A DNA stretch of 63,899 nt, filler included, from Ministeria vibrans ATCC 50519 (Eukaryota > Protista > Filasterea), in assembly GCA_943704425.1 (NCBI GenBank). It is 4 parts of 4 records of this genome, joined end to end, with 100 filler letters (N's around TTAATTAATTAA, not from the genome) between each part and the next. Parts side by side here need not be neighbours in the genome. Positions count along the whole stretch, not along the records: positions 1 to 17,604 come from CALSCP010001414.1; 3 more parts are not named here. One strand, given 5' to 3'. The translations under genes and the position numbers were made by a program. Positions 1 through 63,899 of this stretch are shown in pieces; the first letter of the stretch is position 1; each line of letters starts with the position of its first letter. Below the pieces are notes generated by a model. That model had not been told where the DNA came from. It did no database searches and saw nothing but the letters and a program-made list of their open reading frames with translations.

Positions 1-87
<87 letters not shown>

Positions 88-252
88 AAGAAACAAAGTG
101 ATAGAGAGAAATAAAATGATAGAGAGAAACAAAGAGATAGAAAGAAAGTGATAGAAAGAAAGTGATAGAAAGAAAGTGATAGAGAGAAAGTGATAGAAAG
201 AAAGTGATAGAGAGAAAGTGATAGAGAGAAAGTGATAGAGAGAAAGAAACAA
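1..252. repeat. (GA)n microsatellite followed by tandem AGAGAGAAAGTGAT-type units (intronic)
   Basis: Directly visible: pure GA run to about 82, then about 10 degenerate copies of AAAGTGATAGA. Confidence 0.95.
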
Positions 253-299
253 AGGTGAATTGGTTAGTTGAGCAAGTGAGCGTAGTGCTTAGTGTGTAC

Positions 300-2323
300 T
301 CACTCGAGAGTCCAATCAAGAGTGCCAAAGAGTAGCCTTGTGACGCGACAAGTGACAAATTCCAGAGTGCCCGCCTCGTATCCGAGAAAAAACTGGTCGG
401 GGAACAGTGTGCTAGCAGAGAGTTCAAATGACGGCGAGCCAGTAAAGTTGTCTAAGGGAATAAGATGAGAAGTAGTTTCCTTCGTGTTTGGGTCGTACAC
501 TCTTGAATGACGGAAAAGTTTGACGGATGGTACGCTCGAATGAGAGTAAAGCGAGTGTCTGTGGCGGGCACATACTGGTGATCGCTGACAAAAAGCTGGT
601 GGGGAGACAAAGAGAGGGAGACAAAGGGTCTGCGGGACTTGGTGGATGGAGAGCCAAAGTACACGTTGGCGGTGGGATTGCAGGTGGTGGAGTCGACGCA
701 AGTGCCGCCCGAGTCACCGCACCAGGAGGAAGGGTTGCAGGTGGAAAGTTGGTTGCAGCCGATTCCGGCGTAGCCGGCGGGACAGATACACTGGTTGACG
801 GAAGGAAGGCAGAACGAGTCAATGGTAATGTTAGACGGGGCGACGCCGGTGGTGGAGCCAACGTAGATCGCGTTGTTGCTGGAAATGGCAAACGTGCTGG
901 GGCTGCCGGACAAAAAGGTCGCGGAGGGAGCACTGCTGGTGCCGTAGTCGACATTGACTGAGGCGATTGAAGGGAGAACCAAGTTTGCACTGTCGAAGAC
1001 ATCGAAGAAGAGAAGTTGTCGTTGAGGTTCGTAGAAGAGCGCTGTCGAGTACATGGAAGAGTTTTGTGAGTCGATGTACTGAAGCCAGAGAACCCTAAGG
1101 TCGAGCGAGAGCTTCATAACAAAAACTTGACGGCCCGCGTCCGGCGTCTGGTCAAAGAGGGTGCCTTCAGAGTAGCCCGCAAAGAAAATGGCATTGAGGT
1201 CGTGTAGGAGCACGACAGAGTGGTGACGCGCCGGCCATTGGTCGTTTACGTTGCCAAACTGTATGGTAGCTTCCACTGCGCTCGTGTCTAGGTTGACCCG
1301 ATACAACACAGTGTCGATACCACCGAAAGGAGCGTCTCCCTGCAAGAGCTGGTCTGTGGCAATAGAGACCACTGCCATAAGGTGCTCTTCGTCGATGGCG
1401 AGTCCATAGGAGCGAACAAACGCTGGCACATTGCGAACGAGCACAATGTCGTCCGTGAGCCGTCCGTTGGTCTCGTCGAGCCGGCTCAAGGTCACGTTGA
1501 AGGGACCCGTGCCCTCGGTGTGTAGAACCAAAGTCGAATTGTTGACGCTGGCAAGTGCTGTGACGTGCGTCGATCTAAGAGACAAACAGTGAACAAAGTG
1601 AAGACACCAATGAGTTTGTTCTTCCTCTTACAGGGAAAAAGCGACGCCGATCAAGGGAGCAACAAGCCAATTGTAGACGGCAACAAACGAGCCGCCTTGG
1701 TCGAGCAGAGAGGCAACGACAAGTCTCGGAGAGGTCGGGTGGGGATGGGCCAAGAGGGCCACGGGCGTGTCGGCATTGGGCAGCGACGGGTGGAACTGCT
1801 GCTGGCGGACCACCTCTGACGCAGTCAGGTTGTACGTGGCAAAGAATGCGCGCGAGCCTGACGCGGGAAAGTAGCTGCCGTCCGAGGTGGACGCGATAAA
1901 GGCGACGTGACGCGACGCGTCGACCGCAACAATTCGCGGCGTCTCGCTCGAAGCCGCTGCGCCCCAGCTGTCGCTCACAGGCAGGTCGCACAGGGCATTG
2001 AGCTCTTCACCTCCGTTGGAGCACGTGATGACGGATGTTGCCCTGATGCTGCCTGAGAGGTGCAGAAGTAAAAAAGTAACATCATTCAAAATTTCATGAG
2101 ACACGCAGTGAGAGCACGGGCAGGAACGGGACGCTCACAGCAGCCAGAGAGTGGCTGTATAAACCCAAGGAAGCCGGAGAGAGAGAGTGTGTGTGTGTGC
2201 TATACGCAGTAACAGCGGCAGGGAACGGGCGCGTTGGTGACGTCTTTGAATCGATTTAAGGTTGGTAAATGGTAAATAATTCCTACCCAGGAGACATGCG
2301 AGCGTAACAAGGAGGGTAAGCAT
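300..2323 (-). CDS. Secreted/cell-surface protein with beta-propeller-like region and EGF-like Cys module; multi-exon, 3' end probably outside window
   Basis: Hydrophobic signal peptide MLTLLVTLACLLG at 2323; ORFs 1628-2104 and 452-1585 carry SBBP-like motifs (IFFAGYSEGTLFDQT..GRQVFVMKL, IYVGSTTG) and EGF-like CICPAGYAGIGC; exon boundaries approximate. Confidence 0.55.
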
Positions 2324-2959
2324 GGCACTGTATTAAGAATTAATACTTGTGCCACAGGACGGGAGGACCCGGCTGTTTGCTCAAAGATATAATTATAATT
2401 TTTATTATTATTATATTATTATTCGATTTCGAATTGCTATTGCCTGATTTGCCTCAATCCATAGAGATTTTTTTATTGTAGATCTGGTGACTGAAGAAAT
2501 TATTTAGAAATGGGTTGTATTCTTCTTCTAATAACTAGGTGCAACAAAAGCACAAGTGCTATCTATGAATAATCTATCCAGTCATTCCAGTGCGTGTCTA
2601 ATATGTAACTACACACAGAAACGACCTTTATCTCCAAACGAAAAGCGACAACAAAACAGAACCACTTTCTAACATAAAACGAATAATAATAATGATAATA
2701 ATTATATTATTATGACTTTCCAAAAGCGTGTGCCAAAAACTAATACGTGCATTTTATATCAGTCAAAAGCATTATAATTTAATTGTTATTATTAATAAAT
2801 GGGTTGTATTCTTCTTCTTCTAATTGTTATTATTATAATTGAAGAAGAACAATAAGATACTAATAATAATAATAATAATCATAATAATCATAATAATAAT
2901 AATAAATAATTTATTATTATTATCAATCACAAAAACCAAAAGACAATAACTGTAATTGC

Positions 2960-4351
2960 CTAAAATCTCGGTAAGCGTATCTTTCTCTTTCCCTTTCCTT
3001 TTTCACATTTTTTCTTCTGCCGCTCATGATGCTCCTCCAGCATTCGCGCAATCTCCATCTGCTTTGGTGACTGAACAAAAGTTTCTTCAGCCTTTCTCCA
3101 ATGCTTCTGTCGAATTCTTAGCGTAGCGTGGAAGCGCGAGTAGTCATAATTATCGCGACGAATGGCATCGGTCACTCGCTCGTCGGCCAACAGCAACTCC
3201 ACAATCTCCTTCTGTGACATATTGCACGCGCAATACAGTGCAAAATTGCCGTCCTGAGTTGGATCGACTGAAGCATCCGCCAGAAGCTCCTCTACCATGT
3301 TCTTGAATCCAGCCTCGCACGCCACATTAAGTGTGTACTGCTTGTCTGGCTTGCCATCGCCTTCTGGTCCATAGCGAAGAAGCTCATGCACAACCTCGAT
3401 GCGGCGGAATTGAATTGCCCACGCCATTGGTGCACATCGATGGTGCGTGAGGTCAGTGCGCGCGTGAACTGCGAGTCGCCTCACATGTTCGACCTCAACG
3501 ACGTCCTCGTATTTGATCAAGTCAACGAGCGACTCTGTCAAATCCATTCGCTCGTCCTCAAGAAGAACATCAAGGCACCCCGTGTGGCGGTGTCTCTCCG
3601 CCCTCCTCATTAACATCACAGATAAAAGTGAGCCGGCTGGCGTAAAGTCGAGAATGCAACGCAAGAGATCCGCTCGTCCCAGCACACAAGCAGCCGTTGC
3701 CGTCTCGTCGGTGATGTCCGCGTAGCGCTCTTGCGTTCGCACCAACTGGCCCCAAAAAGCATGTTCGCAAAGCATTCGTAACATTTCAATGGATTCGCTC
3801 TCGACGGCCAACACAAAAACGATTTGCGCACGATCTGGCAAGTGAAATTGGTCCAAAGAAAAAAGTCGACGCACAACATCAACTTGTCCAGAGTAAACTC
3901 CCAGTTCGAATGCGTTCACCTGAGTAAACCGGGAATGACTGCCACAAAGCAAGTCATGGTGTCTCACCTGGTATGCAGGTTTCTCAATGGGCTCCTCAAG
4001 CGCAAACGGTTGGTGCAACAAAAGGGAGTCGAGGCAGTTGACGAAACCCAACTTGACTGCATCGCCAAGAAGAGCAGAAAGCAAAGCCGGCGACATGGAA
4101 GCAAACAGGGGATGCGGTAGAGGCAAGCGCGATGCTGCAGCAATGTACCGAGTCCAGGCGGCAGGCGACAGACGCAGGAGAAGCTCGACTGCTCTCAACG
4201 AGTGGGTGTTGCTGAGGTTTCGAATGGAACGCCAGCCGTCGCTTGAGGCGGGACGGAACCACTGCTTGCACGTCCAGCGCAGGTGGCATGCAGTCCAAGG
4301 AGTGCACATGGACAGAATGAGGACTACGATTTCGTCAGAGAGGTTCTTCAT
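2960..4351 (-). CDS. F-box plus ankyrin-repeat protein, intronless, 463 aa
   Basis: N-terminal F-box-like NLSDEIVVLILSMC..LRWTCKQW; ankyrin units such as VDPTQDGNFALYCACNMSQKEIVELLLADERV. Confidence 0.8.
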   Translation of the reverse strand: MKNLSDEIVVLILSMCTPWTACHLRWTCKQWFRPASSDGWRSIRNLSNTHSLRAVELLLRLSPAAWTRYIAAASRLPLPHPLFASMSPALLSALLGDAVKLGFVNCLDSLLLHQPFALEEPIEKPAYQVRHHDLLCGSHSRFTQVNAFELGVYSGQVDVVRRLFSLDQFHLPDRAQIVFVLAVESESIEMLRMLCEHAFWGQLVRTQERYADITDETATAACVLGRADLLRCILDFTPAGSLLSVMLMRRAERHRHTGCLDVLLEDERMDLTESLVDLIKYEDVVEVEHVRRLAVHARTDLTHHRCAPMAWAIQFRRIEVVHELLRYGPEGDGKPDKQYTLNVACEAGFKNMVEELLADASVDPTQDGNFALYCACNMSQKEIVELLLADERVTDAIRRDNYDYSRFHATLRIRQKHWRKAEETFVQSPKQMEIARMLEEHHERQKKKCEKGKGKRKIRLPRF

Positions 4352-4395
4352 AGAGTGTGCATAGAGTTATAAAAAAATAGTCGTTCTAATTTCTA

Positions 4396-4518
4396 TTATT
4401 CTGAAGTTTCAGTTTGAACAACATTAATTTTTTTTTTACTGTAGTATGGGCAAAGCAAAGGTAGTCTTTGATCAGTGCAAGATGAATGTGGGCAACCAAT
4501 CTCGCTAACCATTTTCTG

Positions 4519-4551
<33 letters not shown>

Positions 4552-5770
4552 CATTCTTACGTCAAACTGGGATGCCTCTTTCGCCAGCGGAAGAAGTTTC
4601 ATGCTCGTTTCGTATCCACGCTGTTTGGGACCGTCATCGCCTTCCGAGTCCAGCCCAGATTCCTCACTGTCTTCAGAAGTCTCTTCCCACTCCGACACCC
4701 CTTGTTGCATCCTGGGTCGTTTCTTCCTTTTCGTAGCCGCTGCACCAAATCCCCAACCACCATCATCGCCTCCAGCACCTGTAGGAGCAGAAGAAGAGGT
4801 CGTAATAGAGGAAGACACATGATCTCGCTGATGGAGCGTTCCAGAGCAACGACGCAAGCGCTCCTCCACACATCGCTTGGTCGCGCCGGCTTTGGACGTG
4901 ACAGGGCGAGTCGCTGCCCTCATGGTACGTGACACAACATAATCGGTGTCTCTGTCTTCGTCACTTTCGGGCTCGGGACTGTTAGAATCGCCCTGCGGCG
5001 CATACTTGTTCACAAGCATGACCATCTCAGGGTCAACACCTACATCAGAGAGTGTCAACACAACCACAGTCTTCAATTGTCAATTTCGTACCAGCCACAT
5101 CAGCGCCTTCAAAGATTGCCTCAGTCAACTTCCGCTCCTTCTCAATATCCACTGCCCTCGCCATCCTCCTCCTCCTCCTCCTCTTCTTCTTCTTCTTTGC
5201 CTCTTTCGTCTCTTCTAACGACGCGACGCTCTCCTCTTGCATCACTGGTTCCGTCTTCTCTTCTCGACCCTCGGCCTCTTGCGCCTCCACTCCACCGTTC
5301 CATGCGTACTGCACATCGTCGTCTCCTCCAAATGGCTGCAGCTCAGCATAGGCATCGGCCACCCTCGTACCACACTCATCTATTCGCGCGCACAATTAGA
5401 GATATTATAAAAAAAAAACACATCAGCGCTAATTAATCTTCTCCTCCTTTACCACTTGACCGCTGCTCATCTATCGCCAGTAGTGCCTTCTTCCTCTTCT
5501 TGGAACTTTTGGTCTTCGTCTCCTCCTCCTCCATCTCTCTCGGTTTCTTTTTCATCATCGCCGTCTTCTTTTTCTTCTTCTTCTTGTGCAAACTCGCTTC
5601 CCTCGTCATTTCGACTTCATCCTCCGCCTCTTCTTCCTTTGTCTCAAAGTCCTCGCCAATCCAATCGGGCTCATCAGGTGAAATCCGAGGAAACACTAAA
5701 ACACAAACACACACACACACACACACACACCACAAACACACGCCACATACACAAACACACGCCACATACA

Positions 5771-5802
<32 letters not shown>

Positions 5803-8420
5803 TTACATCACATAATTATTTACAAAATGTACAATGAATCAGAAGGCATGTCACACAGCGTCTCGCTTACTTTCTCTCATCGACGAAATAGCTTGCGTTT
5901 TTCGCGGCGACGCTTTCGTACGTGTCTCCTTGGCCGCCTCGCCCATGGTGCTATCTCTCTTCCTATCCACAGAAGACGTCTCCTTGGCCCCACTCTCTGT
6001 CCTCTTCTTCTTTGGCCGGTGTGCCCCTGATCCCTTACGTCGCGGTGCTGTTTCACCCAGTTTCTCGGGATGTGGTGCAACAGAGATGGCGCCCAGTAGC
6101 GGCCCCTCGTCAAACATGGAACGCATTTTCGCTGGTTTCTCTACAACAGAAGAAGTATTGTGAAGAAACGCAAAAAAACAGAACACAACTTACTTTTCTC
6201 TGGTTTATCCTTCCACTGTACATTCCCCTGTACAACCTCCAGCATCACCAGACTGTCGTCAGACTCGCTGCCTCTGCCCCCCTCTTGCTCCTGTCGCCCT
6301 GTTTCTTCCTCCTCTTGACTCTTTCCCTTGCTGCTCTTCATCACCTTCGTCTTATTGATCGGCTGCTCTTCCCGCTCCCGTTGTCGCACTGGCTCTGCCT
6401 TGGACTTTCCTTTTAATTGCAATTTCCGTCGCTTTCTGTCCTGTCTTCGCCTTCTCTCCTGTTCCCCTTCAGTTCCCTCCACCTCTTCCATCTGCCTCTT
6501 TAACATCATCTTCTTCTCCATCTTCGCCTTCGATCGCCTCCTCCTTTCCCTCTCTTCATTTTCATCTTGGTCTTCCTCCTCTTCCCGTGCTTCTTTCGTC
6601 CCTTTCTCATTCTGTCGCTTCAACTCCTGGTACATCCGTAGAGCCTCAATCTGTTCCGATAAATCCATCTCTACCGAACAAAAAAAAACACATGATTCAT
6701 CACACGTCACTCTCTCTTCCTACGATTGTCTTACCAGACGCACTCAAGTCTTCCACTACATCAGCTACAAGCAGCGAAAAAAAAACGAAAAAATAACGAA
6801 AGAAGACGGTTGAGACAAAATTAAAAGACACAAGAGGTCATAAAATCGCAGTACTGTTCAGCTGGAAGAGAGCACGTAGAGCGGCGGCGCGCAAAGGACG
6901 CACTGACCGTTTATTGGGCAGATCTGCCGACGCCCCCAACTCGGCCAGCTCACTCACGATCTCTCCCTCTTCGCTGTCACCCTCCATGTCATCCTCGTCT
7001 GCATCATCTTCCTTCTCTTCGCTTGTATCGTAGTCCATATCTATAGCTTTGTTGCGGTGCGTTCTTCCGCCCCTCTTATCATCTGTCCCTTTCCGCCCCA
7101 CCACTACACAAACACATACACAAGCGAATGATCATGACAACATGTTGTTTCTTTCTCCCTCATTTCTCTCTTCTCGTTCGTGTTCAGTGTTTTGTTAATT
7201 ACTTACGGCACTGCGAGAGCAACAATTTCGCTCGATCGTTGGGCACCGTCAACTTCATGGGACTGTGGGAGACGACGGACCGGGGACGTCCTTTGGGCGC
7301 ACCTAAAACCAAACAATACAAAACAAAGCAAAAAAAAAATCAGATGCGAAGTGAACAAGCTACGCTACTTAGAGACGCATACCCTTCCAATATGTTTTTC
7401 CACTGAGACGCTCCTTGATGGCGGTAAGCAGCCAAGAGGGCGCTGCAGCCGGTTGAAAGACCAGATCCAGTACGTGTTGTAGTGCATCAGGGGTGATGTT
7501 GGGCTCAGAGGCAAGCATGCGTTCTCGAACTACATGCCGGTAGATATGGGCGAGCATGACGCTGTCGTGGCTCGATGGGAAACGCTGCGGATGTGCCGAG
7601 CGAAGGTGTGCTGAAAGAAGTGAGGTGTCGCCAACAGACTTGGAGCAGAGGGCGCAGATGAGGGCGAAGAAACTCGGTGGATGGAAGCGTATCATGTGTT
7701 GGTGAGCACCGTCGTTGGAATCGACCTGACGGAACGGATTGTTCCAGCACGGCTCACCGTCAGCTCGTGTGCCCAAACACACGCATGTTTCATCACGCAG
7801 AATCACAATGCGATGGTTGCTGTCGCTCGGATTGACCAGAATGTCGCCGAGATGATCCTCAACACATGCCTGGAACAAGCTCTCGCCAAACGCGACGGGT
7901 ACACTCTGAGGCGCCCACAGATCCTCAACGCCTCCCGCCGCCTCGCTGTACATGGCGCGCCATGCGCCCCCAGGGAGGTGCGGCGTCGCTCTCGGCGCGT
8001 CCTCATCTGTGTCGCCGTTGCGTTGCGTCTCGTCAAAATCATCGCGCGCGTACATGTCGGCGTGACACGCCTCCAGGTGTCTCGCCAGCTTGGTTGTCGA
8101 CTCGACGGCGTGGTGGCAGTGGACGCATCGCAGGGCATCCAGGCTGTGGGGGTGGAAGTCAACGAAATGCGAATGGATCAAAGCAACGGGAAATGCCGCG
8201 CTGGCGCACTGCGTGCCGTCGACGCGCGAGTATCTGCACTCACACATCACCCACGGGTCCCCCCCCTTCAGCGTGAACAGACCCGACATCGACCAATGTT
8301 TCACAACCTGTCAAAAAGTGTCAGTAAAACAGAAGACAATAAAAGAGGGAAGGGAGAGCGAACCTTGGGTGTGGTGCTTGTCGGATGAACACAGATGGTT
8401 GGAAGGACACGGCACAGCGT
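4396..8420 (-). CDS. Multi-exon nuclear protein: two paired zinc-finger modules, AT-hook-like PKGRPR, long Lys/Glu-rich low-complexity tail
   Basis: Exon 7383-8307 has two C-x8/9-C..H-x4-HP..CxxC-x12-H-x4-H modules; splices in frame (K-G|APKGRPR..QC|LVGRKG) to downstream charged exons; start codon and 3' end uncertain, tail could be a separate gene. Confidence 0.6.
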
Positions 8421-8598
8421 GTCCAAACACACGTAAAAATTATTGATTAGTCTTTTTGTATTATTTTCATTATTCGCAGCCGAGTGAATCTAATCTTCAA
8501 TATTATTAGATACACCAGATTAACTCCTTGAATAAAAATATGTTATACGGTTACTTTTTATTCACATAATGTACAATGTATAATGTTTCGATTTCGAT

Positions 8599-9898
8599 TC
8601 AGTCAACCAGGTGATACTCAAGGACCATAGGAAGAGGCTAAAACAAGCAAGTAGAGAAGGCGAGAACGTAAACAAAGTACGCACACAAACTAAAAAATGA
8701 ATAAAATATCAAAATTCTTACGCGTGATTTCCATCTCTTCTCGCGAATCTTCGAATATCGCGTCTTCACCGGAATATCGTTTCCTCCGTTACAGCGAAAC
8801 GCAATCTTCTCCGCGTCCGACACACCACATGCCTCAGCAACTATGTTGCGCAGCTTTTTCAACGTCTTGTGACTCGTAATCTGAAAAGGAAAATGAAAAT
8901 GTAAGCACCAATATGCACTCGCACAAAACTGATCATGATTCGTACCATAAACACGTTGGGAGAGATTGGATGAAGTGACGAGCCACTAGTAGGGGAAACA
9001 AGTACCTGTACCATCGCCTGCTCAGAAAGGCTTTCATCGTCCTCCACCGTCTTCTCTCGTGCCACAGACCCTCCTCCCCCTTCTCCCCTTTCTTCTTCTT
9101 TTTCTTCTTCCTTTTCCGCTTCAATCGTCCTCTGCCTCTTCAGAGTCTTCTTCGTCTCACTATCCTCCTCCTCCCCCTCACCCTCCTCTTCTTTCATGCC
9201 CCCGCTGCGTTTCCGTGCTTTCTCACCATGTCCATCACCACCACTAATGATAGCCTTTTTTGTCTTTCGCTCCTTTTCGACGTCACTCCCTTCCTGTTTG
9301 TGCTTCTTCGCACGCCCATCCTTCACTTGTAGTCGAATCTGTGCCTCTTCCTGTTGCATCCGCTCCACCGCCTCCTCTGCTTCACGTGTCTCCCTAGCCT
9401 CTGCCAACAGTGCTCGTTTCCGCACTCGCTCCGCCTTCTCTTGTGCTCTTCGTTGTGCCGCTCTCTCTTCCTCCTCAAGTGCTCGTTTCTTTGCCTCCGC
9501 ACGCTTCTTCTCCTCTTTCTGTCGTTTCTGCCACTTGCGCTGATCTTCTGCCGCCAACAGTCTTGCCGTCTCGGCTGCCTCAGCCGCCGCCCGTTGCAAA
9601 TCCGCATCGCTACTCTCCTCGCTCGCACTACTCCCACTCACAATCGCACTCGCAACATTCTTCTTCGCTGTGGTATTCAATGACATTGTCACAGATACCA
9701 CAGCCTCAGATCCTTTCGAGGGTTGCTGTTCTCCCACCTCCCCCGCCAATCGCTCTGCAATCCTTTGAATCAGCGATGCCATTGAACGTTTAATCGTTAA
9801 AGTTCCCCCACGCCTCTTCTTCTTCTTCGCTGCTACGATCACATTCACCAACGAGTTATCCTCCTTCAAAATCTCTTGCACAGACACCTGGAAAAAAA

Positions 9899-9929
<31 letters not shown>

Positions 9930-12900
9930 CACATAAGGTGAATAAAATCCATCTCATTATGATCTCAAAAGGGTATTACTCTGGAATCCGCCGGAATACT
10001 TTCAATGCCGTGTTCAGAAGCAAAGAGTACACGCGCCGCCAGCTCCTCGGCGGCCACTCTCGGCACCAGTTTTCTCACCACATCCTCCAGTAGATGATCT
10101 CGAGTCACAGACTCCATTGGCTGCAGCTGAATGCACAATAAAAAGTTCAAGGAGTTCGTCGGAAGCGCTCCTTTCTCGTTTGTACCTCTTGAAGAGAAAT
10201 CGGACAGTCTGGAAAGGGACAGGTGCGATTGACGATGGCACCATTGGCGTTGCGCGGTGACACATGACTCACAAAACACGACCGGCAGAAGTGGTGCATA
10301 CATTCGCGCACAGTCACCGGATCAATAAGGTACCTGAGCACCAACAGAACAACATCAATATTATTATTATTATAATAGTTTTATTATTATTATTATTGTT
10401 ATTATTATTGTTATTATTATTGTTATTGTTATTATTATTGTTATTGTTATTATTATTGTTATTGTTATTACTAATTATTATTATTATTATTATTCGTCGC
10501 GTCTAGTCAATAAACTGCTGCTTGTCTATGGATCAATAAGGTTCGTACCCAAAACAAGCACCGCATGCAAGGTATTCGTTGACGAGCTCAATGTTCGCCA
10601 TGACCATATCGTCGACAATGATGGCGTGCTGGCTGTGCGCAAGAACCTGAATGCGAAGGAGAAAGAAACACAATCGGAAAAAGTGTCGCAATCTTTTATT
10701 TTATTTTATTTTTAAAAAAAATGGTTATGAGACGTACCCCATTGAATGCCAGTGAGGCTGTAGACGACGACGGGGACGAAGAGACTGCAGGAGCCGTGGT
10801 GGCACTTGCCGCAGTCGAAAGAGTCTTAGTGGTCTTGGCAGCGGTTGACGGAGAACGGACACCGTGTCGCCGGGAGAGAGATGATAGTGACAACAATGAT
10901 GATGGTGGTGGTGATGATGGTGGTGGTGGTGACGATGATGACGATGCTATCCCGAGAGCAGTGCGTGGTGATGCCTTGTTGGGCCGTGATAAAGAGTCCG
11001 GTTCGTCGTTGATGGTGGCGTCGTCAAAGGCGAGACGCACACCTGTCGACGTAGCGGCAGCGCGTGTACTACTACTACGACTACTAGGACCACTACAAAT
11101 ACTGCTGCTAGTACTACTACTACTATTGTTGTTGTTGTTGGGAGTGCTTGGTGCGCGCCGCTTCTTCGACGCCGCCGTGGTAGCAGCGGTGATAGAGGCA
11201 GCCGAGGCAGCCGACGCGGCAATGTGAAGGTGACGCATGCTTTTGGTGGGCAAGGGCGAAACAAGGTCGCCCGAGTCGATGGAGCTCGTGTCGCTCTGTT
11301 TGCGCGTGAGCTTTGTTGGTGTTAAACCGGAGGGCATTGGAGACTGCAGGTGGCGCTTCCAGAGACTTTGCCAGAGCGAGATTTGAGCGAGATAGTCGTT
11401 TGAGGGTTTGTGAACGTCCCAGAGAGAGGCGATGTCGGAGTCGGAGAGGCCGCGCTCGCGCTTGAGATACGCAGCATAGCCCTCTTTGTGATCGACTCGC
11501 GTGTCTTTTGCCGGGTCGGCGATGAGGTCGACGTGGTCCGTCATGAGGTGATTCTTGAGGAAACGCGTGTTGGAGATGGACTCGTTGCAGACGCCGCAGA
11601 CGAGACGGGCGCAATGCAGCGGGTGGTACGATGAGAAGTGGTTGGCGAGCGAGCGCTGGTAGAACGGATTGGTGCAGCATGGGGTACCGTCGAGACGCGT
11701 GGCGAGGCACACGATGGTGCCGTGGGGTAGCACAACGACGTCAAAGTGGTGTGAGAACGATGGCTGGGCTGCCACCGACTCGAGCAGGTCCATACACTGC
11801 AAACGAAGTGACTCACCAAAGAGAGCGGGTACGGGCGCCGTCTCCCACACGCCGCGCACGAGGCGGTTGAGTGTCGCTTCGTCGCTGATGCCTTCGTTCT
11901 GCAGTCGATTGACAACACACTTGTCATATGCAAAGTTCCACATGGAGCCAAAGGAGAAGTTGGTCGAGTCGGCGTCGTCAAAAAGCTGTGCAAGGGCGTC
12001 CTTATGTTCGGTGAACAGGTGGGGCTGCAGATCGCCCGTCGTGCCGACATGCACATCGCAAAAGGCACAGTAGATGCCATACTTGCAGTCGGGGTGGTAG
12101 TGTGAGAAATGATGAGCAATGCGCTCGGCGAAAAAGGGTGGGCCCGCGCAGGTGCGACCAAAGTCGTCGATCATGTGACAAATGACTTGGTCTCGCGTGG
12201 CATCCGACTTGAGCACGAACGAGACCTTTTGGCGAGAGGCAATCGCGTCGCGTTGGAGCGCCACCCAGTCGGCGAATCGCCGAGGCACTCGCTCCGTGAA
12301 CCAAAGCCTGGTGATCTCGTCGTCAATGGAAGTCTCATCTACACCATCGTCACTCAGCTTGCGACGCACCGCCTCCTCGTACGCCCCGTGCCACTCGCTC
12401 CTTTTCTTCGCGCTCGTGCCTCTCGCAGTTGTAGTGGTAGTAGTAGATGATGATGGTGCTGTGGTTGTTGTAGCCGTGCGGCCCTTGGCGCTTCCATGGA
12501 GCAAACTGGCCGGCGTTGCGGCTGTGACGGTGATGGAGGTCGTGTCGCTGTCGTCGAAAAGTTGGAAGGGAAACTGAGCGGGGTGACAGCACGCCAAGTG
12601 TGTGGCAAGTGAACTGGGACAGAGAGTATCGTGGCAGATGACACAGTGAATGCGGTAGAGCGAGCGTGGATGGTAGTTTTCAAAGTGCTTCTCGACGGCA
12701 TCGGGGTGAAACGGGGCAGAGCGACACTGGTCGCCGTCGACCGTGATGCGACAGCACTTGACAAGACCACTCACGAGAAGAACCCCCTCAAACGAGGGCG
12801 CCGGCTCGCTATCATCGTCGATACACAATGCAGACTTGCACGAGACACTCTGGCTTGCTGCTGCGGTCTGGCTGTCGCACAGGGCGAGAGTGGTGAGCAA

Positions 12901-13150
12901 ATGCGCACTGCCCGTTGTGCTTCGACGCGGAATCGACACTGTCAGCTCTTGAGGGACAAGTGTCGCTGCAGCCGCCGCGACCGAACCGGCCTGTACCGCG
13001 ATACGACGGTACGACCTTTTGCCCAAGGGTGAGTCGTCTGGGAGAAGGATGAATCACGAGAACATTAAAGATTGACACTTTTGACATACCGATTCGTGAG
13101 ATGCGAGGCGACACTGATTCGGCTGGTTCAGTCGATCGAGACCGCCTCAT
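8599..13150 (-). CDS. PCGF/BMI1-like Polycomb RING-RAWUL protein with N-terminal triple paired zinc-finger extension
   Basis: Spliced translation: LVNEYLACGACFGYLIDPVTVRECMHHFCRSC..CPFPDC..RDHLLEDVVRKLVP (BMI1: [45 protein letters not shown]); C-terminal RAWUL-like LHPISPNVFMITSHKTLKKLRNIVAEACGVSDAEKIAFRCNG..RWKSRPLPMVLEYHLVD*; junctions from the ATG to the RING and within the RAWUL checked as GT-AG and in frame. Confidence 0.8.
10358..10494. repeat. (TTA/TTG)n trinucleotide microsatellite inside the RING-splitting intron
   Basis: Directly visible. Confidence 0.9.
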
Positions 13151-13344
13151 TGGCAGGCAATACTAAACAAAACTGTGAAATCACAATTATCACCTGTCAA
13201 TCAGCGAATATTCAAGCTGAATACTGATTGACAATTGACTCATGCAGTGTGTGTGTGTATTACGATTCCTCAATAATCTATTGTTTTGACTATTCACATT
13301 TATTTCTTCAGTGAGTTTTGCCCCCGTTCTCCCTGAATTGAGCA

Positions 13345-14230
13345 ATGGTGTTGTACTACCTTTCGACTGCGACGGAGCCGCCGACTGTGATCTTTGCGGG
13401 ACGTGACAAGCACGAGAGTAAGGAAACATGCAGATCATTTCTCATTTTGCTCACGCATCGTCCAATTAGATGAAGATTTGATCAAATGGGGCTGGCCCGA
13501 AGACGTGTGGTAAGAAGGAGAGAGGGACAAGAGCGAGCGAGCGCGACTCAGCGTGGCTTTGGCGCAGGTTTCACGTCGACAAGTTCTCGTCGGCACATCT
13601 GTACGTGCGTCTCGCCAAAGGACAGACCATTGCGGACATTACGCCGGCTCTTCTTGAAGATGTGTGTCAATTGACAAAGCACAACAGTATCAAGGGCTCG
13701 AAAGAACCCAAAGTTGCGTAAGTGTGCTGATTGGTCATCAAACAAGTACTGACTCAACTGTGCTTGTGCAATCGCCGCACAGCATTGTCTACACCATGTG
13801 GAGCAACCTGAAGAAGACGAACGGAATGGAGGTGGGCCAGGTTGCCTTTCACAAAGAAAAGCTGGTACAATATACATTGTGTGTGTGTGAGAGAAGAGAA
13901 TCAATGCGAATGTGTCGCACACTTGTGCAGGTTAAAAAGGCAACGGTAGAACGTGACACCACAGTGATCAACCGGCTGAACAAGACCAAGACGGAGCGGT
14001 ATCCGGTTGACTTGCGTTCCGAACGAGAGGCACGAGACGCAGCGGAACGCGAAGAGCAACGCGAAGCGAAGAAACAAGAGCGCAAAGAGGAAGAGGAGCG
14101 AATGCGATTGGAGTCAGAACAGCGCGACCTGAAGGCCTATCGGGGAGTGGTTGACAACGAGGAAGGGATGCGGTCTAATGTGGACATGGCCGCAATGAGT
14201 GTCGATGAGTATGAGGATGATTTTATGTAA
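13345..14230 (+). CDS. CCDC25: CCDC25 (NFACT-R/DUF814 domain protein), multi-exon
   Basis: Spliced: [84 protein letters not shown]. Confidence 0.92.
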
Positions 14231-14281
14231 AAAAAGGGGGGGGAGGGGAAGAAGTTTGTACACTGAACAAGAAACAAAAGG

Positions 14282-16569
14282 TTAGGAAGACTGCATAAGT
14301 GGCGACGATTCGTCGTTGATGACCAATTTGGTGTGTTGTTGCGGTGTTGGCGCGGTATCGCCCGCGCTACTGTGTGCATTGACACGAGCAGCAGCGCGTC
14401 TGAGGGTATGGGCAACAAAGAGGAAGGAGACAACAAGGGCGAGAGTGTAGACACAGAGCGAACCAAAGAAGACTTCGGAGGCAAAGGCAAAGGAGCGCAG
14501 CTGCACAAGGAGACCGCCCGCAATAGGTCCAAGAATGGAGCCCAAGGAGGTGGCGGACGAGAGAAGACCGCCCAGAACGGAGTAGACGGCCTCCGCCTGA
14601 CGGGTCAGTGTGTCGTCGGTGTCAGCGTGGTCATCGCAGTCGTCGCTGCCCCTGTTGTTGCTGTTGTTGCCTGGTGGTTGTGGCGTTGTGGTTCTAGTTG
14701 TCGGTGTGGTTGAAGCTGGTGTAGAGTCGTCGTTGGCGCTATGAGCGTCTGCCCCGGCTGGTGTGAGAGAGGGCGAGGCAAAGGTGGGCGGAGCACTGCG
14801 CGTCGAATAGAGGGATTGAGTATCGGCGGCAGTGTATGGGATAACATTCACTGTCACGTTGTATTCGTCGTTGTCGTCGTCGTCGTCGTCGTCGTCATCG
14901 TCGTAGAACAATTCGTCGTTGCTGGCGTGTGGGATGGGGGATGGGGGTTGTGTGAGGACGTGTGATGATGTAGTGCAGTTGGCGTCAGTGTGAGGATCGT
15001 GTGCAGGAATAAGAGTGCGTCCGGCGGGTGAGTGGAGAAGGTCGTGGTGGAGAATGTCGCGAGGGAAGCGGCCCGAGAGAGTGACAGTGGCACTGCGGCC
15101 GTGGACGTGCATGGTGTGTGAGTGGAGGCGCTGCTTCTCGAGTTGAGCTGCCGTGAGAGGAGCTTCCTGGTTGAGACGGAAGCGGGTTGTGAGGATGTGC
15201 ATCATGGCGGGAAGAATGGGAACCATGCCTAGAGCACCGCCAATACCAATAATGACCAGGGCGACAGCAGGGATGCCAACAGAGGGTGGCAGGAATGACA
15301 TGAGAGGTGGCAAGGGTCCAATGAGGGCGAGGCCGAGAGCCATCAGGGAGAAGCCCATAGTGAGGGTGAGGGGAGCGCCAATGCGGTCCGAAATGAGCCC
15401 CGCAATGGGCGACATGATAGCGTAGCTGAGACTCTGGGCGAGAAAAAGGAGACCGACGGTGCCCGGGGAGACGCCGTAGCGGGCCTCAACGGCCGATGAC
15501 AGGGTGGGTTCGAGAAAGCTGAACGCGGCGTAATTGAAGACACCGCCACATAGCAGACACCAGACGATGGGCTGACGCAGAGCAAGTGATGTGGGCGAGA
15601 GCTCAGTCTGGGCGTCGGCATCGTAGGCGTCGTCGTTGGTGTCGCCCGTCGAGTTGACGTCGGGCCGGATGTACACGTAGAGAAGCGGCAAGAGCAGGAG
15701 TAGTGCCGAGCCCGTGGTGAAGAATGGAAGACGGAACCCCCCCGCCTGGTAGAGAAAGCCTCCAATGGGGCTGCCGGCCATCAGACCGAGACCGCCAAAG
15801 GTCTCAAGAATGCCGATGGTGGTGCCGGTGTTGGAGGTGAAGTCAGACGCGACAATGGAGAAGGAGCCGGTCTCGGAGAAGGCAACGCCGACACCCTGCA
15901 CCGAGCGGATGACAATGGCAATGGCTAGCATTGGTGTGCCGTCTGGCACGAGGTACAGGCACCCAAAGCTGATGGTGGCGATGGCATTCAGAAACTCGCC
16001 GAGAAACAACACTCGGCGTCGTCCAAGACGAAGAACCCGCGCACCGACAAAGGGAGCGACCACAAACTGCACCAGAGCAAACATGGCAAAGATGACGCTG
16101 ACTTGGAACTCCGAGAGACCGTGTGCGGCGCCGAACTGGAGAGAGCGCGTGATTGTGTTATGTGTGGGACGATGTGAAACTTTTTCCATACCTGCGGGAA
16201 GAATGGCGCCATAATGGAGAAGACGCTGTTGCTGAGAAGATTTACAATGGATAGCGCTGCAACGGGAGAGTCTGGGGTGAGTCATTGTCGCGTCATGTGG
16301 ACGAGTTGATCAGATCAATAAAATGCAATACCGCACAGACAAACGAACCGATCACGGGTGTAGCCGAAGCAAGTCGACTCGGGCGGTGGCGGCAGCGTGA
16401 TGACTCTAGCCTTGCGTGCAATTTCGAGCTGCGTCATGATGGAGGCCACATCAACAGTGGTGTCGCCACCCACCACCGAATGGCGCCGCTGCCTCTCGCC
16501 CTCGGGTCGAATCGGTTCGCCGTGCACGCGAAACCGACTGCTGCGCGTGTACCTCCCCGAGGCGGGCAT
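14282..16569 (-). CDS. MFS transporter, SLC18B1-like, with long low-complexity loop before last helices
   Basis: About 12 hydrophobic helices; motifs SIMAPFFP, IRSVQGVG, GILETFGGLGLMAGSPIGGFLYQAGGFRLPF, SLGSILGPIAGG; short 5' exons from ATG 16569. Confidence 0.8.
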
Positions 16570-16889
16570 TTTGAATGAAAAGAAGTGAATTAGTGAAATA
16601 AGTGAAGTGACTTTTCGGGACTCGTGAAAAAAATTAGGTCCTGTAAGTGTACAAAATAAATAAATGCAATCTATTAAATTAATAATTATTGTCATTGAGC
16701 GGTTCTCGATTCTCTATTTATTTTCCTAATAAATAAATATAATATATTATTGTCTATTTTGTCTTGGTTCGAGTTTCGACATTGAATACAGCTCTCGTCT
16801 CATATTATAATTATTTCTAATAAATTTAAAATTATTATTGGAAGTGTCTTCTTTTTCGCCTAGAATATTAACTTATAAAAGAGTGACGT

Positions 16890-17362
16890 TTAATCGAGAA
16901 GCTTCTCTGTTCTCTGTGTTGCTTTTTTGATGCGCGCATTGTCATGGTCTGTCTTGATCTCAATACTAAAACAATGAAAAGGAAACAGACAAGTTTACCG
17001 TTAAAACACTATTGAATTGAAACAAATGAAAGGGTACCGATCCAATTGCTCGTTCTGACGGTCGAGTTCATCCCCCATGATGTGGGCCTGGTTCTTGAGA
17101 TTGCCCACAATAGACCCAATGGCACCGAGATTGTCCTCCATTTCGTCCTCGCGCGCATCGTTGGTCAGCCGGTTCACATACGAGCCCCCTTCCGCACTCG
17201 CCCCAGCCTTGTTCTGTCCCACGCAAACCCACGACAAACCAAAACACAATATAAGGAAGGATATTGGGGAGAAAAAGGGTGAGTCAGATAGCGTACCTGG
17301 CTGCCAGGCTGTGTTGTGATGGCCGGTCGGTCTCTGTCTACCTCGTGGTTAAACGCTGAGTT
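16890..17362 (-). CDS. SNAP25: SNAP-25/SNAP-23-like SNARE, C-terminal Qc helix (5' part lost in gap)
   Basis: YVNRLTNDAREDEMEDNLGAIGSIVGNLKNQAHIMGDELDRQNEQLDR|IEIKTDHDNARIKKATQRTEKLLD* closely follows the SNAP-25 C-terminus. Confidence 0.85.
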
Positions 17363-17400
17363 CTACACATAAATTATTAGCAAAAGGATATGGCGTTCTA

Positions 17401-17556
17401 TCGCTTTGTTTCTCTCTCTCTATCACTTTGCTCTATCACTTTGCTTCTCTTTCTCTATCACTTTGTTTCTCTCTCTCTCTATCACTTTGTTCTATCACTT
17501 TGTTTCTCTCTCTCACTTTGTTTCTCTCTCTATATCACTTTGTTTCTCTCTTTCTT

Positions 17557-17604
<48 letters not shown>
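17401..17604. repeat. Intronic CTCTATCACTTTG(TT) units and (CT)n
   Basis: Directly visible, runs into the gap. Confidence 0.9.
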
Positions 17605-17704
17605 NNNNNNNNNNNNNNNNNNNNNNNNNNNNNNNNNNNNNNNNNNNNTTAATTAATTAANNNNNNNNNNNNNNNNNNNNNNNNNNNNNNNNNNNNNNNN
17701 NNNN
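17605..17704. other. Artificial scaffold spacer N44-TTAATTAATTAA-N44
   Basis: Identical 100-bp structure occurs three times; linker has stops in all six frames. Confidence 0.97.
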
Positions 17705-17809
<105 letters not shown>

Positions 17810-17827
17810 CTTTCTCGTTCACCAAAC

Positions 17828-19397
17828 CTGATGCTTCGTGATGAGCGCAAAAACGTCTCCTCTGCGCAGTCGAATGTAAATGGACAGTGACTTGTCGTAC
17901 TGTTTGTCGTGTGCAAACAGCTCTGCGAGTGTCTCTTTCAGCAGAACACTCCGTTGTGGGTCCTAACAAGGAGGCAACAATAAACGACACGTATATTTAT
18001 AATACATCTAATATATATTCATATAATATGAATATATATAAAGAGACAGCGACAGAGACAGATGAGAATACACAATACCTTTTCAATGCGCTGTTCAACT
18101 GTCGTGATGATCGTGTGGATGTTGTACAGATCCGGAGGCCACGAACACACGGTCGCCTTAAAGCCCGCGTAGTCTGGAGTGAGAAAAAGTCAGCCACTCA
18201 CGCACTCGTTCAAGATATGTGTTACAGTTGCATGCTGTTTCTTACCTGAGCGGAGGAACCAGTTGAGAACTGTCTCGTAGACAGTGCGGCTGAGACGCGC
18301 ACTGGGCGGGTTAATGGGAATGTATGGACTGATGGCGCGCAGTTGCTGCAGCTTCTCAAAGTGAAACACCCACTTTTCCCACAGCTCAACGTTCTGTCCT
18401 AACACGCGCGGGCATACTTTGGCCGCACTATATTCGAGTACACCGCGAACGAAATATGTGAGCCAAACAAGAGAAAAAAAGACAAGAGGTCACGTACAGG
18501 TCGTATTGGGCAGAGTCAATGAGAAAGGCCAACCAGCGCTGGCCAATGCCCGCCACAGTGTAGTCCTTGAGCTGTTTCTCCTGCGCCTCGGCCGCATCCA
18601 GTGCCTCACTGAACTTATCGCGCTCCAGGAGCCACGTCAAGTGGTCATCAACGTCACGCGGCTTAGCCACCACCACATCCTACAGAGAGAGAGAGAGAGA
18701 GAGGAGAGAAGAAAGAAACAAAGTGATAGAGAGAGATAATAAATGAATGAATGAAATGAGTGTTTTGAAATGAGTGTTTCGTTCGGTACCTTCGGGCTGA
18801 CAATGTAGAAAATCTTCTCATCAGAGAGATAGGCGAGACGGTAATCATTGCACTAAAATGAAAAGAGACGGCAACATAGACAGTCAGTTTAAACGCACTT
18901 ATTATCTATCACTCTATTTCGCTCTCCCTCCTCACATTTTTCTTTTCCTATCTCCTCCCTCCCTCTCTCTCTCTCTCGCTCTCGCTCTCAAGAGTCTTAC
19001 TTGGTACGCCTCAAACCCGTGTACACTCAGCGCATCACTGGAAATCTCCTCATTGGTGGTAGTCACAATGCGCAGTTCAGGACGATGCGCACTCGGCACA
19101 CGACCAGTCCCTAAACACAAACACACGCAAATAAGAGACGCATCCCGACTACACACACAACACAATACAACACACACACGTACACACACACACCTCACTC
19201 ACTCGCTCCTGCAACACAACACAACTCATACCGTCGTCTTCATCTCGCTGATACGCCAGCAACACAATGTCGTTCTCTCCACATGGCGCAATCCCCGCAA
19301 TCAAAAACTCTGTCCGGAACAGCGCAACAATCTCCACACACCGATTGGGCAATCCTAACGTAGAAACAAATAACAAGATAGTCTCAGTTTCTCTCTG

Positions 19398-19490
<93 letters not shown>

Positions 19491-20673
19491 ATTGTATACC
19501 TTGCTGCAGCTCTGAGCGAGGCTTCTCGCGAACCACCGCCACTTTAACAGTGTTTGCCCAGCCAATGAGCAGCGTCGTGTTGTTCTTCCAACACAGATTG
19601 GGTCGGTACAAATCGGGTCGCGGCGCATTCTTTCCTCGATCAATGTAGGTGATTCGCTGTTGGGATGAGCAGTCGTAGATTTTGACGCCGTAGTCGTTGG
19701 CCCAGGCAATGAAGGGCCCGCGCCACTTCACTGCGTGGATTGTCCCTTCCCCTGCGTGAATCTCGTACCGCTTCGCTTGAAACCAACTCTATATTCACAT
19801 ATACACACATATAATATATAATATAATTATGTACGTGAGACACGTATATCACAATTGCAATGCTGTGCAAGACCTTTTCGTTCATGGTGAGCTGACCGGC
19901 GAGACCGCCCGCCACAACGCGATGTGTCTTCTTGCGCGAGTAGTCCGGGTCGAGCGCAACCGATTTGAGAGGCCGCTGAAACGATGTCGACATGTTGTCG
20001 GCCGTCTCGTACAGTCCGTTGACGACAATCTTGCCGTCGTCGGCGCAACTTGCAAGATAATCACCTCCGCCATCAATGGAAATATCGTTGACCGTTGCCT
20101 GGTGCGCCGGAAACCGCTTGATCTCGTTGCCGTTGAAGTCCAAGACGTGAATCACGCCCCAGTGCGTGCCCAGCGCAAGAAAGCGGCTGTGCACCGCAAT
20201 GCAACTCGCTGCGTCCTTCTTCAACAACTGAAAACACACAAACACACACAACATCATCAGAAAAAGAAAAAAAAAAGGTCAAATGTCCCCTAAAACGCAA
20301 CTGACTCGGTCCCGCCAGGCACACACACACACACACACACACCCTCCAGACGCCCACACACGACTCCATACCTCGACCACACTGGCACCGACGCGCTGAT
20401 ACTTGAGCGTCGGCTCTTCCTCTTCCTCTTCGTCCTCCTCCTCGTCCGTCTCGCTCTCCTGTCCGTCCCCCGCCCCGCCAGCATCGCCCTCCTCCGAGTC
20501 CGTCACGTATTCTCCCGACGACGTGTCATCCCCGTCCTCCTCCGCCCCTGCCGGCCCCGCAACGGCAGCAGGCGCACTCTGAAACGCAACACAGTGAGAA
20601 TCCGAATCGTAAACCCAACGCAAAACAGCTCTCTTTCGTCAAATACCTGCTTTGCAGCTTCTGCGTTACTCAT
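17828..20673 (-). CDS. VPS41: VPS41 (HOPS subunit), multi-exon, 3' part lost in gap
   Basis: Acidic N-terminus then EPTLKYQRV..KDAASCIAVHSRFLALGTHWGVIHVLDFNGN; WRGPFIAWANDYGVKIYD; VVAKPRDVDDHLTWLLE; IYIRLRRGDVFALITKH. Confidence 0.93.
19399..19488. repeat. (CA)n intronic microsatellite
   Basis: Directly visible. Confidence 0.95.
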
Positions 20674-20795
20674 GTTCACACTGGCAATGTAGTTTGGACT
20701 GTAACGGCCCAAACCGAACTTTCAGAGAAACTAAAATGATCTGAATTTCGATTCTTTTTATTCATTTCAATTTTGTGATTCACAGATTTTTTCCA

Positions 20796-21982
20796 ATGCT
20801 TGTCGGTCTGGTACTGGCTGGTATCTGTGTAGTTGCCAGTGGCACGACTGCATTCAACCAAGTCAGCCTGCTTCGTACGCATTCAAGTGCATTTGCGTAC
20901 ACTGTAACAATTCCTTTTGAATCACAGCGACAACTCCGCCGAGTCCCTCTCCCCGAATGTATGCGCTCACGGTCACCGACGGTGACTCAGACGTGCAGTT
21001 TCTGATCAACGGAGGGTTCTCCACCGACCAGACTGTTGTTAATGACACGGTAAGGTCCAGTGTGTCCACCAGCATCGTCCAAACGCTTCGCCCTCTCTGT
21101 CCAGTGGATATGGACTTCCGTTTCGAACTCATGGCTCAAATTAGTCCCCGTCAACGACCCACCGCAAGCCCGGTTTGCCCATGGTGGTGGAATCGTCCAA
21201 GACGAAGCCAGTGGCGACGAGAATTTGGTCATTTTTGGGGGCACGAGTCGAGTAAGTCACACAACATACAAAATAGTGCACTCGATCTGAGTCGGCTTAC
21301 CCTCTCCGCGAAGAGTGGATTTTTATTCAGTGATACGTGGGTGCTAAACTTGAAAAGTGTCTCTTGGCGTCAACTATACCCGCCTGTGGCGCCGGAAGCG
21401 CGCTGTTTCATGTCTACCGGCGTCTACAACAACAACGTCTATCTCTTCGGCGGCGACCCCAACCTTCTCGATGTACCCGAAACCATCACAGATCCCGCCT
21501 TTTGAACACGTCTCCCCGCTCCCCCCTCTCTTTTTTTTCTTCTTCTCGCACACCGACAGATTAGAGGCGCCGACATTCTCAACGACCTGTGGCTCTTCTC
21601 GCTCGCCAACGAGACCTGGACTCAACTCAAACCCGCTTCAAGCTCCGCACTGGTGCCCCCCGGTCGTCTTTCCGCCTACATGGCAGTTGTTGGCGACGAA
21701 ATTGTTCTATTTGGTGGTCTTGGCGATCGATATAACATTTACTCCGACACATGGCGCTATTCCTTTGCCGCAAACAACTGGAGTAAGCACTTGCAAACTG
21801 ATCTGTACAATAAGTACATCACTCACACGATCATACCACTGTATAGCACTTGCATTGATCAACGTTACGACGACCAACCTGCCGCCATGCTACTCGGGCT
21901 GTGCGACGTCCTTTGGCGAGCAGTACATGTATATCTTTGGCGGTATCACTTCGACAGTGGAGTATCTGAATCAGGCGTATCG
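20796..21982 (+). CDS. Secreted kelch-repeat protein (5' portion), multi-exon
   Basis: Signal peptide MLVGLVLAGICVVASG; kelch motifs PPQARFAHGG..LVIFGG, VYLFGG, PPGRLSAYMAVVGDEIVLFGG, YMYIFGG. Confidence 0.7.
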
Positions 21983-22064
21983 GTAATTTCTCTCTCTTTT
22001 TACTTTGTTTCTCTCTCTTTATCACTTCGTTGCTTTTCTCCTCCTCCTCCTCCTCCTCCTCCTC

Positions 22065-22106
<42 letters not shown>

Positions 22107-22179
22107 TCTCTCTGTTTTATCCAATCTCTCACTCTTTCTCTTATCTCTTATACTCTTTTTATTCCGGGGTGTTTGTTAG

Positions 22180-22968
22180 GTCGTGTGTTGAACATTACTG
22201 TGAACAGTACATCTTCCTTTGATGCACCTAAACTGCTCAACTACCTGTCGTCGCCTAATGTACTCGTGTGGAGTGCTGCATGTGCCTCCTGTGCCCTCAA
22301 GGGGCTTTTTGCGCCCGTCGAACTCAAAGCGAAGGTACACTTTTGTCTCTCTGTACCAATTTGTCTTTTTTTCTCTCTCTCTCTTTCAAGTGCCACTCAC
22401 TCCTTTCTCTTTCATGTGTATAGGACGTTGACGGGCGCATTGTGCCGTGGATTCCTCCGTCGTTCTCGAGGCAGCGCAACCACGAGACGGGCACGGAAAC
22501 GACGACAGAGCACCGGGCACAGTGGAGCGATGGGTCGGTTGAGAGTGACCTCCCGACACAGCGCCTGAGCGAACTGTTCAACGTCAACCACTTCATCGTG
22601 TGCCAAGTCAACCCGCACGTCGTGCCATTTATGAGCGAGTGGAACAACCGCGCGTCCCTCTCCTCCCTCATCCCCATCAGCCTCCGCCGTCTCGTCAGCT
22701 CCGAAGTCCGCTTCCGCGCCCACCAGCTTAGTGCATTTGGCTGGATGCCCAAGTTCATGGCGTCCGTTCAGCGCCTGCTTGCCCAACGCTACGACGGCGA
22801 CATTACTATTGTGCCCCAGATCAGATACTCAGACTATCTCAGAGTCGTCGAAGTACCCCAATTCCGCATCGCTATTCAAGTATCCTTACACTTTCTCTAT
22901 TTAGAATCCGTCACGCGATTTCATTCTGTATGCAACTGACGTGGGCCAACACGCAGCCTGGCAAAGTA

Positions 22969-23054
<86 letters not shown>

Positions 23055-23270
23055 TAGCAGGGTATTTATTTTCTTTATCTCACACTCTGGTTTTGTTCTT
23101 TTTAGAACTGGCTATTATCGACAACCATCTGCGCATTGAACTTACTTTGGATCGTCTTTTGCGTCGTCTCTTGAAAAGGTTCGATGGTTTCAAAAACTAT
23201 CTTCTCATTGCTGTAACTTTCTGCTCTCTCTTGCAGTAATTGCAAAGCATCGACGACTCTTGACGATTAA
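22180..23270 (+). CDS. Patatin-like triacylglycerol lipase (TGL4/SDP1 family), C-terminal half only
   Basis: GRVLNITV..PKLLNYLSSPNVLVWSAACASCA..WSDGSVESDLPTQRLSELFNVNHFIVCQVNPHVVPF..QRYDGDITIVP; GxSxG half not seen. Confidence 0.85.
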
Positions 23271-23405
23271 AGTGTCCATTTGGCTGCGTCCACCTGTTAA
23301 TACACACTACGTAACTTCTTTCACTCCATCGAAAGCAATGTGAAGTTCCAATTCAAATGCATAACGTAATAATTTTCACACACACACAGTTTGTACAATC
23401 GGTCG

Positions 23406-23929
23406 TCATCGATCCTTGTTCTTCTTGATATGCCCCAGCACGCGCGCACGCGACATCTTCTGCAGCAGCTGGGTGGGGATCGTCACGCCCGTCACAGAGG
23501 CGCGGTTCAGGCGCTGTGTGTGCGCTTCGTCAATGCCCAGCTGCAGCGGACGAGGCCCAAGCTCAGCCGCCTTGAGGAGAGACGCGTCAGCACATGCCGC
23601 GAATGAGAGGAGGGAGCGCAACACACACGTATGCCTTACCGGCGAGATGTACGGCGTGGCAATCGCTAATAAGTTTTGGCGTTCCTGTAAAGCACAAAAC
23701 GAATCAGCATTATTAAAAAAAAAACCGAACGTTTTTCTCTCTCTTTCTCTTTCTCTTTCTCTTTCTCTCTGACGCCGCGGTGCATCAGCACAAGGCAACC
23801 CATGTACACGCCGCACACCTTCTTCATCTGCTTCAGCGTGTTCAGTCGGCGTGTTCTCGTCATTGGTTGGATTTTGCAGTTTTTGCCAAACCATTGGGCA
23901 CCGCCAAACAGAACTTGAGTCACACGCAT
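23406..23929 (-). CDS. MRPL57: Mitochondrial ribosomal protein mL63 (MRPL57/MRP63), 3 exons
   Basis: Spliced MRVTQVLFGGAQWFGKNCKIQPMTRTRRLNTLKQMKK|ERQNLLAIATPYISP|AAELG aligns with human GRQWIGKHRRPRFVS..EAENHYWLSMPYMTREQE. Confidence 0.7.
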
Positions 23930-24092
23930 CGGGGAGGGGGCAGCTCCTCGTCACTCGCTCGATTGATGGACGCTGGCAACTAACTAAAATGATTAATCAT
24001 TAATGAATGAAATTGGTTCATAATAATTGATATTGTATAATGTAATGTTCATTCTCTTCTCACTTTCACACATACACACGCTCATAAACAAA

Positions 24093-27000
24093 TCAGCCCA
24101 GGGTCTCCAAAGCCCCAACAGCGACAGCAAGCTACGAAAAAAAAGCACACACCAATCAATACACACAATTTTAAAATCTCTTCTTACATCTCGCTCAGAG
24201 GACAACACCTCTTGGTGCATTAGTTCCTCCTTCTCCTTCTCCTTCGTCAACTGTTTCTGGAGCTCCTGCAATTGTCCCATAATATCATCCTCTTGAAACT
24301 GCAACGTCTGTTGCTCACTACACATGAACAGTAGTAAGAACGAAATGAAAATAATCATTGTTTTGATGGTTCAACTCCTACTTAAGATCACGATCGAGCT
24401 GCGACAGTTTTTCCCGATTCAACTTCATCTCCAAGGAATCGTCGGGCAGCACCGTTTGCATGTGTACCATGGTCGGTAAAACACTCAAAGGCAATGCCTG
24501 TACAGTGCCACGCACATATTAGAAAACAAATATAATTAACTCGAAAAAAAACAAAAAAAAAACAAAAAACAAAAACAAAAACAAAAACAAAAACAAAAAC
24601 AAAAACAAAAAAGGTCAGAACACCGGATTTTTACCGATTTGGGCCACTGAACGCCCGACGAAGTGACAAGCCAGGCAGACTCAAGGCTCAACATGGACTC
24701 GCCCGGCTGTCGCGCGCCCATGAGCCAGCGGTGCATTTGCTCGTCCGACTCCACACACCGCGCACGGCCAACGAGTGCGCCCCAAAGCCCCTTGAAATTT
24801 CCCTTGGGCTGCAGCAGTCCCATAAGTGGATCTCCGTCACCTCCATCGTCGTACCACCGTGCCGGCAGTGTATCCAGTGCCAACACGGGTGGACACAACG
24901 CACTCATCGTGTCGTCCCATCGTGCCATCCACTGTTCCAGCTGGTCCTGTCGCTCAAACACCAGCGCCATCAGTTGCGCACCCAAAAGTCGCTCGAGTGC
25001 CACCGTCACCTTGATCGAGTCAACCGCAGCCAGTTCGTACACACAACCAAGAAAGCCGTCAGGACAGCCGTCGCGTCGCATCCGCATTACAAGCGAGACC
25101 ACCTCGAGCCAGGCCATGCCCTCGACCGGACGCACCTCGCCAGGCGCTACGCTGGTCTGCACCAACAACGCCTGCCCATTCAAGAGGTTCTCACGTCGTG
25201 TCGTGTCACTCGACGAGTCCTCCGCGCGTCGCACCGCAATGCGACGACACGTCTCCTCCATCTCGGCAATGCGCCCTTGAACCGCCTTCACCTGATGCAC
25301 ACACGTCGCCAACGCACTGCGGTTGTCTACCACCTCACCACGCAGTCGTTCCACCTCCTCACGCATCAGACCTCGTCGCACCTCTCGCTCCACCTTCTCT
25401 GCCTCCTCCTGTCCGTTCACAAAGTGAATTTCCTTGTTGTCTGCCGGTGCTACTCTCCCCATATCACCCTCCTCCTCCACACCAAATATCACCGTGCGCG
25501 GGCCAGTCTGCGCAACACCCGTCGGATCCGCAACCTCAAATCTCACCGAACACTCACTCTCATCGGGTACATACTCAATCCCACGCAGTGTCACCACCAA
25601 ACCTTCCACTGTGGGCACCAGCAGCCCCTTGGGCACGCGCGTCCGATACCCATACTCGTCAAACGCCTGCAACACCGCCTTGACTTTATCTTGCTCGCTT
25701 ACCACACTCGTAGGTGACATCAGTCCAGTGCGCAGTCGTCGTACAGGTCCAGCCTACCATGTTTAAAGGGTTGTGTGTTTTGTGAGTGTTTTTGTTTTTT
25801 TTTTTTCTCTCTCTATCACTTTGCTTCTCTCTCTGTCTCTCTTTTTTTTCGTACCCTAACGATAACTTTCAATTCGGTGCAGACCGACACATGACTTGAC
25901 TCAAGTTGCAAATGAAGTTTCAGGGGCAGAATCATTTCAACGCGCACTTTGCGACTAAGATCGCCAGGTAATGGTACGTCGCGAATACACCAAAGTGGAG
26001 TCTTCGTCTTTGCTCCAGTGCTTGGCGTGGTGGATTCTTTGGTTTTCGTCGCCTTCCGCGATTGTTTTTGTTTGCCAGTGCGAAGTCGCTTAAGCTCGGG
26101 GACGCCCGATTCCTCGCCGTTCATGGGATCGTCACAGTCCTCCTCATTGGTGTCGGTGCTCGTCGTCGCGTCTCGGTGTCGTTTCCGCCCTGACCCAGTC
26201 GCACTCGTGACAGTCGCGTCATCAGCGTCGTCGAGGATGGCATGTTGTAGTGGTACAATTGTAGAAAAGGTTGAGCCCATGGACACTTTGATTTTGGCAC
26301 CGCGCAGACAGGACTTCGCCTCGGGCGAGTCGTACACAAGGAGAGTGTTGCGCATACCCAGAATGTCCAGGTACACGACGGGTACGTAAAAGGGCGGCGT
26401 CTGCTGCGATTGAGACGACGACGATGGGGACGACGGCAAACGCACGACGGCCGTGACTGCATCGGGACTGCCGTGCACACGCATGGCGGTGGGGCGCGGC
26501 TCGGGGATCACTTCAATGTCATGCGAGGTTGTAAACTTGCCGGCGGTCACACGGATGGTCAAACGTGTGGGTGCCTTGATGTTGCCCAATAGAGAACAGG
26601 TGTAGCTGCTCGAGCGAGACGCCTCCTGCGACGCGTTGCGGTTGTACTGCAGACGCCACGCATTGACGTCCCCGGGTACAATCTTGACAGCATCGGGACT
26701 GAGTGTGAGCGCGTTGCCAGACACATCCACGAGAGCGACCGACACAGTGAAGAGCTCCTTGTTGACAATTTGGTCGGGTGCGGTCACCTTGACTCCCTTG
26801 GGAGATCCAGGTGACAGCTTGATGGGAATCGAGCAGGAGAGAACTGGAGTGGTATCAGAGGCGTCGGCAGCAGCGGCAGCACTCGAAGTATCGCCGCTGT
26901 CGTCATTGACACTCGCTCCGTTCGCGAGCATGAGGCGCACCATGAGCGCTGCCTTGGCCCGTCGCTCACCAATGGCGCCGTAGATGCCCCAAGACTTGGT

Positions 27001-30000
27001 GGTGAACAAGTTTGACTGGACCTGCATGTTCTTCAACGGCGTCGTCATGGTGGAAAAAGAGCCGTCGGCATCGGGTCGTACATCAAAGCCGTTGCTGCAT
27101 GAAAAGATAAGACTGGCGTTGGGGTAGTCGTTGCGCAACATGCTACAGGGAATTTTCTTGCCAAAGGCGTCACACACGCTAAAGCTGAGCTGTGGGCCGG
27201 TGCCAATGGTGACACTCAGAGGCCCATTGGCGGTGACGAGCGACTCGGGGTGCAACGAGCTGGGCGCGCCAAAGACGGGGCGCACCGTGACACCGGTGAT
27301 GATGCCACAGACGGAGAGGGAAAAGGAGCGCGCGTCGGTGAGAAACGCCACGTTCTGCAGAAGCGCGGGTGTAGCCGTGCCCCCTTGAAGCGGTACCTTC
27401 CAAGGACGATTGTCCGGCCCGATAATGGTGAGATCGTCGGCAATCGACGTGTCCACCGTTTCCGTCTCAGGGTTCACAATTTGCACCTGAAGCGTCGACT
27501 TGAGATCCGCTTCGGTCACAACCGAGTTGGGACGCAACTCAACCGGAGGACTCGCCATAAGCATCATACGCAGTACACGCTTGTGTACACGCATTCGCGC
27601 CAAAATCGACGGACTGGTCACCTGATGGGTCTTGCCATTGACCTTGCGCGTCGACTTGAGCGCGACACTCAGTGTCACCGACGACCCGTAGCCTGCCAAC
27701 ACCTTGACCCAGCTCGAAATGAGTCCCCTCTGTACCACCACGTCTTCACCCAGTGCCGTCGCTTTCTCGATTGCTAAAAACAATAGGAAAAATAACAATA
27801 ATTAATAGTAAAAAAAAATGTTGTTGTTATTATTGTTCGTTCGTTTTGTTGTTTTTTTTTAAAAAAAAAAGTAATACCTGGGTCCTTGAGGCCATCCTCG
27901 TCACCAAAGACGAGCGTGAAGTTCTTGTCAAAAAGATCAGCATCTTCAAAGCGCAGGGGATTCTTGAAGCTGTCGAGAAAGCAGAGGGTGAGCCGCTCTG
28001 AGAGAGAGCCACGTGAGATGGTGGTCGAGCTCAGTTTTAGAGTTTGGTTGTGTGTGTCACACCAGCGCAAGAGGGCCGGTCGACCACTCATGATGCTGAT
28101 ATAGGGACAAGACGTGCTCTCCGAGGTCTTCGCCTGAAGAATATCAGACTCGCCCAGTTGCACCGACGCAACAACATTGTCGACGCGACCAGGAAACTAC
28201 AAAATAAAAGAAAATTAACAATAATAATAATAATAAAAGTAACAATAATACTATAAATTAAATTTGTTTTCTTAATCATCACGTACGGCGGTGCCGAAAA
28301 ACCCCCCACGTAGATAGATCTCGCTCAACTCAATGTCGCCACTGCCTGGATCGACGCGCGCCACCATTTTACTGGTGTCCAGTTCAAAGGAAAACTTGTT
28401 GTCGTCGGTGGCGAGCGACACGGTGTACATGGTGTTGATGGGTGCGAGCAGAACGGGCTTTTGATCGGCACATTCGCCTGACACGTACAGGTTGGGGAGG
28501 ACAGTGCCGGGTGAGACGACCATGAGCGACGCACCGGCCTTGGGCCAGTGTACACCAATACTGTCCGGCGAGCGTGGAGTCACCTTGTACACGACCACCA
28601 ATTTGATGTACTAAAATTAAAAAAAAAATTAAAGCGTTTTACAAAAACGTATTATACATAATTATTTATTTATTATTATTATAATTATAATAATTATAAT
28701 AATAATAGACAGCTCTCCCTTTACCTTGATAGACTTGTCTGGGTTGCGTGGAAAGAACCTGGCCGACTCGGAGGTGTCTGAAATGGGACGGAGCTCAAAG
28801 GTGTACTTGACTTCACCGGACTCGGCGCAGAAGCCCGACATATGGAAGAAGGAGTCTTTGGGATCGAGACCATGGTCGCCTTGCATAAGAAAAAGAAAGG
28901 ACAGACACTTCAGACGACACAATTGGTTGTTGTTGCAGTTTAGTTTCTTTTTTCTACCTTTTTCGGCGAGCCCATAGTAGAGCTTCGCTTCGACGACGTC
29001 CATTGGGTGCCCGTTGACTTCGAGCTTGGTAGCCCAGATACCGTAGCTGAGGGTGCGATCGCCAAGCTTTACCTGGGGCTTCATTGGCTCACCGCCATAG
29101 TTCATGATGCGCAAAAACACGTCAGCTTTGCTGCCTGTGGAGAGAGAAGAAAAGGATGGAAAGAAAAGAGGAGACGATCAAGGGAGACGAGTGGAAGAGA
29201 AGGGTAAAAAGGGTAAAATGAGAAAGAAAAGGGTAAAAAAGTTGTGCTTAGCGCGTTGGCTCACCTTGGACAATCTCGCTGTTGGGTGCACACTTGACAA
29301 TCTCCTTGGGTACACGCTTCTTGTACATGCCGTACGCAATACCATCTTGAGAGTTCTCGTGCTTGCTCACAATGTGGCTGATGGGAAAGTCGGTTAACTG
29401 ATGGGCAAACGGTTCCTAAATCATATAAAGAGTCAGATCCGCATTGTTTTGTTGCTTCTTGTTTTTATGTCAACTGACCTGCACTCGCACGACAGGTCTT
29501 GCGTCGTCCTTGATAAACAGCTTGATAATGCCGGCCATAGGGAATCGGCCCTGCTTCAGAGTGATAAAATCATCCTTCTTGAACACCTTCCCATGCATCG
29601 ACACCTGCTGATGCACCACTTTGCCTTCGCTGTTCAGGAACTTGGCTGAATCAATAAAGTCACACTATAACAAATAAGAAGAGGGGGGAAAAGGAAGAGA
29701 GAAGTGACAAAAAGTGATGAAGAAAGAATGAAAGAAAGGAAGAAAGCAAGGCGATAGAGGAAGGCGACGTATAAAAAGACGCACAATGAGTAAATGACAA
29801 GCATGAATCTCTCCTCTATCCAACCTCATCGTCCATCTTGTGCATCTCAGCAAGCCACTTTTGAAACGAGTCTGTCTCCTTCTTCTTCATCAATCGCTCC
29901 GCAAACTCGCCTTGATTCAATTCGATGAAAATCGCATTCTATAATAAAATTAATAATAATTATTATTATTATTGTGTGTGTGTGTGACATGTTATCAGTC

Positions 30001-31076
30001 GGTAAGTCAACACAATCAATGGATTCTTACGTCTGCGCGAATTTCGCTCTTGTGAGACGACGGAACAAAGTCGTCTGAGAGGAACACAAACAGCTAAAAT
30101 AATGCCAAACAAAATAATATTATAACATATTTAAAACAGCTCATTTGAAACACAAAAAAATCTTTACAGTGACGCGAGTGAGAGCCCGTTGAAGTTGGCG
30201 GGGAACTGCGCTTGCCAGAAACTCAAGACTGATGAAGAAAATAACAAAAACCAATATCATCACTTTCAACTGGCTTTAGTTAAAGTAACTTACACCCCTA
30301 AATGTTGTGACGACAGCGGCAGCACAATTCCGTGCCATATGTACACTGAGCGGCCCTTGGCGCGCTTCTTCATCATCACATCTTGTTCGGAATCCACCGC
30401 GCTCGTCTGCAGAGACAAAAAAAAGCAGTGAAAGGAGAGGGAGAAAGAGAGAGGACGGAGAAAGAAACAAAATGGTGAGAAGAATGAGAAGAAAAAAAAA
30501 GTGATAGAGTGAGTGGGTGAGTGAGAGCAGAAAAAAGAACAAAAAAAGGGAATAAGAATACCATATTATAATATATGTATGTAAATAAGGACGCAAACAG
30601 ATCTCTTTCTCAAACAATAACTCTTACCTCAACGTCAGTAACCGTCTCCTCTCCACGCCACACTGGATGGTACAGTGCGAGAATGGCCGTCTGTTGTCTC
30701 GCCGACTTGGTTCGCACCTGCCACATTCGAGCAGTCTCGTGAATGCTCTAATATGAAGACAAATGAACCCCTCAATACAAAACAAAATTCAACACATTAC
30801 TATGTGTTTTCTTACCACTTCACCCGACTCGTCTGTTTTGTTTTCAAGCAAATTGAGCAGTTCGTTGTGTCGTGCCTCGGTCAAATCTTCTCCGTCAAAC
30901 TCAATGGTGCACAGTGGAGTGCTCTGGAACTCGCTGGGAAGTCTCTCGTGCAACGGCAGAATGTTCGTTCCAAGGAAGAGAAGTGCGTGCTTGAAAGCAA
31001 TGTACCTGCGCACTTCTTCGCGATACGTGTGCTCCCAGTCTCTCGCCAGAATGGGATCCACTTTTGTGATTGAGAT
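24093..31076 (-). CDS. SMCHD1/GMI1-like protein (transducer region, Ig-like linker repeats, coiled coil plus SMC hinge); N-terminal GHKL ATPase not in this contig
   Basis: Exons: VYIWHGIVLP..LEFL..RVTLFVFLSDDFVPSSHKSEI..FQKWLAEMHKMDDE (SMCHD1 FWNGRLIP..FALWLKDCHEKYD; GMI1 RVKCFVDTDAGFSPTPSKTDL..YQEWVLEMH); Ig-like VALVDVSGN, FSVCDAFGK; hinge GFLGCVYELAAVDSIKVTVALERLLGAQLMALVF flanked by coiled coils. Confidence 0.75.
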
Positions 31077-31128
31077 CTACAACGACGTACTAATATTGAG
31101 TACAGCTGTCGATTCTCTGCTAATTTTC

Positions 31129-31208
<80 letters not shown>

Positions 31209-31218
31209 TTTATGCAAT

Positions 31219-31318
31219 NNNNNNNNNNNNNNNNNNNNNNNNNNNNNNNNNNNNNNNNNNNNTTAATTAATTAANNNNNNNNNNNNNNNNNNNNNNNNNN
31301 NNNNNNNNNNNNNNNNNN
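31219..31318. other. Artificial scaffold spacer N44-TTAATTAATTAA-N44
   Basis: Same 100-bp structure as at 17605. Confidence 0.97.
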
Positions 31319-31325
31319 CACACAC

Positions 31326-31371
<46 letters not shown>

Positions 31372-31435
31372 ATACAATTATATATCCGTTCAGTGTGAGT
31401 ATGAGCATGTGTAAATGTGAGTGTGTGAGTCGTCA

Positions 31436-31567
31436 CCAAAAGCGATAGAATTCCACTCCGCCCTGTGGAAGGAACCGCTCCCACGAGCGTTGCGGAAACA
31501 CGGCGTGTGTCACAAAGCAGCTCACGCGACTCGCTCCTCCTTTCTATATAAGTAGACATAGTGCTTA

Positions 31568-31659
<92 letters not shown>

Positions 31660-32300
31660 TAATTTAACAGGTGACTTACAAGGACTACTTTTGCACACTC
31701 GAGAAGAGTTCCGCCTGTCTTGACAAGATCATCGACAATGATGACGTGTTTCCCTTGGGGATTTCCCTCCTTGATGGTCACAACGCGCCGATCGCCATCG
31801 CGGATCTTGGCGCACACCACAAACGAGTCCATTTCCGGTGGGAATTGCTGTTTGAAGCGCTTGAAGGCACCGTCGTCGGGAAACGCCACAACCACGTCAT
31901 CGGGTTGCTCGTCAAGGGTCGCCATGCGGCTGAGCAGCAGCGGGATGGCGGTGGCCAGGCGTGGAAGAATCGTGTCGCCAAAGTAGAAGCGAGTTTGCAG
32001 TGCGTGAATGTCGAATATGACCAGTTGGGGTGGGCCACAGGGTGTTTGAGGGACGGCCGAGAGCACTCGCGCCAGGCTGGACGCTGTGACCACCTGCCCT
32101 TCGGTGTCGACGCGCTCCAGCGTCCCCGTTGGGAAGTATGGCAACACAATGGTGAAGGAACGCGCAAGGTAGCGCGGGATGTCGTAGATGACGGCGAGTT
32201 GTTCGAAAATGGTCACAGGCGCTTGCAGGTCCACCAGCAGCATAACATCTCGACCAGCCATAGAGTCGACATTCTCAATAAATATGCTGGAATGTCAAGG

Positions 32301-32396
<96 letters not shown>

Positions 32397-32721
32397 GAGG
32401 GTGAGGGAGGGCGAGGGACGGTGGGAGAGGGCGAGGGAGAGTCAGGGGAAAGCGAGCGGCGACTGAGTAAGAGTAAGAGTGAAGTTGAGAGCGAATGTTT
32501 GTCGCGCGCCCGTTCCTTTTTCGTTTTGGCGCATATTACTTGGGAAAGCCGTCTTCAAAGAACCTCCAGCGGATATCGTCGCGAAACTCGACGCCTCTTC
32601 GGGGCTTTGACGACGCCTGTCTCTTTGCTTCGGACGCTTCGTAGATGCGATCTGCAAGAAGACGCATTCGCGGATGGCAGAAGAGGACCAAGTCCTGGTC
32701 CGAGGAGTGCGACCATTGCAT
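31436..32721 (-). CDS. Ribose-phosphate pyrophosphokinase, class II (plant PRS3/4-like); 3' end lost in gap
   Basis: [11 protein letters not shown]; [34 protein letters not shown]; [12 protein letters not shown]; [11 protein letters not shown]; PRPP-binding [14 protein letters not shown]; [10 protein letters not shown]. Confidence 0.9.
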
Positions 32722-32840
32722 GTTGTACGATGATATTTGTGACTGTGTGTGTGTGTGTGAATCTTCACAAGTCAAAACTTGTTTTGATCGATCTTGAGTC
32801 ACTACTCACAAATTGTTTTGTTTTTCTTTGCTTCAACACA

Positions 32841-34304
<1,464 letters not shown>

Positions 34305-34627
34305 TGATAACAGTAATACATTTAATTATACTACGTGGGACATTTTCGTCTCTTTGAGTAAACTTTTCACCTCATTTGTTTTTAATTTGGCATTTCGTTT
34401 CTTCTGAGCGGTTTCTTTATAAAATTGTGTCAGTGGCATTCCTCTTCAAATTGAGGTTTGCTGTTAAGACAAGTCATAGAGATTTGGATTGTATAATGTT
34501 TACCAAAACAAAGTCATGCTTAGTTTCAGTGATGGGATTGGGTTGCGTCTGAACTTTAATAATTTTGCATTTTGATTTGTACTGAAAGAAAGAACAAATA
34601 CACACAAAACACGCAAATTGAGCACAA

Positions 34628-34710
34628 GCGACAAAATAATTTCTTTCATCCACAAAAATCCATTGGAACAAATTTCCATTTTTAGATTTCCGTTTCACAC
34701 GTTTGTCATT
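34628..34710 (-). promoter_or_regulatory. Type II SECIS element in SELENOF 3' UTR
   Basis: Minus strand: G-UGAA core, helix ACGGAAAUCU/GGAUUUUUGU (10 bp including G-U), unpaired AAAAA, mini-stem UGGAA/UUCCA, 3' core GGAU, lower helix GACAAA/UUUGUC; about 130 nt after the stop. Confidence 0.85.
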
Positions 34711-34830
34711 TGGTTTGTTGAGATTTGGTCAAAAGGGAGTTGCTCTCCCCTTTTCCTTGCTCAACTGGTTCCCATTTGAGTGTTCATCAGAGTTTTGTTG
34801 ACAGTCAGACAAAACAAAAACAAAGTCAAC

Positions 34831-35126
34831 TTAGGTTTCGAGTTTCGTTTCGAACAGCTCAGCAAACATCTCCACAGTCCAATTGGTAATGTCAATCGGC
34901 TCAGATTCTACACACAAAAAGAGAAACAAAAAGACGTAACATAAAAAAGAAATCAGACATATTGACTATTGAGGTATGAACTCAGTTTCAACGTACGTTC
35001 GTCGCCATACGCACAACGAAGCGACGGCGACACGCCCTTCTTCACAACCAGCTTGAGCTTGTGGAAGGCGTGGGCCGGCGCTGCGCCACCACCGCTTCCT
35101 CGAACGAAGTCAAGGAGACCCTTAAG

Positions 35127-35158
<32 letters not shown>

Positions 35159-35639
35159 AGAATAGTGCACTGTGACCACACACTCTCTCTCTTGTGACGT
35201 CGTACGGGGTAGCGCCGCAAAGATCAGCCGCAGTACTCCAGCTCACAGCGGCTGAAGCGAACAACGTCCTCGGGCTCCGCCTCGCCCGAAGCGTGCGTGC
35301 AGCACTTGCGGCATTGAGCGCCAATGTCCGATTCGAGTCCAAACTGAACAGCCGCAGAAATAATTGGTTTTACACAGTGACGCAAATAAAACAAAATCTC
35401 ACGGCAGACATACTTGGTTCAGCTCGCGACAGGTTTCGCAGGCAAGACCGTCACCAAAGCCCGCGGCCTCACAGCTCCCTACATCGACGAGTCAATAAGA
35501 AATATAATAAAAAGAAAAAAAAAACGAAAAGGGTTTGTCAAATTGTACCGTCAGGCGCAATATCTGCGTCGCCCACGGCGCCCACCGAGTTGGCGCTGTG
35601 GAATACAACGATCGCAAGGACCGTTAGAACTCGAAGCAT
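34831..35639 (-). CDS. SELENOF: Selenoprotein F (Sep15), 5 exons, Sec encoded by TGA at 35224-35226
   Basis: Signal peptide; CEAAGFGDGLACETCRELNQFGL..CRKCC..LEYCG(TGA)SLRRYP|GLLDFVR..PIDITNWTVEMFAELFETKLET* matches Sep15 LEVCGUKLGRFPQVQAFVR..WNTDSVEEFLSEKL. Confidence 0.92.
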
Positions 35640-35826
35640 ATAATTGATTGATAATTTGATATCAGATATAACATAAATCAAATTGAAATAATTAATTGAG
35701 TGCGAGATCGAGAGCTATTTATTTTATATGAGAGTGACAAAGTGCCTCAGCCAAGTGAGGCAACTTTCAAATGGAACGCTACATACACATCAGCTCTCTC
35801 CAGTGTTTATTATCTTTTGTTATTAG

Positions 35827-37089
35827 TTATTTGTACAGCAGTCTGTCTAATTCCCTATTTCTCAGTCGCGTAGGTCTTCTCACTTTGTCCTGTGCTTCCT
35901 CCAACAATTGAATAAGCTCTGAGTTCCGTCGGTGGTTTGCACGGGCAAAGTTCAAGGCGTAATCAACACACGCGGACACTTGTGCCCGACCATCCTCCAA
36001 GAGTACCCGCACTACCTCTGTGTGGCCCATGGTGCATGCCTCGCGCAATGCGCGACTCATATCGGCGCTTGGGTCAATGGAAGGACACTCAAGAAGCGCG
36101 CGTGTCATTTCGCTAAGATTGCGTGTGCACGCAATGCACAGCAGTGAGTTCATACTTGTGTCGCGTGCTACGGGTTGCATTCGTTCGTCTGCAAGAAGCA
36201 CACGCACTGTTTCGACACGACCCTCACCCACTGCCTGCCGCACTGCATCAAAACCACCCGACCCGGGATCAACGCGTGGGTCGCTGAGCAACACGCGCAC
36301 CACTGCCGTGTTGCCTCGCCTGGACGAATCTCGAATGGCCCATTGAGCTCGCATGGTGGGGTCCACACGTTCGTCTTGCAACAGTAGTGCCACCACATCT
36401 GCATGACCGCCCTTGCAGGCACTGAAGAAAGGCGCGCATTCGTCGACGGAAGGATCCACTCGAGCATCTGCGAGAAGTGCACGGACAATGGAGAGGTTGC
36501 CGTAGACGCACGCTCGTCGAATAGCATTGTTGTCGCGAATACTGGGATCTACCTGGCCGGTGGCGAGTAGAATTTGAACGATGTCCGGCTGGCTGTGTTC
36601 ACACGCAATCAGCAACAAATCAGACTGGATCTCCAACCTCTGATACGAATGATGCGCCAACAGCAATCGTACAATGTTGACATGACCACGGCCGCACGCC
36701 TGTGAAGCAGCTGCATACGACCCAAGCACGCCTCCATCCGCAAGGAGCAGCGTCGTAAGCGATTCAAGACCGAGACGACACGCGTCAATCAGAAGTGCGC
36801 TTCCTCGAAAAACCCGAGGAATACACATGCCGCGACTAATGCGCTCCCTCCACATGGTCGACGCAGCCAGAAGCATCTCAAATTGGCGTGCAGTACGGTC
36901 CTTGTCATCCTGGCTACCGTAGTTTCGCTCGTTGTACGCAATCCCAAATCGAACGCACTTCCATCCATCTGAACTCGAAATGGCAAGCCACCGAGACCAC
37001 GACCAGCGCAGCGCCAGAGTAGTCTTCACGTCGCATTGGCTCAGCACCATGACGAGTATCTCATCGGGCAGATTACGAAATGACACCAT
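35827..37089 (-). CDS. F-box plus ankyrin-repeat protein, intronless
   Basis: FRNLPDEILVMVLSQC..LRWSWSRW; about 7 ankyrin units of the DPSxxDNxAIRxACxxGxxxIVRxLLxDxRV type; ATG 37089 preferred over the ORF-track start. Confidence 0.85.
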   Translation of the reverse strand: MVSFRNLPDEILVMVLSQCDVKTTLALRWSWSRWLAISSSDGWKCVRFGIAYNERNYGSQDDKDRTARQFEMLLAASTMWRERISRGMCIPRVFRGSALLIDACRLGLESLTTLLLADGGVLGSYAAASQACGRGHVNIVRLLLAHHSYQRLEIQSDLLLIACEHSQPDIVQILLATGQVDPSIRDNNAIRRACVYGNLSIVRALLADARVDPSVDECAPFFSACKGGHADVVALLLQDERVDPTMRAQWAIRDSSRRGNTAVVRVLLSDPRVDPGSGGFDAVRQAVGEGRVETVRVLLADERMQPVARDTSMNSLLCIACTRNLSEMTRALLECPSIDPSADMSRALREACTMGHTEVVRVLLEDGRAQVSACVDYALNFARANHRRNSELIQLLEEAQDKVRRPTRLRNRELDRLLYK

Positions 37090-37165
37090 CGAATAATAAA
37101 GAAAATAATTATTAATAATAAATAAAACGAGTCGAGGTTTAACTTTTTCAATTTTATTCGTGAAG

Positions 37166-38152
37166 ATGCGGATCAACGTGTCGGCCATCCTCATGTCGTT
37201 GGCCATGCTTCACTTATTCACGGTTGTATTACTCCTCCGACGGCCTCTTCTGGGCTGTCCCCCGTCGGCCTCCTCGCCCAGCGCTGCAGCGTCCCATCCA
37301 GCAGTGCAGCGCGACGTGTCTGAGCCGCGCCACAGGCTGATTGTGCTCGTGCCTGTGCGCGGCACCACCAAAGAGCTGCTTGTGCTTGTGCACCGCCTGG
37401 GCGCCTTTCTGGAAAAGCATCAGATTGCGTATGAACTGTGGGCCATTGAGCAGCAGAGCAGTGCTGCCGAACGGCGCTTCAACCGCGGCGCCCTGCTCAA
37501 TGCCGGCGTCGTGCTGACGCGCGATCGAGGCGACTACCTGGCGCTGCACGACGTCGACCTCATCCCGCTTGATGAGCGTCTCGACTACGGCTTTCCCGGC
37601 GAGCACCAGCCCATGCACTTGTCGCCTGCGTCGCTCCATCCCAAGTATCACTATCCCGACTTTCTCGGAGGCGTTCTTGTCCTCTCGCGCGCTCTTTATG
37701 TGCGCCTCGACGGCATGTCGAACCTCTTTTGGGGGTGGGGCAAAGAAGACGACGAGTTTGCGCAGCGCTTGCGTGAGCAGAGCATCACCGTCGCTGCACC
37801 GCACAACATTCCGCCGTTGTGGGTCAATCGGCAGCCGGTGGCCGACATAGCGACTCGTCCGCCCGTCTTTGAGCACATTCATGACGATCAGGAGCGTCCG
37901 CGGGACAAAAACCGCATTGGGGATCAGGCGAAACTGAAAAAGGATGCGAACCGCGACAAGTAGTCACTTTATTCATGTTTCGTTACCTGTTTTATTGACA
38001 CAATATATCTCTGTAGATCGTCCGGACTCAACAACGTTGAATTTACCGAAGTTCATCGTATGAAGCTCTCAGTGGAAGGCTATTCGGCGACATTGGTTCA
38101 AGTGGAGGTGCTCTGCGACGAGACTAAAACGCCGTGGTGTCGGCCCGCATAA
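37166..38152 (+). CDS. B4GALT7: Xylosylprotein beta-1,4-galactosyltransferase (GT7), 2 exons
   Basis: Type II TM anchor; HRLIVLVPVR, RFNRGALLNAG, YLALHDVDLIP, LHPKYHY, GMSNLFWGWGKEDDEF, terminal CDETKTPWC. Confidence 0.9.
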
Positions 38153-38575
38153 ACATTGGGTATGACGCATAATAATAACAATTATTGTATTTTATAACAT
38201 TGTAATATTGAACCCCTGAGTCCTGATCGACGATTGTCGTTAAAACGGGTGTTATTAAAATAATAATAATAATAATAATTATTCATATTTATATTACATT
38301 GCAACGGTTGTGATTATAATTCCCACTTCTTCTTCCGTCAGTGTCGACAGTCGACACTCTTGTGGAGTCCTTGTCTAAGAAGTAAGGTGTCGGGTCCGAC
38401 TCCGTGACTCGTCTGACACTCCGAGTTGATTCTTGTGACTCTTTCCTCAGTGCTCACTCTTGTACGAAGTCGCCTCCGAGTTCTGAGTTCATTCCAAGTC
38501 ACTTGCTCGACTCATCCAAATAAATTTATATATTTTTTGATTATTATTTTTGTGACAATATCCGGTGTGTGCTCC

Positions 38576-40194
38576 ATGGGGAACAGACAGTCAGATCACT
38601 TGGACGAACCTGCCTTGTAAGTTGTGGGTGCAGCCATTTCTACTTGGTCTCATCTTTACGATTGACAGAGTCAACTTCCCGTTTGCAACGCCACCCGCTC
38701 CATTGCTATGGCGCGAGGCAGAGACTGGCGCGGACGGACCATCGCCTCGTTCGGGACACGTAAGCACCTTTCCATCCCTGCAGCTTCCCTGACTGCCGCT
38801 TGTCTTTTCTCTGCGGCGCTCAGGCGTGTGTGTTCTTTGAGCATCGCATGTATGTGTACGGTGGATATCACGCAGACCACGGGTGTTTCCACGAGCTATG
38901 GTCCCTGTCGCTTGTGACAGGCCGGTGGATACATCACCCTGTCAAGTGGGACTGCGAAAGAGAAGGCCGCGCCTCTCCGTCCGTTGTGGTCGTCGGCGAC
39001 AAACTGTACATTTTTGGCGGCAGTGGCGCACGCTTTGGATCCAGCAATCACAACAGCCTGCTGATGATCAATCTGCGCACCTTTGAAGGCGGTGCGGTGA
39101 TCACTAATGGTGCGCCGCCTCGGGAGCGCTACGGTCAGAGCATGGTGGTGGTGTATGAACAGCGAGACGCGTCAGACGACGGCTACACCTTTGACGACGG
39201 CGACCGCCACACTGCGACAAGTCTCTTGCTCCACGGCGGCACCAACGGCATCCAGTTCTTTTTTGACCTGCACGAACTTGACCTGAGTACCATGACGTGG
39301 ACGAAGCTGAAAGCAGTGCGTCCACCCGGCGACATGGACGACCACCATCCGCCCGCATCCTACCGACACGAGAGCTTTTTCTGGCGCGGACGATTATATG
39401 TGCTCGGTGGTGGCGCACCCGAGCCTAACCACATCATGGACTCAATGCTGATGGATCACATGTACGTGTGGGATCCACACACCTCTCAATGGTCCACTAT
39501 CGATCTACTTCCGGGAACACCGCCAGATCACGCACAAGACGCAGAAGGAGGTGCAGCAGTAGACTCAGACGAGGAATTTGAAGATGTAGATGAAGATAGC
39601 GAAGCAGCGGCGCGTGCTGCGTATGAGTTTCCAGCTCAGCGTCGTGCCTTTGTGAGCGTGGTGTCGGGGGACCGTTTGTATATTCATGGGGGAGTCAACC
39701 AGTCCACTGTGCTCGGTGACTTATGGTAATGTGTATGTGTGCGTCTCTCTATCTCTCTATTTATCTATCTCTTTATCTCTCTCTCTCTTTTTCTCTTTCA
39801 CCCCCCTTCCATCTTTACAAATCACACTCATTTATCTCAAACTCACTGACACTCTTATACAAATACTCTGACTGTGTGTCGGTTTTTCAGGTGTCTTGAT
39901 CTGATTGAGCAGCAGTGGACGCGCATAGTGCCTAAAGGCGCATTTCCAACGAGTCGTTTCTTCCACTGTGGCTGCATCAGCCCATCGGATGGGGCCCTTG
40001 TGCTTTTTGGCGGTTCACTTTTCCGTCCACTGGACCCTCTGGCCAGAGCACAGCGCGTCAATGATTCACATGTGGTCTTCCTGCGTGTTCCATCGCTGCT
40101 CACTCTCGCAGCAGACGCACTTGCGCGCCATTTCCCCCTGAGCCAGATTAGAGAAGTTCCTTTGCCGCACTCGCTCCATCGCCTCTTTCACTGA
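38576..40194 (+). CDS. Kelch domain protein, KLHDC10/KLHDC3-like, with C-terminal BC-box-like motif
   Basis: PSPRSGH, MYVYGGY, LYIFGGSG..FG, PPRERYGQS, LHGGTNG, YRHES, RFFHCGCI, VPSLLTLAADAL; N-terminal MG. Confidence 0.75.
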
Positions 40195-40261
40195 GCCTCA
40201 TTCCTCAGAAAGCAAAAGTAAAATAACAAATGTGCATTGTGTAGAATCGATTGAATGGGTG

Positions 40262-41189
40262 TCATGTGCTGTTGGTGGTAGCATATCGTGATTGCATCTC
40301 GGGAAGTATGAGAGACAAGCCACGTAAAATGCTCTCTCGGTCGTGCGCTGAACATTCCTACAAGCAAACAAGGAAACACAAACAATTTGATCGAGTGATG
40401 CAAAATATGAAATGCATTTGTGCGTGAGTGTGTGCGGAAGCGTACATGAATGTGCCATTTGCGGTCTGTGATGGAAGTGAGGTGGAGACGAACTGTGAGT
40501 TCTGCCCGACTCACTGGCTCGCTTTGCAATGGCTCTTTAGCGCTCGTGTTTGCAAGTATCAGCAGCGAGAGTCCTTTAAGACGTGTGTTCTAGAAGTGAC
40601 ACTATTGAGATGGGGGCTGAAAATTCAGTTGGTAATACTGTCAAGAGTTTTGCGAGTTCGTCGCAGTCGACAGAATGCGATGCGGCATATGCATCCACAA
40701 CAAAGACTATAGCGTCGTTTTGATCGGTAAAGTACTGCGGCCAGTAGGGTCGAATCTTGTCGGAGCCTCCGATTTCTTTCACTTGGAGCGTGGCCGTCGT
40801 GCCAAGCGACACAGTGTGCATGTGAAATCCCGTTGTTGGTGCGATCACTTCGTTTGCCATCTACAAGGGCATGAGAAAGCAAAATGCGACAAGCTGAAGG
40901 TTCACGAGTCTCACATCTACGGGAGCACTCGCAGCTCGCATGAGAGTTGACTTGCCAGCGCCCGAAACGCCGAGACAGAGAACGTCAAAGAGAGGAATCT
41001 GAAACAATGGCCGTTAATAATTATGTTTGACACTGAGTGACAAATGTGTTGTGTATATACGTCTGCTGGGATGCGACAGGGGCAGCATATTCTTCTGAGG
41101 CCCGAATAGACAAGCACGAGGCAGACATTGAGACAGATGAAGCAGTTGGAGCACTGACGAAAGGTGTTTAGTTGATGGGAGTTGATCAT
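40262..41189 (-). CDS. ARL15: ARL15-like small GTPase, multi-exon
   Basis: RICCPC N-terminus, FDVLCLGVSGAGKSTL, APTTGF, VKEIGGSDKIRPYWPQYF (ARL15 VKELGGADNIRKYWSRYY), RKWHIHECSA; G4 box degenerate (ANTSA). Confidence 0.8.
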
Positions 41190-41206
41190 TACGATGACGT
41201 ACCATT

Positions 41207-42369
41207 TTATGGAGTACTCCTCCGTCTGGATTTGAGTCCGGAGGCGACGTCATAAGAAGCAATTACGAGCAAGATATACAAAGGAGAGAATACGAAGGTG
41301 ACAAATGAAACAAATAAAAAATTGAAGTTACAAAAATAATTTTTCATTAATAAGCGGCGGTATGAGGAGCCGTTTTGAATACAACAAGACCCGAGAGAAC
41401 TACACCAATAGACAGGAGATACAACCATGAAAACTAAAAAAAAACAGAAGATTAAAATTAATAATATAATTATAATAATACACAATCTAGTTTTACGCTA
41501 TAACCGAATATGAAGACTCCGGCGAGAAGAGAGTAAATGTCGGCAGTGAGAAGCGACAGGTTCAAAAGAGTAGCGCCACCACGTTCAAGAAGGAACGGAA
41601 CAACAGAGTACATCAGGAAGAGCATCGAAGAGAAACCGACGACGAGCAGAACTAATTAGGGTTAGGGTAAGGGTTACATGTTTTGGCTTTCTCTCAGTCT
41701 CTCTCTCTTACTAGACTGCCATGACCAAATGACTTGTGCAAGTGATGCGTATTCTAAGGCGTACATCTGGACAACACTGATTGCGGTGCCAAAAAGCCCA
41801 ATCATTGCGAGAAACTCAATGCGCGAGCGGGTTTTGATAAAGTACTCTTGAGCAACGTTGCTAGTGGCGTAGAGGGCCGCACCGGCGAGACAGAGCATGT
41901 CGCCAATGGCCACGCGCGATGATGACGATCCACCCACCACATTCACATTGTTGTTGCTGTTATCGTGGAGATCGGCAATGACAAAGACAACAAAGCCAGT
42001 GAGACACACGAGAATGCCAAAGAGGTGACGACGCGAGTAGCGCACTCTCAGGAAGAAGTAGGAGAGAAGAGCCACCCAAATAACAGTAGTGCCGTCAAGC
42101 AGCTGGATCGATGTGATGCTGGTGTACTGGTAGGCGAGCACGACAAGGTAGTTTGCCTCGACGTCGCACAGCGCCACAAGCAGGTACTTCCACCACGCTT
42201 CCCTGAGGCGCTCCGTGATGCAGTCTGCACCGCGCTTGTAGCTGAAATCAACAACAGTGGAGCTGGCTACGGACGAGTGCGGCTCCGGCAGCACCAGTCG
42301 GCGTGTGTCAGCGTCATCGTCGTGCAAGGGCGGTCGTATCCTGCCGCTGGCCTCATCCGCCGACAGCGC

Positions 42370-42400
<31 letters not shown>

Positions 42401-42777
42401 GGATTGCTGTGAATAGGCACGGATGCAGTTGGTAAGGGTGAGAACCGGCGGGTGTCGGCGATGTAGACGGATGAGGAGGCAATGGCGATCCAGGCAGGCG
42501 CGTAGATGCAAACGAGCGATGCATAGTTGAGAAAGGACTGCGCGACAGGCTCGTCAAAGGCGTAGCGACTCGACAAGAGCTGCGACGTGATCCCCATGCC
42601 AGTGAGGAGCAGCGAGATAAGCTGGCCAAGCGCCAAGTCGGCCCACCAGCGCAGCGTTTTCATTTGCGCAATCAACGAGCGACGCGGCAAGGACGCAATT
42701 GCATGGTGGTCGGCATGGTCGACCCCGCACCCCTCCACTTCCACCACATTCTCCAAGGAGCCACCAAGGGACTCCAT
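41207..42777 (-). CDS. SLC35F1/F2-like (DUF914) DMT transporter, multi-exon
   Basis: LALGQLISLLLTG, PVAQSFLNY, WWKYLLVALCDVEANYLVVLAYQYTSITSIQLLD, GDMLCLAGAALYATSNVAQEY, ATLLNLSLLTADIY. Confidence 0.9.
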
Positions 42778-42932
42778 TTTCAGAAGAATGGGACACTATC
42801 TAACGAATTAGGACTCCTAGGATGAATAAAAAAATTACTAATTCTCACAATCCTCACATTTGACATTCCATTATGAAATTATTGTCAAATTGAATAATTT
42901 ATTTTGCAATTTGAATTTTGCTTTTGCGAAAT

Positions 42933-44279
42933 ATGTCATCACCATCTAGAGTCATATCTCGATCGTCTACATTTGGCGGCTGTGAGAACAGAGGACCCAC
43001 TCGCCAACGTGTTGACTCAAACATAAACATTCAACGAAACATTTCAAATTCCAAATCGTTTCGATTTCAATCTCGGAGCACAGCACACGATGCAAGCGCA
43101 CCCACTGCATCACCATCATCATCGTCGTCGCTATCGTCGTCGTTGCATGTCCCCTCTGCAAGTGAGCGACTTGCCACTGCCGTTGCTCATTCGATCAACT
43201 GTGGTTCAAACACTCCGTCTCCCAGCGACCCCGCCCACGCGCCGTCACGGCCCTCCCAGAGTGTATCGACGCCGTTGGTGGGCGAGCACAAAGAGTACAG
43301 CAGGTGAGCAAGTAAAGCAGTGGCTCTCTTCTGCTTGTAATTCGCATTGTACATACCATTAGAATAACAATCATTGTTCTACTTACTCTGTAGGCTTTTG
43401 AGTGAGATTGACATTCTCGAGGAAGCACTTGAGACAGAGCGACAAAAAGCAGCGTGGACAGCGGCTCAACTTGGGGAGGCACGTGCAAGCAAGCAACAAG
43501 AGACGGACCGACACGATGAGGTTGAGGCGCGTCAGGAGCAGCTGCGTGCGCTTATGCTCGCTCAACATCGCACGCACAACGTTTCGCCCTTTCCACGTCG
43601 ACGCACCCGAGCCGACGAGCGATTCTGGTCGGAAATGGCAACAGAGAAAGTCCTAGCGGTGCCTCGACACGAGCCCACTATCAGTGCCCGACCATCGTCA
43701 GATAGCTCTGAAGTGACACAGCTGCGACAGCGTCTCAAGGAGACCGAGCACACTCTGCGCCAAAAGACGGCTCATTGCGTGCGACTCGAAGACGAAAACA
43801 AGCGACTTAGTGCACAGCTCGCAACGGTCCGCAAATGGGAACGAGAGGCAGACAAGCACGAACGTGAGTTGATGGGCGCAGTGCAGCGCATTCACTATCT
43901 CATGCACAAGAACAGTGAGACGGAAGAGACTCTGACGCGCGAACGAGAGTACTCGCACAAGTTAGAGCGACGTCTCATTGAGCTGGACGATCACCTTAAA
44001 AGCACAACACGAAAACACTCGCACAAAGTGGACCCACTCACAAGCCACACAAATTCAGTCACAGATTCCACTCAGCCACTCACAAGTCGCTCAGACTCAC
44101 TCACAGATGCCACTCAGTCACAATTAACTCACTCCCACTTTCTCACCCACTCTGTGTGTGACTCTGACTTACCAGCAACTCACGCTCATACTCCCACGCG
44201 CCACGCTCTCTCACTCTCTTCCAATTCTTTTCAATCCCAAGTTAATCATCTCACTTCAAATGTTTATTCCACCAAATGA
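42933..44279 (+). CDS. Coiled-coil protein of unknown function, 2 exons
   Basis: Ser-rich N-terminus; heptad-rich E/R/K/L segments in ORF 43374-44279; one GT-AG intron at about 43304-43392. Confidence 0.6.
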
Positions 44280-44472
44280 ATAATTTACTTTGTTACGTCT
44301 TGGTCATTTTTTCACTCGTACAATAAAATTTTAATAAAAGATGAGACAAGAAACCATTCTTATAATTTCTCTCTAAAACTCTCACTTCACACGAACACCC
44401 AAAAAAAACACGAAACATTGATGACGTAATAACATTCTCTCTCGCTCTCTCCACTCTTAGTTTGTGTAGTAC

Positions 44473-46821
44473 TTAGAAATCATTTAAACGTCTCCGTTTC
44501 AAGTGGGGCTCACTGTCATCATCATCGGTTGCATCACTCTCATACTCAGCGTCGCCGTTAGCTAGAAACCTGGAGTCGTCGGCAGCATCGTCGTGTGTTG
44601 TGGGTGTGCTGTTGCGACGGAGGAGCACACGACGACGGCGTCCTGCTGCAGCAGCCGGGCCAGAATAGTCGTCGTCGTGTGCTGCGCCCGAGGCTGTACC
44701 CACCGATGATGATGATGTTGTTGTTGTGTCGTTCTTGCTCAGGAGGCGTGTTGTTGTCGTGGCAGTGTGTTCACTATTGCGTTGTCCTCCGTGCCCAACC
44801 ACCCATGAGAAGTCAAGAGCTCGCAGACGCTCCTCGCGTGTTGCGTCCAAACGGCCTGCCCGCTGCAGCTGCCGCTGTGTCGACACCCACCGCCCCAAAT
44901 GTTTGTTCTCCTGCCACGCATAAGGAACACTGCACGAGTCAAAGCGTCGCTTGTACTCGACGAGCTCGTCAAATCGTTGCTCCCACAGGAGAGCAACGTG
45001 CGTGCGCATGCGCCAGCGAAAACCAACGCCCTCCAGCAGGTCAATGCGGCTCTGACGCAGCTTGTTGAACTTGTAGAGAACGCGCTGGCTGTGCACCCAC
45101 TCGCCAAGTCGCTTGTTCTCAACGTGGCGGTGGGGAACGTTGGCGTGGCCGTGCTCTGCGACAAACTCCTTGAGTTCGCTGAAGCGCTGTTCCCACAGGG
45201 CGTCCTTGCTGACACAGCCGATGTTGTTGTTGCTCTTGGTTAGGAGTTGCACAGCGGCGCTTGATGTAGATGATGGTGACGATGGAGAGGGAATCGGAAG
45301 TGCTGCTTGAGATTGTTGTGTGGTTGTGTTGGTAGTGCTGTGAGGGGTGGTGTCGTCGTTGCCGCTGATGAGGGAGCGGGGGCGTTCATGATGCAATATG
45401 AGAGACGGTGAAGGATGTAAAGAGTTTGAGAGAGTGCTTTTGTTGCTATTAGTGGTGTTGGTGGGGTGAGCGCTTGCTGTTGCTGATGCCCCGGAGGTAC
45501 GATCAAATGCTGTTGCTGAGGGTGTGACGGAGGGAAGATCACTGATGGAGGTGGTGACGGGGAGAAGTGATGAGGAAGAGGAGGCCGCAAGGGCCGACTG
45601 AAAAGTAGTCGTTGGCCCACTGTGCGCTGTAGTGGAGGTCGTCGTCACCGTTGTGGGAGCAAACAAGGCCGACATTTGTTGTTGTTGTTGTTGTTGTTGT
45701 TGTTTTTGTTGTTGTTGTTGAGAGGTTGACTGTGACCAGGATGATTGTGGATGATGAGACTGAGAATAAAAGGATGATGGTTGGCGGAGAGGTGCGTATT
45801 GCGGTGGGCTGTGTTCAAGTATGGGTTGTTTTGGGTCGAAAGAAAAAGATGGCTGCAAGTGCGACAGGGATGGGTGGATCTCAAAGGACTGGTAAGGGCT
45901 GGGACGGAATGATTGCTGTGGCTGCTGGTGCTGTTGGGATTGGGGTTGGTGGGGGAGATATTCGGAGCCGTCGTAGAGGCTTGGAAGCGAAGCAGTGCTC
46001 ATATTGGCGGTGCTGTTGGTGAAGGCAAGCGACGAGAGGGAGAGGCGTTGCAGTTGGGTGTGGCGGTGCGACTGCGGTGGAAATGCGGTGGAACCTTCAT
46101 CGCTGCAGGAGTGCGAGTGTTTAATATTTGGGTGCGCTGTTGAGGTGGAGAGCGCGGGGGCGCTCGCCGAAGCAACAAGAGGCCAGTGGTCTGTGGGAGA
46201 GCTTAATGGCTGACGGGATGGCTGGAGGGGATGCGACGCGTTTGGGAGATAGCGAGCGTCGTTTTGTGGGGAGGATAATTGTGGGGGAGACGAGAGCGAC
46301 GTGGTATCGCGCGTTTGGCCTTGGTATAGCGATGCAAGCGATGTCATGGACGAGGCAGGAGCCTGTGAGGGTGCGCCGTTGAGGAATGACGATGCGTTCG
46401 CTTGTGTTGAAAAAAAAAGAGACTGTGAAAGAGAGCTTTGGTCGCGCACGTTGCGGCTTCCCGTGCCGGCAGCGGGGGGAGGGTGGGCACTAGAGGCCAG
46501 GGGTTGGGCGAGTGAGGCATGCAGAGGGCCGGAAAGGGGCGTTTGGGGGGCTTCCACACCGGGGCGCGGTTGAAACGTGCCAGATCCGTGCGACAGCCAG
46601 GCCAAATCGTCGCGGCTGTGGCTGCCGTACAAGGGGTGGTGTGTGTTGGGCGAGGAGTACGCGTGCGTAGTCGACGAAAAGGGATAGGTTGGATCTGCAC
46701 CGCTAACATTCCTTTCGCCCCCAACCCACTTGTCGCCCTGCAGCGCACCCAGCGCCACCCCAGCGACATACGACGGCGCGGCTCCATTCGCAAGGGCGCC
46801 AGAGAGGGTCGTGTCCGCCAT
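44473..46821 (-). CDS. Low-complexity protein with two helicase-associated (HA) domains, probable DNA-binding regulator
   Basis: WEQRFSELKEFVAEHGHANVP..LGEWVHSQR..RIDLLEGVGFRW and WEQRFDELVEYKRRFDSCSVP..LGRWVSTQR..REERLRALDFSW; polyQ and S/T/P-rich N-terminus. Confidence 0.85.
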   Translation of the reverse strand: MADTTLSGALANGAAPSYVAGVALGALQGDKWVGGERNVSGADPTYPFSSTTHAYSSPNTHHPLYGSHSRDDLAWLSHGSGTFQPRPGVEAPQTPLSGPLHASLAQPLASSAHPPPAAGTGSRNVRDQSSLSQSLFFSTQANASSFLNGAPSQAPASSMTSLASLYQGQTRDTTSLSSPPQLSSPQNDARYLPNASHPLQPSRQPLSSPTDHWPLVASASAPALSTSTAHPNIKHSHSCSDEGSTAFPPQSHRHTQLQRLSLSSLAFTNSTANMSTASLPSLYDGSEYLPHQPQSQQHQQPQQSFRPSPYQSFEIHPSLSHLQPSFSFDPKQPILEHSPPQYAPLRQPSSFYSQSHHPQSSWSQSTSQQQQQKQQQQQQQQQMSALFAPTTVTTTSTTAHSGPTTTFQSALAASSSSSLLPVTTSISDLPSVTPSATAFDRTSGASATASAHPTNTTNSNKSTLSNSLHPSPSLILHHERPRSLISGNDDTTPHSTTNTTTQQSQAALPIPSPSSPSSTSSAAVQLLTKSNNNIGCVSKDALWEQRFSELKEFVAEHGHANVPHRHVENKRLGEWVHSQRVLYKFNKLRQSRIDLLEGVGFRWRMRTHVALLWEQRFDELVEYKRRFDSCSVPYAWQENKHLGRWVSTQRQLQRAGRLDATREERLRALDFSWVVGHGGQRNSEHTATTTTRLLSKNDTTTTSSSSVGTASGAAHDDDYSGPAAAAGRRRRVLLRRNSTPTTHDDAADDSRFLANGDAEYESDATDDDDSEPHLKRRRLNDF

Positions 46822-47513
46822 GCTTTTCGAGGCGCTTGTCCTTTTATCTGATCGCTTATGAGGCGAAGAAAAAGATTAACAGAGTGTTTGCGCTGTGGCG
46901 ATAGCCGAATGATCACAAAGACAGCAACCTGGCCGCTTCTCTCGGCGTGACTGCCACCCTTACAGTAGCTGGCGAGGGTAGAGGAGAGCGCGAGGGCGAC
47001 CTGGGCGCAAAGCAGGGAGGGAGTGTCCCCCGCCGAGAGTGGTGCAACCACAAAGGTGAGTCAACGTGGGGGATTTTTATGATCCTTATCGCTACTATTT
47101 TAATTTTTTTTTTCGTTTTGTTATCTGCACCGCAGTAAAACGCAAAGAGATGGTCCAACGCAGAGTTCAGCCTTCAAATACAGCAGAAATGCTTATTGCG
47201 TGCTAGTGGTGGCGCGCCTTGCGCATTATCGATAGGTTCTCGCGAAATTCGGGTGAACATTGAGACGTTCCCAAATGCGATCAAGACCGAAATGAGAGAT
47301 CTTTCAACTTTCACTTTTCCCGACGGTCTCCCCCCCCCCCCCCCCCCCCAAATAGTAACCAAATAGTAAATACAACACACACTCTTGCAGTTTGCACGAC
47401 CCCCCATCGGCAGCTACACCCAACAAAGAAGTGCCTTTGGCCCTTACTTTTCCCTGAAACGATTTTGCTAAATTTCCTCAAATTGTACTGACGAAAAGAA
47501 AAGAAAAAAGTGT

Positions 47514-48361
47514 TTACAAGCCCTTGGCACTGCGGACCTGCTCGTTGACAATCTTGTCGTTGATCTCGTTGGCCTTGGCGGCACGTGCCATGTCCACAGA
47601 GCCCGTCAGGTCGGACGCTTTGCCCACCTCAGCACCCTTGAACTACGCAGAGAAGCACAGACGCTCAGCCATCAACCCACCAATCCCCCTGCTGCCCCAT
47701 CCATTGTGCAAACGACGCCGCAGCGCAGCAAACCCAATGGCTTGTCAAACAAAAAAACCCCCAAAATATGACAAATGTCAACAAAAACAGAATCGCCACT
47801 TTCACGCGAGACGGCGCACCATCGCTTTGTCGCATACTAGTGCCGATCTAGCACACGATGCACAGCAAAAACACACACAGACTGAGAGAATAAAAAGAAA
47901 ACGAAAAAGACAAAAAAAAAAAGAAAAAGGTAAAATATTACTCAGTGGGTCACACTGGCGCAATGGAGGACGCCCACGGTGCACACACACACACAGCGGC
48001 ACCCGCCCACCCACACATACACACGCAGATTGCGCAGTTTTTTTTTTGTTATCGAAAAACACTTTACGTCACGTCAAAAAAAAACAGAGAGAGAGAGAGA
48101 GAGAGAGAGACAAAAAGGGAAAAGAGTAAAAGAGTTTTCATGAGACACACCTGCTCGTTGACTTTCCTCACGTCCGAGGTGAGCTCATTGGCCTTCTTGG
48201 CGCGGTCGAACTCGACGCCTGCGCGAGATGAAGCGAAGAGATGTCAGACAAGTCAGAAGAGAGAAAAAAAAAAAAGAAAAAAGAGAGAGAGACTGTGTGT
48301 GTGTACCGCCAGAGTAGCCGCCGGGCTTGACATCCCACTTCTTTCCCTCGTATCCGGACAT
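47514..48361 (-). CDS. Small 83-aa, 3-exon protein with an internal 37-aa repeat
   Basis: MSGYEGKKWDVKPGGYSG|GVEFDRAKKANELTSDVRKVNEQ|FKGAEVGKASDLTGSVDMARAAKANEINDKIVNEQVRSAKGL*; canonical in-frame splice sites, strong C/G-ending codon bias. Confidence 0.75.
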
Positions 48362-48662
48362 GGTTGATTTCTATTTAGTGACTCGTAAAAAAAATAACTC
48401 AGAATTTCAGATTGATCAATTTCAAATGAGTTGCCAGAAGAGTCCTTCTGAAGTCCCTCTGAGGTGATTGGTAAATTGAGAATGGGCAAATGAGTTTGAA
48501 TTGAGCACCCACCCTTCCAACTTCGACAGCTCGCAACTGACAATGCACAAGCGAGTCGGGTTGTTTTGAAGAACGATCACTCTTTGATCAATGATTTTAA
48601 CTCGATCAATAATTTTAACTCTCTCTTGAATATTTTATACAATGATACAGACACATCAAAAC

Positions 48663-50235
48663 CTAGAGGAGGACACACGCGCTCTTGGGCTTTGGTCTCT
48701 GATCAAGATGCGCCTTGACAGCAGACTCAAACACACCCGTCACCGTATTGGGACCCTTCTCGCTCTCTTTGGCACTGCATTCGGTGTAGAGTGCACAGTC
48801 CAGTTTGGTACTTAGTTGCACACCCTAAGCAGAACGAGAGAGAGAGAGAGAGAGAAAAGAGTGCTTGAGTGTTTGAAAGAGAAAGAAAGAAAGAGACAAA
48901 CAACAAGGAAGAATAATTACAAACTAAGTGATGAGAGACAACAACACAACAAACCACAACACAACAAAACACAACAACACCACGCTTTCTACCTCTTGCT
49001 GTGACACGGGATTGGTGACGGCTGCTCGAAGGTCAGTCTTCAGCCCCACAAGTACCACTGTTGCACCTTTTGCGTGTTTCGAAATCTCTTTCATCCACTG
49101 CATGAAAATATGAAAATAAAAAAACCAAACCTATCGTGATAATTTTTTTGGTTACCTTGTCTTTGACATTTTCCTTTGCAGTCTGTGAATCAACCGAATA
49201 GCACACCAGAACCACATCAGTCCGATTGTATGACATTATTCTAATCATCCGAAAAAATGAGTACATTGAATTGTCTTTCGCAAAGATACGATGACAAGTA
49301 GAGCGACATAGGTACACATTGGCATTTCCATGGTAGACACCTGGATATTCCCTCCAAGGTCTCCAGTAGTGTATAAGCGGTCCAATGAGAAATGAGAACA
49401 AAAAAAAGCGTAACTCATCACACTTGACATTCACTGTCTATCACTTTGTTCCCTCTCTCACTCTATCACCTTGTTCTCTCTCTCACTCTATCACCTTGTT
49501 CTCTCTCACTCTCACACTCTCCATCACTTTGTTCCCTCTCTCTCACTCTCTCTCTATCACTTTGTTCTCTCTCTCACTCTATCACCTTGTTCTCTCTCAC
49601 TCTCACACTCTCTATCACTTTGTTCCCTCTCTCACTCTCTCTCGATCACTTTGTTCCCTCTCTCACTCTCTCTCTATCACTTTGTTCCCTCTCTCACTCT
49701 CTCTCTATCACTTTGTTCCCTCTCTCTCACACATTCTCTATCACTTTGTTCTCTCTCTCACTCTCACACTCTCTATCACTTTGATCCCTCTCTCACTCTC
49801 TCTATCACTTTGTTCTCACTCTCGCACTCTCTATCACTTTGTTCCCTCTCTCACACTCTCTCTCTTTGTCACTGCCTCTCTCGCTCCTCCTGATACCTAA
49901 CACGGTCCATGTCCTCCTGACCAGCTGTATCCCACAGGACGAGCCTCATTCGTTCTCCGCGCACCACCAGATCCTGTCAAAATAGAACAAGAATAATTAG
50001 ATTTTACTCATCCTTTCTCTCGTCGCCCGTACCTTGGCCGAATTCTCAAACACTGTCGGCACATAGTCCTACAAAGCAACGACGCAGAGGGTGTGACACA
50101 GGGGAAGGAAGGCACAGTCGCCTTTTGGGATGAGTTAAGTCGTACGGTCGGAAACTGTCCGCTCTTGAACACGGTCAGGAGACACGTCTTGCCCACCGCC
50201 GGATCACCAACAACCACAATTTTGAGCTGGCTCAT
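48663..50235 (-). CDS. Rho-family small GTPase with CAAX (CVLL), multi-exon
   Basis: KIVVVGDPAVGKTCLL, DYVPTVFEN, LWDTAGQED, VLVGLKTDLR, YTECSAK, KPKSACVLL*. Confidence 0.92.
49436..49872. repeat. Intronic minisatellite of CTATCACTTTGTTCCCTCTCTCACT(CT)n units
   Basis: About 14 degenerate tandem copies visible inside a Rho GTPase intron. Confidence 0.9.
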
Positions 50236-50350
50236 TATGTACTTCGTAGTTAATTTCGATTCAACTGTCACTAAATTTTCTGATTGATCATTAAATTAAT
50301 GGATTAATTTTCATTTTTTTTGATTTGAGTTTGATCTTTCCAACGTTCTT

Positions 50351-51896
50351 ATGCAATCGCGCGACTTCGCCCCAACCGAATCGGGCTTCTTCTACTTCGA
50401 GAACGGCGCAAACGGGGCTCTGACAGCCACGCTGGACGTCACGGGTGCGGGGCGCCTCGACCGAGCGTCGGTGGTTGAGGCGGCGCGACGGACGCGCAGT
50501 CGGCATGCGATGCTGCGCGTGCGGTCGACACAGCGCACCGACGACGTGTGGCAGCTGGTGGACGACTGTGAACGCGACGTTGAGCGTATGGTCACCTACG
50601 AGCGCTTCGACAGCAACGCAGCAGCGCAAACGGAGCGTGTGCAGCAGCTGGTGGCCGACTCAAACGAACGGTGTGCCACCACGGCGCCACTCGTCGAGTT
50701 CTCCCTCATTGCCAGCGACGATGCCGCCACCGTCGTCGTCTACCTGATGCACACCATTTCAGATCTACAGGGACTCGTCGTCACCACGATGGACTTTGTA
50801 CAGGCACTCGACGACGTACTCGCAGGGCGAGACGCCCCTGCGACCGACCCGCTCGCCTATGCCGACTCCATCCCACCCCCTCTCTCGAAAACTCTCTCGT
50901 GGTACCTCCAATCATGGTGGCACATTCTATGGCAGCTCACCACGTTGCGACGCTACATGCTCGTCGTCAAGTCGCTCCTCACAAGCGGCCTCTCCTTCTC
51001 CACCGCATCCGAGCGCGAAACTCACAAGATTGAGCCGTCGTTGTCGCGCACCGCCTCCCTCGTCTACACTCTGCCTCTCGAACCCCTTCTCGCCAAATGC
51101 CGCGTAACGCCTCCAACACACACACGCCACAACGATGCACACACACTCAGACGCACATACACACACAGTCATACACTACTCGCCTTTGTAGCTGATAACC
51201 TTCCCATCCTCTTGTTTTGTTCGGTTTTTTTTTTAGGCTAACGGGACGACGGTGCAAGGGGCGCTTGTCAGTGCCTACACACACGCACTGGTGCGCTCCC
51301 GTATCGAAGAAAAGGTCTCGCTCACCACATCCTCACCATCGTCGTCTGTGCTTGCCGTGCCTTTGAGCACCACCGTCGACGCGCGGCGCCACCTGCCGTC
51401 GCCCCTGCCCGCCCGCACCGTCGCTTACTGGAGCTCAGGCATCACTGACTCGGTCGACGTCGATTGTGCGCCCCTCCGCTCCTCAGACACTCCCACTGCC
51501 AGCGCCTTCTGGTCGGTGGCTCGTGATGCCCGCGCACACATCACCGACTTTGTCGTAAACCATCGCTTCGGTGGCCTCACCGCCTTCCTCGACTGGCTCG
51601 GCTATCCGACCATGCGCAACATTGCTAGGGGCTTCGAAAGCAATCCTTTCAGCATGACCATCGCGAACGTCGGCTCGGTGCGCCCCGTTGCGCCCCTCAC
51701 CCACCTCCGCGTCGCTCCAAACACCCCACTCAACGCATATCACGGGCTAGCGTCCATGCGCGACTTTGCCCTCTCCCTTGTTACCGGATTCAACGGCATC
51801 CTCTCCATCGTCGTCTGCTTCCCCTCTCCCGCCGTCGACGCCACTCGCATCGAGCGCCTCATGAGTCACGCTATCCGCTACCTTGAAGTCCTCTGA
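50351..51896 (+). CDS. CoA-dependent acyltransferase (condensation/PapA5/alcohol acetyltransferase-like), 2 exons
   Basis: RHAMLRVR, catalytic HxxxD (MHTISD), LLAKCR|ANGTTVQGAL, VDARRHL, FWSVAR, TIANVG. Confidence 0.75.
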
Positions 51897-51934
51897 AACA
51901 TTATAATTAATTACACTCACGTACAATACACATG

Positions 51935-52680
51935 CTAAACGGGCTCCATGATGAGGGGCGACGGACACCACCAAAGATGCCAGAGACGCACTGCCCGCAA
52001 TGGCGGCACAACGAGTGTGCGACGACTGTGATCGTGACACGCAATGCGCTGCATTTGTGAGCAGTTAGGACACTGCGGAAGGAACTGTTGTTTGGGCAGT
52101 CCGTAGAGCCATGAGTGCGACACGCGCACCAAGCTGCGCGGTGGAACATGGTCTGAGATGAACTTGGCCGGTCGCGTTCCGCACGAATGACACCCGTACT
52201 TACGCCCCAACCGCTGAATGGCGCTTCTAGTCTCCCAGGCAGCATAATCCATGGTGGCCGGAAGAGACTGTCGCGCAAACGCTCCCGCGCTGAAGAGATC
52301 GCTGGGCGCAACACTTCGAAATTTGCCGCCGACCAACAAAAAGGCCAAAGTGCTCACAATGACGTCCGAAAGCACTTGGTCGCTGCGTAGCCCCTCGGCG
52401 CACGTCAATCGCCCCACCTCCACCGCAGTCTCCCACCGCCAGCCGCCTCCAGTCTCGGTGTTTAGCTGCAGCAAAGCGCGCGACATTCGAAAGGCATTCG
52501 CCGCAGCAACACCAGAACTTGCCACCACAATCGCTCCGAAAACGGGCACTACACGCATCGCCGTGCCCAGCCGCAATCGCTTCAAGACGTGTTGACCCAA
52601 CCAAACACTGGCACGGAAGGTCACCGCACCGCACAGCCACGCGGCCGGTGTGGTGCCCAGCGAGAAAACCGTCGTCTCAA
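51935..52680 (-). CDS. Hydrophobic protein with C-terminal CxxC-DH-CxxC (HNH-like) domain; start uncertain
   Basis: FRSVAPSDLFSAGAFA..IQRLGRKYGCHSCGTRPAKFISDHVPP..QQFLPQCPNCSQMQ. Confidence 0.6.
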
Positions 52681-52859
52681 TCGTGTCAAAAAAAGTAATT
52701 ATTAATGAATAATCGATCAGTGGGACGAAAAGTCATTGATCACTGCAATCGCGCTGAGGATAATTAAAATTCCAACAATGATAATAAAAATGACTATAAT
52801 ACTATTATTATTTTATATTCTAATATTCTTAGTTTGGTACAATAATACGTCAATGTTTG

Positions 52860-55800
52860 TCACCATCGCCTCGATCCATCTCGCGAATCTCTCCCTCCTC
52901 CACCACCACTCTCGCTCCACCTCTCTCGACTTCGCTCCCCACCGCCACCGCTACTACTACTTCCTCCTCCTGCACCGCTCTTCGCATTGAACTCGTCAAG
53001 GTGCGTACCCGTCGAACGACGCTTCGTTGTCAGACTCGCCCAGGCCGGCTTCTTCCTGTCACGCACCGCGTCACTCTCGCTCGGCCGCTTGCGACTCATC
53101 CGATCTCGATCCCGATCTCGCTCCCGCTCCTTCTCCTCCTCCTTCTCCTTCTTGCGCGTGTTTCGCTCCCGCAGCATCCGCACATGCGCTTCCAGTTGCT
53201 CCTTTGCTTCGTCGCTCGTCACAAAGTCTTCACACATCGCCGGCCGCGAAATCTTAATGGCAAACTCATTGCCTTCGTCCACAAGCAACTCATTGGCATC
53301 CATCGCTTCGCCACCACGCACCGCCAGCACACCCACCTCGTCGTCCATGTCCATCACCGTACGACTCCGATACACTTGATCGAGCGTGCGCGTACTCACT
53401 TCAACCAGTCGAAATTGCGACACAACCGACGACGCGGTACCATCCGACGACGACAAAGAGCGCGCCTCCACAAGAGCGCGGTGCACCCGATGGTCGTTGC
53501 GCGACCAGGCACCCCCTTGCGATATACTCTCAATCAACGACTCATACTCACGCGCCTCGCCCGCCGAGAACACCTCACGAACGACCACACTCAAATGTTG
53601 CTGTCGATCCGTCAGGCCAGACTGCGACCAGCGCACAAGTGTGCGCACAGCCGCCACTCCAAGACGCACGGTAGACACACAGCCTGTCGAACTCGAGGGA
53701 CTCGCCACGTGCATAAGGTCCTCTTGGCTCTCAAGAAAACACTGTAACAACTCAAGCAGCCAGCGCAGCGCCACCCGACGTCGCGACTGCTCCACCTTGA
53801 GATCGCGCGCACGCTCTGCCTCCGTCAACGTCCCCCCAGGCGCTCGGTCCAGTGGCAGACGCCACGTGTCCGAGAGCGCACCGCTTGCGGGCTGTGCACT
53901 CAGACGCTGCAGCACCATGTAGACGGGACCATATTTCTCGTCATCCGCAGTCTTGGGTAACAGTTGACACAACACCTGTTCGGCCGTGACCCGACCCAGT
54001 TGCAGGCAGCTCACCAACAGCTGAAGCGAACCCGACACATTGCCCCACGGCAAAGTGCGTCCCAGTCGTGGAATGTGTAGGTACACCAAAACCTTGTGGC
54101 ACACAAAGGGCGCACAATCATCCCGCAGCAGAAACACCAGCTCCTCCTCCTCTTCCACCACCACCTCCTTGTCCTTCTCCTCCTCCATCGTCGTCGTCGT
54201 CTCCCCTCCCCCCCCAGGTTTGTTTTCGTCGTCGTTGCGCACTCTCATCTCAAGGAACACGCGCAGCAGGTCGAGAGCACACCGCACCGCACCATCGTCA
54301 ACGTCGGCCCTCGTCACAGCACCCTCTACCAGCGAAGCAAGCTCGCTCACAAACAAATCGCGCGCAGCCAACACCGCCGCCGCACCCGTGGGCACACGTA
54401 CAATGCCCGTGAGCACGTGAAGCACTCGACAAACCTTGAGACGGTTAAAGGAGGTTTTGTGTGGCATGACGCGCGCCGTCATCGCCACAAACGGTGTTAC
54501 TGTGCGCTTCGCAAGCGCCGGCGATAAATCCACCAGCTGTGCACAGACACGTCGAAGGGCAATGTTCGCCTGTTCGCTGCACGTTCGCATCACATTGGTG
54601 ATCATCTTCTCAAAGACAAACATCAGCGGCTCCAACAGGGTCGCCATGTCGTCGCGCCAGTCCTCGCTCGCGTGCACCAACGCACGCGCAAGCCACACAT
54701 CCGTGTCGTCATTGTCGTCCGCGTCCGCTTGACACCACTGTTCCGGGCGACGCGGCCACACTAGTCGATCGTCGCAAGCCTCTTCGTACGCGAGGTTCGG
54801 CAGCGGCAGCGGCAGCGGCAACAGGTCGCTGAGAAGCGACAGGCTCGGAACCACATTGCGCGGCACATCCTCCATCTCGCTTAAAATCACCTCAATCGTG
54901 TTCTTCTCCCATTCCTTCTTGTGTTTTAACGTGTCAATCGCACGATAAGCCACGGGCATGGTCGAACCAGTCAAGGCCGTCGAAGACGACGCTCCGCCGA
55001 CCGAAATCGAAACGGCAGCAGTAGCAGTAGTAGCACCAGACGCGGCAGTCGACGACGACCCCAAACGGCCACGACGCGCCACCGACGTCTTCTGTTGCTT
55101 CTTCTTTTTCTTTTTCATCTTTTGTGTCTCCTCACTTTTTTTCTTCTCCGCCTCGTCCTCTCCCATCGTTGTCATCGTCGCCTGGCTCGCATCCATTGTT
55201 GCCTCGTCCTCTCCAAATCCCTCATCACCCTCTTCTTCCTCTTCCTCCTCCTCCTCCTCGTCCTCCCCTTCGCCCGCACCCGTCTCTGCTCGCTCCATTG
55301 CCTGATCGATTTCCATTGCCATTGTGGAGCGGTCAAGAATCCCATCCAAATCATCATGATTGAGATCATCATTAGCGGCAGCAGCAGGCGCAGCAGCATC
55401 ATCGATTACCACTACCGCTGCAGACGAACACAACGACCCTGCTGCCCCCGCCGCTTCGCCTTCAACACCCTCTCCCGCGACGCTCATCGCATTTCCCATG
55501 ACTGTCGCATCAATGGATGCATTCAAATCCGTGCTGCTACTACTTGCTAGATTGGATGCGGACGAAGGTACGTCAGGTTCACTCGTCTTGGCACCCCCGC
55601 GAATCGCAACAATATCACCCGCCACGAATAGTCCCAGAAGAGACACGACGGTGCGACGTAGCAACAGAGCGGACGACATAAAACCAGTTGTGGGCACCGT
55701 TTGGCCAAGAGCACGCCACGAAAAAAGTGGCTGCATTTCTACGGAACGATACAGCTGCGTAAGCACCGGCACAATGCGACAGAGTTGTCCACGAGGAGAG

Positions 55801-58800
55801 TTTCCATTGGCAACAATCGGAGCGAGGGTCTGCTCGAGAAGACGCACAATGGGCACGGCCACCTGCTCAAGAAGCTGCTCAGCCGGCTCACCCGTCAGCA
55901 CCATATCTTCAATGGCAGTGGCAATCGAACGCAACACATTGGTCATGCGCATGACGAGTGTCAGGTCTACCAAAGGCGCGACACTCGTCCACCAGCGAGG
56001 TCGTAACATCTCTTCAATGGTCAGCGCCACTTGAGGTGTCATTATCTCACGTTGTTGCAGTACCATCCCGAGCGCATCACGCAGACGGTCCACAAGTGTC
56101 TCGGCTGTGACCGTTGTCGTCGTGGCCGTGTCAATAACACCAGTCGGGCGCACGCGCAAACACTCGATGGCATCGATCCATCGTCCCGCCAGCACCACAT
56201 GGTACATTCCTTGCACATCATCCAGATGACGCTCGTCCACCACGTCCTCGTCCTCCTTCGCCATGGCACTCGAAGACGACGGCGTCTTCGTCGTCATGTT
56301 CACAAGGGCGTACTGGGGCAGGCTCTGTGCAAAATCAATGACATGACGCCGCAGCGCCACAGGCCAGGAGCGCACTAGTGCCGACGCTTCGAGACGACAA
56401 ACCACAGTTGACAGGAGCTCGCGCGCCACGACCGACAGCGTGGACTGTAGATGATCATCGCCGTTCGACGACGGATCGCCACTACAAGCAGCCTCAATGA
56501 GCCACTCGGCAAGAGGAAGACTCTGAGCAACCGCAGCCACAACGGCACCCGCAGCAGTTGGCAACGACAACACACGAGTGACATTGCACAGACGTTCGGT
56601 GTATTGCTCGTGCGCCTGACAAGCGGCGTGAAGCTCGGCGGCGACTACAATGTGACAGCGAAGCAAAGCGGCAAGCTGGTCGGGCGGACAGGCGGTGTCC
56701 AGGCGACAGGCAATCCACTGAGAGAGAGGTCGTCGCATCAACAAGGGTGCCTGTAGCCCGCTGTGTGTGTCACCAGTCTCAGAGTCGGCATACTCTCCCG
56801 TCTCGTCATCGTTGTCGTCGTCCGTCGACATCATGTTCAACAGAGCGGCATGCAGCAGCATGGTCGCAGACGGATCGCTCGTGAACACGCGCATACCATT
56901 GCGTGTCGCCAACAGTGCAATCACAATACGGCTTGTGAGTGCGTAGACACGCGCGCGTAGCTCTGGTGGACACTCGGTCTTGAGAAATTGACTGAGGCAC
57001 GCCAGAGTGCGGCAGTCCACCAGCCATTGTAGATGACCACGCCAGGCAAGGTTGCCATAAAGACGGATAGGTGGCGCTTGGGCGGCGTAGCGACGTGCTG
57101 TGTCACGCACATGAACACCATGAGGGAGCCACGAAGCACCACTGTCAGGTGTTTCGTCATTGTTATCGTAGGGGTCGTCGTCGGATTCGCTGCTGTGAAG
57201 AAGCGATTCAGCGAGAGAAGCGAGCGAGTCGACGCGACTCTGCGGTGATTCGTCCGAAGAAGTCGACGAGAAAGAGCTGATGTGAAGGAAAAGATTGCAG
57301 TCGGCGACCAAACTCGCAACGTGATGAGTGATACTCACGTGCGGTGACGCCTCGTCACCGAGCAGAGCCTCGACCAAGCAGGCTGGTCCATCGAGGGCAA
57401 GAAACGTTGCCATAGCGCCCCGATCGCTCGTGATGGCCGTACGCAGCACACGCAAAATATCTACAAAGAGGGCGCGACGCCACTCGTCCGGGTCACCCAA
57501 CACAAGATCGAGCATGCACCGATAAAAGTCTCTGTTGGTGAGAAATTGACAAGCCAAGGGCTGCACCGTGTCCGCCTGAAAAGCGCCATCAAGCAGGGCA
57601 AAGGTGGCGCGCAAAAGACGCAAAGGGGACACCTTGCGAGGCAACAAAATCATCCAGGGAGTACCCTCCTCAATGAGCTGCATGACAAAGTTGCCAAGAG
57701 GCTCGAGTGCGTCGTCGTCGGCGGCTAGCATGACAAGTGTCGATTTGCACGCAACAAACGAGTCCAGGAGCGACTCATCAAAGATGCTCCAGTCGATCGT
57801 GGGCAAAGAGAAGAGCCGCGATCGTAACAATTCCATTTGATCCAAAGTATTTGCAACCCCTTGGCCATCGTGTGGGTGTGGAGGATGCTATAACGCATTC
57901 ACAATAAAAATAATGTTATTATATTATTATTAGTATATTGTTAAAAACACCAAAAAGGAAGTGAAATGTGGATACACTTCGATACCTGAAAGACGGAAAA
58001 GTCACAGTCGAGTGGTGCGGATGGCAGTGAGGTGAGACTGTCGAGTAGATTAAACGGTAAACAGGGGTCATCCTTCATAAAGAGAGAAAAAAAGTAGATG
58101 TACTGCAATGAATTTTGGAAAGATTTAAAAAATGTATGACGTACGGGCTCGACAAGCGTAGCTTCGACTTCGGCAATAAAGCCATAGACACACACGGAGA
58201 GGGCACGGTACTTGCCCCCGAGCACAATGTGTTCCGTCACAATCTGCACGAGTTGTGATACGTATTACAACACATTCAAAGAGGAACACACAAAAATGAG
58301 ACAAAATCAACTCAGACAGACACGAAATAGACACCACAAAATAGACATCACAAAATAGACAGATAGACACGCAAAAAACAAAACAAAAAAAAAACAAAAA
58401 GGAAACGTACATCGGTCTTGGTGGAGACGACGGTGGTCTCGCGGGAGCAGTAAGAGAATGAGGAAGACGAGGTGTCGGCGCTCAGCAGATTGAAACGAGA
58501 TGGATCTTGCGCCAACAGGTTCTTCGCAAAGAGACGCAGCTCAAACTTCGACGGGTTTGTTGAGCCAACAAAATCCTCCGAGTCACGCTCGCCTTGGTCA
58601 AGCACCTTAATCTACATGAGAAAACAATTTGTGTAAATAAACCCCTGTCACAAAAACGTCGAAGACGAGGTCGCAATGAGTAAAGAAGAAGCCATTTGGC
58701 GAGCATGTGGGCCAAAGGAACGCACAAGGAAACGGCACAGGGCGAGTGGTGTTGACTTGACAGACGACACGATGTGGACATCTGACGTTTCGTGTTCGCA

Positions 58801-59149
58801 AAGGGCGAGACACGGGGCACGGCAGGGTACGTCAGACACACTGATCACCCCCCAGGTGTATACGACACTCAATTGGCCAGCGAGAAGAACACGCCACACG
58901 CTGATGTGGCGAGACAAGAGCGCGCGCGCGTCACGTCGCAACGCCGCGAAATGAAGGAAAAAAAAAAAGGAAGGAAAACGTATCGCTACTCACCTTGGTG
59001 ATGACGACGGGCCGCTGGAATTTGATGGCATCCATTCGTTGACCCAGCGCACTGTCTTCGAGGGCAAAGGCATCGTCAGCCGCGACAAATGTGTCCCAAA
59101 ACAGCAGAAGGGGCTCAGACTGTGTCGCCTCGATCGCCTCTGGGTCCAT
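52860..59149 (-). CDS. VIRMA: Virilizer (VIRMA/KIAA1429), m6A writer scaffold, multi-exon
   Basis: VIR_N-like exons LLFWDTF..MDAIKFQRPVVIT..GSTNPSKFELRLFAKNL..VTEHIVLGGKYRALSVCVYG; long helical body; C-terminal RRSTGTHLDEF resembling RPPSMHVDDF; RG/RS tail. Confidence 0.8.
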
Positions 59150-59681
59150 CGCGCAGCACACCTGGCAGCAACCGCGCACACTTGCTGTTCTCCAATTGAG
59201 TCAAAAAAGACACCAAACGTACGCGCTCAAAGAAACTGTTAAATGAATGTTAAATCAGTTGAAGATACTTGAAGTGCACACAAGTTTCGTGTGCACTCTT
59301 AAAGAGTATAAAGCACGAAAGAGATATTAATCATGATGAGTTTTTTTCTTACAAGTTACGACTGGAGCACATCGATCGACGAGCAGAAGATCAGGAGATT
59401 TTACGCAGAACTTACACTATAACACAGTTTTATAGAACTGCGAATCACAAGAAGGGCGCTGGCCACAGGCAGGGTGCGGACGTTGACACGTTGACCCGGT
59501 GACAGTCACTCGACAGAGTCGACGTGTTGTTCACTGTTCAGTGAGTGAATTGCACGCTCGCAATATCACTTTTGATGAGTGACTACTGTGAGTCTGTGAT
59601 TGTTGAACCGTTGTTCTCATTAATCTCATATTTTTTTCACGTTCCAAACGCGTTTTTGAAACGCCTGCAGCCAAGCGCGCA

Positions 59682-61285
59682 ATGGACGAAATTGACGACG
59701 AATTTGACGATCTTTGTGATGACCAGGATGCTCTAATGGCGCTCATGGCCAACGTGGAGCAGGCTGGGTTCGCCTCAACACCTTCGACGTCAACGACTGC
59801 CAGTTTGAAAAATACCGACGGCGCTGCCGCCGCACCACCGCCCTCCAAGGTCCCTCGTTCACCAAGTGCCTCAGATAGTGCTGTGCCGCCACCCGTATCA
59901 CCGAGCGCTGCTTCAAAGCCAGTCCCCGAGCGAAGATCACCTCGCCTTTCGGCGGGCACTCCAAACAGTCGTCTCCCACCACCCAAGAGCACAGCCACGC
60001 CGTCGCACAAATCGCCTCGTCGCTCCCCAAAACCACACACGCCTAGACGGTTTCCTGGTCCAGCTGGATCTCTTCCACCATTGGTACCCGTTAGTGTCGA
60101 GAGAAGCAGCTTTTTTTTTTTTGTGCGTGTTCGAAACTGATCAATTATATTCTTCAATTGTTTCAGGGCTCTGGATTCAGGTCGTTGGACGAGATCAACA
60201 AGAAGATTGGCCAGCGTCAACGCGACGTCAATGATGAGTCTAATAGGAGTGATCCCACCGTGCTATCAGCAGACAATCACGAGTTGGAGCAGGGTGCTTG
60301 GCTGAGAATGAAACGCGAGATGGATGGTAGGATTGTGCGTGAGAGAAAGGAAATTCTCAACTCAAATCCGCTCGATACCACACACATATATAGACTATGG
60401 TGGGGTTTGTATTGATTGATTTCTGTTTCTTGTCATTCTCTTGTAGTTGGGGGCACGCTGCGAAAGCAGCTGGAACGCGAGGGCATCTTCAACGTCAACG
60501 CGTTGACCGTCGACTGTATCATCCGACAAGGCTACCAACGCAAGGTGCCTGTGCTTGCGGTATACGTCAAGGCATTTTCTCCGACTGAATCAGACGCCCG
60601 TGTCACTCTGAAAGACCAAACTGGTACACAACTGCGAAACGATTGAACTTCCAATTTGATTAGAGTGCTCATCTCATGTACATGTTTTTTTTTTTTTTTT
60701 TTTTTTTTTTTTTGGTTAGGTGAGATATTTGGAACGGTCCATCAAGGGGTACTTGTGTTGCACGAACATACGCTACGAACGGGCTCGGTGCTGGTGTTGC
60801 GGCAGCTATCAGTGTTCCGTCCTAACGCCAAAGCACACTACTTGAACATTACTCCGGAGAACATCGTGCGAGTGTACCCACCCGACGACGACACAGACGA
60901 CGCCACTCTGAGTCAGATGCGGCGGTCGCAGCAGTCGATGGAGGAGCAAAAACGTCGACACGCGCGAAGAAAAAGTGAAGAGGCACTGGAGCGTCGCAGA
61001 AGGGAAAAGGGGAAGCAACCGCGGAAGAGACCGGTTAGCGAAGCAGAGCACGAAGGGAAACGACACAGAGCAGAATCACCAGTAGGGGGAGCAAGAGGGC
61101 TCGAAAATGGAAGGGAGCAAGAACAATGGAGCAATGGGGCAGAGAGGCCGGTGCGAGGAGCAAGGGAGAAGGAGGCAGTGGAATCGGAGGAAGCGGGTAC
61201 GAGTGCGGCGGATGCTGATGAGGAGGATTACGACCGGCTTTGCGGACAGATTGACTTGGCAATGCTTGAGGGAACGTCGCAGTAG
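59682..61285 (+). CDS. HROB: HROB/MCM8IP (DUF4539 OB-fold), multi-exon
   Basis: RRFPGPAGSLP; KVPVLAVYVK..DARVTLKDQTG|EIFGTVH..GSVLVLRQLSVFRPNAKAHYLNITPENIVRVYPPD. Confidence 0.88.
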
Positions 61286-61709
61286 CACGCGTAGAGGGGA
61301 ATAGAAAAGGAGGGCGGGGATGCAGTGTGTGCATGTAGTGTGATATATATATTAAATATGATGTACTACAAAAAAAAAAAGAAAGCAAAAAAAAAGAACG
61401 AGGAAAAGTCGGTCAAGTTGTAATGTGCTATTGGGGGTTGTTTAGTTTTGAGTGTTGTTTCTTTTGGATAAAGCACATTAGGCGGACCGACTCGATAAAC
61501 AGATCGCCTAAAGTGCTATGTATAACTGGTGTCTGTCTCACAGTTTTCTGTGAGATTTCATCACGATGACTCATGACTATACGCGATTGATGAAAAGCAA
61601 AAGTATCTAATTTTTGAGATATAAAAACAAAGAGACAACAGAAAAAGAGTAGAGCGTAAAGACTCACTGAAGAGGCGCAGAATAACACAATTAATGAGAA
61701 TAGTGTTTC

Positions 61710-62319
61710 TTAGACATTGATTGCGATTGACGCATTTTCTTTGGCAGACAGCCTCACTTTGATTCCGCTGAAAACACGGCCCATTGCCTCGAAGAGAGGA
61801 TCGACCATAAGACGCACAACAACACGGTAAATGCCCAGGGTTGGGCCCAGAAGGAGGAAGGTCACTGCGTAGAGAGGAGAAGAGGGTGAGCGATCGTACT
61901 ATGTGTGTTGATGTGTTTAGGGTTTACCCTTTGCACAGGGAGCGAACATGAACTTGTTGAAGAACATGACGGTGGCAATCATGATGCCCCAGGAAAAGGC
62001 AAGAGCCCAGCCGCAGATGAGAGTGAGGAAGAAGAGCACTTTTGAGAGAGAGAGAGGGAGAGGAGAGAGAGAAATACAAACATGTGAGCAAGGGCTGCGA
62101 TTGTGTTGATATCAATCTTACTCCCATCGCGCATGAGCACGTAAATCTGGCGGTTGCACTGCTCAACAGTAGCAACCGTCTTGGTTTTGCGCGAGTCAAT
62201 GAAGACCGCCTCGTACTGGACCTGTGGGAGAGAGAGCGGGAGAGAACGAGGGATGAGAAGGAAGTGGGAATGTCCCTTTCGCTTTACCTTAATATCGTTG
62301 ACGCGGAGGCTGTAGAAGT
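61710..62319 (-). CDS. Caveolin homolog (4 exons visible, 5' end missing towards gap)
   Basis: Exons 62319-62288, 62221-62122, 62038-61928, 61864-61710 splice to FYSLRVNDIKVQYEAVFIDSRKTKTVATVEQCNRQIYVLMRDGMLFFLTLICGWALAFSWGIMIATVMFFNKFMFAPCAKVTFLLLGPTLGIYRVVVRLMVDPLFEAMGRVFSGIKVRLSAKENASIAINV*; near-colinear with CAV1 (..ALIWGI..VPCIK..DPLFEAVGKIFSNVRINL). Confidence 0.85.
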
Positions 62320-62433
62320 CTACGATAAGAGAGTTACGTGTCGGAGTTGAGTATGGGGATCAAAGCAAAGAGCGGAAACGGCGCGAGTAGAGGAGGCGCG
62401 TGGCGGGAATGTTTTTTTTTTTTTTTTTCTTTG

Positions 62434-62533
62434 NNNNNNNNNNNNNNNNNNNNNNNNNNNNNNNNNNNNNNNNNNNNTTAATTAATTAANNNNNNNNNNN
62501 NNNNNNNNNNNNNNNNNNNNNNNNNNNNNNNNN
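62434..62533. other. Artificial scaffold spacer N44-TTAATTAATTAA-N44
   Basis: Same 100-bp structure as at 17605. Confidence 0.97.
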
Positions 62534-62586
62534 TTTGTTCGTTTGTTTGTTTGTTTGTTTGTTTGGTTTTTTTTTTTTTCTTGTAG

Positions 62587-63899
62587 TTGGGAACTTCTCG
62601 ACAACAGTGAACACGTATGACCTAGTGGGGAACAGTGTGTCGTACGGCCAGGTGGACAGTCGGCTTTTTGTCAGCAATGAGCTCGCGTCGAGTTTCCTGA
62701 TCAGTGGCTCCCACTATTTCAACGACGAGTTTCCGTTGTTGGCCCTGTCCAATTGGGACGAGAATGACTTCAGTATGGTTGAAGTGCACGATGGGGTGCC
62801 AGTCACGATTGGACGGTTGCTCACGGTGAACTCAACGGCGGGCGAGATGCCGACGAGGATCAGGAGCCTGCTGCGCACCGACGGCTTTGTGTTTGTGATT
62901 GGGACGTACTTTGACGCAGTCGCAGCCACGACACGGCCTGTTGTGTTCAAGTATGTCCCGACAGAAATGAACAACACATGTGCGGACGGATGCGCGTTTG
63001 GGGGGCTGTGCATCGGCAATCATTTTGACAAGGCATGTGTGTGCCAGCCGGGCAATGCAGGCATCAGCTCGTGTGCTCCGTGTGCGGCAGGAACCTTTTC
63101 GAACGCGGTAGGACTGACGGTGTGCACGAACTGTCCATTCGACACATATCCAACCACCGTGGGTCAAACAACATGTACCGCTTGTGATTTGGGCACGCGC
63201 AACTTCAACCCGACGACGGCCAATTGCACCAACTGTCCGTTTCCGTGCGGCAACTGCACTGCGTTTGACGGTGGCTCGTGCTCATCTTGCATTCCTGGCT
63301 ATTCGAATCCGGCCAACTCGTGTTCCACTTCGGTGTGCAGCTCTTGGCCGTGCCAGAACTTTGGCGTATGTTCCGTTACTGAAGCTGGAGCCTGGACATG
63401 CAGCTGTCGAACCAACTACGACGGTGATGTGTGTGAGCTGTATGTGGGACCGGAGTGCGACTCGAATCCGTGCACCAACAGTGCCACATGCATACCGTCG
63501 GAAGGCCTGTTCCAGTGTGTCTGTCCGGAAGGATTCACGGGCGATCACTGTGAGACGGACATTGACGAGTGCTATGAGAACCCATGCCTCAATGGCGGCA
63601 GCTGCGTTGATGGGATTGCAGCTTTCACGTGTGTGTGCGCAACCCCTTTCACTGGCGAGTTCTGTGAGACGGAAATTCCTGTTGACGAGTGCAGTTCGAG
63701 CCCGTGTCTGAACGGCGGCGTATGCAACGATGGGACGGAGAGCTTTGTGTGCGTGTGTCCGACCGGCATCATAGGCATTTTTTGCGAGACCAACATTGAC
63801 GAGTGTGCCTCCTTTCCGTGCCAAAATGGCGCTACCTGCGTCGATGCAGTCGATGGTTTTGCCTGCTCCTGTGTTTCTGGCTACAACGGCACACTGTGC
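62587..63899 (+). CDS. Cys-rich extracellular protein with GCC2/GCC3-like repeats and tandem Notch-type EGF repeats (partial at both ends)
   Basis: Open frame after TTGTAG acceptor: CAPCAAGTFS..CTNCPFDTY; DIDECYENPCLNGGSCVDGIAAFTCVC, VDECSSSPCLNGGVC, NIDECASFPCQNGATCVD. Confidence 0.85.

What the first reader, a model, noticed from the sequence alone, without database searches (positions are those of the whole stretch)
8599..13150. Polycomb PCGF/BMI1-like RING-RAWUL protein fused to a triple zinc-finger array
Seen: the zinc-finger exon splices in frame (FNG|VLAHSQ) into a PCGF-type RING, then a charged coiled region and a terminal RAWUL-like domain ending PLPMVLEY. Known: PCGF proteins are normally compact RING plus RAWUL subunits of PRC1 that are targeted by separate partners (CBX, KDM2B, MGA/E2F6). 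Inference: a self-targeting PRC1 subunit carrying its own DNA-reading module, possibly working with the neighbouring RING-less zinc-finger paralog. This is my best candidate for an undescribed system in the window.
Basis: partly seen in the sequence, partly recalled or inferred. Interest (0 to 1): 0.82.

Follow-up and report, generated by a model that had tools for sequence, protein, structure and literature searches.

The report
Polycomb RING gene with zinc-finger exon
An unidentified single-celled eukaryote has a Polycomb PCGF/BMI1-type gene whose upstream exon, if the predicted in-frame splice is real, adds three double zinc-finger units to the protein; this architecture appears in none of the Polycomb papers checked here, but no transcript confirms it and nothing shows that the fingers read DNA.

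Summary
On the minus strand, eight GT..AG exons (13150 to 8599) join in frame into 1297 codons. They encode three double zinc-finger units, a Ser/Thr/Pro-rich tail, a RING split over two exons, a post-RING helix, a charged linker and a ubiquitin-like end.

The RING and its flank are PCGF-type: the best solved-structure matches are BMI1, PCGF5, PCGF6 and PCGF1, well ahead of RING1B. The RAWUL call is indirect. Pfam does not hit the window's exons, but a compact paralog's matching exon scores 33.0 bits (cut-off 33.5) and aligns with the window's exon (z 4.2) with the same last intron.

The fusion is plausible but unproven. It has a consensus donor and acceptor, no ATG between them, and paralog similarity that starts six residues before the first ATG of the RING exon. 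A two-gene model remains open, because that ATG sits at a normal PCGF start.

The finger units belong to a lineage-restricted C2H2-like family with at least 113 matches in this genome. All other members found are standalone. Standalone finger cores are basic (+4 to +8). Those of this gene are not (-4 to +2), so "DNA-reading" is not supported. Verdict: probably a new variant of a known kind, of moderate interest.

The parts
13090..13150 (-). Putative first coding exon (ATG at 13150, 61 nt, donor GTATGT)
   Evidence: A 52-nt GT..AG intron joins it in frame to the zinc-finger exon. That exon has no in-frame ATG before its first finger.
10738..13037 (-). Zinc-finger exon: three double-finger units plus helical spacers, then a Ser/Thr/Pro/Ala-rich tail
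   Evidence: The regex scan and alignment A1 show all eight zinc ligands invariant in 24 units. The frame stays open to the donor GTACGT at 10737.
12583..12756 (-). Double zinc-finger core 1
   Evidence: CCHH + CCHH pattern. Net charge -1.
12004..12180 (-). Double zinc-finger core 2
   Evidence: Same pattern. The AlphaFold2 model of the unit has pLDDT 86. Net charge -4.
11533..11709 (-). Double zinc-finger core 3
   Evidence: Same pattern. Sub-threshold Pfam zf-Di19 match at 18.7 bits. Net charge +2.
10738..11358 (-). Low-complexity Ser/Thr/Pro/Ala-rich tail of the finger exon, with a KKRR patch
   Evidence: Seen in the translation. The standalone family members examined end about 10-40 residues after their last unit, whereas this frame runs about 260 codons further.
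10647..10737 (-). Predicted intron 1 (91 nt), the junction on which the fusion depends
   Evidence: Donor GTACGT, pyrimidine tract and acceptor cattcag, both phase 0. It contains no ATG. If retained, a stop at 10696 ends a finger-only protein. AATAAA-like runs lie at that stop.
10549..10646 (-). RING exon a: N-terminal arm and the first Cys pair (C-G-A-C)
   Evidence: Aligns with the paralog's exon (Smith-Waterman score 58, z 11). The similarity starts 6 residues before the first in-frame ATG at 10607.
10186..10333 (-). RING exon b: C-x-H-x2-C-x2-C ... C-x4-C
   Evidence: Pfam zf-C3HC4 at 28.6 bits. Best solved-structure matches are the RING2-BMI1 chimera, PCGF5, PCGF6, PCGF1 and BMI1.
9980..10126 (-). 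Post-RING helix exon (LVP motif)
   Evidence: 51% identical to both paralogs. Weak but collinear matches to PCGF5 and BMI1 residues 64-101.
8946..9887 (-). Charged Lys/Glu/Arg-rich linker; its last ~25 residues are the probable first strands of the ubiquitin-like domain
   Evidence: Seen in the translation. No Pfam family. The donor GTACGA at 8945 is preferred over the donor at 9005, because the extra residues align with coding sequence of the paralog.
8722..8880 (-). RAWUL-like exon
   Evidence: Aligns end to end with the paralog exon that hits Pfam RAWUL (score 36, z 4.2, 5 of 2000 shuffles). There is no direct Pfam hit.
8599..8637 (-). Last exon (PLPMVLEYHLVD) and stop codon
   Evidence: A phase-0 intron lies just before it, at the same place as in the paralog: RWKSR|PLPMVLEY against RWRQS|HKPLELTY.
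7369..8304 (-). Neighbouring open frame with two units of the same finger family
   Evidence: It is the second-best match of the finger exon in the genome (39% identity, E 8e-17). It may itself splice onward.

Best explanation
This is a real PCGF/BMI1-family gene, one of at least three paralogs in the genome. Its mature transcript most likely begins upstream at 13150, so that three C2H2-like double zinc-finger units and a long disordered tail precede the RING.

Inferred mechanism:
- The RING and post-RING helix pair with another RING protein (a RING1 homolog or a PCGF paralog) to form a PRC1-type H2A ubiquitin ligase core.
- The C-terminal ubiquitin-like domain binds accessory subunits.
- The N-terminal finger array gives the complex an extra binding surface in cis. 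Its ligand is unknown: nucleic acid, chromatin or protein.
- Retaining the 91-nt intron would instead give a finger-only protein that stops at 10696, so both forms may exist.

Shown here: the domains, their order, the reading frames and the PCGF type of the RING. Inferred: the splicing of the finger exon to the RING exon, the RAWUL fold and every biochemical step.
For: - Gene model: eight exons join in frame into 1297 codons, with GT..AG introns of 52-215 nt. The donors are GTACG, GTACA, GTAAG, GTAAT and GTATG; the acceptors are (c)attcag, ttttcag and similar.
- PCGF type: the RING exon's best solved-structure matches are PCGF proteins (E 7e-7 to 2e-3), against RING1B at 0.03-0.2. The paralog with RING and flank in one exon aligns to BMI1 24-101 and PCGF5 24-98 at E 2e-8. 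The window's exons are about 50% identical to it and to the second paralog.
- Coding sequence extends upstream of the RING exon's first ATG: similarity to the compact paralog begins 6 residues before it (z 3.6, 12 of 2000 shuffles).
- No other start is available: there is no ATG between the acceptor and the finger frame's stop.
- Intron 1 resembles the gene's other introns: its acceptor context matches intron 3, and it has a pyrimidine tract.
- The finger frame needs an upstream ATG exon of its own, and that exon fits in frame.
- Unlike the standalone family members examined, the finger frame stays open about 260 codons past the last unit, up to the donor.
- RAWUL link through the paralog.
Against: - No transcript was available, and no ortholog with the same architecture was found.
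- The RING exon has an in-frame ATG 16 residues before the first RING cysteine, a typical PCGF start.
- AATAAA-like runs sit at the stop that follows the donor.
- The compact paralog shows that a short N-terminus is the family norm here.
- Pfam RAWUL does not hit the window's exons.
- The last RING ligand pair is C-x4-C, not C-x2-C.
- The finger cores are not basic.
- No RING1 homolog was recognised among the 20 best RING hits.
Confidence: 0.55

Rival explanations
1. There are two separate tandem genes. One is a zinc-finger protein with a long disordered tail that reads through the donor and stops at 10696. The other is an ordinary compact PCGF that starts at the ATG at 10607. Its 5' untranslated region would either fit in the ~90 nt between them, or come from a non-coding first exon inside the upstream gene's tail.
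For: - The ATG at 10607 lies 16 residues before the first RING cysteine, as in ordinary PCGF proteins (one search shows the exon).
- AATAAA-like runs lie at the read-through stop.
- The compact paralog on C2553/C202 has no finger array; the gene upstream of it encodes a WD40 protein.
- All other finger-family members found, in this genome and in 1.84 billion representative proteins, are standalone.
Against: - Only ~90 nt would be left for a 3' end, a promoter and a 5' UTR. The two other same-strand gaps measured are about 270-310 nt.
- A strong acceptor with a pyrimidine tract at 10647 implies an upstream donor in the same transcript, and the nearest consensus donor is in frame.
- Paralog similarity extends upstream of the ATG.
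- Other genes' 3' flanks show no consistent AATAAA near the stop.
Confidence: 0.33
2. The locus is a decaying or non-functional chimera: a finger-family copy landed next to a PCGF duplicate, and neither part works as in PRC1.
For: - The RING has an atypical C-x4-C last ligand pair.
- The finger cores are non-basic, unlike the standalone family.
- Pfam does not recognise the RAWUL.
- Several family copies elsewhere carry stop codons.
Against: - All 1297 codons are open, and all 24 finger zinc ligands and all 8 RING ligands are intact.
- Splice sites are intact at all seven introns.
- The post-RING helix is well conserved with both paralogs.
Confidence: 0.07
3. An assembly artefact joins unrelated pieces of a draft or metagenome-derived genome.
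For: - The assembly has 2860 contigs.
- A 136-nt (AAT)n repeat lies inside the gene, at 10359-10494.
- Paralog genes are broken at repeat-rich contig ends.
Against: - The finger exon and the first RING exon are only 91 nt apart, with no repeat between them.
- The (AAT)n repeat lies between the two halves of one RING, and those halves fit in frame.
Confidence: 0.03

Closest known systems
PCGF/BMI1 family (animal PCGF1-6, plant BMI1/DRIP)
   Same: It has the C3HC4 RING with the G-Y-x-I-D signature and the post-RING helix with the LVP motif. A C-terminal ubiquitin-like domain ends in a PLP..L.Y strand. The best solved-structure matches are BMI1, PCGF5, PCGF6 and PCGF1.
   Different: About 790 residues would precede the RING, carrying three double zinc-finger units. 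A charged linker of about 290 residues separates the RING from the ubiquitin-like domain. The last RING ligand pair is spaced C-x4-C. PMC10638273, a survey of 178 eukaryotes, describes PCGF and RING1 as an N-terminal RING plus a C-terminal RAWUL.
Drosophila Psc / Su(z)2 (own knowledge, not tested here)
   Same: These are PCGF-family proteins enlarged by long, charged, disordered regions that add chromatin-binding activity in cis.
   Different: Their extension is C-terminal and has no zinc fingers. Here the extra part is N-terminal and made of folded zinc modules plus a disordered tail.
Targeting of variant PRC1 in trans (KDM2B with PCGF1, MGA/E2F6 with PCGF6, PHO/YY1 with RYBP; own knowledge)
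   Same: The idea is that a zinc-containing or DNA-binding module brings a PCGF-RING core to chromatin.
   Different: In the known systems the module is a separate subunit, bound through the RAWUL domain or accessory proteins. Here it would be part of the same polypeptide, and its ligand is unknown.
Tandem C2H2 zinc fingers, Di19-like pairs (Pfam PF05605, PF00096)
   Same: Each unit has two CCHH sites with x12 and x4 spacings and a predicted strand-strand-helix shape. The unit profile hits many classical C2H2 arrays over positions ~18-78. The Foldseek list is almost entirely DNA-bound C2H2 pairs.
   Different: The first finger has a long C-x8/9-C knuckle. Each pair is followed by a family-specific helical segment of about 70 residues that has no structural match. 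No Pfam model reaches its cut-off. All fold matches are non-significant (E 0.4 or worse).

Membership tests
PCGF (Polycomb group RING finger) | C3HC4 RING with all eight zinc ligands | tested here: met
   C-x2-C lies in exon 10549-10646. C-x-H-x2-C-x2-C and the final pair lie in exon 10186-10333. Pfam zf-C3HC4 scores 28.6 bits against a cut-off of 21. Deviation: the last pair is C-x4-C.
PCGF (Polycomb group RING finger) | RING closer to PCGF than to RING1 or other RING families | tested here: met
   phmmer against PDB gives PCGF5 at 1e-5, PCGF6 at 1e-5, and PCGF1 and BMI1 at 1e-3, against RING1B at 0.03-0.2. Both paralogs give the same ranking. No tree with curated references could be built.
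PCGF (Polycomb group RING finger) | Post-RING helix that packs against the partner RING (LVP motif) | tested here: met
   The exon 9980-10126 matches PCGF5 and BMI1 residues 64-101 collinearly but weakly (E ~0.8-1). It is 51% identical to the paralog whose RING plus helix aligns to BMI1 24-101 at E 2e-8.
PCGF (Polycomb group RING finger) | C-terminal RAWUL ubiquitin-like domain | tested here: inconclusive
   Pfam PF16207 does not hit the window's exons. The matching exon of the paralog scores 33.0 bits against a cut-off of 33.5. It aligns with the window exon at z 4.2 and shares the last intron position. The domain is split over three exons and was not folded, because the joined model was left out. 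PMC10638273 notes that the Pfam RAWUL model is insensitive.
PCGF (Polycomb group RING finger) | Heterodimer with RING1 and H2A mono-ubiquitination | not testable with these tools
   No RING1-like gene was recognised among the 20 best of 45 RING hits. RINGs split by introns would be missed.
C2H2-type zinc finger | CCHH ligand pattern, conserved across the family | tested here: met
   C11, C21, H34, H39, C48, C51, H64 and H69 are invariant in 24 units.
C2H2-type zinc finger | Recognised by a curated C2H2 model above its cut-off | tested here: not met
   Only sub-threshold zf-Di19 matches were found: 18.7 bits in the window, 25.3 bits in P0002, against a cut-off of 27.5.
C2H2-type zinc finger | Strand-strand-helix fold of each finger | tested here: inconclusive
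   The AlphaFold2 models (pLDDT 86 and 79) place a helix over each His pair. The Foldseek hits are nearly all tandem C2H2 domains, but at E 0.4 or worse.
C2H2-type zinc finger | Sequence-specific DNA binding | not testable with these tools
   Finger-core net charge is -4, -1 and +2 here, against +4 to +8 in standalone members. This is a weak argument against DNA binding, not a test.
Single-gene fusion (finger array + PCGF) | In-frame consensus splice sites joining the two parts | tested here: met
   Donor GTACGT at 10737, acceptor cattcag ending at 10647, both phase 0, intron of 91 nt.
Single-gene fusion (finger array + PCGF) | Transcript spanning the junction | not testable with these tools
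   No transcript data were available. A search with the joined junction sequence was left out, because it has no reference.
Single-gene fusion (finger array + PCGF) | Same architecture in paralogs or orthologs | tested here: inconclusive
   The paralog on C2553/C202 has no array. The paralog on C144 is cut by the contig start. No relative was found in protein or metagenome collections.

The most novel reading that the evidence does not exclude
The fusion is a Rosetta-stone link. The expanded, lineage-restricted zinc-finger family (at least 113 matches, basic cores, standalone three-unit proteins) would be a set of sequence-specific recruiters of a PRC1-type ubiquitin ligase. This would parallel the KRAB zinc-finger/TRIM28 system, possibly aimed at repeats. 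The gene in the window would be a member that became hard-wired to the PCGF subunit. The genome would then run a PRC1 system targeted by DNA readers, perhaps without PRC2, since no VEFS-box was found.
Probability: 0.1. Interest if true: 0.75.

Novelty: new variant of a known kind. Interest (0 to 1): 0.45.

Why it matters
How PRC1 finds its targets is still debated. In animals and plants the answer lies in separate partner proteins. A PCGF subunit that carries its own zinc-finger array would be a natural experiment: it would show that cis-targeting is viable, and it would point to the standalone finger family as candidate partners of PRC1 in this lineage. The evidence is thin. It rests on one draft genome of an unidentified protist and an unverified splice. 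The fingers of this particular gene have also lost the basic charge that the rest of the family has.

Tried and rejected
- Word-index protein search with the finger exon found nothing. Low-complexity words may have crowded the candidate list, so this blank is weak.
- The same search with the paralog's RING and flank found only an identical fragment from a metagenome (P0001, ENA ERZ23497376). It gave no reference PCGF set, so no RING phylogeny and no profile-profile RAWUL test could be run.
- A metagenome scan with the post-RING helix alignment found no relative.
- The solved-structure search with the RAWUL-like exon returned only TAL-effector repeats. These come from many tiny summed matches with no stretch passing alone, and I rejected them as an artefact.
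- Fold searches with the whole finger unit gave nothing above chance (Foldseek E above 2, Z 4 or less).
- BLASTP of the window's C-terminal region against the paralog was run on a range that wrongly included an intron. I replaced it with the exon-level test.
- The idea that the finger family is a transposon was rejected. DNA similarity between copies (84-93%) stops at the ends of the open frame.
- The search for a second finger-PCGF pair at the C144 paralog failed. Its upstream exon is not in the assembly.
- The organism could not be identified. The sample accessions were not found in the paper library, no LHC genes were found, and the Atlas gave no taxa.
- The joined 1297-residue model was never searched or folded. 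All searches were done exon by exon.
Full report
**Setting.** The window is contig C1414 of a 29.7-Mb, 2860-contig eukaryotic assembly. It has short GT..AG introns and many microsatellites. Six-frame searches found no light-harvesting genes and no SUZ12 VEFS-box, but absence in a draft genome with split genes is weak evidence. The organism stays unidentified. Identical or related pieces occur only in metagenome and run assemblies: ENA SCHR19-1 scaffolds and Logan SRR23272272. None of those accessions appears in the paper library.

**Observation.** Eight exons on the minus strand join in frame:

| Exon | Coordinates |
|---|---|
| e0 | 13150-13090 |
| e1 | 13037-10738 |
| e2 | 10646-10549 |
| e3 | 10333-10186 |
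| e4 | 10126-9980 |
| e5 | 9887-8946 |
| e6 | 8880-8722 |
| e7 | 8637-8602, stop at 8601-8599 |

- All seven introns are GT..AG and 52-215 nt long. The coding sum is 3891 nt, or 1297 codons.
- I checked phases exon by exon and translated each exon apart.
- The long frame e1 has no in-frame ATG before its first finger. It therefore needs the upstream ATG exon, which fits through a 52-nt intron.

**The PCGF part.**
- *RING.* It is split. C-G-A-C lies in e2, and C-x-H-x2-C-x2-C plus a final C-x4-C lie in e3.
- *Family scan.* Pfam sees a generic C3HC4 RING.
- *Solved structures, e3.* The best matches are a RING2-BMI1 chimera (over its BMI1 half), PCGF5, PCGF6, PCGF1 and BMI1, at E 7e-7 to 2e-3. 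RING1B follows at 0.03-0.2.
- *Solved structures, e4.* It matches PCGF5 and BMI1 residues 64-101 weakly but at the collinear place.
- *Paralogs.* The genome holds two more PCGF paralogs.
  - One runs from the end of C2553 into the start of C202, across a CT-repeat gap that sits in an intron; the two ends fit in frame. It is compact, about 290 residues. It shares the introns that split the RING and that follow the RING exon, the post-RING helix and the RAWUL exon; its other introns lie at different places. The gene upstream of it encodes a WD40 protein, so it has no finger array.
  - The other, on C144, carries the RING half and the helix in a single exon. It aligns to BMI1 24-101 and PCGF5 24-98 at E about 2e-8, but its 5' part is cut off by the contig start.
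- *Identity to paralogs.* The window's e4 is 51% identical to both paralogs.
- *Conclusion.* The RING and its flank are PCGF-type, not RING1-type.

**The RAWUL question.**
- *Direct test.* Pfam RAWUL finds nothing in the window's exons.
- *Genome-wide six-frame scan.* It hits only C202 and a WDR48-like gene.
- *Paralog link.* The C202 exon scores 33.0 bits, just under the 33.5 cut-off, although it is only part of the domain. The window's e6 aligns with it end to end: Smith-Waterman score 36, z 4.2, reached by 5 of 2000 shuffles.
- *Shared intron.* Both genes have a phase-0 intron right after R-W-x-x-x and before a last exon that reads like the final RAWUL strand.
- *Literature.* PMC10638273 reports that the Pfam model often misses RAWUL domains outside animals and plants.
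- *Judgement.* I take the domain as probable, not shown. It spans three exons, so it could not be folded under the rule against joined models.

**The finger part.**
- *Units.* e1 holds three units. Each has two CCHH sites followed by a helical segment of about 70 residues.
- *Models.* AlphaFold2 on a 24-unit alignment gives pLDDT 86, with one helix over each His pair. The whole unit has no structural match. The finger pair modelled alone gives only non-significant Foldseek rows, but nearly all of them are tandem C2H2 DNA-binding domains such as CTCF, Tramtrack, ZNF217 and WT1.
- *Profile search.* A profile of the unit was scored against 1.84 billion representative proteins. Six of them (P0002-P0005 and the fragments P0018 and P0084) are family members; the four larger ones match the profile end to end. 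All are standalone, none has a RING, and those traced (P0002, P0003) come from a metagenome and a sequencing-run assembly. The remaining listed hits are mostly long multi-finger proteins matching only positions ~18-78; five of the six I scanned are classical C2H2 arrays and one is a BED-finger protein.
- *Family size.* In the window's own genome the family has at least 113 matches. Many are in three-unit proteins of about 460 residues. Their DNA similarity of 84-93% stops at the ends of the open frame, so they look like a gene family and not a transposon.
- *Charge.* The finger cores of these standalone members carry net charge +4 to +8. The three cores of the window's gene carry -4, -1 and +2, and the neighbour's carry -1 and 0.

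**One gene or two?**

*For one gene:*
- Intron 1 has the same donor type and almost the same acceptor context as the gene's other introns, plus a pyrimidine tract.
- There is no ATG between the read-through stop at 10696 and the acceptor.
- Similarity to the compact paralog starts six residues upstream of e2's first ATG (z 3.6, 12 of 2000 shuffles). This argues that translation enters e2 from upstream.
- Only ~90 nt would separate two genes, where the other same-strand gaps measured are ~270-310 nt.
- The finger frame, unlike the standalone members examined, stays open ~260 codons beyond the last unit, up to the donor.

*For two genes:*
- e2's ATG at 10607 lies 16 residues before the first RING cysteine, a normal PCGF start.
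- AATAAA-like runs lie at the read-through stop.
- The compact paralog and every other family member show that both parts exist on their own.
- No relative with the fusion was found. These blanks are weak, because gene calls in those collections are made open frame by open frame.

I put the fusion at about 0.55, two genes at about 0.33, and the rest on decay or artefact. Retaining the intron would give a finger-only isoform, so both products may coexist.

**The neighbour.** The open frame at 7369-8304 is the closest relative of e1 after one copy on C1339. It may also be a 5' exon. A GTATGC donor four codons before its stop and a ttttag acceptor give an in-frame 79-nt intron. That intron leads into an exon with an AT-hook-like G-R-P core, followed by charged open pieces with no Pfam family. 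If this holds, both tandem finger exons are N-terminal modules of larger charged proteins, which fits the one-gene reading. It is not verified.

**Comparison with what is known.** A survey of 178 eukaryotes describes PCGF and RING1 as an N-terminal RING plus a C-terminal RAWUL, and its text mentions no fusion or added domain for them. Paper searches for RAWUL with C2H2 or zinc finger turned up no such architecture. Known targeting of PRC1 by zinc or DNA-binding modules works in trans (own knowledge: KDM2B, MGA/E2F6, PHO). The finding is therefore best filed as a new variant of a known kind, conditional on the splice.

**Verdict.** Interest is 0.45.

Noticed in passing
G000, many contigs (e.g. 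L008, L010-L018, L045-L050): A lineage-restricted double zinc-finger family has at least 113 six-frame matches in this genome. Typical members are intronless proteins of ~460 residues with three units and basic finger cores. Copies are 84-93% identical in DNA, but only within the open frame, and several carry stop codons.
   Followed up: partly
window 7203-7383 and on to ~4400, minus strand: The neighbouring finger frame may splice onward. The donor GTATGC is at 7382 and the acceptor ends at 7303, in frame. The next exon has an AT-hook-like GRP core and is followed by long charged, low-complexity open pieces with no Pfam family.
   Followed up: partly
L006 7859-8810 (G000:C2553) and L019 126-448 (G000:C202): The end of C2553 and the start of C202 are two halves of one compact PCGF gene. 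They are separated by a CT-rich repeat inside an intron, and the phase-1 donor and acceptor fit in frame.
   Followed up: yes
L021 (G000:C144) and L022 (ENA ERZ23497376 scaffold_7537): A third PCGF paralog has its RING half and post-RING helix in one exon, an acidic linker and a short ubiquitin-like end. Its 5' part is missing at the contig start. A nearly identical piece, differing at one residue, occurs in a public metagenome.
   Followed up: partly
window 10359-10494: An (AAT)n microsatellite of ~45 copies lies inside the intron that splits the RING.
   Followed up: no
L020 (G000:C1887:3389-6580): A WD40 protein has a C-terminal ubiquitin-like tail (WDR48/UAF1-like by its look). It is the only other place in the genome that the Pfam RAWUL model touches (26 bits).
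   Followed up: no
window 8722-8880: The RAWUL-like exon gives E 3e-11 against TAL-effector repeat proteins in the solved-structure search. The score comes purely from summing many tiny repeat matches, with no stretch passing alone. It is a search artefact worth knowing about.
   Followed up: yes
whole genome G000: Six-frame searches found no SUZ12 VEFS-box and no chlorophyll a/b-binding genes. If this holds, the organism is non-photosynthetic and may keep PRC1-type genes without PRC2. A draft genome with split genes makes this weak.
   Followed up: no
window 452-1585, 2960-4351, 13664-14230, 14282-16285: Other genes in the window are an EGF-like cysteine-rich secreted-type frame, an ankyrin-like 463-residue frame, a short Lys/Glu-rich protein on the plus strand that diverges from the PCGF gene's start, and a 667-residue membrane-transporter-like frame.
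   Followed up: no
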